DNA of 64,000 nucleotides, from the NCBI GenBank assembly GCA_946631895.1, contig CAMPAN010000001.1, forward strand, positions 50,436 to 114,435, in the 5' to 3' direction. Made by a program: the position numbers and the translations under genes. This DNA is from an uncultured Clostridia bacterium. Its GTDB lineage: Bacteria; Bacillota; Clostridia; Christensenellales; CAG-138. The notes under the pieces were generated by a model, which did no database searches, had not been told where the DNA came from, and worked only from the letters and a program-made list of their open reading frames with translations. Shown here piece after piece: positions 1-64,000 of the stretch. Numbering within the stretch: the stretch's first letter is position 1; each line of letters opens with the position of its first letter.

Positions 1-2
1 TC

Positions 3-197
3 GATGTAGAGAGCTTTCAGGAGGATGAAATGACGGTTCTCACGCAGGCGGGGACGCTCACAATCTGGGGAGAGGGGCTGAAACTCGGCAAATTGAATCC
101 GGAGGACGGGCAGGTTCTTCTGGAAGGAAACATTGCTTCGATTGAATATGAACAGCCGGAACCGGAACGTCGCGGGTTCTTTTTCAAGCGCGGATGA
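3..197 (+). CDS. yabP: Sporulation protein YabP, C-terminal fragment (gene begins upstream of the window)
   Basis: Frame is open from the window edge to TGA at 195-197. It translates ...TIWGEGLKLGKLNPEDGQVLLEGNIASIEYEQPE..GFFFKRG, a YabP-like C-terminus. ATGA overlap with the next gene; yabP-yabQ-divIC order matches other endospore formers. Confidence 0.6.
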   Translation, partial: DVESFQEDEMTVLTQAGTLTIWGEGLKLGKLNPEDGQVLLEGNIASIEYEQPEPERRGFFFKRG

Positions 198-499
198 TCG
201 ATGTTTTCGCACAGCCCTATGAAGCGCTGCTGCTCTTTCACGGAGGAGCCGTCGCGGGGCTTTGCTATCTGCTGCTGCGGATCGTACGGATACGCTTCAA
301 AGCAAAGTTCGTCACACACCTTTGCGATGCGTTATTTGTCATCATTCTGTTTGTACTTCTTGCGGGGTATCTTTATGCGGCAAATTACGGAACGGTGCGC
401 GGATTTCTTATTGCGGCTTTTTCGGCAGGGTTTATGGCATTCTATGCCTTGTTTGCGCCTTTGTTTGCAAGAATATCACAAAAAATCTGCAAAATATAG
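194..499 (+). CDS. yabQ: Small membrane protein, YabQ-like (spore cortex biosynthesis)
   Basis: 101-aa hydrophobic ORF lying between yabP-like and divIC-like genes, with ATGA coupling to yabP. Confidence 0.5.
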   Translation: MIDVFAQPYEALLLFHGGAVAGLCYLLLRIVRIRFKAKFVTHLCDALFVIILFVLLAGYLYAANYGTVRGFLIAAFSAGFMAFYALFAPLFARISQKICKI

Positions 500-535
500 G
501 TTCCGTTTTGGCGGATCATCTGTTATACTGTATAC

Positions 536-856
536 ATGGAACGTTCGTCCAAAAGAATCGTAAGAACGATTCGGTTCAAATTGATACATTTTATCCTCGT
601 ATTGATCGCCTGCGTGATCATTTTGTTTGTCGTTCTGATTCCGCAGAGGATACGGATTCATTCCGCCCGGGACGAATACAATGCACGTATTGAAGAACTG
701 AATCAGACAAAACGAACCTATGCGCAGGAACGCGAAAATCTGCAGTTCATGCGTACGGATAACTATAAGATTCAGCAGGGCATGATCAAATACGGCTGGC
801 ATTATCAGGAAGACAAGATTATTCTCGATGACAGCGCGGTATCGGTGGCAGAATGA
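536..856 (+). CDS. divIC: Septum formation initiator family protein (DivIC/FtsB-like)
   Basis: 106 aa with an N-terminal TM segment and a coiled-coil region (EYNARIEELNQTKRTYAQERENLQ). Synteny after yabQ. Confidence 0.6.
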   Translation: MERSSKRIVRTIRFKLIHFILVLIACVIILFVVLIPQRIRIHSARDEYNARIEELNQTKRTYAQERENLQFMRTDNYKIQQGMIKYGWHYQEDKIILDDSAVSVAE

Positions 857-1722
857 ATCCCGTAATCGCAGTCATAGATATCGGCAGCAACTCCGTACGG
901 TTGATGACAGCCGGAACGGAGTCTCATGAAGTACGCGCAATCCGCAAGATCCTGTGCACGACACGCCTCGCAAGAGGAATCGATACGACCGGTATGCTTT
1001 CGGCGGATCGTATGGAAGCGACCGTCGAAGCAATCAAGCGGTACCGTCAGATTGCCGATGATCTGAACGTGCCGGTGATTGCATATGCGACAAGCGCGGT
1101 GCGCGATGCGAAAAACCGGGATGGATTTATTTCGCTTGTGCACGAGAAAACCGGCGTTTGTGTTCGTGTTCTTTCGGGTGAGGAAGAGGGAAACTTCGCG
1201 TTTTCCGCCGTCACGGGCGGTGCAGGAACCGTTTTCGATATCGGCGGCGGCAGTTTTCAGATCGTCACAAAGGAACGGTCTCTGAGCTTTCCGTGCGGAT
1301 GCGTCCGCGCCAAGGAGCAATGTGATGCGAACGATCCGGAGGTTTTGTCGGACAGGCTGTTTTCCTGGATCGATGCGCATGCCGACGTTCCGGATACAGT
1401 GCCGACGCCGGTTTACGGGGTAGGCGGAACGATCACGTCGATCGGCGCGCTTCTTTCCATGCAAACGTTATTCGATCCGAAGCATCTGTCAACCGTCACG
1501 CTTCCCAAACTGGATTCGCTGTTGAAATCACTGTCGAAACTGTCGGAGTCGGAGCGTTTGCGGCATCCGTTGCTGTTGAAACGCGGCGACGTCATTTTGC
1601 AGGGAGCAACCATTTTGAAATACATGATGCTTCGTACGCATACGGAAATCGTGATTCCGTCGGACAGAGACGGAATGGAAGGAATCGCAGAAGCGTATCT
1701 TTGCGAACACGGGAGCATCTGA
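853..1722 (+). CDS. Ppx/GppA family phosphatase (exopolyphosphatase-like)
   Basis: N-terminus IAVIDIGSNSVRLM is the ASKHA phosphate-1 motif typical of Ppx/GppA; 289 aa; ATGA overlap with the preceding gene. Confidence 0.8.
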   Translation: MNPVIAVIDIGSNSVRLMTAGTESHEVRAIRKILCTTRLARGIDTTGMLSADRMEATVEAIKRYRQIADDLNVPVIAYATSAVRDAKNRDGFISLVHEKTGVCVRVLSGEEEGNFAFSAVTGGAGTVFDIGGGSFQIVTKERSLSFPCGCVRAKEQCDANDPEVLSDRLFSWIDAHADVPDTVPTPVYGVGGTITSIGALLSMQTLFDPKHLSTVTLPKLDSLLKSLSKLSESERLRHPLLLKRGDVILQGATILKYMMLRTHTEIVIPSDRDGMEGIAEAYLCEHGSI

Positions 1723-1740
1723 TCGATCGGAGGAATCTAT

Positions 1741-2043
1741 ATGAAGGATAACGCAAAATTCTGGAAGATCGCCGAAATCATTCTCGGAGCGATCGGTGCC
1801 GTGCTTTTGGTGCTGATTCTTGTTCTGCGGCTGACGGGAAAGGACGTAACCGTCTTTTCCTATGTGATTGTCGGCGTTGTGATTTTGTTCTTGATCGCCG
1901 ACGAGTTCGCACGATCGATTCGCAGACGGCACGAAAAAGAGGCAAAGACGGAACAGGATTCTTCCCCAAAAGAAGATCCGGAAGGCACGCTTCCGAAAGA
2001 CGCGTTTGACTTTGAACCAGATTCGAAAAAGGAGCATCCGTGA
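1741..2043 (+). CDS. Hypothetical two-TM membrane protein with charged C-terminal tail
   Basis: GGAGG SD upstream; two hydrophobic segments followed by a K/E/D/P-rich tail; GTGA overlap with the next gene. Confidence 0.5.
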   Translation: MKDNAKFWKIAEIILGAIGAVLLVLILVLRLTGKDVTVFSYVIVGVVILFLIADEFARSIRRRHEKEAKTEQDSSPKEDPEGTLPKDAFDFEPDSKKEHP

Positions 2044-2849
2044 GCGCTGAGAAGTTTTTCAATCATATTGAATTGATGCGCTGTCCTCGTTGCGGGACGG
2101 CGTTTTCACGCTGCGGTTTTTCTCTGCGCTGCGTAAACGGACATACTTTTGATCCGTCGCGAAAAGGATATGTGAATTTCGTTCCGAACGCAGCGCCGGG
2201 CCGTTACGGAAAAACGTTGTTTGAATCACGAAGAAGAATTCTGGAAGCCGGATTCTATGATCCGGTGATCGACGCCGTTCGGAGCGCAATGCCGCAGAAT
2301 CCCAACGTTGTGTTGGATGCAGGGTGCGGCGACGGAACGTTTACCAAAGCATTGCAAAAAGAGACGACCGTCGGTCTGGATCTTTCCAAGGATGCGATCC
2401 GGCTTGCGTCAGGCGGGGGAGGACCGATTCTGTGGACGGTCAGCGATTTGACGCATATTCCGCTGAAGGACGATTCGACCGACGTGATTCTGAATCTGTT
2501 TTCGCCTGCACATTACGCGGAGTTTTCCCGCGTTCTGAAGCGAGACGGACGATTGATCAAGCTCGTCCCGCAGGAGGGGTATCTCAAGGAGATTCGTACG
2601 CTGATGACGGATCGTCTGCGCCGCGAGACATATTCGAATCAATCGGTCGTTTCACTATTGTCCGATCGCTTCCACCTGCTCGATCGCATTCGCATCTGCA
2701 GGGAATATCCGCTTACGCCGGATCAGTCAAAAGATTTTTTACATATGACGCCGCTGACGTTCGGAACGGATCCGGAATCGCTGGACGCCGACGCGCTGCA
2801 TTCCGTAACAATCGATGTTGAGCTGTTGATTGCAGAAAAGAAATCATGA
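2040..2849 (+). CDS. rlmA: 23S rRNA (guanine-N1)-methyltransferase, RlmA family
   Basis: N-terminal zinc finger CPRCG..x..CVNGHTFDPSRKGYVNF as in RlmA, followed by the SAM motif VLDAGCGDG. Confidence 0.75.
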   Translation: MSAEKFFNHIELMRCPRCGTAFSRCGFSLRCVNGHTFDPSRKGYVNFVPNAAPGRYGKTLFESRRRILEAGFYDPVIDAVRSAMPQNPNVVLDAGCGDGTFTKALQKETTVGLDLSKDAIRLASGGGGPILWTVSDLTHIPLKDDSTDVILNLFSPAHYAEFSRVLKRDGRLIKLVPQEGYLKEIRTLMTDRLRRETYSNQSVVSLLSDRFHLLDRIRICREYPLTPDQSKDFLHMTPLTFGTDPESLDADALHSVTIDVELLIAEKKS

Positions 2850-2892
2850 AAAAAGCAGGCGCAAAAGCGTCTGCTTTCGTTTCTGTAAGGAT

Positions 2893-3609
2893 TCAGCTGA
2901 CTTTCCGGATGTTTGCCTCGTGCTCGAGATCGTGCAGATGCAATACGTGCGAAAGACTGCCGGAAAAGTAGATACACGCGTGAGAGACGCCGTCCCATTG
3001 GATGGAAGCGGAGACCCATTGTCCGTCAAGATCGAACAGGATCGCGCATTTATAGAAGCTGTTGCTTTTCCCGAGCCAATTGGTCATCATGGTCAGCGCT
3101 GCGGTGCGATCCTGAACCTGCAGCGGCAGATCCATTTCCGCATGGTTTTCACCGGACACAAAGAGGAGCGTCGCTTCTTCACCGGTCGCGGCGTTTTTAA
3201 TGCGATAGGATTCCCCGGCATTGAGCCGCGGCTGCACATCCTTCCATTCGATCGGATTCCCTTTTTGTGCGAGCGGTCCCTGCGCGGAAAAACTCAAAGG
3301 AACATAGGCGTGAAAATCGACACGCTTTGCGCCTCGGGAAAAGAGCGCATTCATGGTTTCTGCGCCGACGCTTCCGTCGCTCATCAGACCGGACGCCGCC
3401 TGATATGCGATAATGGCGGTTCTTGTGACGGTCCGGTAGCTCCCGGTGGGTTTATAGGAATAATAACCGAGATCGAACAGGCGTGTTTGAATACGGACGA
3501 TCTCTTCGCCCTTATCACCTTGCTGTATGATCTTGTTGTCTTCATCCGCCTGCACACCGAAAACCGGCAGCAGAAACAGAATCAGAAGGATCGGCAGAAT
3601 ACGTTTCAT
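2893..3609 (-). CDS. Secreted peptidoglycan-binding-domain protein
   Basis: Signal peptide MKRILPILLILFLLPVFGVQA; PG_binding_1-like segment (GEEIVRIQTRLFDLGYY...TRTAIIAYQAASGL..DG); C-terminal domain unassigned. Confidence 0.65.
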   Translation of the reverse strand: MKRILPILLILFLLPVFGVQADEDNKIIQQGDKGEEIVRIQTRLFDLGYYSYKPTGSYRTVTRTAIIAYQAASGLMSDGSVGAETMNALFSRGAKRVDFHAYVPLSFSAQGPLAQKGNPIEWKDVQPRLNAGESYRIKNAATGEEATLLFVSGENHAEMDLPLQVQDRTAALTMMTNWLGKSNSFYKCAILFDLDGQWVSASIQWDGVSHACIYFSGSLSHVLHLHDLEHEANIRKVS

Positions 3610-3685
3610 ATCTGATAGTATATCACACTTGTATATGCTTGAAAAGTGCTGTTTTCAATGCTACAATAACGGCGGAGGTGAGATT

Positions 3686-3895
3686 ATGCGCTGCAGTTGT
3701 CAACGATGCGGAGCTTACATGGTTCAGGATGAAAAAGGCGTTCAGAGCCGCTGTATCTGTCCTGAATGCTTCTTTGTATGCTCGGCGTGTATCGGGACGT
3801 CCGGCGGACAGCCTCTCGATCTCGATTCGCTGCGGATGCTGTCGCTATTGCGAGAAGCGCAGGGCGACGGCACGGATGAGGACGAAGAATACTGA
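3686..3895 (+). CDS. Small Cys-rich zinc-ribbon-like protein with acidic tail
   Basis: ATG at 3686 preceded by GGAGGTGAG. Motifs CxxC...CxxC..CxxC, then an acidic C-terminus. The longer ORF from 3527 overlaps the neighbouring gene on the opposite strand, so it was trimmed. Confidence 0.4.
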   Translation: MRCSCQRCGAYMVQDEKGVQSRCICPECFFVCSACIGTSGGQPLDLDSLRMLSLLREAQGDGTDEDEEY

Positions 3896-3900
3896 CGCGA

Positions 3901-4431
3901 TCAGACGTCGACCGTAAACAATACGGAAGGTTCTGAGATACGAAGGGTGGAGAATCCTGCGGATGTAATCTCTGCAAAACCGTTTTTCGGAATAACCGTT
4001 CCGTTTACGGTCGTTTTCTGCGGACAGAAAAGAAACAGAAACGCATGCAGCGTCAGCGCGTGATCGCCTTTCGGCAGGATCCGCATTTCGCCGCGCGCGC
4101 CTTTGAGCATCAGATTGAGATCGCGACCGCTGCCGCGGCAGAGAATATCCTCTTCGCCGGAGAAACGCAGGACGTCGCCCTTCGGAAGGAAAAGCCAATG
4201 TCCGTTTCGCTTCAGATAAAACCCGTCACAGAGAGGCGTCAGATACCGTGTAACGCCGTCAAGTCTCGTGAAGTGTGATTCCGACTGCTCGACAAGAGCG
4301 GTGCTGATCCGGAACTGAAAACGGCGATCCGCATATGATCCGTCGAAAGGATAGAGGTACAGTTCTGTCGTTTTACCGCCGCTCCATACGGTCGTTTTGA
4401 ATTGATCCGGATCAAAAATACGGATTTCCAT
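3901..4431 (-). CDS. HutD/Ves family protein
   Basis: MEIRIF...TTVWSGGKTTELYLYP... matches the HutD family N-terminal pattern. Start chosen at the internal ATG (4431), downstream of the vanW terminator. Confidence 0.6.
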   Translation of the reverse strand: MEIRIFDPDQFKTTVWSGGKTTELYLYPFDGSYADRRFQFRISTALVEQSESHFTRLDGVTRYLTPLCDGFYLKRNGHWLFLPKGDVLRFSGEEDILCRGSGRDLNLMLKGARGEMRILPKGDHALTLHAFLFLFCPQKTTVNGTVIPKNGFAEITSAGFSTLRISEPSVLFTVDV

Positions 4432-4475
4432 AGTCGCCTCACAAAGTTCGGTAATTGATGCAAACAGAGTATAAC

Positions 4476-4508
4476 ATAAAGCGGGACTGCCTTGCAAGAC
4501 AGTCCCGC
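4476..4508 (-). terminator. Rho-independent terminator after the VanW-family gene
   Basis: Stem GCGGGACTG (4481-4489) pairs with CAGTCCCGC (4500-4508); a T-rich run follows on the minus strand. Confidence 0.5.
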
Positions 4509-4515
4509 TGCATAG

Positions 4516-6210
4516 TTATCCTTCGCCGCCGTCACCGGGATCGTCGGGCTTCGGCGTATCGGGTTTCGGTGTCGGATCCGGTTTCGGCGTATCGGGTTTC
4601 GGTGTCGGATCGTCGGGTTTCGGAGTCGGATCGTCGGGTTTCGGAGTCGGATCATCGGGCTTCGGCGTCGGATCATCCGGTTTCGGCGTTTTATCCGGCT
4701 TCGGCGTTGCATCCGGACCGACGATATAAACACCGGCAAAAGCTTTATAGGTTGACGTATCAAGCTTCTCGGTCTTTACAAGAACGCCGTTCAGATAATA
4801 CTCTTTTTTGCTTTCATAAACAGCACCGTTCCGGTTCTTGACTTCTTCTTTCTTGTATCCGGCTGGCTTTGTTTCATCAACAATATACTCAACCGCGCCG
4901 CTCGGCTTCAGCGTTTTGGTTTTTACCGGCTTCGGAATGCGGATCTCGTCGTATTCACCGTTGGAGTCTTCGATAATCGGGATACCCCAGATTTCCATGG
5001 TCAGTTCTTTTCCGTCGGCTCTGGCGATGATGATGATATCCGACTTGCTGCTGTTTTCAAACTTAAAGTCAATGATGTTACCGGTGGAGTTGATTGTGGC
5101 GTCAAGTCCTTTCGATACATAATCCACGTACATCGAATGATTTCTGCGTTCGACGATCTTCATGTCAGCCATGACCGCAGCGTTATAGAGCGTACTGGAA
5201 AGCTGGCATACGCCGCCGCCGTACTGCTTGACGTGTGCGCCCGCTTCATAGGCGGTAGCGACTTTCCAGCCGTTTGATTTATTTCGGACGCCGAGCGTTC
5301 CGTTAGCGGAGAAGACTTCGCCGGGATGCAGAACGGTTCCGCTGATCTTGCCGGCACCGTACTTGATGTTATACTTTCTGTTCTTGATGCTGCTGCCGTA
5401 TTTCGTGGTTTTGGTACCGCGAATAACATATTTGTCCTGAATATCCTCGAGTTTGATCTCTGCAGGGGTTTCTTCGGTCGGTGCAGCGATGGAATCGCCG
5501 GCTTTTGCAGTCAACAGGGAAGTGAGCAAGGACTCGCAGTCGATCGAACGTCCGGGAATATCCGGAATGAAATCGATCTTGTTTTCATCCTTATTGAAAG
5601 CTACGGTTGCGTTGACCGGATTTGTGCTGTTTGCTTCTGCAAACGCGTTGACGGCGTTACGAAGCGCTTCTTCTTCGAACGTCAGCAGCACGGGGAAATC
5701 CTGCCCCGAGGTTTTGATCCGTTCGACTTCTGCGGATACAGCTTCATAGCCGGTGTCTTCCCTTACAAGAGCAAATGCACCGTTCAGAGCTTCGTCGAGA
5801 TTGTCGACCGTTGCAATCGATTCTCCGGAAAATGTCTCACTGACGTCGCCGAAGCTGACCTGAATCTGCAGATCTTTCTTCGCCTGCTCGATCGATGGAA
5901 GAACGGCGGCTCTCGCCTCGTCCATGGTCATACCGCTGACAGAGACTCCGTTGATGGTAACGCCTTCCAGCATGGTCGTGCGTTTCAGAATTGCATTGAG
6001 TTCTTCGCGATACAGATCGGGTTCCGGCGTCACGATAGAGATCTCGTCCGAACCGCTGTGCGCGGTCTCGTTCGCAACAATCTGCTCGCCCGTACGTGGA
6101 TTATAGTCCACGTTTGTCTGGTTGTGTGATTCTCCGCAGGCAAGGCAGAAGACCAAAAGCAGAGCAACGAGGGGAAGCAGCCAAAGATAACGTTTCTTCA
6201 TTTGAATCAA
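4516..6210 (-). CDS. VanW family protein with G5-like domain and Pro-rich C-terminal repeat
   Basis: N-terminal TM/signal with Cys (LVFCLACG); VanW core (YGGGVCQLSSTLYNA...ERRNHS); a G5-like segment; C-terminal PKPDDPT repeats. Confidence 0.8.
   Translation of the reverse strand: MIQMKKRYLWLLPLVALLLVFCLACGESHNQTNVDYNPRTGEQIVANETAHSGSDEISIVTPEPDLYREELNAILKRTTMLEGVTINGVSVSGMTMDEARAAVLPSIEQAKKDLQIQVSFGDVSETFSGESIATVDNLDEALNGAFALVREDTGYEAVSAEVERIKTSGQDFPVLLTFEEEALRNAVNAFAEANSTNPVNATVAFNKDENKIDFIPDIPGRSIDCESLLTSLLTAKAGDSIAAPTEETPAEIKLEDIQDKYVIRGTKTTKYGSSIKNRKYNIKYGAGKISGTVLHPGEVFSANGTLGVRNKSNGWKVATAYEAGAHVKQYGGGVCQLSSTLYNAAVMADMKIVERRNHSMYVDYVSKGLDATINSTGNIIDFKFENSSKSDIIIIARADGKELTMEIWGIPIIEDSNGEYDEIRIPKPVKTKTLKPSGAVEYIVDETKPAGYKKEEVKNRNGAVYESKKEYYLNGVLVKTEKLDTSTYKAFAGVYIVGPDATPKPDKTPKPDDPTPKPDDPTPKPDDPTPKPDDPTPKPDTPKPDPTPKPDTPKPDDPGDGGEG
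4519..4719 (-). repeat. In-frame tandem 21-nt repeat encoding (T)PKPDDP units
   Basis: The DNA repeats GGATC(R)TCGGG(Y)TTCGG(N)GTC. The protein tail reads PKPDKTPKPDDPTPKPDDPTPKPDDPTPKPDDPTPKPDTPKPDPTPKPDTPKPDDP. Confidence 0.85.
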
Positions 6211-6461
6211 GTCCTTCTTTCATGATGATTTCATTGTACACGCTTTTTTTGAAAATACCATCCCTTTTGAAAAGCATTTACTAATAAGTTACATTTCAGG
6301 CACATTTTTTATACATCTTTCCAAAACAGATTTCACAGCTCCATTCAGCTCTTACATATAAAAAGACGGGTCATCCTTCGAAAACGTTGCATCTTTTTTG
6401 CGCTTTTCTTTTCATAATGCAAAAAGTATGCTATACTGCCTATAGTAATAAGGAGTACAAA

Positions 6462-6956
6462 ATGAATCAGACAGGACAAAAAACATTATCTCCGATGGAC
6501 TATGCCATGAAATATCTGACGCTGAAAGACCGCACAGTCTCAGAAGTACAGACGTATCTCGACGGAAAGGAATTCGGAGAAGCGGATGTGGATGCAACGG
6601 TTGAACGTCTGAAGGAACTCGGCCTGCTGAACGATGCGCGTTACGCGCAGCGCTTTGTCGAAACAAGGCTTGCCGCAAAGCCGGTCAGCAAGCGTCATCT
6701 TCGGGAACAGATGAAGGGGCACGGACTCTGCGATGCGGATATCGAAGCTGCGCTGGACTCGCTCGATACGGAATCTGAGGAGGCAAATGCAAATGCGGTT
6801 GCCCTCAAATTTGCACGACAGTTCCGAACGCTGGATCCGCAGAAGAGGCGCGAACGCGTGCTTTCCCGATTGATCGCGCGCGGGTATGCGTATGACACGG
6901 CAAGAAAAGCATATGAAAGCGTTTTGTCTGCGGAGGACGAATGGAGCGAATCTTAA
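6462..6956 (+). CDS. recX: Recombination regulator RecX
   Basis: AAGGAG SD before ATG 6462. Repeated three-helix pattern (AMKYLTLKDRTVSEVQTYL...RLKELGLLNDARYAQRFV) typical of RecX. Confidence 0.8.
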   Translation: MNQTGQKTLSPMDYAMKYLTLKDRTVSEVQTYLDGKEFGEADVDATVERLKELGLLNDARYAQRFVETRLAAKPVSKRHLREQMKGHGLCDADIEAALDSLDTESEEANANAVALKFARQFRTLDPQKRRERVLSRLIARGYAYDTARKAYESVLSAEDEWSES

Positions 6957-8386
6957 CGGCAGAGGAAGCAAAACAGAAGGATGCGCAGGCCATCGCCTCG
7001 GGGATATCCTCGCGTGCTTTGATGTACAAAGCGGCAGAGGGAATCGCGAAAGCGGTACGGGAAAGAAGCCGGACCGGAGAAATTGTCACGGCGATCTGCG
7101 GAATCGGCAATAACGGAGGAGACGGCGTCGCGGCGGCGCTGATCCTTCACAGAGCAGGTCTCCCGGCACGGATCGTTCTCTGCGGGAACGAAAAAGGATG
7201 TACGTCGGACACTTCGTTTTATCTTCGTACAGTGCGGGAAGAAGGCGTCCCGATCGACCGCCTCTGGGATCCGGCAGACCGCGAGATCCTGATCGACGCG
7301 CTGTTCGGCGTCGGATTGAATCGTCCGATCGAGGGAGACGCAAAAGCGTTGATTGAGCAGATCAACGCAAGCGGCAAGACGGTCGTTTCCGCCGATCTGC
7401 CGTCCGGTCTGCATGCAGACAGCGGCATGATCCTCGGAGAAGCGATCTCTGCAGATTGTACCGTCACAATGCAGGCGATCAAGGCGGGCATGCTCCTTGG
7501 ACAGGGACGCGCGCGGTGCGGCGAGGTGATCGTGAATCCGCTCTATAGCGACCCGTCGGACATACGAATGTTTTTGCAGGATGAGGAGGGGATTACAAAG
7601 CTTCTCCCCAAACGCGCGTTTGATTCTCATAAGGGAAAGAACGGTCATGCGCTTTTGTGTGTCGGATCAGAGACCTATCCCGGTGCGGCGCTGCTCTGCG
7701 CAAAAGCCGCTCTGCGCGGCGGCGCCGGACTTTTGACTGTCTGCACACCGGATCCGGTGCGCCCGTTCTTTGCGGCGCTGCCGGAAGCGATTACGGTTCC
7801 GACGGGAACCGCGGATTGGTGCGGAGACGCCGTTAAAGCCGTAAAGGATTCAATGGATCGAAAACAGGCGATCGGCATCGGCAGCGGTGCGGGGAAAGGC
7901 GATCTTGCGCCGGTTATCGAAACCGCGCTGCGATCCGGAACGAAACTTGTTCTGGACGCGGACGCGTTGAATCAGATGGCGGTTCATCGCGATCTTTTAT
8001 CCCTGCTGCACGACAATACGGTTCTTACGCCGCACGTCGGCGAAATGGCAAGACTGTTGGGAACGACGATCGAAGACGTCATCGCCGATCCGATCGCCGC
8101 CGTACGCTCGTTCCCGTGCACGACTTTGCTGAAAGGCGCAACAACGCTGATCCACAGCAAGGGAAGGATCGCATTTTCCGCGTTTGGCAATCCCGGACTT
8201 GCAAAGGGCGGCAGTGGGGATGTGCTGACCGGCTTGATTACGGCAATGCTCGCGCAGGGCATGGAACCGTTTGATGCGGCTCGCACCGGCGCATATCTGC
8301 TCGGCATTTCGGCAGATCGTGCGATGAAATTGCTCGGCGAACGCGCATTGCTTGCAAGCGATGTGATCGATATGATACAATACTGA
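6941..8386 (+). CDS. nnr: Bifunctional NAD(P)H-hydrate repair enzyme Nnr (epimerase plus ADP-dependent dehydratase)
   Basis: N-terminal YjeF_N (CGIGNNGGDG) and C-terminal carbohydrate-kinase-like domain (HKGKNGH..., GGSGDVLTG). Confidence 0.85.
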   Translation: MERILTAEEAKQKDAQAIASGISSRALMYKAAEGIAKAVRERSRTGEIVTAICGIGNNGGDGVAAALILHRAGLPARIVLCGNEKGCTSDTSFYLRTVREEGVPIDRLWDPADREILIDALFGVGLNRPIEGDAKALIEQINASGKTVVSADLPSGLHADSGMILGEAISADCTVTMQAIKAGMLLGQGRARCGEVIVNPLYSDPSDIRMFLQDEEGITKLLPKRAFDSHKGKNGHALLCVGSETYPGAALLCAKAALRGGAGLLTVCTPDPVRPFFAALPEAITVPTGTADWCGDAVKAVKDSMDRKQAIGIGSGAGKGDLAPVIETALRSGTKLVLDADALNQMAVHRDLLSLLHDNTVLTPHVGEMARLLGTTIEDVIADPIAAVRSFPCTTLLKGATTLIHSKGRIAFSAFGNPGLAKGGSGDVLTGLITAMLAQGMEPFDAARTGAYLLGISADRAMKLLGERALLASDVIDMIQY

Positions 8387-8388
8387 TT

Positions 8389-10176
8389 ATGGAAGAAAGA
8401 AAGATTCACGGTAATACCGCGGGAATCCGCGACGTCATACTGGACGAAATGCAGACGCTCTACGATGAAACGCAGCCGAGCGGCGTGTTTGCGTCATCCT
8501 CTCTTTTGGAGAAACTTGCCGATTATACCGGACGAATCGGTCGTGAGATATCTGTGTATCTGTCGCGCAGCGGCGCGGTTCGTGACGTTTCGGTCGGCGA
8601 TGCGACGACGGTATCCATGCCTGATATGCGACTTGTCCGCAATGCGGACCGCCTTGCGGGCGTCCGATGCATCCATACGCATCCGAACGGCAGCGGTTAT
8701 CTTTCCGATGTCGATCTCGGCACACTCAATTCCATGCGACTGGACGCAATGGCGGCGGTCGGCGTTCGGGACGGAAAACCGACTTCGGTATACGTGGCAT
8801 TTGTCGGCGAGATGGAAGGCGAGGAACGCAAACCGCTGATTTACGGTCCGATGCGTGCGGACCGCTTACCGCAGGATGCGCTTCTGGAAGCGCTGATCGA
8901 AGCGGACAACCGCTTGAAAGCACCGGCATATGCCGTAACGCAGGCAGAGCCGGAACGCGCGGTTCTCGTCGGGATCGACAATGACGACGGATACGACACG
9001 CTTGAAGAATTGCGTGCGCTTGCGGACACGGCAGGCGTCAATGTCGTGCATATCGAGCGGCAGCGCAAGCGCCCGGTCGATAACGGAACCTATGTCGGTT
9101 CCGGAAAAGCGGACGAGCTTCGACTGATTGGCAGTGCGACGGAAGCTGACGTGTTTATTTTCGACGACGAACTGACGGCGATTCAGATCCGGAATCTTGA
9201 AAGCATTCTGGGAACGCCGGTTATCGACCGGACCATGCTGATTCTCGATATCTTTGCAACCCGTGCCACCACGCGGGAGGGCAAATTGCAAGTTGAGCTG
9301 AGTCAGCTGAAATACCGCCTGCCGCGCCTTTTGGGCGTCGGCGTGGCAATGTCGCGGCAGGGCGCTTCCGGCGTCGGCATGCGCGGTCCCGGAGAGAAAA
9401 AACTTGAGATCGACCGTCGCCGCATCCGAAGAAGGATCTATGAACTGGAACAGGAACTGAAAGAAGTCGAAAAGCAGCGGGGGATCCGGCGTTCGGTACG
9501 AAAAAAGAGCGATACGCCGATCGTCGCGCTGGTCGGCTACACAAATGCGGGAAAAAGCACGCTCTTGAATGCGCTTTCCGACAGCAACGTTCTTGCGGAA
9601 GACAAGCTCTTTGCAACACTTGATCCTGTAGTACGCAGCATCACGCTTCCGAACGGAACGCCCTGTCTCCTGAGTGATACGGTCGGATTTATCAACAAAC
9701 TGCCGCACGACCTTGTACAGGCGTTCCGGTCCACACTGGAAGAGGTGCGCGATGCGGATCTGATCCTGCATGTCGTCGATGCAAACTGTCCGTATTACGA
9801 CGTACAGATGCGCGTCACGGAACAGGTTCTGGAGAATCTCGGAGCAGGGAATACGACCTGTATCGAAGTGTTCAACAAATGCGATCTTCCGGATGCGATC
9901 CCTGGGAAACGCGATTGCGCAGTCGCGATCAGCGCAAAGACCGGAATGGGGATCGACCGCCTTCTCGAACGAATCGAAGCCGAACTGAATCGCACGCAGC
10001 AGAAGGTCGAGCTTGTGATTCCGTACGATCGATACGAAGCCATCCGTGTGCTGCACGAGATCGGAACCGTATTGTCCGAATCGCATGAAGCGGACGGGAC
10101 ACATATATCGGCGATGCTGGAGGAGAGCAAGCTGTACCGCCTGAAAAACGCGCTTGACGGACGTTCCGATCGATAA
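8389..10176 (+). CDS. hflX: GTPase HflX with an N-terminal JAB/MPN-like extension
   Basis: HflX core with G1 GYTNAGKST, G3 DTVGF and G4 NKCD. An extra ~165 aa at the N-terminus contains E53...H96xH98x7S106xxD109. Confidence 0.85.
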   Translation: MEERKIHGNTAGIRDVILDEMQTLYDETQPSGVFASSSLLEKLADYTGRIGREISVYLSRSGAVRDVSVGDATTVSMPDMRLVRNADRLAGVRCIHTHPNGSGYLSDVDLGTLNSMRLDAMAAVGVRDGKPTSVYVAFVGEMEGEERKPLIYGPMRADRLPQDALLEALIEADNRLKAPAYAVTQAEPERAVLVGIDNDDGYDTLEELRALADTAGVNVVHIERQRKRPVDNGTYVGSGKADELRLIGSATEADVFIFDDELTAIQIRNLESILGTPVIDRTMLILDIFATRATTREGKLQVELSQLKYRLPRLLGVGVAMSRQGASGVGMRGPGEKKLEIDRRRIRRRIYELEQELKEVEKQRGIRRSVRKKSDTPIVALVGYTNAGKSTLLNALSDSNVLAEDKLFATLDPVVRSITLPNGTPCLLSDTVGFINKLPHDLVQAFRSTLEEVRDADLILHVVDANCPYYDVQMRVTEQVLENLGAGNTTCIEVFNKCDLPDAIPGKRDCAVAISAKTGMGIDRLLERIEAELNRTQQKVELVIPYDRYEAIRVLHEIGTVLSESHEADGTHISAMLEESKLYRLKNALDGRSDR

Positions 10177-10292
10177 GTCTGCGATTCGACGGAAATATTT
10201 ACATTCGTCTTACATTTATTTTGCGAATGCAGGCGTGACGTGACTTTTCAAAACGTACGGATCGTGGTATACTGTGTTGACAGGAGATTGAA

Positions 10293-12329
10293 ATGAAGCG
10301 ATTATTCACTGTGATACTCGCGGCAGCGCTGCTTTTGACGATGCTGCCGGCCGGCGCAGTTGCCGAAACAACATCATCACATATCATTGAGGCGGACCGC
10401 GTGCTCGTCTATAATCCCCTGCCGTACCGTGAAAAGGAGAATATGCTGTTTTCGGGAACGTTTCCGAAACCGGCGGAAGCCGAACCGACGGAAGGCACTC
10501 CTCTGTTCACCGCAGGTCTGCACAAAACCGGCAAGGACATGTCGATTTCGAAAAAGAATCCGAATACTTATGATTTCTGGGTCTGTACGGATCTTACTAC
10601 CTATCAGTATGATAAACGCACGTTCCGCCTTGCAAAGGAAGGGGAGCATTGCTGCATCTGGGTGCCGGAAAACGATACCGTTTCCTTCACAGATGATCAG
10701 ACGACGGAGATGCTCAACGAATTTGAGAATGTCATTTACCCGAGCAACACTGACCGTTTCGGCGGCTTCCGCGATCTGAATGGCGACGGCAAACTGCATA
10801 TTGTCACGTACGCAATGAACAGCCTGTCCGTCTGCGGGTTCTTTGACTCCTATGATCTGTATTCAAGAGAAGAAATTCAGGAGATCGACCCGGACGATTG
10901 CGAAAGCTATAACTGCCTTCCGATCATCAATGTGAACGCCCGCATGGCAGACCGGAATAAGATCGTATACGGGACGCTTGCGCACGAATTTCAGCATCTG
11001 ATTCTGCGCAGCGCCGTTCTGGCATCTCCTGCAAATGCCGGTCTTCTCGGCAAGGAAGATACGATCGGCGTCTGGCTGAATGAAGGCTTTTCCATGGCGG
11101 CGGAAGAATTTGCATATCCGGGTTCGGTGGCGGAACAAGGTTACCTGGATGCGTTTGAAAAGTCCGGCAAAGTCCGCATCGGAATGAGCTATCAGAACTT
11201 CGATGCGACTTCGAGCGACGTCGGCGCTTACGGGCAATCGTTCCTGTTTTCCGATTATCTGCGTACGCAGGGCGGGGAAGACGTATATAGCGGCGTCCTG
11301 GATTACTGGCGCAGTGCCGAAACGCTCTCGGCATTGACGGAGGGGAGCGCCATCCGTTCGCAACTGGATGCGGAAACGGTCGTAGCTTTACAGTCGATCT
11401 GCACATATTCCGATACGGTCAACGCGGCGCTCGGAACGGAAGACGAGATCCTTCTTTCTAAGATCGCGCTTGCGTTCCGACTCGCGATCCTTTTGAAGGA
11501 ACAAACCGGTGTTTATTCCATCCGTACGCCCGAAGCGTCGATACCGGAATATACAGGATCCGGCCGCAAGATCGAGGGCGGCGGCGCTCTGCTGCTTTCG
11601 TGCAGCGGATGCTTCGAGGTTCCGGCAGATGCGGACAGCGGACTTCTGTTTGTCGGAATCAAAGACGGATCGATCACGGAATTATATACGGTTCCGGAAC
11701 CGACAGAAGATTTTTACGTGATTGCCGCACAGTTTGAAGGCACGTGGTATGCGATCCCGGCAGAGGCGGCGTCCGACGGAACGCTGAAAGCGCGTACGTT
11801 TACACCGAATGCGGACGGGACGGTCGATTCCGAAAATGCAGCCGGATTGATCTATCGGGCAGAACAGACGGAAAACGGCTTCCGCTTTACCTGCGACGAC
11901 AGGGACGGATTCTATTCGCTGAACCGGTCCGGCACAAACAAACAGACCCTGAACGTATCTGCGGAACCGTGTACATTTACGTGGTTGCACTTTGCCGACG
12001 GAAGCGACAGGCTGCAGGCGGACGGCTATTACGGAAGAGCGATTCTGTACGGCAGCATCCAGGGCGGATTCGGATATTTCCCTTCCGGGTATTTTGAAAA
12101 CACGTCCTTTGCCAAACCGCAGCTGCTCCGCGTCAACATCAAAAAAGGCGATGCAAATCTGGACGGAGTACTGACGGCGGGTGATGCGGCGCTGGTACTG
12201 CGAACGGTTGTTGACTTGTCATACATGAATGCGCCGATGCGCTTTGCCGGCGATATCGACGGCGACGAAGAGATCGCAGCTGCGGATGCGGCGAAGATCC
12301 TGCGCCGTATCGTACAAACTGAGAACTGA
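10293..12329 (+). CDS. Secreted HExxH metalloprotease-like protein (M30/gluzincin-like) with C-terminal type-I dockerin
   Basis: Signal peptide (LLLTMLPAGAVA); TLAHEFQHL ... WLNEGFS zinc-protease motifs; C-terminal duplicated GDANLDGVLTAGDAALVLR / GDIDGDEEIAAADAAKILR dockerin repeats. Confidence 0.7.
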   Translation: MKRLFTVILAAALLLTMLPAGAVAETTSSHIIEADRVLVYNPLPYREKENMLFSGTFPKPAEAEPTEGTPLFTAGLHKTGKDMSISKKNPNTYDFWVCTDLTTYQYDKRTFRLAKEGEHCCIWVPENDTVSFTDDQTTEMLNEFENVIYPSNTDRFGGFRDLNGDGKLHIVTYAMNSLSVCGFFDSYDLYSREEIQEIDPDDCESYNCLPIINVNARMADRNKIVYGTLAHEFQHLILRSAVLASPANAGLLGKEDTIGVWLNEGFSMAAEEFAYPGSVAEQGYLDAFEKSGKVRIGMSYQNFDATSSDVGAYGQSFLFSDYLRTQGGEDVYSGVLDYWRSAETLSALTEGSAIRSQLDAETVVALQSICTYSDTVNAALGTEDEILLSKIALAFRLAILLKEQTGVYSIRTPEASIPEYTGSGRKIEGGGALLLSCSGCFEVPADADSGLLFVGIKDGSITELYTVPEPTEDFYVIAAQFEGTWYAIPAEAASDGTLKARTFTPNADGTVDSENAAGLIYRAEQTENGFRFTCDDRDGFYSLNRSGTNKQTLNVSAEPCTFTWLHFADGSDRLQADGYYGRAILYGSIQGGFGYFPSGYFENTSFAKPQLLRVNIKKGDANLDGVLTAGDAALVLRTVVDLSYMNAPMRFAGDIDGDEEIAAADAAKILRRIVQTEN

Positions 12330-12343
12330 TCGGAGGATCGGAT

Positions 12344-15300
12344 ATGAGATCTAAACTATGGAAAACCATACTGTCCTGCCTGCTTGCGGTCTGCACCGTT
12401 GCGTCGCTTGCTGCATGCGGGACGGCAGATCCCGAAAAATCAACAAAGGGAATCGTAATCAGCGAAGTCGTGTCCAGCAACAAACAGAGTTATCTGCACG
12501 ATGTTTACGGCTCGCCGGACTGGATCGAACTGCACAACGAATCGGATCGACCGATCAATCTGTTCGGCTGGGGCATCACCGATAACGTCAAAAATGCGGA
12601 AAAGGCATTGATGCTGCCGGAGATCACGCTTCCCGCGGACGGATATCTGCTGCTTCTTGCAACCAAAATGGAAAAGACCGATACGTTTACATGGGACGGC
12701 AAGAGCCCGATCTGTCTCGGCTTTTCGCTGAAATCGGCGGGAGAAGAACTCGTTCTGATCAATGCAAATCTGCAATCGGTCGATGAAGTTGCCGTTCCGC
12801 AGCTGAATCGGGATATTTCCTATGCAAGACGTTCAAACGGAACGTTCGGCTACTGCGAAGTGCCGACGCCCGGCAGCGCAAATTCGACGCCGATCATGGA
12901 TACGCAGCCTGCGGCAAAGGAACCGGAAGTTCCGCAACCGCTGACCGGAATCGAGATTTCCGAGGTTTCCTCCAGAAACACGATCCTGACCTGCGAAAGC
13001 TGCCTGAAATGCGATTGGGTTGAGCTGCACAACACAACATATTCCGACATCTCCCTGGACGGATGCACGCTCTGCGACGAACCGAGAGATTTTGACGATG
13101 CGAACCTTTCGGGCGTGCTGCCGGCAAACGGATATCTGGTTGTTTACTGCTGCGAAAAGGACTGCGCGTCCAGGGATCGGCATCTGTGTGTAAACCTCGG
13201 CGTCAGCCGTTACGGCGATACGCTGTATCTGTACGATGCAAACGGGTTTGAACTCGATCGCGTGGACGTCCCGGAAATTCCGTATAAGGATGTCACGTAT
13301 GCGCGCCGCTCCGACGGCCGTTTCGGCTATTGCGAGACGCCGACGCCCGGCGAAGCAAATACCGCGGAAATCACGAATGATCCGCCGTACCGTCCCGAAG
13401 AAAAAAACGAACCGGCGCAGAAAGACAATCAGCAGGACGACGAACCGGTTGATCCGACGCTTCATGCAAAACGACCGTCAGACGTACGCATCAGTGAAGC
13501 GCTCGCAAAGAACGCATACAGCATTGCGGACAGGGAAGGCGAACGCTGCGACTGGGTTGAGCTTGTAAACAAAACGGGAAGCGCAGTTTCGCTTTCCGGA
13601 TGGTATCTATCCGACAATCCGAAAAACTTAGTTAAATGGGCGCTGCCGGATTCTGCAAGAATCGAAGCGAACGGGTACCTTGTGATATTCCTTTCCGGAA
13701 AGACGAATATTACGGATGAACTGCATGCAGGTTTCTCAATCGGCACGGGCGAAACACTCTTCCTGTACAACCAGCAGACCGGAGAACTGGATTGGGTCAC
13801 GATCCCGGATCTTCCAGACAACGTTTCGGTCGGTCTGGACGAGAATAATGAACAGGTCTATTATCGCTATCCGACGCCGGGCAGCCCGAACGGTCACGCT
13901 GAAAAGAACGTGGAGGCAATCGGTTTTTTTCAACCTGACGGCGTATACATCTCCGAGGTATGCGCCATTCACGATCGGGGGAGCAAGGAAAAGGACTGGA
14001 TCGAACTGTACAACGGCGCAGATACCGAAACGAATCTTTCAGGCTGGTATCTGAGCGATTCGCTGAACGAACCGAAGAAATACCGGATCTCATCGTTATC
14101 GCTTGAAGCACACGGCTACGGCGTGATCGAAGCAACGAGCTCCGTCGCGAACCGCAAAGACGGGGACGCGCCGTTCGGAATCAGTCCGAGCGGTGAAATG
14201 CTGTATCTGTCCGATGCGAACGGAGTAATCCGCGATGCGTTTCAGACGGGCGTTCAGCGCAAAGGCATGTCCAGCGGACGCGTAGAGGGCGATAACCATA
14301 CCCGCCGCGTTTTCTTCACCAAAAAGACCAAGGGAGAGGCGAACAGCGAATCCCGCTATCGCGGATATGCGCTGCAGCCGTATTTCTCCGAAACGGCGTT
14401 GTACCCCGGCGGTGCGTTTTCGCTGACGCTGTCCTGTTCCGATCCGAGCGCCGTGATCCGCTATACAACGAACGGCAGCGAACCGACGGAAAAAAGCAAG
14501 CAATATACCGAGCCGATCAGAATCTCCGGCAATACGGTCATTCGAGCAGCGTCGTTCTCCGACGGATTGCTGAAGAGCGAAGTCGTGACGTACCATTATC
14601 TGTTCGATGAACCGCATCAGGTGCCGGTCGTCTGCATGGCGATTGCGCCGGATGATTTCAAGAAGGTTTATAATGTCAGCGTTCATAAGGACGTCGTCGG
14701 GACAGATCGCAAAGCGCAGTTCAATTATTACGAGAGCGACGGAAAAATCGGTGTGAGCTTTCCGGCGGACGTTCGCTGCAAGGGACAGGGAACCCTGAAA
14801 TACAAGCAAAAATCCTTTTCGCTGCATCTGCGCGGGCAGTACGGCATGAGCAAACTCAAATATCCGCTCTTTCCGGATTACCCGTACACGACGTTCGGCG
14901 CGCTTGTACTGCGCAACGGCGGTCAGGAAAACGACCGTGCGCGTCTCGTGGATTCCTTTGTATCGCGCATGAGCATCGGAATGAACGTTGAGGTGGCAAA
15001 CTCCCGCCCGACTGCACTGTACATCAACGGCGAGTATTACGGCCTGTATGAGCTCGGTGAAGATCTGAACGCAGACTTTCTGGAGACGCATTACGGTGCA
15101 GACCAGGACCTGGTCGATCTTGTTCGCTATAACGGCGATGTTGCGACGCAGGGATCGAGCAAGGATTGGGTGGCGCTTCGCGAATACGCAAAGAAAGCGA
15201 AGCTGTCCGATGATGCGGATTACCAATCCTATCTGGAGAAGATCGACGAAGCCTATTTCATCGATTACCTGATCGCAAGGACATACGTCTGCGACAGTGA

Positions 15301-15787
15301 TATGATCAATCAGAAATACTGGCGTGTTCGCGGATCGATCAAGTGGCGTCCGCTGCTGTTCGACCTCGACCTTGCGATGCGGAGCCCGAAACGAAACGAT
15401 GTGTTTGACAAATACTTCTCAAAGGATCCGGTCGTTTCTCCGCACGGATACAAGTCAGTGTTTTATGTGTTTGCCGTTCTGAAATCGAACAAGGGCTTCT
15501 GCGAGAAGTTTGTAGATCGTTATGTGCAGATCCTCTATACACAGTACGACACCGATCGCCTGCTGAATCTGCTGGATCAGATGATTGCCGAATACGAATC
15601 GGAAATGCCGCGTCAGATCAAACGATGGGGGAATCCGAAATCCATGTCGAAGTGGCGGGATCATCTAGACGATGTTCATACGTTTGTCAAAGGACGGCGC
15701 GAGATCATGATCGAAAAGCTCAAGAAATATTTCAAAATATCCGACAGCGATATGAACGCCCTGATTGCGAAGTACAGAAATCCGTGA
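12344..15787 (+). CDS. Lipoprotein with four lamin-tail (LTD) domains, a CHB_HEX_C-like domain and a C-terminal CotH kinase-like domain
   Basis: Lipobox LAACG. Four repeats of the pattern ISEV...DWIELxN....L.GW.LSD. VIRYTTNGSEPT segment. C-terminal CotH-like region (ALYINGEYYGLYEL...). Confidence 0.75.
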   Translation: MRSKLWKTILSCLLAVCTVASLAACGTADPEKSTKGIVISEVVSSNKQSYLHDVYGSPDWIELHNESDRPINLFGWGITDNVKNAEKALMLPEITLPADGYLLLLATKMEKTDTFTWDGKSPICLGFSLKSAGEELVLINANLQSVDEVAVPQLNRDISYARRSNGTFGYCEVPTPGSANSTPIMDTQPAAKEPEVPQPLTGIEISEVSSRNTILTCESCLKCDWVELHNTTYSDISLDGCTLCDEPRDFDDANLSGVLPANGYLVVYCCEKDCASRDRHLCVNLGVSRYGDTLYLYDANGFELDRVDVPEIPYKDVTYARRSDGRFGYCETPTPGEANTAEITNDPPYRPEEKNEPAQKDNQQDDEPVDPTLHAKRPSDVRISEALAKNAYSIADREGERCDWVELVNKTGSAVSLSGWYLSDNPKNLVKWALPDSARIEANGYLVIFLSGKTNITDELHAGFSIGTGETLFLYNQQTGELDWVTIPDLPDNVSVGLDENNEQVYYRYPTPGSPNGHAEKNVEAIGFFQPDGVYISEVCAIHDRGSKEKDWIELYNGADTETNLSGWYLSDSLNEPKKYRISSLSLEAHGYGVIEATSSVANRKDGDAPFGISPSGEMLYLSDANGVIRDAFQTGVQRKGMSSGRVEGDNHTRRVFFTKKTKGEANSESRYRGYALQPYFSETALYPGGAFSLTLSCSDPSAVIRYTTNGSEPTEKSKQYTEPIRISGNTVIRAASFSDGLLKSEVVTYHYLFDEPHQVPVVCMAIAPDDFKKVYNVSVHKDVVGTDRKAQFNYYESDGKIGVSFPADVRCKGQGTLKYKQKSFSLHLRGQYGMSKLKYPLFPDYPYTTFGALVLRNGGQENDRARLVDSFVSRMSIGMNVEVANSRPTALYINGEYYGLYELGEDLNADFLETHYGADQDLVDLVRYNGDVATQGSSKDWVALREYAKKAKLSDDADYQSYLEKIDEAYFIDYLIARTYVCDSDMINQKYWRVRGSIKWRPLLFDLDLAMRSPKRNDVFDKYFSKDPVVSPHGYKSVFYVFAVLKSNKGFCEKFVDRYVQILYTQYDTDRLLNLLDQMIAEYESEMPRQIKRWGNPKSMSKWRDHLDDVHTFVKGRREIMIEKLKKYFKISDSDMNALIAKYRNP

Positions 15788-15824
15788 CCTTTGTGCAGCG
15801 GGAATAAAACAGAAAGGCAGACGC

Positions 15825-16751
15825 ATGAAAACAGAACCATCCGGCACGCCGTGTTCTGCCGAAACCGACAGCATCCTGATCAGCGACGGGATTACCAAAA
15901 AATACAAGGAAACGACGGCGAACAACCAAATCACCGTTGCAATTCCGCGCGGAAAGATCGTCGGATTCGTAGGAGAGAACGGCAGCGGCAAAACAACGTT
16001 TCTGCGGATCATAACCGGTCTGATCTATCCGAATTCGGGAACGTTCCGTTTCAATACGCTGGACGGAAAATGTCGGATCGGCGCTATCGTGGAATCGCCC
16101 GCATACCATCCCGGCATGTCCGCAACAGACAATCTGCGCTTTCAGGCACGGCTGTGCGGCGCGGACGAGAAGGGGATCGACGGGATTTTGAAAATGGTCG
16201 GTCTTGCGGATACCGGAAAGAAAGCGGCGAAGCATTTCTCGCTGGGAATGCGCCAGCGCCTCGGGATCGCGATCGCGCTGCTTTCCGATCCGGAGCTGCT
16301 CATTCTCGACGAACCCACGAACGGACTCGATCCGCAGGGGATCATCGAACTGCGCGAGTTTCTCAAATCACTGTGCGAAAAGCATCGGATAACCTTGCTC
16401 ATCTCTTCGCATATCCTCAGCGAGCTGTCGCTTCTGGCGGAGCATTATCTGTTCATTCACAAAGGCGTCATCTTGAAATCAGTCTCTGCGGACGAACTGT
16501 TTGCCCATTCCGATAAACGTTTGATCTTCAAATGCAGCGGCGATCCGTCCGCATTTCTCGGGGATGCCGTATCCAACGGCTGGGCGGAGGAAACAGAGGT
16601 CGGGGATGACTGCTTTATTCTGCACGGACCGAAAAACTATCCTGCGATTCTGAAAGCGCTGTCCGATCTGGATGTGACGGCGCTCGAAACAAAAGAGGAA
16701 ACGCTGGAGACGCGCTATCTGTCCCTGATGGAGAAGGGGGAACAGCGATGA
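15825..16751 (+). CDS. ABC transporter ATP-binding protein (ABC-2 type)
   Basis: Walker A GENGSGKTT, signature LSLGMRQR, Walker B LLILDEP. The start was trimmed to the ATG at 15825, which follows a GAAAGG SD. Confidence 0.85.
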   Translation: MKTEPSGTPCSAETDSILISDGITKKYKETTANNQITVAIPRGKIVGFVGENGSGKTTFLRIITGLIYPNSGTFRFNTLDGKCRIGAIVESPAYHPGMSATDNLRFQARLCGADEKGIDGILKMVGLADTGKKAAKHFSLGMRQRLGIAIALLSDPELLILDEPTNGLDPQGIIELREFLKSLCEKHRITLLISSHILSELSLLAEHYLFIHKGVILKSVSADELFAHSDKRLIFKCSGDPSAFLGDAVSNGWAEETEVGDDCFILHGPKNYPAILKALSDLDVTALETKEETLETRYLSLMEKGEQR

Positions 16752-17566
16752 AAAGAGTTCTGTCTGCAGATTTCTTCGATCTGCGAAAATCCAGAATGGT
16801 TTATCTTCTGCCGTTGTTTGCGGCTTTGCTGGGCGTTTTGATGCCGATGATGTATTACGGCATCTATGTACTGTTCAAATACATCGGAAGCATGGAAGCG
16901 CTGAAGGATAACGCCTCGATTCAATCTCTGACCGGCATGCTGGACATTCTGAATGCACGTACGGTTTTCTACGGCTCACTGCCGCTGTCGCAGGGATTCG
17001 GACTGATGATGACGGCGATGGTCGGATTTCGCGCGGCGCGTCCGTTCGGAACGGGAACCTATCGGAATAAGGTCATTGCCGGAATCCCGCGCCCCGCAAT
17101 CTATCTGTCACAGTCTCTGATCTGCCTGCTGCTTTCCCTAGTCGGTGCGGTGCTATATACGCTGTCAGCCGCCCTTATCAGCCGATGGACTTTCGGCGCA
17201 TTGGATCTGTCCGGGAAGGAGATCCTGAGCATAGCGGTGTTTTCCTTCGGAATCTATCTTGTGTACACGGCTATTCCGGTGTTCAGCGCGTTCCTTACGC
17301 GCAGCGTACCGCTGACGCTGATCATCTCCATGGTGCTGCCGATTCTGATGCAGACTGTGATCCAGCTCGTCAGTCCCGTGATGATTTCGGCACCGGACGC
17401 GATCCTGTATGTCCTTGCGGTGTTCCCGTCGTTCCAGGGCGTCTATATGACTAACTCGGACCCCGCAACTGCGGTTCTGCTCATAGCGCTTGCCGCAGAT
17501 ATTGTATGGGCCGCGCTGCTGACCGTTATCGGTATTCTTCGATTCAAAAAAGCCGATATGAAATAG
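16748..17566 (+). CDS. ABC-2 family transporter permease
   Basis: ATGA overlap with the ATPase gene; 272 aa with about six hydrophobic segments. Confidence 0.7.
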   Translation: MKRVLSADFFDLRKSRMVYLLPLFAALLGVLMPMMYYGIYVLFKYIGSMEALKDNASIQSLTGMLDILNARTVFYGSLPLSQGFGLMMTAMVGFRAARPFGTGTYRNKVIAGIPRPAIYLSQSLICLLLSLVGAVLYTLSAALISRWTFGALDLSGKEILSIAVFSFGIYLVYTAIPVFSAFLTRSVPLTLIISMVLPILMQTVIQLVSPVMISAPDAILYVLAVFPSFQGVYMTNSDPATAVLLIALAADIVWAALLTVIGILRFKKADMK

Positions 17567-17579
17567 AAACGGGCAGTAT

Positions 17580-17616
17580 AAAGCCCGATCCGGAACAATG
17601 CCGGGTCGGGCTTTTA
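17580..17616. terminator. Bidirectional rho-independent terminator between convergent genes
   Basis: GCCCGATCCGG (17583-17593) pairs with CCGGGTCGGGC (17601-17611), 7-nt loop. A run of A precedes the stem and TTTT follows it. Confidence 0.65.
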
Positions 17617-17631
17617 TACGTGCAAGGGCGA

Positions 17632-17847
17632 TCAGGATTCTTCCGGATCGTATTCGAGCAGATCGCCGGGCTGACAGTGCAGCGCTTCGCAGATTGCGAT
17701 CAGGGTCGAAAAACGGATCGCGCTGATGTGACCGTTCTTCAGCTTGGAAAGGTTGACGTTTGCAACGCCGACCTTGTCGGAAAGCTCCTTGAGACTCATT
17801 TTGCGGTCCGCCATGACGCGGTCAAGTCTTAAAATGATTTTGCCCAT
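17632..17847 (-). CDS. XRE-family HTH transcriptional regulator (YozG-like)
   Basis: 71 aa; LDRVMADRKMSLKELSDKVGVANVNLSKLKNG is the Cro/C1 HTH; second gene after a DUF2975-type membrane protein. Confidence 0.85.
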   Translation of the reverse strand: MGKIILRLDRVMADRKMSLKELSDKVGVANVNLSKLKNGHISAIRFSTLIAICEALHCQPGDLLEYDPEES

Positions 17848-17855
17848 CGTTCACC

Positions 17856-18584
17856 TCAAAGCGTTTCATCGGATTCTTTCTGCAGCTGTGCGCCGTACCG
17901 GAAGATCACGGTCAGGAACAAAACGAGCAGCGCAATCAGGATCGGCGCAAAGCTGAACGAGACCTCCAGACCGGTATTCATATTCGCGGGATTTAAAGAG
18001 AAGGAGAGGTCGATGGAACGCCGGATCATCGCGTTTCCGACCGCTTCCGCAATACTCGACAGAACGGCGCAGCCCATCAGTACCCAGGAGAATACGGTCA
18101 TACGGCGGATCACAATATCCGCAAACGGCGTCTCACAGGAGCGGAACGCATCGCAAAGCCGTTTCAGAAAGATAAACACAACAAGCATCGCTGCACAGTA
18201 GACGAAACCGGAAAACGCTGCCGTTGCAAGCCGCGTCAACCGAAACTCAGAACGCTCCGAAGATGCGTAAAGCGTCAGTCCGCTGTCCGTTTTTTCCATC
18301 GTAATGTCGTTATACTCCGTACCGTTGACGCCGAGCTTTGCATTCAGATCCGTGGGATCGTCGGGAATATCATTCATCCATTTGCCGATCAGGCTCTTGC
18401 CGATGTGGATATCCATCTCGCCTTTGACGCCGATCGTCGTTGCATCTTTCGGCAGGGCAGCGAGCGCAATACCGCCGGAGAGGCATGCAAAGCAAGCGAC
18501 AGACATCAGCACGATCAGTATGATCGTGACGATCTGACCGACAAGGCCCACACGGTTGACTTTTCTTTTGATTGTGTTTTCCAT
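17856..18584 (-). CDS. DUF2975-like membrane protein (YoaS-like partner of the XRE regulator)
   Basis: Four hydrophobic segments. GGAGG SD before the ATG at 18584. The pairing of this membrane protein with a small XRE gene is well known (yoaS/yozG type). Confidence 0.55.
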   Translation of the reverse strand: MENTIKRKVNRVGLVGQIVTIILIVLMSVACFACLSGGIALAALPKDATTIGVKGEMDIHIGKSLIGKWMNDIPDDPTDLNAKLGVNGTEYNDITMEKTDSGLTLYASSERSEFRLTRLATAAFSGFVYCAAMLVVFIFLKRLCDAFRSCETPFADIVIRRMTVFSWVLMGCAVLSSIAEAVGNAMIRRSIDLSFSLNPANMNTGLEVSFSFAPILIALLVLFLTVIFRYGAQLQKESDETL

Positions 18585-18601
18585 AATTATATCCTCCGAT
18601 T

Positions 18602-18702
18602 CGTTAAAATATTTACGTTTATCGTAAACTCTTGAACAGAGGATAACACATGAATTTATGTTTGTCAAGCAAAAATTAACGTAAAACGTAAAAATATTTA
18701 CG
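18602..18702 (-). promoter_or_regulatory. Candidate promoter bracketed by two 16-bp palindromic operator-like sites
   Basis: CGTTAAAATATTTACG (18602-18617) and CGTAAAAATATTTACG (18687-18702) are 15/16 identical. Minus-strand TTGACA (18663-18668), 17 nt, TATCCT (18640-18645) lies between them. Confidence 0.45.
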
Positions 18703-18722
18703 AAATGAGGAGAAGGCTCCGA

Positions 18723-19385
18723 TTATAATTCGAGACGCTTAAATGCATTCCGGCACCAAAGGAACACGGAGGAGAACGCTTCGTCGAAATCGGCATCGTC
18801 GGTCATGCCTGCAAGATCGAGCATGGCGCGGTCTTCGTCCGAAACGAGAGGATACAGATCCCGCTTCGCAAGCACAAATCGACCGGTTTCCAGATAGTGT
18901 ATGTTCTGGATCAGGAAGAACAGATCCTTTGAATGTGCGCGCAGTTTTCCGATATTCCTCGGTTGATCTGCATGAATATAACGATGGCACAGGGTATGGT
19001 ACAGATTCCCGAGACTCAGTTTGCAGTAATTGATCTCATCCGCCCGTGTCGCTTCCGGGAGATAATCGGTAAGCGTTCCGAACAGATTTTTCGTGGTGTG
19101 TTTTATCTGACAGATTTCAAGCGGGTTCCAACGCAGCATTTCGTCGCGTCCGCAGATAAAACCGCAGGACAGTTCGAAGTGCCCGAGCCGTTTCAGAATG
19201 GATCGGTATACGTCCATATCCGCAACGAGGAACCGATCCAAAAGGATCATGACGTCGATATCGCTGCGTTCATGCGCCTCTCCGCGTAAATAGCTTCCCT
19301 GCAGACCGACATACAGAAGCCGATCGGAGAATGCCTCCTTGCACGCGGCGATCAAATTATGCAAATATGCGTTCAGATCAATCAT
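18723..19385 (-). CDS. Nucleotidyltransferase-domain protein (aminoglycoside/KNTase-like fold)
   Basis: LYVGLQGSYLRGEAHERSDIDVMILLD is a pol-beta-type NTase motif (GS...DxD). 220 aa with a helical C-terminal domain. ATGA overlap with the upstream GNAT. Confidence 0.65.
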   Translation of the reverse strand: MIDLNAYLHNLIAACKEAFSDRLLYVGLQGSYLRGEAHERSDIDVMILLDRFLVADMDVYRSILKRLGHFELSCGFICGRDEMLRWNPLEICQIKHTTKNLFGTLTDYLPEATRADEINYCKLSLGNLYHTLCHRYIHADQPRNIGKLRAHSKDLFFLIQNIHYLETGRFVLAKRDLYPLVSDEDRAMLDLAGMTDDADFDEAFSSVFLWCRNAFKRLEL

Positions 19386-19835
19386 AATTGCCTCATGTCC
19401 ATAGCAAGCTCGATTTCGTCTTCATCTTCGACTCCGGTTGCGGAAAACCCTTTGCTCTCGTAGAGCTTTCGTGCTGCAGAATTGTTTTTGCTGCAGGTCA
19501 AAGCAACGCGGTCCGAATCTCCGAACGGTTTTGTCCGGATATACGCAATCACGCAGTCCAAAGCCGCGCTGCCGTAGCCGCGTCCCTGTTCCGAGGCGTC
19601 GATCATCATGTGCCAGATATCGTATTCGGGAATATCATAATCATAGATCACCATGACGTATCCGACCATTTTATTCGCTGCGTAGATGCCGAACGGCTGA
19701 CACAGGTTTCTGTAAAACGTACGCCTGCGCGAGACTTCGTATCGGATGAGAAACAAACTTCTCCTGTCCGGACGCGAGCCTGAGATTAAATGCATCCATA
19801 AAGTTTTCTTCCGTGATCGGTCTCAGTTCTGTCAT
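19382..19835 (-). pseudogene. GNAT N-acetyltransferase interrupted by a +1 frameshift in a T4 run (or a homopolymer sequencing error)
   Basis: ATG at 19835 with GGAGG SD gives MTELRPITEENFMDAFNLRLASGQEKFVSHPIRSLAQAYV, then runs into a stop. The remainder (YRNLCQPFGIYAANKMVGYVMVIYD...QGRGYGSAAL) is in another frame. The span is 454 nt; removing one T at 19714-19717 restores a 151-codon reading frame including the stop (150 aa). Confidence 0.65.
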
Positions 19836-19961
19836 TGATTCCTCCGTTGCATCTGGTTGTGAAAGGAATGATGCTGTGACTCGCGGTATCGCATAATATC
19901 ACTTTTCGGGTGACGAATAAGACTGGCGAAGCAATATCATTCGCCGAAAGCAAATACCGTT

Positions 19962-19985
19962 GAAAAAAGCACGCTTTCGCGTGCT
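19962..19985 (-). terminator. Terminator downstream of tRNA-Ser
   Basis: AGCACGC (19968-19974) pairs with GCGTGCT (19979-19985), followed on the minus strand by TTTTTT. Confidence 0.6.
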
Positions 19986-19992
19986 GTTTTCA

Positions 19993-20086
19993 TGGCGGAG
20001 ACGGTGGGATTCGAACCCACGGACCGGCTCATCACCAGTCAAACGATTTCGAGTCGTTCTCGTTATGACCACTTCGATACGTCTCC
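19993..20086 (-). tRNA. tRNA-Ser (anticodon CGA), CCA encoded
   Basis: Minus strand reads GGAGACG...AACGA-CUCGAAA-UCGUU...long variable arm...GUGGGUUCGAAUCCCAC-CGUCUCC-G-CCA. Acceptor, anticodon and T arms fold by hand. Confidence 0.9.
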
Positions 20087-20106
20087 GTGTTTTCCGCATC
20101 TATGTT

Positions 20107-20135
20107 ATTATAACGCAGAGATCCGAAAAATGCAA
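20107..20135 (-). promoter_or_regulatory. Sigma-A-type promoter for tRNA-Ser
   Basis: Minus strand: TTGCAT (20130-20135), 17 nt, TATAAT (20107-20112), about 20 nt upstream of the tRNA 5' end. Confidence 0.6.
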
Positions 20136-20138
20136 CAG

Positions 20139-20582
20139 TTATTTGTGCCTGAGCTGAGAAAAGAATGAAGTTATCAATGTACGGCATTCATCCTCGCAGA
20201 TGCCGCCGATTGTTTCTATATCATGACCGAACCAGTGATCGCCGAGGTCGATCCGGGAACCGCAGCATCCGCAATCCGGATCAAATGCGCCGAAGACAAG
20301 GCGGGGAAGTTTCAGGTGCAGCATCGCACCGGCGCACATGGCGCACGGTTCCAGAGTGACATACAGCGTACATCCGTTCAAAGATCCCAGCTTTGCATAT
20401 GCGTCCTTCAGCACAATCATCTCCGCGTGAAGCAGAGGATCATGATTCAATTCGCATCGATTATGCGCGGAGGAGACGATCGCACCGTTCTTTACGATAA
20501 CGGCGCCGACGGGTACTTCGTTTTCGCAAAGCGCAGTCTTTGCCTCGTCCAGTGCCGCCTGCATCCAATCCCAGTCATTCAC
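20139..20582 (-). CDS. tadA: tRNA-specific adenosine deaminase TadA
   Basis: CDA zinc motifs HAEM and PCAMCAGA; 147 aa. Confidence 0.9.
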   Translation of the reverse strand: MNDWDWMQAALDEAKTALCENEVPVGAVIVKNGAIVSSAHNRCELNHDPLLHAEMIVLKDAYAKLGSLNGCTLYVTLEPCAMCAGAMLHLKLPRLVFGAFDPDCGCCGSRIDLGDHWFGHDIETIGGICEDECRTLITSFFSQLRHK

Positions 20583-21345
20583 GGCTCAGAACCTCCTCGG
20601 TATCGAAATCGGGATACGTAACGCGCATCAGGCAAAGACCGTGCGCAGGTGCGGTTGCGCCTGCCGCCGAGCGCTGTCCGCTTTCGATTGCAAGCTGCAT
20701 ATCGGAAACCGGTCGTTTTCCGCTGCCGATTTCGAGCATGGTCCCGACCAGGATCCGGACCATATTGTAGAGAAATCCGTTTCCCTCCACGCAATAGGTC
20801 AGGTGTTTGCCTGTCCGGATCCATTCGGATTTCGTTACGGTTCGGACGGTGTTTTCCATTCGTCTGCCGGAACACATGAACGCGCGAAAATCATGCGTGC
20901 CGAGAACCGCTTCGGCTGCAGTCTGCATAGCGGCGATATCCGGCATATAGTGAAGATGCAGCGATGTGGTTCTGGTAAAGACGTCTGCGTGCGTACCAAG
21001 CTGTACGGTATAGGAATATTGCTTGCGCTTTGCGGAAAACCGTGCGTGAAAAGACGGATCGCATTCCTCGGAATAGAGGACGCGAATATCGGGGGGCAGG
21101 TGCATATTCATGGCGATCGCGTATTTGTTCGCTGACATGCGGGCATTAGTATCGAAATGTGCAACCTGTGCGCGTGCGTGCACACCGCTGTCCGTTCGAC
21201 CGGATCCCTCGATACGGATCTGCTCGCCGGTCAGTTCATACAGCGCTTTTTCCAGAAGCTCCTGCACGGAAACACCGTTCGGCTGAACCTGCCAGCCGAC
21301 ATAATTTGTTCCGTCATAGGAAATAATTGTTCGAATCCGTCTCAT
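20575..21345 (-). CDS. truA: tRNA pseudouridine(38-40) synthase TruA
   Basis: ISYDGTNYVGWQVQPN...GSGRTDSGVHA catalytic Asp motif; synteny after ecfT. Confidence 0.9.
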   Translation of the reverse strand: MRRIRTIISYDGTNYVGWQVQPNGVSVQELLEKALYELTGEQIRIEGSGRTDSGVHARAQVAHFDTNARMSANKYAIAMNMHLPPDIRVLYSEECDPSFHARFSAKRKQYSYTVQLGTHADVFTRTTSLHLHYMPDIAAMQTAAEAVLGTHDFRAFMCSGRRMENTVRTVTKSEWIRTGKHLTYCVEGNGFLYNMVRILVGTMLEIGSGKRPVSDMQLAIESGQRSAAGATAPAHGLCLMRVTYPDFDTEEVLSRE

Positions 21346-22145
21346 TATACTGCAACCAAAAGAACGATCAGTACGGCAACAAATAAAAGCGTAACAAGTA
21401 TTGCAAAGAGGTCGTCTTTCCGGAATTTCAGCTGCTTCATGCGAGTTCTGCCTTCACCGCCGTGATAGCACCGGGACTCCATGGCGATCGCAAGCTCATC
21501 GGCTTTCCGGAAGGAGGACACAAAGAGCGGGATCAGGATCGGAATCATACTCTTGACGCGCCTGAACACATTTCCGCTTTCAAAATCTGCGCCGCGGGAC
21601 ATTTGTGCATTGCGGATCTTTTCCGATTCGTCCATCAGCGTCGGCACAAATCGCAGCGCGATCGTCATCATCATGGCAAGCTCGTGTGCCGGAAAACGGA
21701 AGATCTTCAAAGGCGCCAGAAGCCTTTCCAGTCCGTCTGTCAGCGCAATCGGGGACGTCGTGAGCGTCAGCATGGAGGCGCCGGCAACAAGCAGAATGAT
21801 CCTGACAGAAAGGAAGAAGGACTGCAAAACCGCTTCACCGGTCAGTTTCCAGAAACCGAGATCAAGCCAGACGTGTTCACCCTTTGTAAAAAACAGGTTC
21901 AGGATGAACATGAAGATCAGGAGAAAACGGATCGGCTTCAAAGAATTCAGGATGTATTTTAAAGAAATCTTTGAAAGAACCAGTTCAAGAACAAGGTAAA
22001 AGAACGGGATCGTCAGGAAATAAATCTGCTTTACAAGGAATGTCATCGCGATGTAAAGGATCATCATGGCGATCTTTGTACGCGGATCGAGCCTGTGGAT
22101 GAAGGAATTGCCCGCTACGAATTGTCCGAGAGTGATGTCACGCAT
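21345..22145 (-). CDS. ecfT: ECF transporter transmembrane (T) component
   Basis: SFIHRLDPRTK start motif and the ARG signature region (ALRFVP...MSRGADF). Start trimmed to the ATG at 22145, which overlaps the ecfA2 stop. Confidence 0.85.
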   Translation of the reverse strand: MRDITLGQFVAGNSFIHRLDPRTKIAMMILYIAMTFLVKQIYFLTIPFFYLVLELVLSKISLKYILNSLKPIRFLLIFMFILNLFFTKGEHVWLDLGFWKLTGEAVLQSFFLSVRIILLVAGASMLTLTTSPIALTDGLERLLAPLKIFRFPAHELAMMMTIALRFVPTLMDESEKIRNAQMSRGADFESGNVFRRVKSMIPILIPLFVSSFRKADELAIAMESRCYHGGEGRTRMKQLKFRKDDLFAILVTLLFVAVLIVLLVAV

Positions 22146-22989
22146 GCTGTTTACCCTCCCGAATCCAATCCATGAATGCGGATTCCGTGCAGATCGTGCG
22201 AGGAATATCAACGCCGCGGCGATTCATTTCAATACAGATGTGTGTAATTGATGGGACGGACAGACCGATCTTCTGCAGCGCTTCTGCATGCGAAAAGACG
22301 GCTTGCGGCGTGTCGTACAGAAATACTGTACCTTGTTCCAGAACAAGGACCTTTGTCGCATGCTTTGCAATATCGTCCATCGAATGAGAGATCATGATAA
22401 TTGTGCAGCCGGATTCCGTGCGCAGCTTTTCGAGAAGAGAGAGAATCTCGCTGCGCCCGAGCGGATCAAGTCCCGCCATCGGCTCGTCGAGCACCAGGTA
22501 TTTCGGATGCATGGCAAGCACGCCCGCGATCGCGGCTCTTCTGCGTTCGCCGCCGGACAGATCAAAAGGAGAACGCGAAGAAAAACGGTCCGGGTCGAGA
22601 CCGACAAGCCGCATTGCGTCGGTAACGCGGGATTTGATCTCGTTTTCCTCGAGCTTCATATTACGCGGACCGAATGCAACATCGTCAAAGACGGTTTCTG
22701 CAAAGAGCTGATATTCCGGATACTGAAATACCATGCCGACCAGTGTACGTACGATCTTGCGCTCGTACTTTATTGCGACGTCGTGACCGTCGACAAGAAC
22801 GGTCCCTTTTTCGCTGCTCAACAATCCATTGAGATGCTTTGCAAAAGTAGACTTGCCGCTTCCGGTATGACCGATGATGCCGAGAAAGGAACCTTCTTCG
22901 ATCGTAAAGCTCAAATCCTTCAGTGTGGGTTCCAGACGCTTTCCGCCCTGCGTATAAGCAAATGTCAGGTGGTTTATAACAATGGACAT
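22138..22989 (-). CDS. ecfA2: ECF transporter ATPase EcfA2
   Basis: Walker A GHTGSGKST, signature LSGGERRR, Walker B LVLDEP. Confidence 0.85.
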   Translation of the reverse strand: MSIVINHLTFAYTQGGKRLEPTLKDLSFTIEEGSFLGIIGHTGSGKSTFAKHLNGLLSSEKGTVLVDGHDVAIKYERKIVRTLVGMVFQYPEYQLFAETVFDDVAFGPRNMKLEENEIKSRVTDAMRLVGLDPDRFSSRSPFDLSGGERRRAAIAGVLAMHPKYLVLDEPMAGLDPLGRSEILSLLEKLRTESGCTIIMISHSMDDIAKHATKVLVLEQGTVFLYDTPQAVFSHAEALQKIGLSVPSITHICIEMNRRGVDIPRTICTESAFMDWIREGKQHA

Positions 22990-23792
22990 AATTCCTCCGC
23001 AAGCTGACCGGCAGTCAGGACATTGTCGGAAAGTGAAAATCCGAGCTGTTTCAAAGAATCACGGACAGTAACGACCTCCGGCGGAACAAGATTGCTCTCC
23101 ATCAGAAGATCCGGATGGCAGAAGACCTCGGACGGAGTACCCGTCAAAACAATCTTTCCGCGGTTCATCACGACGATGCGATCGCAACCGGTGGTCTCCT
23201 CCATATACTGGGTTACCATCAATACGGTCATGCCCTGCTTGTGGAGCTTATGCACCGTAGAAAGGAGCTCGGCGCGTCCGCTAGGATCAAGCATCGCGCT
23301 CGCTTCATCCAGAACAAGGATCTGCGGCTTCAATGCAAGAATGCCCGCAATCGCAATACGCTGTTTCTGACCGCCGGAAAGGTGATGTACGGCGAATTCG
23401 GCATAATCGCTCATACCGACATCGGCAAGCGCCTCATCAACGCGTGCACGGATCTCGGACGGTGCAACGCCGAGGTTTTCGGGACCGAACGCAACGTCCT
23501 CTTCAACGATCGTTGTAACCAACTGATTGTCGGGGTTCTGAAATGCCATGCCGACATTCTGCCTGATTTTCAAAAGATTGTCCTCAACCCGGGTGTCCAG
23601 TCCGTTTACGGTTACGGTTCCCGTTACGGGAAGCAGCAGCCCGTTTACATGCTTTGCAAGCGTACTTTTTCCGCTGCCGTTATGTCCGACGATCGCAACA
23701 AATTCCCCGTCCGGGATCTCCAGCGAGACATTCGAAAGGGCGGGGGAAAATGCGTTTTCGTATTGGAATGTTACATTATCGAACTTGATCAT
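22974..23792 (-). CDS. ecfA1: ECF transporter ATPase EcfA1
   Basis: Walker A GHNGSGKST, signature LSGGQKQR, Walker B LVLDEA. Start at MIKFDNV, with GGATGGAG SD. Confidence 0.85.
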   Translation of the reverse strand: MIKFDNVTFQYENAFSPALSNVSLEIPDGEFVAIVGHNGSGKSTLAKHVNGLLLPVTGTVTVNGLDTRVEDNLLKIRQNVGMAFQNPDNQLVTTIVEEDVAFGPENLGVAPSEIRARVDEALADVGMSDYAEFAVHHLSGGQKQRIAIAGILALKPQILVLDEASAMLDPSGRAELLSTVHKLHKQGMTVLMVTQYMEETTGCDRIVVMNRGKIVLTGTPSEVFCHPDLLMESNLVPPEVVTVRDSLKQLGFSLSDNVLTAGQLAEELCPLL

Positions 23793-23883
23793 GAAATACT
23801 CCATCCAAAATATCAAACTATAGTATACATTAGGTCTGTTCTTTTTTCAAGCGGTTTGTTATAATCAAAGCGGAGGTGGTGGC

Positions 23884-25236
23884 ATGCTGACGCGTTTACA
23901 GGGAATTGATACGATTGTATCCTGTGACCCGCTGGATCGCGTTTATACCGATACGGAACTGTGGTTTGAAAACGGAGAGATTGTCCATATCGGCTCCTGG
24001 GATCGGTCGGCGGATCGGGAATACGACTGCAAAGGCATGATCGTATATCCCGGCCTGATCAACGTACATCACCACCTGTACCAGTATTTTTCGCGAAATC
24101 TCAGTAAGGTCCAGAATCTTGAGCTGTTTGACTGGCTGAAAGCACTGTACGGCGTATGGAAGAATCTGAACGAAAAGACGGTTTATCTGAGCTCCTGCGC
24201 CGGTATGGCGGAACTGATGCGCTACGGGTGTACGACGTGTTTCGATCATCATTACGTATTTCCGGAGAACGGCGGCGATCTGCTCGGCGCACAGTTTGCC
24301 GCTGCAAACGCCCTCGGGATCCGTATGCATGCGTCCCGCGGCAGTATGGATCTCTCCGAGAAGGACGGAGGGCTTCCGCCGGATTCCGTGGTACAAACGG
24401 TCGATGCGATCCTGCGGGATTGTGAACGCGCGATTCAGACTTATCACGACCCGAATCCGTTTTCCATGCGTCAGGTCGTTGTTGCCCCGTGCTCGCCGTT
24501 TTCCGCGTCCGGCACACTCTATCGTGAAAGCGCAGTGCTTGCGCGGGAATCAGGGGTTCAGCTGCATACGCATCTCTGTGAAACGAAAGACGAAGAAGCA
24601 TATACGCTTTCAGCCTTCGGCATGCGTCCGTTCGATTATCTTGCATCGCTCGGATGGACGGGGAAAGATGTGTTTTACGCGCACGGCATTCATTTTAACG
24701 ACAGCGAGATGGACCGTATTGCCGAGACCGGAACAAAGATTGCGCATTGCCCGGTGTCGAACATGAAATTAAGCAGCGGCGTCATGCGCCTCCCGGACAT
24801 GCTGAAACGCAGGATCACAGTCGGTTTGGCGGTTGACGGCTCGGCAAGCAACGACGGTTCCAACCTGATGGATGAGATGCGGGCGGCTTATCTTGTGCAC
24901 CGTCTTACCTGGGGGAGCGATGCTCCGAGCGGGTATGAAATTCTGAAACTGGCGACAGCCGGCAGCGCAAAGGTGCTCGGAAGAGACGATATCGGTTCTG
25001 TGGAAATCGGAAAAGCGGCGGATGTTTTTGCAATCGACAGAAATACAAGCGACCTTCTCTGCGCGATAGACGATCCGAAAAACCTGTTCGGAAACGTCGG
25101 GTATCACCGCCCGTGCGAATATGTATTCGTAAACGGCGAGCTGACGATACACAAAGGAAAGATCATGCGGATCGACGAGGAAACGCTTCATCGCTTTTCG
25201 GAAACGGAATTAAAACGGTTCTTATCGACGCTGTAA
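23884..25236 (+). CDS. Amidohydrolase-superfamily deaminase (8-oxoguanine deaminase / chlorohydrolase-like)
   Basis: PGLINVHHHLYQ metal-binding motif, ...HTHLCET..., HG.H and DGSASND motifs; 450 aa. Confidence 0.7.
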   Translation: MLTRLQGIDTIVSCDPLDRVYTDTELWFENGEIVHIGSWDRSADREYDCKGMIVYPGLINVHHHLYQYFSRNLSKVQNLELFDWLKALYGVWKNLNEKTVYLSSCAGMAELMRYGCTTCFDHHYVFPENGGDLLGAQFAAANALGIRMHASRGSMDLSEKDGGLPPDSVVQTVDAILRDCERAIQTYHDPNPFSMRQVVVAPCSPFSASGTLYRESAVLARESGVQLHTHLCETKDEEAYTLSAFGMRPFDYLASLGWTGKDVFYAHGIHFNDSEMDRIAETGTKIAHCPVSNMKLSSGVMRLPDMLKRRITVGLAVDGSASNDGSNLMDEMRAAYLVHRLTWGSDAPSGYEILKLATAGSAKVLGRDDIGSVEIGKAADVFAIDRNTSDLLCAIDDPKNLFGNVGYHRPCEYVFVNGELTIHKGKIMRIDEETLHRFSETELKRFLSTL

Positions 25237-25238
25237 TG

Positions 25239-25270
25239 AAAAATGTGTGCCTGATAAGCACACATTTTCT
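25239..25270. terminator. Bidirectional terminator between convergent genes
   Basis: AAAATGTGTGC (25240-25250) pairs with GCACACATTTT (25258-25268), 7-nt loop. Confidence 0.55.
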
Positions 25271-25273
25271 ACA

Positions 25274-26008
25274 TCATAGAAACTCAATCTCCCCGCGATC
25301 CACAGCGTTTTCCGTTCCGTCGTCAAATTGCACGATCAGACGAAACGTCCGGTCGATTCCGCCCGCAACGCCGTAACGGACGCCGTCGGGTTCGGAAACG
25401 AGAACGTGTCGTCCGCTGCCGATCAGCCTGTCCCGATAGGATTCATAAAATGCGATCGAAGGCAGCAGGTCATAATACCGCTTGAAACGCGCAAGCAACC
25501 GTTTCAGGAATTGCTTTCTCAATTCTTCATCCGGGTCGCCCGAGAATACGGCAGTTGCTGTTTCAGAGAGCTTATCGGGAAATCCGTTCTCCGGATAAAA
25601 CAGATTCACGCCGATGCCGACAACGGCATAATCAAAGCTGCCGTCCTGGTTCAGATGACTTTCCGTCAGGATGCCGGCGGCTTTTTTACCGTTTACATAG
25701 ATATCGTTGACCCATTTGATTCCGCACGCAATCTGATAATCCTCGATCGTCTCGGCAAGCGCAGCTGCAGACATACACGTTAATGCGTACGGCGCAAGCA
25801 TGCAGGAGGGGCGAAGGAGAATCGAAACATACAGCCCGGTACCCTTCGGCGAAAAGAAGACACGGTTCAGCCTTCCCCGACCGTTGGTCTGAGAGGCAGC
25901 AGCAAGCACATATCCTTCCGGTGCGCCTTCCTTCGCAAGCGCTTTGACCGTCGTATTGGTCGATTTGACGGAATCGACCGTATGCAGCTTATACTGAAGC
26001 GACGGCAT
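25274..26008 (-). CDS. birA: Biotin--[acetyl-CoA-carboxylase] ligase (group I, no HTH domain)
   Basis: QTNGRGRLNRVFFSP (GRGRxGR motif) and KWVNDIY; 244 aa. Its start overlaps the stop of the upstream racemase by 1 nt (TGATG). Confidence 0.8.
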   Translation of the reverse strand: MPSLQYKLHTVDSVKSTNTTVKALAKEGAPEGYVLAAASQTNGRGRLNRVFFSPKGTGLYVSILLRPSCMLAPYALTCMSAAALAETIEDYQIACGIKWVNDIYVNGKKAAGILTESHLNQDGSFDYAVVGIGVNLFYPENGFPDKLSETATAVFSGDPDEELRKQFLKRLLARFKRYYDLLPSIAFYESYRDRLIGSGRHVLVSEPDGVRYGVAGGIDRTFRLIVQFDDGTENAVDRGEIEFL

Positions 26009-27078
26009 CAGTCAACGGTCTCCTTCGCAACATAAGCGCTTGTACTTGCGGAAAGGAGCGCACCGTAATCCAAGCCGAATGATACGGTATCGCCTACCTT
26101 GTAATGCTTTGCTTTTGTGAGATCGAGCAGAAGATGATCCGAGCTTGCGCCGATGATCTCCACATCCGGATCAATCGGCGTCAGCCCGTCGACGCGTACG
26201 TCCTGTCTGCCGATCGCAGCGATCGCGCGGCGCATGATCCCCTTGTCCACGTATTCGACCGTTTCTCCGAATGCGTTGCGGCTGAGCGTACCGATGGGGT
26301 AGGAGGGCTTATCTTTGCATTCCACGATCGTTGCACAGAGTTCAAAGACGTCCTGATAACAGCCTTCAATATCCGTATAGGTACCCGGAATCACGCCGCA
26401 CATGACGGACTCGCCGAGACGCAGATGATTGATCCCTTCGGGAAGGGTCCCGTCGAGAAGCAGCTTCAGAGAAGTGCTGTTCCCGCCGGAGATGATCGGG
26501 ATCGGAAGGTCGAGCTCCGTCCGCAGCCATTCCGTGATTGAAATGAGCGTTCCGAGATTATCCCGATCCGGCAAAACGGAACCGTAGCAGGTAAGGTTCG
26601 TTCCGGTTCCGTACAGCTCCAGATGTGGACAGGCTTTCACCGTTCGTGCAGCGTCAAGGATCTCGTCACGGTCACGGAAAAAGATCCCCTCGCGCAGATC
26701 GCCGAGGTCGATCATCAGGATCACGCGATGCGTTTTACCGAGTTTTGCAGCGGCTTCTTCCAGCGCAAGGATCGTTTCTTTCTCACTTTCAAGGCTGATG
26801 TCGGAGGCGCGTACAATATCCTCGGTGGCTTCCGGCATGCCGATCCGGAGCATCAGCTTCGGGAGATCGGAGACTGATTTTTCAAGATTTTCAATTCTGG
26901 AATCCGCAAGCATATCCGCACCGCTCCGATTGATGCAATCGATCGCAGACGGATGCGCACAAACCACCTTTGAAACAAGTGCAATCTGTACGCCTTGTGC
27001 ATGCGCAGCGTTGACAAGCGTCTGCATGTTGTGCAGAAGCTTTTGTTTGTGAATCATCAGTTTCGGATTTCGTTCCAT
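26008..27078 (-). CDS. orr: Alanine/ornithine racemase family PLP enzyme (ornithine racemase by context)
   Basis: Fold-III PLP enzyme (ALVSKVVCAHP with the PLP lysine); 356 aa; last gene of the ornithine cluster. Confidence 0.7.
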   Translation of the reverse strand: MERNPKLMIHKQKLLHNMQTLVNAAHAQGVQIALVSKVVCAHPSAIDCINRSGADMLADSRIENLEKSVSDLPKLMLRIGMPEATEDIVRASDISLESEKETILALEEAAAKLGKTHRVILMIDLGDLREGIFFRDRDEILDAARTVKACPHLELYGTGTNLTCYGSVLPDRDNLGTLISITEWLRTELDLPIPIISGGNSTSLKLLLDGTLPEGINHLRLGESVMCGVIPGTYTDIEGCYQDVFELCATIVECKDKPSYPIGTLSRNAFGETVEYVDKGIMRRAIAAIGRQDVRVDGLTPIDPDVEIIGASSDHLLLDLTKAKHYKVGDTVSFGLDYGALLSASTSAYVAKETVD

Positions 27079-28433
27079 CGGATACTCTCCTTCAGAAGAC
27101 GCAGCGCAGATTCGGGATCCTCCTTTGAGAGGACGCCGACCGACGCCATGATATAGTCGTTGTCAAACAGCAATCGAGCGGTACCGGGGGACGGCAGAAG
27201 CTGCATACGGCTTTTGTTGCAGTCGGCGATCGTCCGGAGGATCGATTCGTGATGCGGGAGACGGGTCAGAGCGCCGCCGGTTCCGACAAGCCACTTGATC
27301 GCGGTCAGGTCCTTGCCTTCTGCAATCGTGCGCCGTCCTTGCGGGGTATACAGATGCCGAAGCTTGCCGGCATGCCGATCCAAAGCGACAAGCCCTGCTT
27401 CGAGACAGAGCCGTTCGGTGAGCCTGAACTGCATCTCGGTTTCCGGAATCGGCAGATACGCCTGCATCACGGCGGCGGTGTCGATTCCAAGCTCCTTGTT
27501 CAAGGCGTCGGATCCGATTCGGTCGACCAGGTTATGTGCGTTGATATAGAGACCGAGATCGCCTTCCACCGTTCGTTTTGCTTTCGGTTCGGGCGAGGTC
27601 ATCATGGATACGATCTCCGGCGAACCGTCCGTAACGGAGTGGACGTCCGTCGTTGCGCCTCCTATGTCGATCGCGGCAAGATCACCGATCTCGTCATACA
27701 GAAGCTGCGCGGAAAGCATGACGCTGCCGGGTGTCGGCAGGATCGCGCCGTTGACCATATCGCGGATGTGTTCCATGCCGGGCGCTTTTACGATATGCTC
27801 TTCAAACATCGCATGGATGACCTTGCGGACCGATTCCACGTTCAGTTCGTCAAGCCGCGGATAGACGTTGTCCGCAATGGACAGGGGAATTCCGTATTCT
27901 GCCGCAATGCGGGAGACGATCGTACGGTTCTGCACATTGCCGCAATAGATGATCGGCGTCTTTTGACCGTGCTCTGCGATCGCGCACATGTTATACACGG
28001 CGGTTTCGCGCTCGCCGTAATCCGTTCCGCCGGCAAGCAGGATCAGATTCGGTCTTGCAGATTCGAGATCATCCAGATCGAATTCGTTCATCTTTCCCGC
28101 GGTTGTCTGAACAATGATCGCACCCGCGCCAAGTGCTGCAGCTTCCGCTGCGCGGACCGTCATATCGCGGACAAGCCCGTGCACCGTCATACGGAGACCG
28201 CCCGCAGCGGATCCGGAAGCCAGCATCCGGTCGTATGAAAGCGTCTTTTCGCCTGTTTGTAAAAGAAGATCGTCAACGGCATTCTGAAGCCCGATCCGCA
28301 CATCGCCGTCCAGAACCGTTGTGGGGGCTTTGCCCTGCGCAACGAAACGAGGCGATGTCGAACCAAGACCGTCGAATGCGTTGACGATCGTCGTGGTAGA
28401 TCCGATTTCGGCTACGAGTACATTAACGTGCAT
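27057..28433 (-). CDS. GlmL/MutL-family protein (putative D-ornithine aminomutase reactivase)
   Basis: ASKHA-like, VLVAEIGSTTT...IDIGGATTD; located immediately downstream of oraE. Confidence 0.7.
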   Translation of the reverse strand: MHVNVLVAEIGSTTTIVNAFDGLGSTSPRFVAQGKAPTTVLDGDVRIGLQNAVDDLLLQTGEKTLSYDRMLASGSAAGGLRMTVHGLVRDMTVRAAEAAALGAGAIIVQTTAGKMNEFDLDDLESARPNLILLAGGTDYGERETAVYNMCAIAEHGQKTPIIYCGNVQNRTIVSRIAAEYGIPLSIADNVYPRLDELNVESVRKVIHAMFEEHIVKAPGMEHIRDMVNGAILPTPGSVMLSAQLLYDEIGDLAAIDIGGATTDVHSVTDGSPEIVSMMTSPEPKAKRTVEGDLGLYINAHNLVDRIGSDALNKELGIDTAAVMQAYLPIPETEMQFRLTERLCLEAGLVALDRHAGKLRHLYTPQGRRTIAEGKDLTAIKWLVGTGGALTRLPHHESILRTIADCNKSRMQLLPSPGTARLLFDNDYIMASVGVLSKEDPESALRLLKESIRWNEIRN

Positions 28434-30651
28434 TCTGTTCTCTTCTTGCGCGTTCCTTTACAAGGAAAGTCGCAACATGGTTTCCGTGCGATCCGCGTCC
28501 GAATCCGACGTCTGCGCCTGCAGCACGCGCACCTTCATCGGTAACCTGCGTGCCGCCTGCAACGAACATCAGCTTGTCGCGTACGCCCATTTCACGCGCG
28601 ATACGATCGACCTTTGCGATGTTCTTGTAATGGATATCGTCGTGCGAAATGATGCAGGAAGCCAGCATTGCGTCCGCGTTCGTTTCGATTGCCGCCTGAA
28701 CGAGTTTTTCCGGCGGAACGGACGTCCCGAGATAGATGCATTCGATGCCGTATTTCTCAATGCCGCCGTGCTTGATGTTGAGGATCTCGCGAAGACCGAC
28801 GGAGTGCTCGTCGTCGCCGATCGTTCCGGCAACAATGCGCATCGGCTTCTTGTCGATTGCGTCCCAGAGTTCTTCGTCGCTGAGGACATCCGGAACGGTC
28901 GGGAGCTGCAGATCGTCCATATTGATGGAGAATGCAACCTTGCCCTTCATTTCGATGCGCGTACCCTCTGCGCGGTGCATGATTTCACGGTTGATGACCT
29001 CGCATTCGCAGAGGTTCATTCTCCTTCCGATCTCAAGCGCGGCCGCTTCCGCGTGACGGACGTCGGTGGGGAAGAACATGGTCAGCATCACGGTACCGTC
29101 GGCAAGCCACTCCATTTCCGGCTTGATGAGCTTTGCGTTCGGACCGGCAAAGTCCTTGACCTCGTCCATGCGGAGATACACGTTGTCTGTCTCGTCAAGC
29201 TCGTCGATGTACTGGATCTTGTCCGGGCATTCGAACGTGCAGCCGCCGATCAGCCTGGACGGATCGGCGACCGCGTCCGGATCGTACTGCGCAACGTTAT
29301 TATAGCCGTAATGCGCAGTAACCGGAGCGCAGTAGTCCGCTGCGCGCTTGATAACCGTACCGACGCCGATGCCGCCGTCGATTTTGCGGGAGATACCGTC
29401 TCCGTTGCGCTCGGGGAACATGCCGCTGTCCACAAAGAAGCCTTCTTCGACGGAGTTGAAATAACCGCCGAGCTCGATCATGTTTTCGAGGAACAGGATC
29501 GCGCGTTCTTTGAGCTCGCGCGCTTTCTCGCGGAGATAGCCGTCCTTTTTGAGCTCGACCATTTCCATGAGCCCGTCCATACCGATCAGCGCCTGCTTTG
29601 CGGTGTCGCACGCTTCGATGTTGTAGATGTGCCACGGCACGTTGCGGCCTTCGTCCGGCGTGATCGTGGACTGGATATCCGCGCTCGTCAGCTTCGAAAT
29701 GACCATGTTCAGAACGTGGGTGACCGTCGCTTCACGCGTGGACGCCTCGATGTACTTTGTGTTCATCTGCGCGCGCATGCGGTATTCGTGGAACAGATCG
29801 CGAAGTGCAACGGCATAGGGCAGGTCCATATGGATGCAGGGACCGGGCGTTGCTGTCGGCGGAACGGTGGAGAGGCAGATATTCTTTTTCTTCATGCCGA
29901 CTTTGGCGGAGATCAGCGCATTGATGCCGTGCTGCACCATCAGCTCCGGCATGACTTTCCATGCGTCGCGCGCGGTGGCGTTCGCGTTGTGCGCGCCGTC
30001 AATCTGCGCCATATCCGCCCATGCCATGACCTTTTTGGATTCACAGGCGTCCACAAAGGAACGCACCATATTGATGTTGCGGTAAATGACGTTGTACTGC
30101 GGATCCTGGTGTGCGCCGTTGACGCCTTCCTCGGCAAACATAACGGCGATATCCGGACCGGCAACGCCGGAGACGTAGCTGTGATAATTGATCGGGCGAC
30201 CGACTTCATCCTCGATCATATCGAGCGCCTTGCGCTGTGCGCGGACCTGCTTGCGCGTCACCGGTACGCCGCCGATGCCCTGCGGCGTGCCTTCGATCAA
30301 TCCGTCGAAGTGGCTCTGCCCCGCGGTACGGATGACCATGATATGGTCCGCACCGTGATGCGCCGCCATGCGCATGCGGCGGATATCGTCTTCAAAACGA
30401 CCGGACGCGATCTCCGTCGTGATAACGGGGAGCGGCTGCGGATCAATATCACCGAAATAGTGGGCAGGCGGAAGTCCCACACTGTCCTTCAGAGGCTTGC
30501 TGGCGTCCTCATACTTGAACGGTCCCATTTCAAGGCCCGGGACCGGTTCACGCCAGGTCCAGCCGCGGCGGCGGGGATGATAATGCTCGAGGTCCTTGAG
30601 AATCTCCGCGACGTCGATCTTGGTATCTTTATCGAGTTTGTAGTCGCTCAT
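28423..30651 (-). CDS. oraE: D-ornithine 4,5-aminomutase subunit beta (B12- and PLP-binding)
   Basis: 742 aa; TIM-barrel N-terminal region plus a C-terminal Rossmann B12-binding domain (IVAGTIGDDEHSVGL). Matches the remembered OraE architecture and size. Confidence 0.9.
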   Translation of the reverse strand: MSDYKLDKDTKIDVAEILKDLEHYHPRRRGWTWREPVPGLEMGPFKYEDASKPLKDSVGLPPAHYFGDIDPQPLPVITTEIASGRFEDDIRRMRMAAHHGADHIMVIRTAGQSHFDGLIEGTPQGIGGVPVTRKQVRAQRKALDMIEDEVGRPINYHSYVSGVAGPDIAVMFAEEGVNGAHQDPQYNVIYRNINMVRSFVDACESKKVMAWADMAQIDGAHNANATARDAWKVMPELMVQHGINALISAKVGMKKKNICLSTVPPTATPGPCIHMDLPYAVALRDLFHEYRMRAQMNTKYIEASTREATVTHVLNMVISKLTSADIQSTITPDEGRNVPWHIYNIEACDTAKQALIGMDGLMEMVELKKDGYLREKARELKERAILFLENMIELGGYFNSVEEGFFVDSGMFPERNGDGISRKIDGGIGVGTVIKRAADYCAPVTAHYGYNNVAQYDPDAVADPSRLIGGCTFECPDKIQYIDELDETDNVYLRMDEVKDFAGPNAKLIKPEMEWLADGTVMLTMFFPTDVRHAEAAALEIGRRMNLCECEVINREIMHRAEGTRIEMKGKVAFSINMDDLQLPTVPDVLSDEELWDAIDKKPMRIVAGTIGDDEHSVGLREILNIKHGGIEKYGIECIYLGTSVPPEKLVQAAIETNADAMLASCIISHDDIHYKNIAKVDRIAREMGVRDKLMFVAGGTQVTDEGARAAGADVGFGRGSHGNHVATFLVKERARREQNAR

Positions 30652-31013
30652 GCGTTCTCACCTCCGAACAATGCTTCCGCTTCATCCCAGCAAGCTTTCT
30701 CGATCAGTTTCAGACCTGCGGCACGAACGTCCGTCCCGTCCTTTTTGGAGAGGCGGTAAACGACGTTGCCCGCGCCGTGCTCCATCAGATTGTGTTCCAT
30801 GCAGCCTTCTACCAGTGCTTTCGCTTCGAGAGAGGAGAAGCCCATGCGAAGCAGTACGCTGCGTTCGATCGCGGGCGTCGTGTTTTCATATCCGAGCTTC
30901 AGCAGAGGATCGATCAGTTCTTCGATCAGCGACCAGAAGCGGGTTTCGAGTTCTGCGTCGGAGAGATCTTTGAGATGCTCTCTGCGTGTTTCAAAGTCGT
31001 CGTTGCGTTTCAT
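30648..31013 (-). CDS. oraS: D-ornithine 4,5-aminomutase subunit alpha
   Basis: 121 aa; MKRNDDFETRREHL...; ATGA coupling to oraE. Confidence 0.88.
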   Translation of the reverse strand: MKRNDDFETRREHLKDLSDAELETRFWSLIEELIDPLLKLGYENTTPAIERSVLLRMGFSSLEAKALVEGCMEHNLMEHGAGNVVYRLSKKDGTDVRAAGLKLIEKACWDEAEALFGGENA

Positions 31014-32404
31014 GCAAGATGCTCCTTTACAAATTCTCTGTTCGTCTTGGTCTCTTCTGCAAGGAAGTCGATATCGGTGTCGGTCGGCTGTTTGCCGGTC
31101 ATCTTAAGCGCGTTGCGAATCAGCGAAGCGCGGAGATGCGTCATATCGGCGGGACGCGCCTTGATCATCGACGGATGGGAGGGGAGGATGATGCTCTTGC
31201 CCGGTACTTCCTCTTCGGGATTGCCGAAGTGGATGTCGATGCCGTTGCTCCTTGCAAAGCTCAGCTGCGCGTTGACATGCTTGCCCGCGCCGGTATACTC
31301 GGTCTCCTGCACCACGATGATCTTGTCCTTCGGCATTGTCTGGGAAAGCGCGAACGCTGCGGCAAGAGACGTGTTGCCGGCAGGTCCTTTTTCCATGCCT
31401 TCCAGAGCGGCGAGCATTTCCGTGGTATAGAACACTTCGCCCTGGTTCACGGTCACATAGCGATCCATGTAACGCAGCGGTCTTGCGGCGCTTCTTGGAA
31501 CATCGCTGCGGTCCGGCCAGGTCGAGAACGGCATACCGAAACCGGTGTGTCCGGTCGTGAACGATTTGAGGTTGAACTGATGATCGCTTGCCATATGCAG
31601 ACCGGACAGGTTGACGCTCGCAGCGACGACCTCCGCTTTGCAGCCGGCTTTCAGAAGTCCGCGTGCGGTACCGGTCAGATTGCCGCCGCCGGCGTTCGTG
31701 CAGACGACCATGTCGGGGTCTCTGCCGAGCATCAGACGGCACTGCTGCGCAATTTCATAGCCGAGCGTTTCGACGCCCGCAATGCCGAACGGCGTATACA
31801 GCGATGCGTTGAAATAATCGGTTTCTTCGAGCATGCGAAGGAACATATAGAACAGCTCCGGACCGACCGTCAGCTGAACGACTTCCGCGCCGAGCGCTTC
31901 GCACTTTCTTGCCTTTTCGATGATCTCCGGCTGACCGATGCCTTTGGAATCGAAGCATTCCTGCACAACGATGCACTTTAGTCCCGCTTTTGCGGCACAG
32001 GCGGCAACCGCTGCGCCGTAGTTGCCGGACGTTGCGGAGATAACGCCCTTATAGCCCATTTTTCTTGCCTGATAGATGCTCGTCGCCGCGCGGCGGACCT
32101 TGAAGCTGCCGGAAAGATTGGATGCTTCGTCCTTGACAAAGATGCGTGCGCCCATCCCTTCGGGAGCGCAGGCACGCGCAAGTGCAGTCAGGTTCTTGAG
32201 CTCATAAATCGGTGTATTGCCGATCTGGAATTCTTCAGTCTGGATCTTGCGGACGGCGTCGAGCGTGTAGCCCGTCGCAGCCATCATGGCTTCGTAATCG
32301 AATGCGATGGAACCGCTTTCGAACTTGTCATAGTCCATTCCGACGGCACGCTTCATGATCTCGTTTTTGCGCGCCATTACGGCAGAATAACTGTTGTCAC
32401 GCAT
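31010..32404 (-). CDS. ortB: 2-amino-4-oxopentanoate thiolase subunit beta (PLP, Trp-synthase-beta fold)
   Basis: SGSFKVRRA (PLP lysine) and SGNYG motifs; 464 aa; overlaps ortA and oraS. Confidence 0.85.
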   Translation of the reverse strand: MRDNSYSAVMARKNEIMKRAVGMDYDKFESGSIAFDYEAMMAATGYTLDAVRKIQTEEFQIGNTPIYELKNLTALARACAPEGMGARIFVKDEASNLSGSFKVRRAATSIYQARKMGYKGVISATSGNYGAAVAACAAKAGLKCIVVQECFDSKGIGQPEIIEKARKCEALGAEVVQLTVGPELFYMFLRMLEETDYFNASLYTPFGIAGVETLGYEIAQQCRLMLGRDPDMVVCTNAGGGNLTGTARGLLKAGCKAEVVAASVNLSGLHMASDHQFNLKSFTTGHTGFGMPFSTWPDRSDVPRSAARPLRYMDRYVTVNQGEVFYTTEMLAALEGMEKGPAGNTSLAAAFALSQTMPKDKIIVVQETEYTGAGKHVNAQLSFARSNGIDIHFGNPEEEVPGKSIILPSHPSMIKARPADMTHLRASLIRNALKMTGKQPTDTDIDFLAEETKTNREFVKEHLA

Positions 32405-32705
32405 CGTTTCTACCTCCGAACAGAATGGTCTTTACGGTTTCTTCGATCTGATCGAGCTCCGGCACATAGTCGCCGAAATTGTGCTTGAAGGAGGGGTTGA
32501 CGGCGCACATTGTGCCTTCGACCGTACGTCCGGTCTTCGTCCTGACCGTGACCGTATCGCCGATCTCGGCTTCATCGTTCAGAAGATGTCCCTTGACCCA
32601 CATTTCAAGCGGAACATGGCGCGTATCTTCGGGGATATTTGTGGCGCGTTCTTCGGGCTTCAGGACGTCGATATGGATCTGTACCCAATCGTTTTTCTTT
32701 GCCAT
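32397..32705 (-). CDS. ortA: 2-amino-4-oxopentanoate thiolase subunit alpha
   Basis: 102-aa protein between ord and ortB, as in the described ornithine cluster. Confidence 0.8.
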   Translation of the reverse strand: MAKKNDWVQIHIDVLKPEERATNIPEDTRHVPLEMWVKGHLLNDEAEIGDTVTVRTKTGRTVEGTMCAVNPSFKHNFGDYVPELDQIEETVKTILFGGRNDA

Positions 32706-32717
32706 ACGAAACTCCTT

Positions 32718-33761
32718 TTATTTGTTCAGATAATTGCGCATATCGCCCATGATCGCGTGCGGAACGGGCAGATCGATCATTGTCTTGAGACCCGGCGTTG
32801 CGTTGAGCACATGGGGGATCATGTTTACGCACATTGCGATCGTGCCGATGCCGCCGTTGACTTCGGGCTTGATCTGCATGTTGACGTTCGGCGTGCCGGT
32901 GAGCGTGATGTAGTCGCCGGTGAAGGTGCCTTCCATCTCGGGTTCGATCTGCTGGGGATGGATCATGTCGATCATGACCTTGTCGCCGATATAGCCTTGA
33001 CCGGTCATGTTGACGCCTGCGACGTCGCCCGCTTTTGCAAAGCCGTAGGGGGACTTGCGGTCGACGGAAGTGACGATCGGCTTCATCTGCTGTTCAAAAC
33101 GATCGATCTCAAAGCCGAGCGCTTCGCCGATCATGCCGACAGATTCCGCAAAGCCGACGTGACCTGCGAGCGTACCGTTCTTGCAGCCTTCTTCAAACTG
33201 CTCGACGGTCAGACCGACGCCCTGTTCTTCCATAACGGCGGGACCGAAGGGGGAGAGGGAGTTGACTCGCTTGCACAGAACGTGCTCGACGTCCGTCATG
33301 CAGCCGGACAAACAGATTGCAAGAAGGTCCATCATGAGACCGGGGTTGATGCCCGTACCGAGTACCGATACGCCTGCGCCTTTGGCGAGTGCATCCATCT
33401 TGTCGGCAAGCTCGGGATTCTGCGCACGCGGATAGCTCATTTCTTCCGCGGTGGAGATGACGTTCACGCCCTTTTCGATCAGATGGCAGATCTTGGGATA
33501 TGCTTTCTTGGTGAAAGAATCGGTCGCGAGAATGCACAGATCGGGTTTCGGCGTCAAAGCTGCATCAATATCGCCGATGACTTTTACATCGTTGCGATCG
33601 CCGCGTTCCACGCCCAGCAGATCATAAATGCTCTTGCCGACGCGATCCGGATGGATATCGCAAACGCCGGTAATCTCAACGCCTTTTTTCGTCAGCAGAA
33701 CCTTTGCAATGCCGCTGCCCATCGCACCGAATCCCCAAAGGGCTACTTGAATCTGTTTCAT
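32718..33761 (-). CDS. ord: 2,4-diaminopentanoate dehydrogenase
   Basis: AGGAGG SD before the ATG at 33761. N-terminal Rossmann motif VALWGFGAMGSG; DapB-like; 347 aa. Confidence 0.85.
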   Translation of the reverse strand: MKQIQVALWGFGAMGSGIAKVLLTKKGVEITGVCDIHPDRVGKSIYDLLGVERGDRNDVKVIGDIDAALTPKPDLCILATDSFTKKAYPKICHLIEKGVNVISTAEEMSYPRAQNPELADKMDALAKGAGVSVLGTGINPGLMMDLLAICLSGCMTDVEHVLCKRVNSLSPFGPAVMEEQGVGLTVEQFEEGCKNGTLAGHVGFAESVGMIGEALGFEIDRFEQQMKPIVTSVDRKSPYGFAKAGDVAGVNMTGQGYIGDKVMIDMIHPQQIEPEMEGTFTGDYITLTGTPNVNMQIKPEVNGGIGTIAMCVNMIPHVLNATPGLKTMIDLPVPHAIMGDMRNYLNK

Positions 33762-33870
33762 ACTGTTCCTCCTTCGATTTTGAATCAATGAACATAAAAA
33801 TATTATACAACGATTCCGGATTTCCTGCAAGAAAAAAGCGCCGTAAACGACGCTTTCAAAACTATATATT

Positions 33871-34995
33871 TTATGCAAGCGAGTCGATTGCATCGACCGC
33901 CCGATCGACCTCCTTTTCGGTCGTTGCCGGAGAAAAGCTGAATCGAACGGCGCCTTTCGGGAACGTTCCGAACGCCTTGTGCGCATCCGGCGCGCAGTGC
34001 AGTCCGCAGCGCGTCAGAATGCCGTATTTCTCTTCGAGAAGGAAGGAAACCTCGGCATTGTCCCGCCGCAGAAAATCGATCGAAACAACACCGACGCGCT
34101 GTTCGGGATCTGAAGATCCGAGAATGCGGATATGCGGGTTATCACGCAGCGTATGCAGAAACTGTTCCGTCAGACGGCTTTCATGCTCGCGTACCGTTCT
34201 GAAATCGGCATGATCCAAAGCCGCCTTTATGCCGATGATCCCCGGCAGATTCAGCGTTCCGGCTTCCATTCGGTCCGGATAGAATGGAGGGATTTCCGAG
34301 CTGTCGGAAACAGAACCCGTTCCTCCGGAGATCAGAGGATCGAGACGTTCCGCAAAGGCCGGATTAAGGCAAAGAATGCCGAGCCCCTGCGCAGCGCGAA
34401 GACCTTTGTGTGCAGGCATACAGAGCGCATCAACACTGAGCTTTTGCATCGAAAACGGGAAGTGTCCGGCAGTCTGCGCAGCGTCAATGCTCAGCGGTAC
34501 ACCTGCTTCTTTCAGAATTGCTGACAAGTCTTCAATCGGCTGGATCATTCCGCTGACATTCGACGCAAAGGTATGTACGCAGAGCCGGAAGGAAGAGAGA
34601 TCATCCGGAAGCTTTGCAAGATCGGAAACACCGTCTGCCGTTGCGGGGATGCGCACGATCTCTGCGCCGATCTGGACAAGCGGACGGATCACGGAATTAT
34701 GCTCAAACGAGGAAACAAGAACACGGTCTCCTTGCCGTACAAATCCTTTGATAACGGTATTCAGAGCCACGGTCATACCGCCCGTAAAAATCACGTGCTT
34801 TGCATCGGGGCAGTCGAATAAATCCCGGATTCGTTCGCGTGTTTCGATCACGGCAAGTCCGGCTTCCTGCGCCCTTACGTAGCTTCCGCGTCCGACATTG
34901 GCGCATTCCTCATCCAAAAAGCGTTTCATCGCGTCCGAAACACCGTTCGCCTTCGGAAAGCTCGTCGCCGCATTGTCAAGATATATCATTTCCAT
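33871..34995 (-). CDS. Class-V aminotransferase-fold PLP enzyme (cysteine desulfurase / selenocysteine lyase-like)
   Basis: IYLDNAATSFPK N-terminus; ...CMPAHKGL (PLP lysine); C-terminal RCGLHCAP active-site Cys loop. Confidence 0.75.
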   Translation of the reverse strand: MEMIYLDNAATSFPKANGVSDAMKRFLDEECANVGRGSYVRAQEAGLAVIETRERIRDLFDCPDAKHVIFTGGMTVALNTVIKGFVRQGDRVLVSSFEHNSVIRPLVQIGAEIVRIPATADGVSDLAKLPDDLSSFRLCVHTFASNVSGMIQPIEDLSAILKEAGVPLSIDAAQTAGHFPFSMQKLSVDALCMPAHKGLRAAQGLGILCLNPAFAERLDPLISGGTGSVSDSSEIPPFYPDRMEAGTLNLPGIIGIKAALDHADFRTVREHESRLTEQFLHTLRDNPHIRILGSSDPEQRVGVVSIDFLRRDNAEVSFLLEEKYGILTRCGLHCAPDAHKAFGTFPKGAVRFSFSPATTEKEVDRAVDAIDSLA

Positions 34996-35094
34996 AAATT
35001 TCGTTATCCTCGCTTGCAAATAACGGTTCTATATGTTATTATACCATCAGATCGTTATTCAAGCAAGGGAATAACGAAAGAAGGAGGAGAAAAC

Positions 35095-36177
35095 ATGGAA
35101 AACGAAAAGAAAGGTTTTGCGGGCTTTGTCAAAAGAAACTGGCTCGTGATTCTGACCGGTCTTATCGTCGGCGCTGCCGCGGTCGTTCTGACGGCGCTCG
35201 GCAATCCCAAAAACATGGGGTTCTGCATTGCGTGCTTTGAACGTGACATCGCGGGCTCTCTGAAATTCCATTCCGCAGCCGTTGTACAGTACTTCCGTCC
35301 GGAGGTCGTCGGTCTCGTGCTCGGCTCCATGATCATGGCGCTCATCAAAAAAGAGTGGAAACCGCAGGGCGGTTCTTCGCCGTTTACACGGTTTCTGCTC
35401 GGTATGCTTGTCATGATCGGCGCGCTGGTATTCCTCGGATGTCCGCTGCGCATGGTCATCCGCATCGGCGGCGGCGACGTCAACGCGCTCGTCGGTTTGC
35501 TCGGCTTTGTCGTCGGTATCGTGATCGGCACGTTCCCGCTGCGTTTCGGATTCACGCTGAACCGTGCGTATAAGCAGAACACTTTGGAAGGGCTGCTGTT
35601 CCCGATTCTGCTTGTCATTTTGTTCGCACTGTCTCTCATTCCCGAACTGTTTGCAAAGAGTGAGAAAGGTCCGGGCAGCATGCATGCGCCCTGGTATGCG
35701 GCTTTGTTGATTGCGCTCCTGGTCGGTGCGTTGTGTCAGCGTTCCCGTCTCTGCATGGCGGGCGGCGTTCGCGACGTCGTATTGTTCAAGGATTTTCACC
35801 TGATCTACGGGTTCCTTGCGATCATCGCTGCAGTTGTCGTCGGTAATCTGATCACGCATAATTTCAAATTCGGACTGGAAGGTCAGCCCATCGCGCATAC
35901 CGACGGTATTTTCAATTTCTTCGGCATGGTTCTTGTCGGATGGGGCAGCGTACTGCTCGGCGGATGTCCGCTTCGTCAGCTGATTCTTGCCGGTGAGGGA
36001 AACAGCGACTCCGCAATCACCGTGTTCGGCTTTATCGCGGGTGCTGCCGTTTCCCATAACTTCGGTCTTGCATCAAGCGCAGACGGCATCGGCGCAGGTC
36101 CGGTGCTTTGGGTACTGATTGCAGGATTTGTAATTCTTGCGGCATTGTCCGTGTTCAATACGAAAAGGAGGGCGTAA
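35095..36177 (+). CDS. yedE: YedE/YeeE family putative selenium/sulfur transport protein
   Basis: GGAGGAG SD. Polytopic, with GFCIACFERD and LGGCPLRQL Cys motifs characteristic of YedE/YeeE. Confidence 0.8.
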   Translation: MENEKKGFAGFVKRNWLVILTGLIVGAAAVVLTALGNPKNMGFCIACFERDIAGSLKFHSAAVVQYFRPEVVGLVLGSMIMALIKKEWKPQGGSSPFTRFLLGMLVMIGALVFLGCPLRMVIRIGGGDVNALVGLLGFVVGIVIGTFPLRFGFTLNRAYKQNTLEGLLFPILLVILFALSLIPELFAKSEKGPGSMHAPWYAALLIALLVGALCQRSRLCMAGGVRDVVLFKDFHLIYGFLAIIAAVVVGNLITHNFKFGLEGQPIAHTDGIFNFFGMVLVGWGSVLLGGCPLRQLILAGEGNSDSAITVFGFIAGAAVSHNFGLASSADGIGAGPVLWVLIAGFVILAALSVFNTKRRA

Positions 36178-36179
36178 TC

Positions 36180-36383
36180 ATGATCGACGCAAGAGGATTG
36201 AGCTGTCCGATGCCCGTGCTGATGGTGCAGCGTGAAGTCAAGAAGAATCAGCCTGAAACGGTCGAAGTTCTTGTGGACAATATGACTGCCGTCGGCAATA
36301 TCACACGGTTTGCGGCATCGCAGCATTATACCGTCAAAACCGAGGAAATCGACGGCGAGTATAAAATGACACTTACAAAATGA
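36180..36383 (+). CDS. yedF: TusA/SirA-family sulfurtransferase-like protein (YedF-like)
   Basis: 67 aa; IDARGLSCPMPVL contains the CPxP active-site motif; GGAGG SD. Confidence 0.8.
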   Translation: MIDARGLSCPMPVLMVQREVKKNQPETVEVLVDNMTAVGNITRFAASQHYTVKTEEIDGEYKMTLTK

Positions 36384-36616
36384 ACTATATCGCAACGTTC
36401 TATACACATGCAGCAGCGTTGATGACAAACCGTACTCTGCAAAAGAAAAGCGTTTCGTCTCGTCTCGGACCTGTTCCGCGCGTACTGTCCTCGAGCTGCG
36501 GCACTTGCGTGATGTATGAATCCGACGATCCGCATTTACAGGACCTGGATCGGGATATGGAAGCGGTTTATGAGAAAACCGATCACGGATACAAAGAACT
36601 GCTGAGGAATGAATAA
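36380..36616 (+). CDS. DUF3343-like putative Se/S carrier protein
   Basis: 78 aa; ATGA overlap with yedF. YIATFYTHAAALMTNRTLQKK...GPVPRVLSSSCG matches the remembered DUF3343 pattern (P.PR.isssCG). Confidence 0.65.
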   Translation: MNYIATFYTHAAALMTNRTLQKKSVSSRLGPVPRVLSSSCGTCVMYESDDPHLQDLDRDMEAVYEKTDHGYKELLRNE

Positions 36617-36621
36617 GCGCG

Positions 36622-36650
36622 AGGGAGCGGCAAAACCGCTCCTTTTGCAT
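36622..36650 (+). terminator. Rho-independent terminator of the yedE operon
   Basis: GGAGCGG (36624-36630), loop CAAAA, CCGCTCC (36636-36642), followed by TTTTGCATTTTTT. Confidence 0.7.
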
Positions 36651-36736
36651 TTTTTATTTACCGCATCATACGATATTGCAAGATTTCAAAATCCATGATA
36701 ATATATCATAAAACCAGAAATCGAAGAAGAGGCACT

Positions 36737-37537
36737 ATGAACACATTCAAACGCATCGGCGTATTTGACAGCGGTCTCGGCGGGCTGACCGTTCTTGACG
36801 CGATCTGTTCCGCCAATAAGGGATTATCCATTGTATATTTCGGCGATACCGCAAGGGTACCGTACGGTTCCCGTACTTCCGAAACGATCATCCGGTATGC
36901 GGAACAGGACGTCCGTTTCCTTTTGTCGAAGGGCGTGGAAGCGATCGTTGTCGCGTGCGGCACGGTCAGCGCGATCGCGCTTTCCGAACTGCGCAAGACA
37001 TTCAGCGTTCCCATTGTCGGCGTGATCGAACCGGCCTGCGACGCTGCGGCTAAGATCACCGAAAGCAAGCATATCTGTGTTATCGGCACGGAAGCGACGG
37101 TCCACAGTCAGGCGTATTCCGATTACATCAATCAGAAGTATCCGGAGCTCAATGTTTCCGGGATCGGCTGTCCGATGTTTGTGCCGCTAATTGAGAACGG
37201 TTTTCGAGAGGACGATCCGATCACACAAATGATCGTCGAGCGCTATTTGTCTCCAATTCGCAATACGGATATCGACACATTGATCCTCGGCTGCACACAC
37301 TATCCGTTCCTGTCGAACGTTATCCGAAAGACGCTTCCCGGCATACGGCTGATTGATATCGGCGTAACGCTCTCCGAAGTTGTATCAAAGACGATTTCGC
37401 TGCCGAACAATATTTCCGACAACTTTGTCGAATACTGCTTCAGCGACCGTGAAACCGGATTCAAGCGCTTCGATACGGAGCACCTCAAGAATCTTCCGAA
37501 CGGACCGATCAAGTCCGTCAATATCGAATCTTTCTGA
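36737..37537 (+). CDS. murI: Glutamate racemase
   Basis: IGVFDSGLGGLTV, VVACGTVS and ILGCTHYP catalytic Cys motifs. Confidence 0.9.
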   Translation: MNTFKRIGVFDSGLGGLTVLDAICSANKGLSIVYFGDTARVPYGSRTSETIIRYAEQDVRFLLSKGVEAIVVACGTVSAIALSELRKTFSVPIVGVIEPACDAAAKITESKHICVIGTEATVHSQAYSDYINQKYPELNVSGIGCPMFVPLIENGFREDDPITQMIVERYLSPIRNTDIDTLILGCTHYPFLSNVIRKTLPGIRLIDIGVTLSEVVSKTISLPNNISDNFVEYCFSDRETGFKRFDTEHLKNLPNGPIKSVNIESF

Positions 37538-37592
37538 CATAGAAACGAGATACCCTCATATGCTTTAGCAACAAGCATATGGGGGTATTTCT

Positions 37593-37871
37593 TTGAACTG
37601 GTATGAAGATCGCATCTGCGAGGAAGCTGCGTATATCGTAGACCATAAGGCAACCGTCCGTGAAGCCGCAAAAGCGCTTTGCATCGGAAAAAGCACGGTT
37701 CATAAGGATGTTACGGAACGGTTGAAAACGATCAATCCTGGTTTATACAGAAGCGTCAGAGACGTACTGAATATCAACAAAGCAGAACGTCATCTGAGAG
37801 GCGGAAAGGCGACGCACGACAAATACGCGCATTTGCGTCAATGCGACGGGGAAGTCACGGCGGAAAGGTAA
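37593..37871 (+). CDS. spoIIID: Sporulation transcriptional regulator SpoIIID (TTG start)
   Basis: ATVREAAKALCIGKSTVHKDVTERL HTH and ...HLRGGKAT, as in SpoIIID; 92 aa. Confidence 0.85.
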   Translation: MNWYEDRICEEAAYIVDHKATVREAAKALCIGKSTVHKDVTERLKTINPGLYRSVRDVLNINKAERHLRGGKATHDKYAHLRQCDGEVTAER

Positions 37872-38494
37872 ACCGCTGCAGCGCCTTTCTGTTTCAGCGT
37901 TTTTGCACATTCATAGACGGTTGCGCCGGTCGTAAAAACGTCGTCGACCAAAACAATGCGGAGACCTTTGACCAAAGGATCGGCAGTAAAGCTGCCGCGC
38001 ATGTTTCTGCGTCTTTCGGCAGGATCCCGGATCGTTTTCTGATCCAAAGAGAGCTTTGTTTTGAAAAGCAGCTTTGCGGAATAGGGAATACCGGTCGAAG
38101 CCGAAAGATACGACGCAAGCAGCTCCGTGTGGTTGAATCCCCGCAGCCACTTTTTGAACGGATGCATCGGAACAGGAACCAGAATATCTGCGTTCCATTC
38201 CTGCGGGACCGAAAGAAACTGCGTAAAGAATCCGGCATATTCCTTTTGCCCGTGTTTCTTGAACCGCATAATGGCAGCTGACAGCTCGTCACAGTACTGC
38301 AATCCGACGGTAATGTCGTCAAGCGGCTGCAGACAGGTAGGATTCGGCATGTATTTCAGCATGGATCGGCAGGCGTCGCAAAGACCGTCTTCGCCGATGA
38401 CGTCTTCTTCGTCACAGAGATAGCATTGATACGGTCCGGGCATCAAAGCGTCTTTCAGAAAGGTGAGAGGAGACTTAGGATCCGATGACAGCAT
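37838..38494 (-). CDS. comF: ComF family protein (phosphoribosyltransferase-like, ComFC)
   Basis: N-terminal CxxC...CxxC zinc finger and C-terminal PRTase motif IVLVDDVFTTGAT. The start could instead be the ATG at 38443. Confidence 0.75.
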   Translation of the reverse strand: MLSSDPKSPLTFLKDALMPGPYQCYLCDEEDVIGEDGLCDACRSMLKYMPNPTCLQPLDDITVGLQYCDELSAAIMRFKKHGQKEYAGFFTQFLSVPQEWNADILVPVPMHPFKKWLRGFNHTELLASYLSASTGIPYSAKLLFKTKLSLDQKTIRDPAERRRNMRGSFTADPLVKGLRIVLVDDVFTTGATVYECAKTLKQKGAAAVYLSAVTSPSH

Positions 38495-40676
38495 ATTCCG
38501 TGAGCCTTTCCTTCAATCCGGTGTTTCGGTCCGAACGCCGGGCATTCTTGACCATCCGTGCGATCGTTTCACTTCTTCCGATTCCGTAGACAAGGTGTTT
38601 TGCACGCGTGACGGCGGTGTACAGGAGATTTCGCGTCAGAAGCGGGATCGGCCCGCCCGCAAGCGGGAGGAGAATTGTACGGAACTCCGAACCTTGGCTT
38701 TTGTGGATCGTGATGCAGTAAGCAAGATCGATCTCTTCAAATTGCGCAAAAGCATATTCTGCCGTTCGTCCGTCGTCAAATACGATTACGGCATATTTTT
38801 CACGCGGATCGATCCGGAGGATCGTACCGAGATCACCGTTGAAAACGCCGAGACCTTCTTCATACCCGCCTTGCTTCTGCGCTTTTCTCCATTCGACTTT
38901 ATAGTTGTTGCGAATCTGCATGATCTTGTCGCCTTCGCGAAAAACGGTAATTCCGGAGATATGCTCCGCTTTCATCGGCGACGGCGGATTGCAGACGTCC
39001 TGCAAAAGACGGTTCAGTTCCACAACGCCGAGCGGACCGGACTTCATCGGGACAAGCACTTGAAGGTCCATGAACGGATCGCTTGTACCGAGCGAAGAGG
39101 ATTCTTTGCGGATCAGTTCCACAAGACGCGCACGGATCCGGTCTGTACTCGGGATCTCTTCAAACAGAAAATCGGAATCGCGGTCGATCAGGATCGGCAT
39201 TTTGCCGTTGTTGATCAGATGCGCATTTCGGATGATGTTGGAACGCTGCGCCTGACGGAAGATCTCCGTCAACCGGAAATAGGGAAGAACGCCGGAGGCA
39301 AGCGCATCCGAAAACACGTTGCCGCATCCGACCGGCGGAAGCTGATCGCGGTCTCCGACGAGTACGAGACGGGTCCCTTTTGTGATCGCCTGCAGCAACG
39401 CATACATCAGCGGCGCATCGACCATGGACATCTCATCGACGATGACCATGTCTGCGATCAGCGGATTGTCCCGGTTGCGCTGAAAGCCCTCCCCGGGAAT
39501 GTATTCCAGCAGGCGGTGGATGGTTCTTGCTTCGTTTCCGGTCGCTTCCGTCATGCGCTTGGAAGCACGTCCGGTCGGCGCAGCAAGCTCGACGATATAG
39601 CCGTTTTCCTGCATTGCATCGAGAATACAGCGGATGATGGTTGTTTTGCCGGTACCGGGTCCGCCGGTGATGATGCAAACGCCGTTGGACAACGCCAGGG
39701 AAACCGCTTTTTTCTGCTCTGTCGAAAGCTCCATGCCGACATGTTTTTCCCAGCGGCTCAGGTCAAACGACCCGGATGCGATCGGCTGATTCAAAAGCAG
39801 CAGTTTTTTTGCAATATAGTCTTCAATTTTACAGAGATAAGGCAGATAAACCGCATCGGTACCGTTGACCTCACAGCGCAGAAGATCGCTTCCGCTTTCC
39901 ATCCACTCGACGGTTTCCTCGATTCGGTCCGTCGGCGCGCCGAGCAGCTTTGCCGAGCGTTCGATCAGAACGTCATACGCAAGGAACATATCGCCGTGTT
40001 CATCTCTTGCCTGCTGCAGACAGTAACGGATTCCCGCCATAAGTCTCGCAAGCGAATCGGGTTCAAATCCGGCGACGTGCGTTGCGATCCGGTCTGCCGT
40101 CAAAAAGCCGATTCCCTCAATATCGTCGATCAACTGATACGGGTTTTCCTGCACCTTGGCGAGGCAAAGCTCGCCGTAGGTCTGCATCATTTTGTATGCC
40201 TGGCCGACGGTTACGCCGTAGGGCTCCAGACTCAGAAGAACGTCGCGCAGGAGCTTTTTCTCGCGGAACGACTCCGAGATCATTTTCGCTTTTTTTGTGC
40301 CGATGCCGGGCACTTCCGTCAGACGTTCCGGTTCCCGTTCCAGGATCTCAAGTGTGTTCATGCCGAAGACGGAGACGATCGCTCTTGCCATAGCGGGACC
40401 GACGCCCCGTACAACGCCGCTTTCAAGATATTTAATGATGGCACTGTTGCTGGACGGAGCGGTACGTTCATAGGACTCAACGCGAAACTGCGTACCGAAC
40501 CGAGGATGATAGGATTCCGAACCGACGAGGGTGACCGTATCGCCGACGTTGATCAAAGGAAGCGAGCCGACACAGGTTACGGTTTGCTTTTCGTCGTCGC
40601 AAAGAAGCGACAGTACGGTATAACCGTTTGTCGAGTTGCGGAAGATGATGGATTGTACGGTTCCGTTCAGTTCCAT
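38475..40676 (-). CDS. recD2: ATP-dependent RecD-like DNA helicase (RecD2)
   Basis: N-terminal OB/HhH region; Walker A GGPGTGKTT; VIVDEMSMV; C-terminal AITIHKSQGSE. Confidence 0.85.
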   Translation of the reverse strand: MELNGTVQSIIFRNSTNGYTVLSLLCDDEKQTVTCVGSLPLINVGDTVTLVGSESYHPRFGTQFRVESYERTAPSSNSAIIKYLESGVVRGVGPAMARAIVSVFGMNTLEILEREPERLTEVPGIGTKKAKMISESFREKKLLRDVLLSLEPYGVTVGQAYKMMQTYGELCLAKVQENPYQLIDDIEGIGFLTADRIATHVAGFEPDSLARLMAGIRYCLQQARDEHGDMFLAYDVLIERSAKLLGAPTDRIEETVEWMESGSDLLRCEVNGTDAVYLPYLCKIEDYIAKKLLLLNQPIASGSFDLSRWEKHVGMELSTEQKKAVSLALSNGVCIITGGPGTGKTTIIRCILDAMQENGYIVELAAPTGRASKRMTEATGNEARTIHRLLEYIPGEGFQRNRDNPLIADMVIVDEMSMVDAPLMYALLQAITKGTRLVLVGDRDQLPPVGCGNVFSDALASGVLPYFRLTEIFRQAQRSNIIRNAHLINNGKMPILIDRDSDFLFEEIPSTDRIRARLVELIRKESSSLGTSDPFMDLQVLVPMKSGPLGVVELNRLLQDVCNPPSPMKAEHISGITVFREGDKIMQIRNNYKVEWRKAQKQGGYEEGLGVFNGDLGTILRIDPREKYAVIVFDDGRTAEYAFAQFEEIDLAYCITIHKSQGSEFRTILLPLAGGPIPLLTRNLLYTAVTRAKHLVYGIGRSETIARMVKNARRSDRNTGLKERLTEYAVIGS

Positions 40677-40681
40677 ATCGC

Positions 40682-40707
40682 AAAAAGCCTCCGTTTGACC
40701 GGAGGCT
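40682..40707 (-). terminator. Terminator after glyQS; its 3' stem contains the only SD-like sequence before recD2
   Basis: Minus strand reads AGCCTCCG-GTCAAA-CGGAGGCT-TTTT, then 7 nt, then the recD2 ATG. Confidence 0.55.
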
Positions 40708-40713
40708 GATCGT

Positions 40714-42111
40714 TCAGAAGTCGAGTCGCTGTTCGATGTAGCTGCGCAGTTCGGTGATCGGAAGACGAACCTGCTCCATCGTGTCGCGGTCGCGTACCGT
40801 TACGCAATGATCGTTATCGGAATCGAAATCATATGTGATGCACAGCGGCGTACCGATCTCGTCCTCGCGGCGATAACGCTTGCCGATTGATCCGGTTTCG
40901 TCAAAATCGACTGCAAAATGCTTCAGAAGATCCATATAGACCTCGTTCGCCTGCGCAGAGAGCTTCTTGGATAGCGGAAGAACGGCCGCCTTGAACGGAG
41001 CAAGCGCGGGATGCAGATGCAGCACCGTGCGAACGTCGTTGTTCTCCAAAGCCTGCTCTTCGTATGCGTTGCAGAGAACCGCAAGGACCGTACGCTCCAC
41101 GCCGAGAGAAGGTTCAATGACGTACGGAATGTACCGTTCGTTTTTTTCTGCGTTATAGTAGGTCAGATCCTTGCCGGACGCATTCTGATGCTGCGTAAGA
41201 TCGTAATCGGTACGGTCGGCCACGCCCCAGAGTTCGCCCCAACCGAACGGGAATCTGAATTCAAAGTCCGTCGTTGCCTTGGAATAGAATACGAGTTCGT
41301 CCGGATCATGATCGCGAAGCCGCAGGTTTTCATCCTTGATACCGATGGAAAGCAGGAATTTATGGCAGTAGCTGCGCCAGTAATCGAACCATTCAAGGTC
41401 GGTCCCCGGTTCACAGAAGAACTCCAGCTCCATCTGTTCAAATTCGCGAACACGGAAAATGAAGTTGCCGGGCGTAATTTCGTTGCGGAAGCTCTTGCCG
41501 ATCTGACCGATGCCGAACGGCAGCTTTTTACGCGTTGTACGCTGCACGTTTGCAAAGTTCACAAAGATGCCCTGTGCGGTTTCCGGACGCAGATAGACCG
41601 TGTTCTTGGCGTCTTCTGTCACACCCTGAAAGGTCTTGAACATCAGGTTAAACTGACGGATGTCGGTGAAGTTATGCTTGCCGCACGTGGGGCAGGGAAT
41701 CTGATGCTCCTCAATAAACGCTTTCATCTCTGCCTGTGTAAAGGCATCGATCGGCTTATCAAGCGAGAAACCGTTTTCCGCGGACCAGTCTTCAATCAGC
41801 TTATCTGCACGGAAACGCTCTTTGCATTCGCGGCAATCCATCAAAGGATCGGAAAAACCGCCGAGATGACCGGATGCTTTCCATGTCTCCGAATTCATCA
41901 GAATCGCGGCATCGAGTCCGACGTTATAGGGACTCTCCTGCACGAACTTCTTCCACCATGCCTTTTTGACGTTGTTCTTGAGCTCGACGCCGAGAGGACC
42001 GTAATCCCACGTATTGCTGAGACCGCCGTAAATCTCGGAACCGGCGAAAATGAATCCGCGGTTCTTACAGAGATTGACGATTTTATCCATCGAAAATGTG
42101 TTCTGTTCCAT
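40714..42111 (-). CDS. glyQS: Glycine--tRNA ligase (dimeric GlyQS type)
   Basis: [25 protein letters not shown]-terminus; class II motifs (FRNEITP...); 465 aa. Confidence 0.9.
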
Positions 42112-42138
42112 ATGTAATCTCCTTTATTTATCCATAGT

Positions 42139-42167
42139 ATTATCATGCGAACGGCGTGTTTTGTCAA
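42139..42167 (-). promoter_or_regulatory. Candidate sigma-A promoter of glyQS
   Basis: Minus strand: TTGACA (42162-42167), 17 nt, GATAAT (42139-42144), about 30 nt upstream of the ATG. Confidence 0.5.
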
Positions 42168-42274
42168 GCGTTTCAAAAAAGATCATTGTACCGGGAACCA
42201 TTTCGATGCAGGCATCATACAATACTGTAACGACGAAAAAAACGTCGAATCATCATGAACGGAGGAACTGTACA

Positions 42275-42469
42275 ATGTTCAATAATCTCGGTGGAACCAA
42301 TCTGACCTGGCTGCTCGTTCTGCTTCTGCTCATCGGAGACAACGACAACGGTATGGGCGTTTCCTGCGATACGCTGATCTGGCTGCTTCTGCTGTCGCGC
42401 TTCTGCGGCGGAGAGAACGGTTGCGGCTGCGTCAATCAGAATCGTCCCTGCGGATGCTCTGCAATGTAA
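42275..42469 (+). CDS. Hypothetical 64-aa hydrophobic-repeat, Cys/Gly-rich small protein
   Basis: GGAGG SD 9 nt upstream of the ATG. Sequence MFNNLGGTNLTWLLVLLLLIGDNDNGMGVSCDTLIWLLLLSRFCGGENGCGCVNQNRPCGCSAM. The longer ORF from 42050 overlaps glyQS, so it was trimmed. Confidence 0.45.
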   Translation: MFNNLGGTNLTWLLVLLLLIGDNDNGMGVSCDTLIWLLLLSRFCGGENGCGCVNQNRPCGCSAM

Positions 42470-42526
42470 TGTAAAAAACTCTTTGAAAATCGCCTTCTTT
42501 GTGGTATACTGTCCGCAAAGGAGGCG

Positions 42527-44504
<1,978 letters not shown>

Positions 44505-44516
44505 CGGGAGGCAGTT

Positions 44517-45281
44517 ATGAAATTGCATGATTTTTGCGAGCGGATGGAACATATCGCGCCGAAATCGCTGGCACTGGACTTCGATAACGTCGGACTGCTC
44601 ATTACGCCGGAACATGACGAAATTAAAAAAGTGCTTGTTGCGCTGGATCTGACCGTTCCGGTTGCCGAGGAATCGATCCGGGGCGGTTACGATCTCGTGC
44701 TCACGCACCATCCGATTTTCTGGGACCCGGTTAAGGCTATCTCAAAAGACGACCCCGATACGGCGGCGGCATACCGGCTGATCCGTCACGGGATCGGACA
44801 CTTTGCCGCGCATACCAATCTCGACGCTTGCGTCGGCGGGGTGAACGACGTGCTTGCATCACTGCTCGGATTGACGGAGATCAGACCGCTTCCGCCGGAG
44901 GATCTCGGCAGAATCGGCATACTTCCAAGTCCTGTTCCGTTTCGTCTGTTTGCGGCGCAATGCGAACGTACACTGCGGACAAGAGGCAGATATACCGGCG
45001 ATCCGGAACGGCTGGTCCGCAGGGTTGCCGTGATCGGCGGCGCGGGCGGAAGCGATGTTTCGTTCGTCGGGGATGCCGGCTGTGACGCATTCGTCACCGG
45101 CGAACTGAAGCACAGTCAAGCTCTGACTGCATTGCAGCTCAATGTGAACTGCTGTGTCATGGGGCATTACGAAACGGAATTTCCTGTCCTGAAACCGTTA
45201 ATTGACCGTTTACAGGAAGGAAAAAATGATGTACAATATAATTTAGCACAATCGGGCAATACGCCTTTGTATTGCTTATAA
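44517..45281 (+). CDS. Nif3-like dinuclear metal centre protein (YqfO/GTP cyclohydrolase 1 type 2 homologue)
   Basis: DNVGLLI..., LVLTHHPIFW and AAHTNLD motifs; 254 aa. Confidence 0.85.
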   Translation: MKLHDFCERMEHIAPKSLALDFDNVGLLITPEHDEIKKVLVALDLTVPVAEESIRGGYDLVLTHHPIFWDPVKAISKDDPDTAAAYRLIRHGIGHFAAHTNLDACVGGVNDVLASLLGLTEIRPLPPEDLGRIGILPSPVPFRLFAAQCERTLRTRGRYTGDPERLVRRVAVIGGAGGSDVSFVGDAGCDAFVTGELKHSQALTALQLNVNCCVMGHYETEFPVLKPLIDRLQEGKNDVQYNLAQSGNTPLYCL

Positions 45282-45295
45282 GGAGGAACTCACCT

Positions 45296-46018
45296 ATGAG
45301 TAAACCGGTTGCATTGCTTGCCTATCAGGACGCGGATCTTGAAAAGCAGCAAATCGAAACAGGACTTCGCACAACGGCAAACCGCGTGAAGCTGAACAAG
45401 CTCGCAAAGTATGTCAAACAACAACAGGCAACCTTGACAAAGCTGACCGAGGATATGGAGTCGCATTCTGCGGCGATGAATCGTCTCAACGCCCAATATG
45501 AAGCGGTTCTGGATCGCCTGGACCTAGAGTCTTCTGAATTTGAAACGCTGAAAGGCGACGAAGAATGCACATCCGAGGAGATGACGGAATTCCGTCACGA
45601 CATCGAAAAGCTGCAGCGGGAAGCAAACAATCTCGAAAAAGAGATCAAACAGCTGTTCCGAAGCCTTGAGGAAACCGTATCCGAATATCAGAAAACGCGT
45701 CAGCAGGGCGCAAAAGCGAAGAAAGAGTACGATCAGGTCAAAATCCTTTGTCAGAAAGAAAAGGACGATGCTGCAATCGATATGCTCGCGGCAGATAAAA
45801 AACTGGAGGAGCTTGAGCGGCATGTGAGTCCCTCGCTGATGAACCGGTATAAACGCGCACGCCTGCACAACAGCGTTCCGGTGGTTGAAGTGCGGGACGG
45901 AAAATGCAGCGGATGCAACATGTCGCTTCCGAGTCTCGCAATTCGAAGGCTTATCGGGGAGAATATGATCCTCGAATGCGAGAATTGCGGCAGGCTGTTA
46001 TATGCCGACAACGATTAG
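45296..46018 (+). CDS. Coiled-coil protein with C-terminal C4 zinc ribbon (DUF164 family)
   Basis: AAGGAGG SD; long heptad region; C-terminal CSGCNMSLP...CENCGRLLY. Nif3-adjacent, as is usual for this family. Confidence 0.75.
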   Translation: MSKPVALLAYQDADLEKQQIETGLRTTANRVKLNKLAKYVKQQQATLTKLTEDMESHSAAMNRLNAQYEAVLDRLDLESSEFETLKGDEECTSEEMTEFRHDIEKLQREANNLEKEIKQLFRSLEETVSEYQKTRQQGAKAKKEYDQVKILCQKEKDDAAIDMLAADKKLEELERHVSPSLMNRYKRARLHNSVPVVEVRDGKCSGCNMSLPSLAIRRLIGENMILECENCGRLLYADND

Positions 46019-46027
46019 TTTTTAACG

Positions 46028-46364
46028 GTGAGTAAGTCAGACGATCGCGGCTCTTTATGAGGTGAGGAAAGTCCGAGCACCGCAGGGCAGAGTGCCGGGT
46101 AACACCCGGTGAAGGCGACTTCAAGGAAAGTGCAACAGAGAGATACCGCCCGGTTTTCCGGGTAAGGATGGAAAGGCGAGGTAAGAGCTCACCAACGGCA
46201 TGGCGACTTGTCCGTTCTGTAAACCCCACTCGGTGCAAGATTGGAATGAGAGCATTCAATAGCGGCCCGCTACGCTCTTGATAATCGCTTGAACGGCCCG
46301 GCAACGGGTCGTCTAGATAGATGATCGTCCTTAGACAGAACTCGGCTTACGGCTTGCTCACCGT
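46028..46364 (+). ncRNA. rnpB: RNase P RNA (bacterial)
   Basis: GAGGAAAGTCCGAGCAC (P4 5' strand) and ACAGAACTCGGCTTAC (P4 3' strand). P1 is formed by GTGAGTAAGTC (5') and GGCTTGCTCAC (3'). Length about 337 nt. Confidence 0.85.
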
Positions 46365-46394
46365 TATATTTTAAATGACGTACTTGGGGGATGT

Positions 46395-47675
46395 ATGGAA
46401 GAGATTCGGTATTGGAAAGAGTATTCACAGATTCTGCGGGAAGAGATCGTCCCGGCAACCGGATGTACGGAGCCGATTTCCATCGCATACTGCGCGGCAA
46501 AGGCGCATCAGGTTCTCGGCATGCAGCCGACCGCAGTCACGGTTTCCGTCAGCGGCAATATCCTGAAAAATGTAAAAAGCGTCGTAGTCCCGAATACGAA
46601 CGGGCTAAAGGGGATTCGCGCCGCGGTTGCGGCAGGCATCGTCTGCGGAGACGCGGACAAAGGCATGCAGGTCATCAGCCGTGTTTCCGACGAACAGCGA
46701 GCAGCGGTCGCACACTTCATGGATTCCGTCAATATCGACGTATCCTGTGCGGAAACCGATTGCCCGCTGTATATCAGCATTACGCTTTATGCGCGCACCT
46801 CCTATTCCCGTGTTGTGATTGCGAACAATCACTCCAATATCGTCGAGATCATGAAAAACGGCGAGGCGCTGTATAAACGCCCGATCGTTGCACAGAGCGA
46901 AGACAATCTGACAGACAAATCCTGTCTGAATCTGCATGATATCGTAGATTACGCAAACCGCGTAGACGTTTCGGAGGTGCAGGATCTGCTGGACCTGCAG
47001 ATTGACTACAATATGGCGATCTGCGAGGAAGGACTTTCGCACGATTACGGCGCAAATATCGGCAAAATTCTTCTTACGGAAAACGTTTCCGACGCAAAGA
47101 CTGTCGCAAGAGCTTATGCTGCGGCGGGCAGCGATGCGAGAATGAGCGGCTGTGAAATGCCGGTTGCGATCCTTTGCGGTTCAGGCAACCAAGGTATCAC
47201 GGCTTCCGTTCCGATCATCTGCTACGCCAGACATTATGCGATCGGCAGGGAACGCATGTATCGCGCATTGATTCTTTCCGATCTTCTGACGGTTTATCAA
47301 AAAGCGGGAATCGGACGGCTGTCTGCCTATTGCGGCGCAATCAGCGCAGGCTGCGCGGCAGGCGCAGGAATTGCGTATCTGCTCGGCGGCGACGAAATCG
47401 TCGTTGCGCATACGCTCGTTAATTCCGTTGCAATGATTTCCGGAACGATCTGTGACGGTGCGAAGCCCTCATGCGCGGCAAAGATTGCAGCGGCGATTGA
47501 CACCGGCATTCTCGGATATCAGATGTATCTGCATCAGCAGCAGTTCTATCACGGCGAAGGGATCGTTGCGCCGAACGCCGATGCGACTGTTCGCAATATC
47601 GGAAGAATTGCATCGGAAGGTATGGTTGAAACGGACCAGACCATCATTGATATCATGCAGCAGGATTGCAAATAA
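46395..47675 (+). CDS. UPF0597/YhaM(CyuA)-family L-cysteine desulfidase-like protein
   Basis: ATGCTEPISIAY, SGNQGITASVP and ICDGAKPSCAAK motifs, as remembered from E. coli YhaM. Confidence 0.75.
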   Translation: MEEIRYWKEYSQILREEIVPATGCTEPISIAYCAAKAHQVLGMQPTAVTVSVSGNILKNVKSVVVPNTNGLKGIRAAVAAGIVCGDADKGMQVISRVSDEQRAAVAHFMDSVNIDVSCAETDCPLYISITLYARTSYSRVVIANNHSNIVEIMKNGEALYKRPIVAQSEDNLTDKSCLNLHDIVDYANRVDVSEVQDLLDLQIDYNMAICEEGLSHDYGANIGKILLTENVSDAKTVARAYAAAGSDARMSGCEMPVAILCGSGNQGITASVPIICYARHYAIGRERMYRALILSDLLTVYQKAGIGRLSAYCGAISAGCAAGAGIAYLLGGDEIVVAHTLVNSVAMISGTICDGAKPSCAAKIAAAIDTGILGYQMYLHQQQFYHGEGIVAPNADATVRNIGRIASEGMVETDQTIIDIMQQDCK

Positions 47676-47686
47676 CGCATATTAGA

Positions 47687-47716
47687 AAAGACGGTCGGAG
47701 TGATCCGACCGTCTTT
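47687..47716. terminator. Bidirectional rho-independent terminator
   Basis: AAAGACGGTCGG (47687-47698), loop AGTGAT, CCGACCGTCTTT (47705-47716); perfect 12-bp stem between convergent genes. Confidence 0.7.
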
Positions 47717-47736
47717 GTGCTGTATGCGGATTTTGT

Positions 47737-50103
47737 TTACGGATGCAGTTTGTACAGGAATCCGGCGTCTGTTTTTGCCACGATCTCACAGTTTGCGTTA
47801 TAATACGCATAGTCGATTTCGTAATTCGATCGCTCCGCATTGGTTACAAGGATGTATTGAACGCCGTACTGACGGAAAAGGTCAGGATGAGATCCCGGAT
47901 CTTCAAACATCTGCGTAACGTCGGATTCGCGCTCGGAAGTGTCGATCCCGTGATAATAGAGGAAGGTTCCGGTTCCGGTTACGATGCTTCTTCCCGTGAG
48001 AGGCGTCACGACGTTCCAATGATAGCTGTCGGCAAGAATCACCGCGTCCGGTTCGGTTGCGCGGTATATTTGATCGGACAATTCGGCTTCGGATGCGGTA
48101 TAAACCTGGTATTCGCTTTTCAGCTCGCGCAGGATCGTCATGACGGACGATGAAAACAGTGTGAAAAGCACGATGCAGGAAGCAAGCGTAACTCCCACGC
48201 ATTGCCAGGCCGTTTTCTGTTTCTGCGGATGGGCGATCAGCGCAAGGATCCGTGTCGTCAACAATACGATCATGGCGGCGGAGCAGAGGGCTAAAGTCAG
48301 ATACGCCAATCCTTTGTTCATGAAAAGGGTGCGTTCCCGGTAGTGACAGAGCCATACTGCCGCTAACAGACTCAGCAGCCAAACAGACAGAACGATCGGC
48401 GCAATCCAAACGGTGCAGGATGCACGGTTCCGGAAGGAATCCAGGCATGCGGAGATGCAAAGCGCAAGCAGTATGCACGCGATAAAGAACAGGGTCAGCG
48501 CCGTTCCGTGCCGCAGCATGAACCCGCTTTCCGCATCAGCAACGAGCTTGAACAGGAAGTAACACAACAGTGAACCGGTCAGGAAACAGACGGAAACCCG
48601 ATAAGCATTCAGCCGTTCCGAAATACCGGTCTTTTTCAGAATGAAACGACTGATCCTGTGCAGCCAAACGAAAATGAATTTGGAAATCAGCCCGCATGTG
48701 AAAGCAAACCAGATAAACAGCAGCTTGTTGTTATCGTAATTGTTCGGCTGAAACGCAATAAACTCCGCGATCAGCCAGACAGCTATCGCGCCTGCATAGA
48801 TGCGTTTATCCCGCTTGGGAAGCAGCAGGAACGCGAACGGCATCAGCAGAAAGATCAGGCCGAGGTTTTTGATGTAAAACCAAAGATAGGAATCGGCTTC
48901 GTTCGCCCAGTTCAGATGGAACCGAACAAGTCCGCTTTCGGACGCCTGACGGAATGTAAACAAGAATAACTGCGGCGCGGCAAACAAGCAGGCGACGCCT
49001 GCATAAATCGCCCATCGAACCAGTCGTTTCGGTTCAAAACGAACTGTGATAAGATCTGATATACAGTAGACAGCGCTGATAATTCCGAGCGCAAGAAAGG
49101 AATGCGTGTGAATCATCGGCAGCAAACCGGCAAATACCGCAAGGGGAAGAACGTTGAAATGCTTCTTTTCAAAAGCAAATCCGTGCAGCAAATACAGGCA
49201 GGGGAACAGAAATGCCCACCCGAACAGCGTAGCGCGCTGCGGAATCAGCATATCGACGATCGGATTGACCCATCTTAAGCCCAGAGCAGGCATGTTGGTC
49301 GGTGACAGATAAAAACCGTCGAGCAATAGCTGCGAAACGTTTTGATTCGCGTGAAGCAGGGAGGGAAGTATTCCGCCGGATTTCGACAAATCGAAGAAAT
49401 AGAAGAACCCGAACCCGCCGCCGAAGAAAAACAGTAAAGCGGCAAACAGCGCGCGCGGCTTGCGCTTCAGCCATTGCTTGAAAAACAGATAAACGCCGGA
49501 AACGACAAGGACAAAGGCATAGATCGCGGAAATCAGATAAGCGTCGCGTACTGATGCGCCGAGTTGAAACAGCGAGGCACCGGAGGTCTCGCATAAAAAC
49601 GGATAGTTCAGCGCATGTCCGGGGAAAATGCTGTATTGCGGAGGAAACGCGGTTTGCTCGGCAATGCTTGTGATAAAACCGAGATGCATTGCGAGATCGC
49701 CGTATGTTACCTGACCGACCCATAGCGAACCGTCTTCATGCCGGTTCAGGATATGCGTATGCAGCAGAATACAGCATAACAGAAGAACCGGAAGCAGCCA
49801 CAACATCGAAAGAAGATCTTTTCCGATGCGATAGCTGTGATGCAGGCCGCGTTTCGTCTGTATGAAAACGACTGCGGCAGATGCCGCTGCGGCAAGCAGC
49901 GCAAGAGCAGCGGAAAGCAGCTGTGAAATGACGGTAAACCCGAGAAACAGCGCAAAGAGAGAGGGGGCCCATGTCAGCATCAGCAAGCCGATCGTGAGTC
50001 CGAGCCATATCCGGTTGAGAAACGCGTGCTGTCGAAATACGACCTCGGAGATACAGATCCCCGAGATCGCAAACAGAACGGTGAATAGTATAGCAGCAAT
50101 CAT
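47737..50103 (-). CDS. Large polytopic membrane protein with C-terminal soluble domain (possible GT-C-type glycosyltransferase)
   Basis: About 788 aa with more than 15 hydrophobic segments, then a ~130-aa hydrophilic tail. The ATG at 50103 overlaps the degV stop (ATGA); an upstream ATG at 50142 is also open. Function is not established. Confidence 0.5.
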   Translation of the reverse strand: MIAAILFTVLFAISGICISEVVFRQHAFLNRIWLGLTIGLLMLTWAPSLFALFLGFTVISQLLSAALALLAAAASAAVVFIQTKRGLHHSYRIGKDLLSMLWLLPVLLLCCILLHTHILNRHEDGSLWVGQVTYGDLAMHLGFITSIAEQTAFPPQYSIFPGHALNYPFLCETSGASLFQLGASVRDAYLISAIYAFVLVVSGVYLFFKQWLKRKPRALFAALLFFFGGGFGFFYFFDLSKSGGILPSLLHANQNVSQLLLDGFYLSPTNMPALGLRWVNPIVDMLIPQRATLFGWAFLFPCLYLLHGFAFEKKHFNVLPLAVFAGLLPMIHTHSFLALGIISAVYCISDLITVRFEPKRLVRWAIYAGVACLFAAPQLFLFTFRQASESGLVRFHLNWANEADSYLWFYIKNLGLIFLLMPFAFLLLPKRDKRIYAGAIAVWLIAEFIAFQPNNYDNNKLLFIWFAFTCGLISKFIFVWLHRISRFILKKTGISERLNAYRVSVCFLTGSLLCYFLFKLVADAESGFMLRHGTALTLFFIACILLALCISACLDSFRNRASCTVWIAPIVLSVWLLSLLAAVWLCHYRERTLFMNKGLAYLTLALCSAAMIVLLTTRILALIAHPQKQKTAWQCVGVTLASCIVLFTLFSSSVMTILRELKSEYQVYTASEAELSDQIYRATEPDAVILADSYHWNVVTPLTGRSIVTGTGTFLYYHGIDTSERESDVTQMFEDPGSHPDLFRQYGVQYILVTNAERSNYEIDYAYYNANCEIVAKTDAGFLYKLHP

Positions 50104-50960
50104 TTTGTAATAAACAGGATACCGGTGGTATTCGGTCCGCAATGCGCACTGATCGTCGCGCTTGCATGCGTAATGTGGATTTCCTTGAAAGGCTGCAGCT
50201 GCATGGCAAGATCGCGCATCGCATACAGAACTTCCGGATCCGATCCCGAATGTGTGATGAAACAGCGGTCGAGTACGATGTCGGTACGGTCCTTAATCAT
50301 GTTTTCGACATATTTCAGCGCGCAGCGCTTATAAGAACCCATGTATTTTTTTCCGACGGTCATGGATCCGAAAAGCTCGTTCCGGACCATGATGCAGGGC
50401 TTGATGTTCATAAGCGTAGCACCGAACTGCGCAAGACCGGAGCAGCGTCCGCCGGCGTGCAGATATTTGAGATCGTCAAGTATGAAGGAAGCGTTGACCT
50501 TGTCCGTGATCGGCGTGACTTCTTCAAAAATCTGTTTTGCGCTGAGACCTTGTTTGATCCGCTCACCGCATTCGCAGACAATGTGACCGCTTCCGGAAGA
50601 AAGACTCTTGGAATCGATGACATATACGCGACCGGGATCGAACAATTCTCCGGCCAGCCGAGCGTTGCCGCAGGTGGAAGACAAACCGCTGCCGAGCGAG
50701 ACGTGAACGATATCGTATCCTTGCTCGATATACGGTCTGAATACAGCTTCGTACTCGTCAATGTTCATGGCGGCGGTACTCGGAAGAACATGATTCTTCT
50801 CGTAGTTGTCGTAAATATCCTGATGGGTGATATCAATACCGTCGAGATATTCATTCCCGTTCATGCGAACGTGAATATGCACAAAATCGACGTCGTACCG
50901 TTTTGCAAGCTCCGGACCGATATCGCAGGAGCTGTCGGCAATCAATTTAACAGGGTTCAT
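50100..50960 (-). CDS. degV: DegV family fatty-acid-binding protein
   Basis: AGGAGG SD before the ATG at 50960. VKLIADSSCDI...; SGSGH; 286 aa. Confidence 0.85.
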   Translation of the reverse strand: MNPVKLIADSSCDIGPELAKRYDVDFVHIHVRMNGNEYLDGIDITHQDIYDNYEKNHVLPSTAAMNIDEYEAVFRPYIEQGYDIVHVSLGSGLSSTCGNARLAGELFDPGRVYVIDSKSLSSGSGHIVCECGERIKQGLSAKQIFEEVTPITDKVNASFILDDLKYLHAGGRCSGLAQFGATLMNIKPCIMVRNELFGSMTVGKKYMGSYKRCALKYVENMIKDRTDIVLDRCFITHSGSDPEVLYAMRDLAMQLQPFKEIHITHASATISAHCGPNTTGILFITK

Positions 50961-51139
50961 CGTATATTCCTCCTTTTTCATATTATCATGATGAGGCGAA
51001 GATGTCAATTTTTTTCGGTTCGGAGATGCAGAAAAACAAAAGAAAGGTGCATAAAATGCAACAATCTTGTGAACTGCATTGACGAACCGCGTAAAAACGG
51101 GTAACATAGACAAAGAAAAAAAGGGAGAGCGGGAAAGCA

Positions 51140-51739
51140 ATGGCAAAGAATCCGTATACGGTACTCGGTGTTTCCGAGACGGCAAGCGACGAAGAAATCC
51201 GCGCTGCATACCGAAGGCTTGCCAAAAAATACCATCCCGACCTGAACCCGAACGACTCGTCTGCGGCAGCAAAGATGAATGACGTCAATGTTGCATATGA
51301 TCAGATCAAGACGGCGGAGAAGCGGGCGGCATATCGCGCGTCCGAACGTCAGCAGACATACACGCAGCAATCCGCGTACGGTCAGAATCCCTGGCAGACC
51401 TATTATCGCACGGGGCAGGGTTATTACGGCGGTTCCTATACCGGCAACGGTGACGACGGCGGCAATGAGCCTCCGTTCGGCTGGGACTCGATTTTCGAAG
51501 AACAGGAACGCAGAAGAACGGTTTCCGTACGGTATCGCCTGCTTCGCAGATTGTATTTGCTGCTGATGTTCATCTTTTTGTTCTTCGTCTTCGTACACTG
51601 TATTGTAACGCCGATGCTGACCCGTTGTGTCGCGCCATTCTTCGGACTGTGTTTCGGTTCGCAGAACGCGTATCAATACAACGAAGTCACAGACAGCGCC
51701 GAGAGCATGAAAGAAGGTATTTATTATGAAGTTTCGTGA
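51140..51739 (+). CDS. J-domain (DnaJ-like) protein with C-terminal membrane segment
   Basis: NPYTVLGVSETASDEEIRAAYRRLAKKYHPDLNP (HPD motif); Q/Y/G-rich linker; hydrophobic C-terminal region. Confidence 0.75.
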   Translation: MAKNPYTVLGVSETASDEEIRAAYRRLAKKYHPDLNPNDSSAAAKMNDVNVAYDQIKTAEKRAAYRASERQQTYTQQSAYGQNPWQTYYRTGQGYYGGSYTGNGDDGGNEPPFGWDSIFEEQERRRTVSVRYRLLRRLYLLLMFIFLFFVFVHCIVTPMLTRCVAPFFGLCFGSQNAYQYNEVTDSAESMKEGIYYEVS

Positions 51740-52190
51740 GCGTTTATATCGATTTATGCAGGGACGGAACGGCGTTGACGCTCTGACAAAGTTTATGAAC
51801 CGAGTCAGTCTCGTGTGCCTGATCGCGGCAGTTTTCTTTACCTTTCTGTCACTGGTTTGTCTGACACACGGAGGGAATACCGCCGCGCTTGTGTTCCGGA
51901 TTCTGTACTATGTGTTCTACGGATTCGGCATCATCGTCATGATCTTGTGGATCTTTCGCGCGTTTTCCAGAAACGTATCGAAACGGCAGGCAGAGAATAC
52001 CAGATTCCTGTATCGACAGCAGAAGCTGAACCGCCGTTTTGCATCATTGAAGCAGCAGTGGAAGGACCGTAAAACGTACAAGTATTTCAAATGCCCGCAA
52101 TGCGGGCAGAGGATCCGCGCACCACGGCACAAAGGAAAGATCCGCGTTACCTGTTCAAAGTGTTCAAACATCTTTATCACAAAAACCTGA
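51726..52190 (+). CDS. Membrane protein with C-terminal zinc ribbon
   Basis: Overlaps the J-domain gene by 14 nt; two TM segments; C-terminal CPQCGQ...CSKCS. Confidence 0.5.
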   Translation: MKFRERLYRFMQGRNGVDALTKFMNRVSLVCLIAAVFFTFLSLVCLTHGGNTAALVFRILYYVFYGFGIIVMILWIFRAFSRNVSKRQAENTRFLYRQQKLNRRFASLKQQWKDRKTYKYFKCPQCGQRIRAPRHKGKIRVTCSKCSNIFITKT

Positions 52191-52244
52191 TACTTGCATA
52201 TACCTCCGATTGTGTTATAATATTAGCACAACGGAGGTTTTCTT

Positions 52245-53075
52245 ATGAGTTACGCAGATCAGGTTTATATGGATAATTGCCGCAGAATTCTCACCGAAGG
52301 CGTATGGGATACGGATCGTCCGGTGCGTCCGAAATGGGAGGATGGCACGCCTGCACATACGGTAAAGCTGTTCGGAATCGTCAACCGGTATGATTTGCAG
52401 AAGGAGTTTCCGATCATGACGCTTCGCCGTACGTACTGGAAATCCTGTGTCGACGAGCTGCTTTGGATCTGGCAGAAGAAATCAAATGACGTTCACGCGC
52501 TCGGCAGTCATATCTGGGACAGCTGGGCGGATGAATCCGGTTCGATCGGGAAAGCATACGGGTATCAGCTTGCGCAAAAGCATCTGTATCCGGAAGGCGA
52601 GTTTGATCAGGTCAATCGCGTATTGTATCAGCTGAAGCACGATCCAACCAGCCGAAGGATCCTTACGAGCATGTATAACTTTGAAGACCTTCATGAAATG
52701 CATCTCTATCCCTGCGCATACAGCATGACGTTCAATGTGTCAGGAAACAAACTGAACGCAATTCTGAACCAACGATCCCAGGATATGCTGACTGCAAACA
52801 ACTGGAATGTGGTGCAGTATGCCGTTCTCGTCCACATGTTCGCGCAGGTCTCCGGATTGGAACCCGGCGAGCTGGTACACGTCATTGCAGATTGTCATAT
52901 CTATGATCGTCATGTGGAAATGGTAGAGAAAATGATTCGGCTCGAGCCGTTCGACGCACCGAAATTCTTGATGGATACGGATGTAAAGGATTTTTATGCG
53001 TTTACGACGAAAAGCTTCAAAATGGAAAACTACCGGTATCATCCGTTTGATGGGACGATCCCGGTCGCGGTATAA
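52245..53075 (+). CDS. thyA: Thymidylate synthase (ThyA)
   Basis: LLWIWQKKSNDV, YPCAYSMTFNV (catalytic Cys) and NQRSQDMLTANNWN motifs. Confidence 0.92.
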   Translation: MSYADQVYMDNCRRILTEGVWDTDRPVRPKWEDGTPAHTVKLFGIVNRYDLQKEFPIMTLRRTYWKSCVDELLWIWQKKSNDVHALGSHIWDSWADESGSIGKAYGYQLAQKHLYPEGEFDQVNRVLYQLKHDPTSRRILTSMYNFEDLHEMHLYPCAYSMTFNVSGNKLNAILNQRSQDMLTANNWNVVQYAVLVHMFAQVSGLEPGELVHVIADCHIYDRHVEMVEKMIRLEPFDAPKFLMDTDVKDFYAFTTKSFKMENYRYHPFDGTIPVAV

Positions 53076-53080
53076 TAGAA

Positions 53081-53584
53081 ATGAAAGCAATCGTAAATGT
53101 TACCCCGCAATGGGGAATCGGAAGTGAAGGCCGTCTTTTGGTGCGTATCCATGCGGATATGCGCCGTTTTCGCATGCTGACGTCCCATAATACGATCATC
53201 ATCGGACGCAAAACACTCGGAACGTTTCCGAACGGCGCGCCGCTTCCGAATCGCGACAATATCATTCTGACACGCGATCCGATGTTTACGGCAGGCAATG
53301 CGCTCGTCTGTCACGATCTGAGCGAACTCAGTCGTGCTGTTTCCGACCGTGATCCGGACACGGTTTATGTGTGCGGAGGAGAGCAGATTTATCGCTTGTT
53401 GCTGCCGTATTGTGATTCCGCGCTTGTGACGCTGACGTACACGGATGCCGAGGCGGATCGATTCTTCCCGAATCTGAACCTGATGCCGAACTGGATCATA
53501 ACGGACGCAGGGGAGAAACAGGTCGAAGAAGAAACCGCTTTTCGCTTCCTGACCTATACAAATACCGAGCCTACCAGACTGTAA
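53081..53584 (+). CDS. folA: Dihydrofolate reductase
   Basis: thyA-folA order; ...IIIGRKT..., PLPNRDNIILT and VCGGEQIY motifs. Confidence 0.9.
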   Translation: MKAIVNVTPQWGIGSEGRLLVRIHADMRRFRMLTSHNTIIIGRKTLGTFPNGAPLPNRDNIILTRDPMFTAGNALVCHDLSELSRAVSDRDPDTVYVCGGEQIYRLLLPYCDSALVTLTYTDAEADRFFPNLNLMPNWIITDAGEKQVEEETAFRFLTYTNTEPTRL

Positions 53585-53590
53585 TCGGAA

Positions 53591-54079
53591 TCAAGTTTTA
53601 TGCAATTCCATATAAATCGAGCTTGACGCTTCATCCTTCGCAATCAGATAATCCGGGAAGTCTTTCTGGCGAAAGCCCAGTTTCCTGTACAATGCAACAG
53701 CTTTCGTATTTTCCGGATTTGGGTCGACCCAGACTGTCTTTGCGCCGTTTTGGAATGCTTCTTTGATTGCGTAGGATAGTCCTGCGGCAGCGATACCCCG
53801 TCCGCGTGCAAATCCGAACAGTTTTATATCAAGAGCGGCACTTTGATGCTCTCTGTCGATCTTATAGAATGATTCGCCGCAGTACTGCCCGTCTTTAAAT
53901 ATCGAATAGTGGTTCAGAGCCGGTCTGTTTGAATCTATCCATCGAAACCATTTTTCCATTCTTTCGTCTGTTTCGTGTAATCCTTCCGGGAAGCCGACAA
54001 ACCGCATGACGTCTCCGTCAGCCCAGAGCTGTTGAACGCTTTTGATGTCATCAATAGTTGTTTCTTTTATCTCGAGCAT
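53591..54079 (-). CDS. GNAT family N-acetyltransferase
   Basis: GGAGG SD before MLEIKE. ARGRGIAAAGL (acetyl-CoA-binding Q/RxxGxG/A motif); 162 aa. Confidence 0.75.
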   Translation of the reverse strand: MLEIKETTIDDIKSVQQLWADGDVMRFVGFPEGLHETDERMEKWFRWIDSNRPALNHYSIFKDGQYCGESFYKIDREHQSAALDIKLFGFARGRGIAAAGLSYAIKEAFQNGAKTVWVDPNPENTKAVALYRKLGFRQKDFPDYLIAKDEASSSIYMELHKT

Positions 54080-54115
54080 CAGATATCCTCCGCGAATTCC
54101 TGAATTTCGAAGATC

Positions 54116-54144
54116 ATTATACACTAAAAACATGATATTTACAA
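54116..54144 (-). promoter_or_regulatory. Candidate sigma-A promoter of the GNAT gene
   Basis: Minus strand: TTGTAA (54139-54144), 17 nt, TATAAT (54116-54121). Confidence 0.5.
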
Positions 54145-54288
54145 CCATTCAGAGCAATGAGCTCTGCGGCGACGTGGCGGAGGCGGGAAGAGTCGCTTCT
54201 CGCTGCGGCTCGGTCACGGCGCGGCTCTGAAGCCGCACTGCGGCTTCATTCACCCCCGCGCCGGGTTCTCCTCCCTCCGCATAATTCT

Positions 54289-54324
54289 AAAAAGAAAGCA
54301 AGGCGTCAGCAACGCCTTGCTTTC
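54289..54324 (-). terminator. Rho-independent terminator of ssrA
   Basis: GAAAGCAAGGCG (54294-54305) pairs with CGCCTTGCTTTC (54313-54324), followed on the minus strand by TTTTT. Confidence 0.7.
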
Positions 54325-54328
54325 TTTC

Positions 54329-54683
54329 TGGTGGAGGCGGGGGGAGTCGAACCCCCGTCCGAAAACCCGTTGGCAGGATTTTCTCCGAGCGCAGTCGGTG
54401 TTTTAGGATTCCCCTCGCGCGGCGCCCTCCGACAGGCTCCGCGTTACGGTAGCTTCATAAAGTCCGGCCTGCGGCAAAGCTTACGCAGGTTCGTTCCCTA
54501 CCCTAATGACGCCCGGTTCCGAAGCGGTAAGTTTCCTCGGGCGGACGCGTAGCTGCTTTATGCAGCTGCGAGCTGAGTGTGATTGTTGTCAGTTATTTTA
54601 GACAGTTCCCGTTTTTAACGAAGCACGGGGCTTCGGCTCGCTTATCCCGCTTCCGCGATCCCCGTCGAAACCATTTCGCCCCC
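54329..54683 (-). ncRNA. ssrA: tmRNA (SsrA)
   Basis: 5' end GGGGGCGAAAUGGUUUCGACGGGGAU; 3' end GGGGGUUCGACUCCCCCCGCCUCCACCA (tRNA-like T arm, acceptor and CCA). Tag ORF ends ...DNNHTQLAAA-TAA (about 54558-54600). Lies immediately downstream of smpB. Confidence 0.9.
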
Positions 54684-54724
54684 AAGACCGTAAAGCGGTA
54701 TTCATATAGTATGCCGATACCGGA

Positions 54725-55192
54725 TCAGCGATACTGCTTTTTAAAATTCCGATCCATATCGCGATCGGCGTCGCGCTCCGCAATGCTTGCGCGCTTGTCA
54801 TAGAGCTTTTTGCCCTTTGCGACCGCAAGCTCAACCTTGACCTTGCCGTCATTAAAGTAGACGGACAGGGGAACAAGACTGTATCCGTCCGCCTGGGAAA
54901 GTGTGTTGAGCTTTCGAATCTCGCGAGAGTGTGCCAAAAGCTTTCTTGTACGAAACGGATCATGATTATAGATGTTTCCCTGTTCATACGGGCTGATGTG
55001 CATACCGATCAAAAAGAGTTCGCCGTTCTTGACCTGCGCATAGCTGTCCTTAAGGTTCAGCGATCCGTTGCGAATTGATTTGACTTCAGTGCCCTGCAAT
55101 GCGATTCCGCATTCATAGGTGTCTTCGATAAAATAGTCGTGACGCGCCTTGCGGTTCAGCGCGGCGACTTTGATTCCTTTGTGTACCGGCAT
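54725..55192 (-). CDS. smpB: SsrA-binding protein SmpB
   Basis: [27 protein letters not shown]...; C-terminal basic tail; start trimmed to MPVHKG. Confidence 0.9.
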
Positions 55193-55262
55193 GGCACGTC
55201 CTCCTTTCTCAGAATAGAAACGGTGCATCCGTAGATGCACCGTTGCATGCGTTATACTTTCT

Positions 55263-55523
55263 TCAGATCGATTTTCCTGCGAATCTGGCGATCAGCAGAA
55301 GAGCGATTGCCATGACCGCAATTACGATCGAAAGAACAACGGTGATCTTTTGCAGCTTCGCTTCACGGCTTGCCGCTTTTCCGCGCTGGGAGAAAGAAAC
55401 GGTATCACTGCCGTATGCCGCTCCGAGACCGGAAGACTTGGTCTGCTGTACGAGAACAACCACGCACATCAGAATCGACGAAAGCACGAGAATGCCTGCA
55501 ATAATCCACATTAAAATACCCAT
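55263..55523 (-). CDS. secG: Preprotein translocase subunit SecG
   Basis: GGAGG SD. Two TM segments with [15 protein letters not shown] between them; 86 aa. Confidence 0.8.
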
Positions 55524-55554
55524 ATAAGTTCCTCCAAAAATATCTGCGGAAATG

Positions 55555-55583
55555 ATTATAACACGCACCTATTGAAAATGCAA
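55555..55583 (-). promoter_or_regulatory. Sigma-A promoter of secG
   Basis: Minus strand: TTGCAT (55578-55583), 17 nt, TATAAT (55555-55560). Confidence 0.6.
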
Positions 55584-55766
55584 GCATAAAAAAGGAATCT
55601 TTGAATGTTTTTAGGAGCCGTAATGATCTTTCAATATCTGTCCGACCGCAGTTATGGTGAAACTGTCTTTGCAAACGGGGGAGGCGGCGACGATCACGGA
55701 AAACCCGACAGTCGTGTATGGGAAATGTTTCATCACGAAACGATAACGTTTGAAAGGGATCCGTGC

Positions 55767-55802
55767 AAAAAACAGGCACAGAGCCTTTTGCCCTGCGCCT
55801 GT
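55767..55802 (-). terminator. Probable terminator after gpmI
   Basis: Imperfect hairpin ACAGGCGCAGGGC...GGCTCTGTGCCTGT, followed on the minus strand by TTTTTT. Confidence 0.5.
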
Positions 55803-55814
55803 CATTTTAGCAAT

Positions 55815-57356
55815 TTAAGCAAGCAGCGACTTTCCGGTCATCTCCGCGGGGATCGGAAGCCCCAGAAGCTCGAGAAGCGTCGGGGCAAGATCGCAGAGCC
55901 TGCCGCCTTTGCGCAGTGTGACGTCTTTTCGCGTGTTGTCGATCAGCATGCACGGAACCGGCAGTGTGGTATGCGCGGTGAACGGCGCGTTCTGCGCTTC
56001 GTCCCACATCAGCTCGCAGTTGCCGTGGTCTGCCGTTACGATGCAGCGACCGCCGGTAGCAAGAATCGCGGTCACGACCGTGTTCAGACATTCGTCGACT
56101 GCGTGGACCGCTTTGACTGCCGCGTCCATCACGCCGGTATGACCGACCATATCCGGGTTTGCGAAGTTCAGGATCATTACGTCGTACTTGCCGCTTTCGA
56201 TCCTTGCTTTCGCTTCCGCAGCAACTTCATATGCGCTCATCTCGGGCTTCAGATCATAGGTTGCAACCTTCGGCGAGGGGATGAGGCAGCGATCCTCGTT
56301 CGCGTTCGGCGCTTCAACGCCGCCGTTGAAGAAGAACGTTACGTGCGCGTATTTCTCGGTCTCCGCAATGCGAAGCTGCGAAAGCCCCTTGTCGGCGACA
56401 TATGCGCCGAACGTGTTCGCAAGCGACTGCGGCTTGAACGCCACATGCAGCGCATTTTCGAACGTCTTGTCGTACTGCGTCATCGAAACGTAGTAGAGCG
56501 GGAAGAAACCGTTTCTGCGTTCGAAGCCGTTGAAGTCTTCGAAGATATACGCACGGCTGATCTCTCTTGCACGGTCCGGACGGAAGTTGAAGAAGATCAC
56601 GCTGTCGTTTGCGCCGATCGTCGCGGTGGGTTTTCCGTCGGTAAGCACCACGGTGGGCTGTACGAATTCATCCGTATCACCGCGATCGTAGCTCAGCTGC
56701 ATCGCTTCGGGACCGGAGGAGGCGGTGAAGCCTTCTCCGTACGTCAGCGCCGCATACGCACGTTCCACACGCTCGAAGCGATTGTCGCGGTCCATGGCAT
56801 AGAAGCGTCCCATGACTGTTGCGATCTTTCCGCAGCCGATCTCATTGAGCTTTACATCGAGCTGTTCGAGATACATCTTGCCGGAGGACGGGGGAACGTC
56901 GCGACCGTCCATAAAGCAATGGACATAGACCTTCTTCAATCCGTTGCGTTTGGCAAGTTCGACGAGCGCATAGAGATGTTCGAGGTGGCTGTGTACGCCG
57001 CCGTCGGAGCACAGTCCCATCAGATGCAGGGAAGAATCATGCGCTTTGCAGTTCTCGATCGCGCCGAGGAAGGCAGGATTCTCAAAGAAATCGCCGTCCC
57101 GGATCGCTTTTGTGATGCGGGTCAGCTCCTGGTAGACGATACGGCCCGCGCCGATGTTCGTATGACCGACCTCGGAGTTGCCCATCTGTCCGTCGGGAAG
57201 TCCGACGTCCATACCGCTCGCGCCGATCAGGGTGTGCGGATATTCCTTCCAAAGGCGCATGAAATTCACAGCGCCGTCGGTCAGGATCGCGTTATACTGT
57301 TTTTCCTCGCGATAGCCGAAGCCGTCGAGGATGATCAATGCGGTAATCGGCTTCAT
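55815..57356 (-). CDS. gpmI: 2,3-bisphosphoglycerate-independent phosphoglycerate mutase
   Basis: ILDGFGYRE..., GNSEVGHTNIGAGR and ITADHGNCE motifs; 513 aa. Confidence 0.92.
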   Translation of the reverse strand: MKPITALIILDGFGYREEKQYNAILTDGAVNFMRLWKEYPHTLIGASGMDVGLPDGQMGNSEVGHTNIGAGRIVYQELTRITKAIRDGDFFENPAFLGAIENCKAHDSSLHLMGLCSDGGVHSHLEHLYALVELAKRNGLKKVYVHCFMDGRDVPPSSGKMYLEQLDVKLNEIGCGKIATVMGRFYAMDRDNRFERVERAYAALTYGEGFTASSGPEAMQLSYDRGDTDEFVQPTVVLTDGKPTATIGANDSVIFFNFRPDRAREISRAYIFEDFNGFERRNGFFPLYYVSMTQYDKTFENALHVAFKPQSLANTFGAYVADKGLSQLRIAETEKYAHVTFFFNGGVEAPNANEDRCLIPSPKVATYDLKPEMSAYEVAAEAKARIESGKYDVMILNFANPDMVGHTGVMDAAVKAVHAVDECLNTVVTAILATGGRCIVTADHGNCELMWDEAQNAPFTAHTTLPVPCMLIDNTRKDVTLRKGGRLCDLAPTLLELLGLPIPAEMTGKSLLA

Positions 57357-59293
57357 CAGAAATGAACCACCTTCGTGAAGTCTTCTGCTTTGAGGCTTGC
57401 ACCGCCGATCAGACCGCCGTCGATTTCCGGCATTGCCATGAGCTCGGAGGCATTCTTCGGGTTCATGCTGCCGCCGTACTGGATGCGGACCTTATTCGCG
57501 GTCGCTTCGCCGAACACGCCTGCGATCGCCTTGCGGATCACGCCGATGGTCGCGTTCGCGTCTTCCTTTGTTGCGGTCTTGCCGGTGCCGATCGCCCAGA
57601 TGGGCTCATACGCGATGACGACGGATTCGACCTGTGCATTCGTCATATCCTTCAATGCCGCAACGGTCTGATTGGAAACGAGTTCATCGGTTACGCCCGC
57701 TTCGCGTTGCTCAAGCGATTCGCCGACGCAGATGATCGGCGTGATGCCTGCGTTCAGCGCGGCAAGTGCACGCTTGTTGACGGTTTCATCGGTTTCGCCG
57801 AAATACTGACGGCGCTCAGAGTGACCGACGATTGCGTATTCGACGCCGCGCGCTTTCAGCATATCCGCCGAGATCTCACCGGTGAATGCGCCCTTTTCCG
57901 CCCAGTGGATATTCTGCGCACCGAGTTTGATGTTCGTGCCCTTGATTGCCTTGCCGACGCAGCAGAGATCCACGTACGGCGGGCAAACGACGACTTCACA
58001 CTTTGCGTCCTTAACGAGCGGGATCAGCGCTTCGACAAGCTCTTTCGCTTCGTCAGGCGTCTTGTTCATCTTCCAGTTGCCTGCGATGATCGGACGACGT
58101 CCTTCGGGCTTATCGTTCAGCACCGCGACACCGGGAAGGATCTTGCCCTCAAGGAATTCAAGCGATGCGCCGCCGCCGGTGGAGATATGCGTCATCTTGC
58201 TTGCAAAACCGAGCTTTTTCACCGCGGAAGCGGAATCGCCGCCGCCGATGATCGTCGTGCCTGCGCAGTCTGCACATGCAGCTGCGACCGCCTTAGTGCC
58301 TTCCGCAAATGCCGGGAATTCGAACACACCCATCGGGCCGTTCCAGATGACCGTCTTTGCTTCGACGATCGTCTTGCGGAACAGTTCGCGGGTCTTTTCG
58401 CCGATATCGAGACCCATCCAGCCTTCGGGGATTGCATCGGAGGGAACTGTCTTGTGCTCCGCATCCGCCGCAAATTCTTTCGCGACCACGGTGTCGATCG
58501 GGAGCAGCAGATTCACGCCGCGTTCTTTGGCTTCCGCCATCAGATCCTTGGCAAGATCAATGCTGTTTTCGTCGAGCAGGGACGTGCCGATTTCATAACC
58601 CATCGCCTTGAAGAACGTATAAGCCATGCCGCCGCCGATGATCAGGCTGTCGCACTTGGCAAGCAGATTCTTGATGACGCCGATCTTATCCGCGACCTTT
58701 GCACCGCCGAGGATCGCAACAAACGGACGGACCGGGTTCTCGAGTGCTTCGCCCATGACGCCGAGTTCCTTGCCGATGAGGTAACCGGCGACTGCGGGAA
58801 TATAATCCGCAACGCCCGCCGTGGATGCGTGTGCGCGATGCACCGTGCCGAATGCGTCCGATACGAACAAATCCGCAAGGGAAGCAAGCTGCTTCGCAAA
58901 TTCGGGATCGTTCTTCTCCTCTTCCTTATGGAAGCGGGTATTCTCGAGAAGAACGATTTCGCCTTCCTTCATGTCTGCGATCGCTGCCTTGGCGCTTTCG
59001 CCGACCGTGTCGGTTGCAAACCAGACGCGGGTATCGGGCAGAAGCTCGGCAAGACGCTGACCGACCGGCTCCAGAGAATACTTCAGATTGACTTCTCCTT
59101 TAGGTCTGCCGAGATGCGAGCAAAGGATGACCTTCGCCTTGTGGTCCAGAAGATACTTGATCGTCGGGAGCGCAGCAACGATGCGCTTGTCGTCGGAAAC
59201 GGTTCCGTCCTCCGCAAGCGGGACATTGAAGTCTACGCGAACAAGTACTTTCTTGCCTGTTACGTTAACATCTTCGATTGTCATTTTTGCCAT
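57356..59293 (-). CDS. pgk/tpiA: Fused phosphoglycerate kinase / triosephosphate isomerase (single 645-aa ORF)
   Basis: Pgk motifs ([32 protein letters not shown]). These run directly into TIM motifs ([27 protein letters not shown]) with no stop or frameshift. Confidence 0.9.
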
Positions 59294-59344
59294 AGTGTTA
59301 TATATCCTTTCCTGAATTTTTTTGTATGATGAAGCGAAATCGCA

Positions 59345-60061
59345 TCATTTCGTGTCATGAGAAATAATCTCGAAAACACTGCCCTCGACGGCATAGATAC
59401 AACGCCGGTCAATGATAGCGGGGTATTCCGTTCCGTCGTCGTACAGGTGTGTCAGCACTGCGGCATTGCAGCCTGCTTTCTGACGGAGCGAAAGCACCTG
59501 CGCAACGGTCATATGATTCTTCAGCGCTTTTTCGTTCGATTCGTCCCGCAAGCATGCGTCTGCCAAAAGCAGATCGGCACCCTGTGCGGCTGTGACCAAA
59601 CCGTCAAACCATCCGGTATCTCCGGTGTAAAAGATCGAATGACCGCCGGAATCGGTAATCCGGATACCCATCGTAGGCACAGCATGCTGCACAGCGACAA
59701 AACCAAGCGTCAGAGAGCCGATCGTTGTCTGCATGCCGTCATACGTCCGGACCGTTTCAAACACAGGATATTGAAGATTATCCGTTTCCGGAGAAAACAG
59801 CTTCACCGGCGTATTCAGCTTTCCGAACTCCGCCATATAGCGGAACAAGTGGATCTCACCGGCATGATCCGCGTGCATATGCGAAAGAACAATCGCATCG
59901 AGCCTCAGAGGCAGATCCGGAAAAATGTCCCTGCATTTTGAGAGAGAACCGCTTCCGCAATCCAACAGGATACGTGTATCTCCGTCTTCGATAAGATAGG
60001 AGGAACAGCCTTTTCCGGAAGCGGGAAACGGTCCGTACATGCCCAGCAGGGTCAGCTTCAT
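59345..60061 (-). CDS. MBL-fold metallo-hydrolase
   Basis: LSHMHADHAGE (HxHxDH); 238 aa; ATGA overlap with the upstream gene. Confidence 0.75.
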   Translation of the reverse strand: MKLTLLGMYGPFPASGKGCSSYLIEDGDTRILLDCGSGSLSKCRDIFPDLPLRLDAIVLSHMHADHAGEIHLFRYMAEFGKLNTPVKLFSPETDNLQYPVFETVRTYDGMQTTIGSLTLGFVAVQHAVPTMGIRITDSGGHSIFYTGDTGWFDGLVTAAQGADLLLADACLRDESNEKALKNHMTVAQVLSLRQKAGCNAAVLTHLYDDGTEYPAIIDRRCIYAVEGSVFEIISHDTK

Positions 60062-60804
60062 TGTTCGTCCTCCGTAGCGGCAAGAATCTCGTCGATAATG
60101 GCGTCTACATCCGCGCCGGATCCGCCGGTTTCTCCTGTTGCGATTTTGTCGACCGTCCAAAGCTGTTCGTCTGCGTTTGTTTCACGGCTCGGCTTATATG
60201 ACAAAGGATTCGACTGATAATCCGGCATATCGTCACGAAGATAGGACGGCGTGCCGGCATTGCTTTGGCTGTCATCGGGATTTCCGAGACCGGGCAGAGG
60301 CGTACCGTCCGTATTCAAAAGCTGCGGGACCGCGTTGTGCAGGGCGGCGGAAAGCTCCGAATAGCGGCGCGCGTTATCCTTGGCAAGTTCAAGCTGTTCC
60401 TGGACCATCGCATCGTAGCCATTTAACAGCGCCGCATACTGTTCAATCTGCTGCTGCATTTCGGCGCGTTTTTTCTGTCCTTCATCTTCCGCTTCACGCA
60501 CAATCTCTCTTGCACTGCGATACGCGTCGTCAACGATACGGTCCGCCTTTTTCCGCTGCGCATCACATTCGTTCTGCGTCTGCTCAAGCATTGCACCCGA
60601 TTTGCGCTGTGCGTCCGCGATCATATTATCCGCTGTGGCAGTCGCTTCGTTCAACGCACGCCCGATTCCGCGTTCGCGACGCTCGACATCGATCACGCGG
60701 TCCTTGAGACGTTTGTTTTCTGCAGTCAGCGATTCAAGCTGCAGTTCGAGAGAACGGATCTGATCCGCCTGTTCTGCAATGATGCGCTGCTTTTTGCCGA
60801 ACAT
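60058..60804 (-). CDS. Coiled-coil protein with acidic, low-complexity C-terminus (DivIVA-C / ATPase-b-like; function unknown)
   Basis: 248 aa; heptad-rich, with many Q/E/R/A residues. Lacks the canonical DivIVA N-terminal motif. Sits directly after ruvB. Confidence 0.45.
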   Translation of the reverse strand: MFGKKQRIIAEQADQIRSLELQLESLTAENKRLKDRVIDVERRERGIGRALNEATATADNMIADAQRKSGAMLEQTQNECDAQRKKADRIVDDAYRSAREIVREAEDEGQKKRAEMQQQIEQYAALLNGYDAMVQEQLELAKDNARRYSELSAALHNAVPQLLNTDGTPLPGLGNPDDSQSNAGTPSYLRDDMPDYQSNPLSYKPSRETNADEQLWTVDKIATGETGGSGADVDAIIDEILAATEDEQ

Positions 60805-60805
60805 G

Positions 60806-61834
60806 TTACACCTCCAGCCGTTCCTGCTGTACCGTTACGGGTACGGGGTAATCCAAATGCCGGTAAGCATCCGGCAGAACAACTCTTCCGCGCGTCGTTC
60901 GCGCAATGAAGCCGAGTTTCAGAAGATACGGCTCGTACACATCCTCGACTGTCCCGGCATCTTCGCCGGTGTATGCTGCGATGGTATCGAGTCCGACGGG
61001 ACCGCCGCGGAAGATCTCAATCATGGCGACAAGCATCTTACGGTCGACCGCGTCGAGACCGAGCTCATCGATCTGCAGCATGGAAAGCGCGCTTTGGGCG
61101 GTCTCGAGATCAATCACACCGGTTCCGCGCACCTGAGAATAGTCTCGGACACGCCGCAGGAGTCTGTTTGCGATACGCGGCGTTCCGCGCGAGCGGGAAG
61201 CGATCTCCAAAGCGCCGTCTTCATCAATGTCAATGTGCAGAATATCTGCGCTGCGAGTGACGATTTCTTTCAGACTTTCTGGCGTATACAGTTCCAACTG
61301 CTCCTTGATGCCGAAACGGTCGCGCAGCGGGGAAGAGAGCATACCGAGACGCGTCGTTGCGCCGATCAGCGTAAACCGCGGCAGATCGAGCCGGATGCTC
61401 CTTGCGCCGGGACCTTTTCCGATGATGATGTCCAGCGCAAAATCCTCCATCGCGGGATACAAGACTTCTTCCACATTCGGATTCAGGCGATGGATCTCAT
61501 CAATGAACAGCACGTCGCCCGGACTGAGGTTCGTCAGAAGCGCAGCGAGATCGCCGGCATGCGTGATCGCAGGACCGCTGGTGACCCGGAGACTTACGCC
61601 CATTTCATTCGCAATGATACCTGCAAGCGTCGTTTTGCCGAGTCCCGGAGGTCCGTACAACAATGCGTGATCCAGAGATTCTCCGCGGGCTTTCGCCGCT
61701 GCGATATAGATCTGCATATGCTCCTTGACGCTTTCCTGACCGATGTATTCGGACAGAAAGTGCGGGCGGATGCTGTATTCGTTTTTTGCGTCCTCTTCCT
61801 GCAGGGAGGAGGAAATCAGTCTGTCGTCCTGCAT
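60806..61834 (-). CDS. ruvB: Holliday junction branch migration helicase RuvB
   Basis: Walker [10 protein letters not shown]; Walker [10 protein letters not shown]; sensor and arginine-finger regions. Confidence 0.92.
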
Positions 61835-61837
61835 GCT

Positions 61838-62434
61838 TTACCCCTTTGCCATGCTTCTCAAAGCTTTGGTGATCAGTTCTTCGACGCTGTCGGCTTCCTT
61901 GATCTTTGCCACTGCGCGGGACGCGGTCAGTCCGTCGTACCCGAGGGACGTCAGCGCTGCGACCGCTTCGCTCTGCAGCGTCGGCAGGAAAGGCTTCGCG
62001 CTTTCCTGCTTGGCGGGAGTCATGCCGACGGATTCCTGACGGATCGATTCGCCGAGCTCCAGAATCACACGCTGTGCGGTTTTTCTGCCCATGCCGGCGA
62101 CACGGTCGAATGCTGCGGGATTATCGGTCACGATTGCGGCGCGTACATCCGACGGCGTCATCGTTGAAAGCACGGACAGCGCAACCTTCGGACCGATGCG
62201 TGATACATTCAGGAGCTTCCGGAACATATCGCGTTCTTCGGTATCCGCAAAGCCATAAAGCGCCTGTACGCCTTCGGCAAGGTGCAGATGAGTACAGAGC
62301 TTTGCCTGTTCGCCGATGATGAGAGCCTTCAGCGTCAATGAACTGCAGAAAAGCTCATATCCTATGCCGGCTGCTTCGATCACAGCCCGATCCGCTCCTA
62401 CTTCATCGACGATTCCTTTGATATATGCGTACAT
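61838..62434 (-). CDS. ruvA: Holliday junction DNA-binding protein RuvA
   Basis: MYAYIKGIV...GIGYELFCS...; HhH LLNVSRIGPKVAL; start trimmed to 62434. Confidence 0.88.
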   Translation of the reverse strand: MYAYIKGIVDEVGADRAVIEAAGIGYELFCSSLTLKALIIGEQAKLCTHLHLAEGVQALYGFADTEERDMFRKLLNVSRIGPKVALSVLSTMTPSDVRAAIVTDNPAAFDRVAGMGRKTAQRVILELGESIRQESVGMTPAKQESAKPFLPTLQSEAVAALTSLGYDGLTASRAVAKIKEADSVEELITKALRSMAKG

Positions 62435-62442
62435 AATAGCTC

Positions 62443-62940
62443 CTATTTGATCCTGTATTCTTCCTGCGCGGGACCCGCGTGAAACGCGAGGCACAGAGCT
62501 GCGGCAAGCGCATCGGCAGCGTCGTCGGGCTTCGGTTCCGTTTTCAATCCGAGAAGAACACGGATCATTTGCTGCACCTGCTTTTTGTCGGCATGTCCGT
62601 TTCCGCAGACGGACTGCTTGATCTCCATCGGCGTGAACTCATACATCGGGATTCCGCATTGCTGTACGCCGAGAATGGAGACGCCGCGGCCGGAACCGAC
62701 GGAGATAGCGGTCGTGATATTGTGGTAGAAGAACAGCTCTTCAAATGCAGCCATATCCGGACGATACAGCTCACAAAGCTGACGAGTGCCGAGATACAGG
62801 CGTTCCAGACGCTCGGGGAACGGGAGGTTTTTATCCGTTTCCACAACGCCGAAATCAATCGGTGTGATCGACTGGCCGTTCTTTTCTACGACACCGTAAC
62901 CCATAATCGCATAACCGGGGTCTATCCCTAAAATACGCAA
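62443..62940 (-). CDS. ruvC: Crossover junction endodeoxyribonuclease RuvC (probable TTG start)
   Basis: (M)RILGIDPGYAIMGYGVV. GGAGG lies 7 nt upstream of the TTG at 62940. C-terminal DAADALAAAL. Confidence 0.85.
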   Translation of the reverse strand: MRILGIDPGYAIMGYGVVEKNGQSITPIDFGVVETDKNLPFPERLERLYLGTRQLCELYRPDMAAFEELFFYHNITTAISVGSGRGVSILGVQQCGIPMYEFTPMEIKQSVCGNGHADKKQVQQMIRVLLGLKTEPKPDDAADALAAALCLAFHAGPAQEEYRIK

Positions 62941-63135
62941 CGCAGGACCTCCACACAAATTTTCAATTTATTATATCATAAGGAACGGACCTGTGCAAGA
63001 AATACATAAAAAAAAGGCAGTCAAATTATATACAAACCGAACAGGACAGGGCGGAAAACCGTCGCCGGAAAGAATTGTTGTTGCGGATCAAAACAGAATA
63101 TGATACAATTTTTCAAATAATCGGAGGTGTGTAGA

Positions 63136-64000
63136 ATGGAAATCAAAAAGAAAAGTACAGCAAAACGTCTGCTTCATCTCTTGTGGATCATTCCGGCACT
63201 GATCGTCCTGGTGTTTGGCGTTTTTATGTATCTGATCCCCGCAACCGAAACGGTTGATCGTGAGGGAGCAACCGGATCACAGGACTGGATGGCACGGCTC
63301 GACGACAGCATACCGTTGTCGAGTGTTGTTTTGCCCGGAACACACGACAGCGCCTCAACCAATGCGCAGTTGGGTTATATCACAAAATGCCAAGCGCTTA
63401 CGATCGCGGAACAGCTCGACGCAGGCTTCCGTTATCTCGATATCCGGTTGGGAATAAACGGAACGAAATTCAAACTGATGCATGGTTTTACTAACTGTAC
63501 TGTAAGCGGATGGCCGTGGGCGGCAACGCTGAGTCTAGACAGTGTCCTTGATGATTGCTATGCTTTTTTGAGTGCACATCCCTCCGAAACAATCGTTTTC
63601 GCCGTAAAGCATGAACATGGAAGCGAGACGCCGGAACAATTTGAAAAACTGCTCAACGCATACATTGCCGAGAAACCGGATGCATGGCTTCTGACCGACG
63701 GTATTCCTTCCGTCGGTGAAGCACGCGGGAAGATTTTTCTGACGCGGCATTATGAGGATGCGTCGATGCCGAAGCCCACGCTCGGGCTTCCGTGCTACTG
63801 GCAGACACAGAACGGGCACGATGACGTATCGGTCAACGCTGCAGCACACGAGAACGGCAAGTATACGCTGATCGTGCAGGACCGTTATGAATACGACGCA
63901 CCGGATAAACTGAACGCGTTCCGGAAAGGACTTGAGGCCGTGCAAACGGATGAAACGCATCTTTCGATCAGCTTTCTTTCCACGAAGGGCAGCGGGTCGT
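63136..64000 (+). CDS. Phosphatidylinositol-specific phospholipase C X-domain protein (3' end beyond window)
   Basis: GGAGGTG SD; N-terminal TM anchor; LPGTHDSAS and FRYLDIRL PI-PLC-X motifs. The frame is open to the window end, which explains its absence from the supplied ORF track. Confidence 0.7.
   Translation, partial: MEIKKKSTAKRLLHLLWIIPALIVLVFGVFMYLIPATETVDREGATGSQDWMARLDDSIPLSSVVLPGTHDSASTNAQLGYITKCQALTIAEQLDAGFRYLDIRLGINGTKFKLMHGFTNCTVSGWPWAATLSLDSVLDDCYAFLSAHPSETIVFAVKHEHGSETPEQFEKLLNAYIAEKPDAWLLTDGIPSVGEARGKIFLTRHYEDASMPKPTLGLPCYWQTQNGHDDVSVNAAAHENGKYTLIVQDRYEYDAPDKLNAFRKGLEAVQTDETHLSISFLSTKGSGS

Follow-up and report, generated by a model that had tools for sequence, protein, structure and literature searches.

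An HflX protein of a rumen Clostridia bacterium was confirmed to carry an unannotated N-terminal zinc-hydrolase (JAB/MPN+) domain whose catalytic residues are all conserved, and hundreds of its relatives have the same arrangement. The JAB-HflX gene is complete in the window (the 64-kb stretch of DNA that we analysed). It lies at 8389..10176 on the + strand, as do all of the features below, and the list of open reading frames gives it 595 amino acids plus a stop codon. Exactly this protein is present in a public protein collection, where it sits in a 142-member 90% cluster labelled 'GTP-binding protein HflX'. We are highly confident that the protein is an HflX orthologue and that its extension is a JAB domain. 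To the explanation as a whole, which is that HflX has at its N terminus a catalytically intact, divergent JAB/MPN+ domain of ~178 amino acids that acts as a ribosome-bound hydrolase, we give a probability of roughly 45–50%.

The C-terminal two thirds of the protein is a normal HflX, as an earlier note on this DNA had held (a 595-residue reading frame with HflX at about 190-595). TIGR03156 matches from residue 190 to 532 (E = 3.7e-132; 440.5 bits against a cutoff of 216.75), and NF008280, a model for E. coli-type HflX, aligns residues 189-571 to its positions 9-399 of 426. Four Pfam families, all above their cutoffs, span 204-573. In order, the domains are the N-terminal subdomain ND1 (residues 190-290, 8956..9258; PF13167, GTP-bdg_N, at 204-290, E = 5.5e-29), the helical domain, HD or NTD2 (292-371, 9262..9501; PF16360, GTP-bdg_M, E = 9.9e-28), the G domain (379-497, 9523..9879; PF01926, MMR_HSR1, E = 3.2e-21), and the C-terminal domain, CTD (507-573, 9907..10107; PF19275, HflX_C, E = 1.7e-6, 28.4 bits against a cutoff of 26.4). 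The nucleotide-binding motifs are intact (G1 GYTNAGKST at 383, G3 DTVGF at 430, and G4 NKCD at 496, by regular expression). All four domains are shared, complete, with the HflX of E. coli, with that of M. smegmatis (which has an N-terminal extension of 39 residues), and with HflX/HflXr of L. monocytogenes. As the HflX models reach from residue ~189 to ~573, some 185 residues at the N terminus are additional. HflX chains in the PDB align only from window residue ~173 onward, and a profile built from our alignment A1 (described below) pairs residues ~173-243 with residues 32-106 of M. smegmatis HflX. A short linker (residues 179-189, 8923..8955) joins the C-terminal helix of the JAB domain to ND1; its pLDDT is below 50 at 179-185, and the HflX models start at 189-190. 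Its length is roughly conserved: the spacing from the JAMM histidine to G1 is 275-311 amino acids across representatives.

The extension contains the exact JAMM motif, E...HxHx7Sx2D, that the earlier note had described, and regular expressions on the translation placed its residues, like those of G1, G3, and G4, where the note had put them. The sequence HTHPNGSGYLSDVD occupies residues 96-109, and E53 lies in the context RIGREISVY. E53 (8545..8547) is the predicted general base and follows a near-invariant R52. H96-T97-H98-PNGSGYL-S106-DV-D109 (8674..8715) would supply the zinc ligands (H, H, and D) and the oxyanion serine, and it is in register with the AMSH-LP motif IHTHPTQTAFLSSVD. We compared homologues in three alignments: A1 (52 close or medium homologues), A2 (30 sequences), and A3 (44 representatives of 50%-identity clusters, which are 31-50% identical to the window protein). 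The earlier note had allowed that the five motif residues might not be conserved among orthologues; instead, all five are invariant in A1, A2, and A3, and T97 is invariant in A1 and A3. The motif is also present in 80/80 of the genome loci that we retrieved. The core pattern H.H.{7}S..D occurs twice in the six-frame translation of the window, one occurrence being the JAMM site, so rarity alone seems a weak argument against chance and conservation the stronger one. Across 49 distant orthologues, the JAB domain has 62% identity to the window protein, ND1/HD and the G domain have 72-74%, and the CTD has 44%, which shows that, at the level of sequence, the JAB domain is conserved on a par with the remainder of HflX.

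We also considered whether the extension is an artefact: the 5' end might be misannotated and contain the motif by chance, or the gene might be chimeric or wrongly assembled. The ATG at 8389 lacks a clear Shine-Dalgarno sequence; it starts 2 nt after the stop codon of the upstream gene nnr (the other neighbours in the window are recX and a gene for a dockerin protein). Also, some NCBI calls for orthologous genes begin 21-24 codons downstream, giving proteins of 571-574 amino acids. However, even these shorter calls retain the whole JAMM site, and G8, N9, G12, and R14, which are upstream of the later starts, are conserved in distant homologues. The fusion architecture recurs in hundreds of independent assemblies, closed chromosomes included. 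Together, the invariant motif and the recurrent fusion effectively refute an artefact, and we consider its probability to be negligible.

The earlier note had proposed a survey of HflX homologues for the extension, and it turns out to be widespread. With one strict pattern, we found the fusion in 587 GTDB species, and a search at E ≤ 1e-3 gave 1105 clusters (50% identity), whose full-length members have 578-650 amino acids with the domain at residues 1-175. (A search with the full-length protein returned only close relatives, at 71% identity or more.) The carriers include Christensenellales, Oscillospiraceae, Heliophilum fasciatum, Desulfitobacterium hafniense, and a Fusobacterium sp. (a MAG). 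All 80 of the retrieved loci encode JAB-HflX fusions. Two apparent split forms, a JAB gene beside an hflX gene, look artefactual: in one (P0054), the JAB and the downstream HflX reading frames share 119 nt but are in different frames, a likely sign of a frameshift, and we rejected the other (P0093) as a standalone form as it is on a contig of 0.59x coverage with many broken genes. Thus, there was no genuinely separate JAB gene among the matches. The gene order is mutL-miaA-hfq-AAA ATPase-JAB-hflX-Met_gamma_lyase in Desulfitobacterium and AAA ATPase-JAB-hflX-Met_gamma_lyase in Heliophilum. We take the B. subtilis locus spoVK-ynbA(hflX)-ynbB to match the order AAA ATPase-hflX-Met_gamma_lyase, and therefore we read the fusion in these two genera as probably the housekeeping HflX.

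Structure prediction for the JAB/MPN+ domain (residues 1-178, 8389..8922) gave an AlphaFold2 model with a pLDDT of 87.1 and a pTM of 0.85 (the AlphaFold models had a pLDDT of 87 and 86). The model has helices at 15-26, 37-50, 107-116, and, at the C-terminal end, 162-176, and it has strands at 54-59/63-69 (a hairpin), 92-98, and 120-127/130-138/150-155. This order (a helix, a β-hairpin, a strand that ends in HxH, a helix that starts with S..D, and a hairpin of strands 4 and 5) fits the MPN/deaminase-like fold (as described in PMC3239186). The segment that corresponds to the canonical JAB helix 2 is a low-confidence loop. This loop (residues 70-91, 8596..8661) connects strands 2 and 3 and occupies the Ins-1/helix-2 position; pLDDT is below 50 for 72-84, and R81, R84, R88, and L89 are conserved (in A3, R84 at 91% and L89 at 100%). 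Two additional N-terminal helices bear a conserved GN..G motif.

The top Foldseek matches were CSN5, SRU_2040, RadC, Rpn11, and Mov34. With a trimmed core, the top 10 matches in the PDB were all JAB/MPN proteins (SRU_2040, PDB 2kcq, with probability 0.97; RadC, 0.96; CSN5, 0.92; and Mov34), followed by other deaminase-fold proteins. Among viral proteins (BFVD), E values were as low as 5.6e-5, and the named matches were MPN, RadC, proteasome-lid, or DUB proteins. These scores are moderate: E is about 1e-3 to 5e-5 overall, no PDB match has E ≤ 1e-3, and TM scores are about 0.3-0.45. At the sequence level, a family profile matched AMSH-LP in the PDB (E = 8e-4) with HxH...S..D in register, and AMSH and RPN11 made up most of the top matches in a single-sequence search of the PDB. 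We found no match to a JAB family, even at E ≤ 10, when the 180-185-residue extension of the window protein was compared to Pfam and NCBIfam, and no curated JAB model (PF01398, PF14464, PF04002, or NCBIfam) reached its gathering threshold for the window protein or for the members. When the members were scanned singly, the most frequent Pfam match was Prok-JAB (PF14464; 21/52 and 32/44 members; best E = 2.6e-4, below threshold), and 12/44 had weak RadC matches. The sub-threshold scores reflect the coverage of the models and are not a defining biological feature. In place of the lack of an MPN/JAB fold in residues 1-180 that the earlier note had admitted as an outcome, the AMSH-LP profile match, the Prok-JAB matches, and AlphaFold with Foldseek all point to one. 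PHROGs gave only weak matches to tail-protein and unknown families, which are uninformative. To obtain an independent JAB profile, we searched the window and the 80 loci for another JAB gene, RadC included, and found none. Finally, a match of the A3 profile (positions 27-70) to uS19, a ribosomal protein of spinach chloroplasts (E = 0.005), might have indicated mimicry, but it is probably due to chance, because the PDB contains many other uS19 sequences and none of them gave a match.

How does this domain compare to known JAB proteins? With Prok-JAB (PF14464, which covers SRU_2040, the Mec+/QbsD type, and Cap3), it shares the E...HxHx7SxxD site and a minimal MPN fold. Prok-JAB provides both the best structural match and the most frequent Pfam match, all of the latter below the gathering score. 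In contrast to Prok-JAB, JAB-HflX has the two extra N-terminal helices (GN..G) and the long conserved loop at 70-91, and it is fused to a ribosomal GTPase instead of standing alone, without Ubl, E1, or CD-NTase neighbours in the loci that we scanned. RadC (PF04002; PDB 2qlc) resembles the domain in its HxHP..(x)..S..D core and in the compactness of its fold (TM about 0.41). The earlier note had likened the motif to that of RadC. RadC is indeed among the fold matches, but the domain is nearer to Prok-JAB/SRU_2040 than to RadC specifically: its motif is H-T-H-P-x-G...L-S-x-V-D where RadC has HNHPSG..PS..D, the window protein has neither a PF04002 match nor an HhH module, and its context is the ribosome and not DNA. 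The eukaryotic deubiquitinases AMSH/AMSH-LP, Rpn11, and CSN5 are the best sequence-profile matches in the PDB, and CSN5 and Rpn11 are matches by fold as well. Unlike them, JAB-HflX lacks Ins-2 and a partner MPN- subunit, and identity is only about 15%. Also, we know of no ubiquitin system in the bacteria that have JAB-HflX.

Where on the ribosome would the JAB domain act? We propose that HflX-GTP would dock on 50S subunits and on 70S ribosomes that are stalled or vacant, in the manner of the solved complexes: ND1 would bind H69-H71, the HD loop would enter the peptidyl-transferase centre (PTC), and the CTD would contact uL11. Mycobacterial HflX likewise has extra sequence N-terminal to ND1, and the base of this extension touches the A-site finger (H38) and uL16 (PMC11831132, PMC12493154). 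For this reason, we place the JAB domain, which has the same attachment point, on the intersubunit face of the 50S subunit, where it would lie within the A/P tRNA corridor or next to it, close to the A-site finger and uL16. The placement is an extrapolation from a 39-residue unstructured extension of a distant HflX: the mycobacterial extension is an unstructured peptide of 39-58 residues (PMC12493154), whereas that of the window protein is modelled as folded and enzyme-like, with about 178 residues. In this position, tRNAs or the 30S subunit could get in the way of a globular domain. The carriers probably bring an uncharacterised, predicted hydrolase to the ribosome.

In the proposed reaction, H96, H98, and D109 would hold Zn2+, E53 would activate a water molecule, and, with S106, an extended substrate would be hydrolysed. 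Splitting of the subunits may expose the substrate or bring it within reach. By analogy, the activity is most likely that of a peptidase, and the bond would be a peptide or isopeptide bond in the tail of a ribosomal protein or in a ribosome-bound factor. We favour such substrates because all biochemically characterised JAMM enzymes are, to our knowledge, (iso)peptidases and because the domain is acidic (median pI 5.3, net charge −5.5) and does not resemble an RNA binder. More specifically, and tentatively, since we consider it somewhat less probable than its converse, JAB-HflX would be a ribosome-targeted JAMM (iso)peptidase that cuts a ribosomal protein tail, a bound factor (such as one for hibernation or stress), or a modification attached covalently to a protein. 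It would do so during GTP-dependent splitting, on the side of the 50S subunit that faces the 30S, close to the A-site finger and uL16. We believe that such an enzyme would be the first to be described in bacteria. The earlier note had listed nascent chains among the candidate substrates, but this looks sterically unlikely given the position of the HflX N terminus on the 50S subunit (PMC11831132). Hydrolysis of a nascent chain in the tunnel, or of the peptidyl-tRNA ester at the PTC, is unlikely by geometry because it is the loop of the helical domain, and not the N terminus, that reaches the PTC in solved complexes (PMC9638945).

A second possibility is that the domain is a nuclease or similar RNA-directed hydrolase that cuts or trims tRNA, mRNA, or 23S rRNA (H38 or H69-H71) on stalled ribosomes. 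The expected neighbours on the 50S subunit are largely RNA, and the conserved basic residues R14, R52, R60, R84, and R93 cluster around the motif. Also, one of the best matches by structure is RadC (2qlc), some members have weak matches to the RadC family, and a nucleic-acid function has been inferred for RadC-type JABs (Iyer et al., 2011, PMC3239186), whose predicted nuclease role would be an analogy. This seems unlikely, however, as the domain is acidic overall, Prok-JAB matches outnumber RadC matches (32 versus 12), and it lacks the modules for nucleic-acid binding, HhH or other, that go with RadC. Moreover, no JAB nuclease is known to have been demonstrated biochemically.

Third, the domain could be a structural wedge or anti-association module that disrupts bridges near H68-H71 or blocks the 30S subunit from rejoining, with the metal site serving for stability or for zinc or redox sensing. 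The mycobacterial extension, at the same attachment point, promotes splitting by disordering H68-H71 (PMC11831132, PMC12493154), and the subunits would be kept apart sterically by a 20-kDa domain between them. The domain also recurs, as tandem copies devoid of the metal ligands, in LptE-like lipoproteins of Nitrospinota, so the scaffold can serve non-catalytic roles. On the other hand, H/H/D are not alone in being invariant at 31-50% identity: so are E53 and S106, which do not bind the metal in JAMM enzymes. This pattern is typical of catalysis and not of a structural zinc site, and so we doubt that the domain is mainly a wedge.

Finally, the JAB domain might act away from the ribosome, for example on a Ubl sulfur carrier or a tagged protein, with HflX as a regulatory partner that couples it to GTP or to the state of the ribosome. 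Characterised prokaryotic JABs of the Prok-JAB type process the C termini of Ubl proteins (Mec+/CysO and QbsD, and Cap3 in CBASS), and Prok-JAB is the best Pfam match for our domain. But genes for β-grasp Ubl, E1/E2-like, or CD-NTase proteins, which mark the Ubl-coupled JAB systems (ThiS/MoaD-E1-JAB operons, CBASS Cap2/Cap3, and Bil), were absent from the genes called in about 8 kb around the fusion at three distant loci and from the five neighbouring ORFs that we scanned in the window. Also, the fusion partner is always HflX, at a nearly constant spacing, and no genuinely separate JAB gene occurred among the matches. We consider action off the ribosome to be quite improbable. More generally, JAB-HflX has no obvious substrate gene as a conserved neighbour in these loci, and therefore gene context gives no clue to the substrate.

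Among the papers that could be searched, we found no description that links HflX to JAB, JAMM, MPN, or RadC; the earlier note, too, knew of no characterised example. The JAB-HflX fusion was likewise undescribed in the literature on N-terminal extensions of HflX in Clostridia and on JAB domains with GTPases and the ribosome, and no solved or characterised HflX is known to have a JAB-type domain. (One review merely notes that there are N-terminal HflX extensions in Clostridium.) The domain defines a JAB subfamily that the models of Pfam and NCBIfam fail to detect at threshold, and therefore more than 1000 protein clusters are annotated just as 'GTPase HflX'.

HflX is a conserved factor for ribosome splitting, stress, and antibiotic resistance whose mechanisms are now studied by cryo-EM, and in present models it is a GTPase that acts by mechanical means only. 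In a large group of Clostridia from gut, rumen, and the environment, and in at least one Fusobacterium, it is joined to a domain that appears, from its conserved site, to be competent for catalysis. If the domain is active, then ribosome rescue or recycling would gain a chemical step (proteolysis or RNA cleavage) that has no counterpart in model organisms. If the (iso)peptidase reading is true, then proteolytic editing, a step unknown in E. coli, Bacillus, and mycobacteria, would be part of the way in which many Clostridia and some Fusobacteria rescue their ribosomes.

The gene for JAB-HflX (window 8389-10176, + strand, 595 aa) comes after recX and nnr (YjeF_N + Carb_kinase). Its ATG (8389) lies 2 nt beyond the nnr stop codon (TGA, 8384-8386) and has no obvious Shine-Dalgarno sequence (window 8384-8391), which suggests that its translation is coupled to that of nnr. 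Some NCBI orthologue calls begin 21-24 codons downstream (571-574 aa) and would lose the conserved residues G8, N9, G12, and R14. As the earlier note had it, this ORF carries an N-terminal extension ahead of a normal HflX. HflX models match only the C-terminal two thirds of the protein: TIGR03156 covers residues 190-532 (E = 3.7e-132, 440 bits against a cutoff of 217) and the E. coli-type model NF008280 covers residues 189-571 (model positions 9-399). The Pfam domains GTP-bdg_N (204-290), GTP-bdg_M (292-371), MMR_HSR1 (379-497), and HflX_C (507-573) are all above threshold, and the G motifs are intact (G1 GYTNAGKST at 383, G3 DTVGF at 430, and G4 NKCD at 496). A genuine HflX makes up the last 400 residues. 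Residues 1 to about 185 are extra, as the HflX models leave them uncovered.

The JAMM motif reported in the extension is present, with E53 and H96-T97-H98-x7-S106-x2-D109 at exactly the positions first given. By itself, the bare pattern H.H.{7}S..D is weak evidence, as a six-frame translation of the window contains it twice; conservation is stronger evidence. Three alignments of proteins with the extension keep E53, H96, T97, H98, S106, and D109, and with them the E/H/H/S/D residues, without exception: one of 52 homologues with identities as low as 38%, another of 30 sequences, and a third of 44 sequences that each represent a 50%-identity cluster and share 31-50% identity with the window protein. 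Other family-specific positions are invariant or nearly so (G8, N9, G12, R14, R52, R60, G62, G70, R84, L89, R93, L113, and D119). Across 49 more distant orthologues, identity to the window protein is 62% in the JAB domain, 72-74% in the N-terminal subdomain of HflX (ND1), the helical domain, and the G domain, and 44% in the C-terminal domain (CTD). Judged from these identities, the JAB domain is under purifying selection comparable to that on the rest of the protein. The domain could instead be mainly a steric wedge or anti-association module, but we consider this unlikely, as E53 and S106, which are catalytic residues and not metal ligands, are invariant.

Residues 1-180/185 match nothing relevant in Pfam or NCBIfam, even at E ≤ 10. 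A single-sequence phmmer search of PDB sequences returned mostly JAMM enzymes (AMSH, AMSH-LP, RPN11, and Sst2) at a marginal E of about 0.3, and AMSH-LP was matched by profiles of the 52 homologues (E = 8e-4) and the 44 representatives (E = 2e-3), both with IHTHP...LS.VD in register with the AMSH-LP catalytic motif. When individual members were scanned, Prok-JAB (PF14464) was the commonest Pfam family (21/52 and 32/44, best E = 2.6e-4), and RadC (PF04002; 5/52 and 12/44) was second among the JAB families. Thus the RadC-type likeness that was first noticed stands insofar as RadC is among the sequence and Foldseek matches, but Prok-JAB is the more frequent match.

The predicted structure points the same way. 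AlphaFold2 gave a pLDDT of 87.1 and a pTM of 0.85 for residues 1-185, and a pLDDT of 86.4 for a trimmed core (30-160). Foldseek neighbours of the full domain in the PDB include CSN5 (E = 1.2e-3), SRU_2040 (2kcq), RadC (2qlc), Rpn11, and Cap3. The ten best matches of the core are JAB/MPN proteins without exception (2kcq, probability 0.97; RadC, 0.96; CSN5, 0.92; Mov34), followed by other deaminase-fold proteins. In BFVD, the best E is 5.6e-5 and the named matches are MPN, RadC, proteasome-lid, and DUB proteins. The model consists, in order, of a helix (37-50), a hairpin (54-59/63-69), a strand that ends in HxH (92-98), a helix that starts with S106/D109 (107-116), and a second hairpin (120-127/130-138); this order agrees with the JAB fold as described in passages of a 2011 survey (PMC3239186). 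The expected place of helix 2 (residues 70-91) is a low-confidence loop. So the MPN/JAB fold was recovered by profile and structure searches, with curated models silent, moderate TM-scores against the PDB (only about 0.3-0.45), and no Foldseek match to a PDB structure under E = 1e-3. Because the single-sequence, profile, per-member Pfam, and structural evidence agree, we conclude that the extension represents a divergent JAB subfamily that escapes current models. By motif, predicted fold, and conservation, it is a member of the JAB superfamily, although the curated models Prok-JAB, RadC, and JAB_MPN do not capture it.

The fusion is widespread. The strict peptide pattern [GC]VRC[ILV]HTHP matched 587 GTDB species (one genome per species), and in 80 of 80 fetched loci the HflX P-loop comes about 287 residues after the JAB motif wherever no contig end cuts the gene short. 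An exhaustive HMM search of 1.84 billion representatives gave 1105 clusters with E ≤ 1e-3, of which 656 reach E ≤ 1e-10; the full-length proteins among them have 578-650 aa, with the JAB domain at residues 1-175. Named carriers include Christensenellales and Oscillospiraceae MAGs from rumen and gut, Heliophilum fasciatum, Desulfitobacterium hafniense, and a Fusobacterium sp. MAG. Over the JAB domain, the window shares 95% identity with the rumen "Clostridiales" MAG RUG13494. One 599-aa cluster (P0230) contains the protein labelled Fusobacterium sp. (MDO4589547.1), so the fusion may extend past Bacillota/Clostridia into Fusobacteriota or may have been transferred there. Separately, some Nitrospinota proteins have an LptE-like lipoprotein segment followed by 4-5 tandem HflX-type JAB domains that have lost their metal ligands. 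These LptE-JAB-repeat proteins are P0109 (1090 aa, ENA metagenome) and P0152/P0279 (869/895 aa, Nitrospinota MAG, "LPS assembly lipoprotein LptE"); each JAB copy scores 44-70 bits and its HxH...S..D is degenerate (e.g., FIRTGFDGKG or FIHTQFGKGG). They are an inactive and presumably periplasmic version of a domain otherwise seen on HflX alone.

The fusion lies in mutL-miaA-hfq-AAA ATPase-hflX-Met_gamma_lyase in Desulfitobacterium and in AAA ATPase-hflX-Met_gamma_lyase in Heliophilum. As this matches the B. subtilis order, spoVK-ynbA(hflX)-ynbB, we read the ATPase as SpoVK-like and the lyase-family protein as YnbB-like, and the fusion looks like the housekeeping HflX rather than an accessory paralogue. 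Of the apparent splits into a JAB ORF and a following HflX gene, two were examined; one is explained by a frameshift and the other by very low-coverage assembly. At L085 (5001-6783; Christensenellales MAG, JBAMQL010000007.1), a 188-aa JAB ORF overlaps a 444-aa HflX ORF in another frame by 119 nt, most simply because of a frameshift (sequencing error or pseudogene) inside a fusion gene; it does not resemble a genuine two-gene arrangement. Known prokaryotic JAB systems are defined by their partners, whereas the JAB-HflX domain is without them: neither the window nor any of three distant loci has a ubiquitin-like, E1/E2-like, or CD-NTase gene close to the fusion. An off-ribosome Ubl-type peptidase is an improbable alternative; the examined loci give it no contextual support.

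Where would the domain sit? In solved HflX-50S complexes, ND1 lies on H69-H71, a helical-domain loop enters the peptidyl-transferase centre (PTC), and the CTD is at uL11 (PMC9638945). In M. smegmatis HflX, a 39-aa N-terminal extension meets ND1 at the point where the A-site finger (H38) and uL16 are contacted by Y41 and Q43; the tip of this extension stretches as far as the H68-H71 junction and helps to disorder rRNA (PMC11831132, PMC12493154). In the 52-homologue profile, residues ~173-243 of the window protein align with 32-106 of M. smegmatis HflX, so the linker (179-189) and the last part of the C-terminal helix of the JAB domain would correspond to the mycobacterial anchoring point. Extrapolating from M. 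smegmatis, we would place the JAB domain within the tRNA corridor or at its edge, on the intersubunit side of the 50S subunit, with the A-site finger and uL16 as neighbours. The spacing from the JAMM histidines to the P-loop (275-311 aa across representatives) suggests that it is held in a defined geometry and is not a floppy tether. Positions 27-70 of the 44-member profile (window 8467-8598) also match residues 5-48 of spinach chloroplast uS19 (E = 0.005, PDB). uS19 adjoins the A-site region, where the JAB domain is predicted to sit. This similarity (a helix and a hairpin) is probably chance, as the PDB contains many other uS19 sequences and the profile matches none of them.

The simplest mechanism is that the complete JAMM site would perform zinc-dependent hydrolysis of an extended substrate at that 50S site. 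An RNA-directed hydrolase, a function predicted for RadC-type JABs, seems improbable to us; a median pI of 5.3 and a net charge of −5.5 make for an acidic domain, unlike a general RNA binder. Because of this acidity, and because every biochemically characterised JAMM enzyme is an (iso)peptidase (as is well established and as passages of PMC3239186 state), we think that the likeliest substrate would be a peptide or isopeptide bond, either in the tail of a ribosomal protein or in a bound factor. A globular domain attached there seems unable to reach a nascent chain inside the tunnel or the ester bond of peptidyl-tRNA in the PTC.

The window also encodes a tmRNA (54329-54683, − strand; tag peptide DNNHTQLAAA), so the genome also has the trans-translation rescue pathway, as well as a class A RNase P RNA (46029-46364, +) and tRNA-Ser(CGA) (19993-20086, −). 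Several large secreted proteins are encoded in the window as well: a VanW-domain protein with PG_binding_4 and a C-terminal low-complexity tail of repeated PTPKPDD/PKPD (4516-6210, −) and, both directly downstream of hflX, a 678-aa protein (10293-12329, +) with an HExxH-like HEFQH motif and a C-terminal dockerin-like match that stays below threshold (21.8 bits; cutoff 22.9) and an 1147-aa protein with four lamin-tail (LTD) domains and a CotH kinase-like domain (12344-15787, +).

In openly searchable full text, searches on HflX with JAB, JAMM, MPN, or RadC, and on JAB-GTPase-ribosome combinations, turned up no description of the fusion. Two Aravind-group JAB surveys (PMC1779556, PMC3239186) describe no such fusion in their main-text passages on GTPase, ribosome, RadC, "JAB domain", or Clostridi, and neither is among the literature results that pair HflX with JAB. 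The finding is solid at the level of sequence and predicted fold; for work on ribosome rescue it comes as a surprise, and it can be tested directly.
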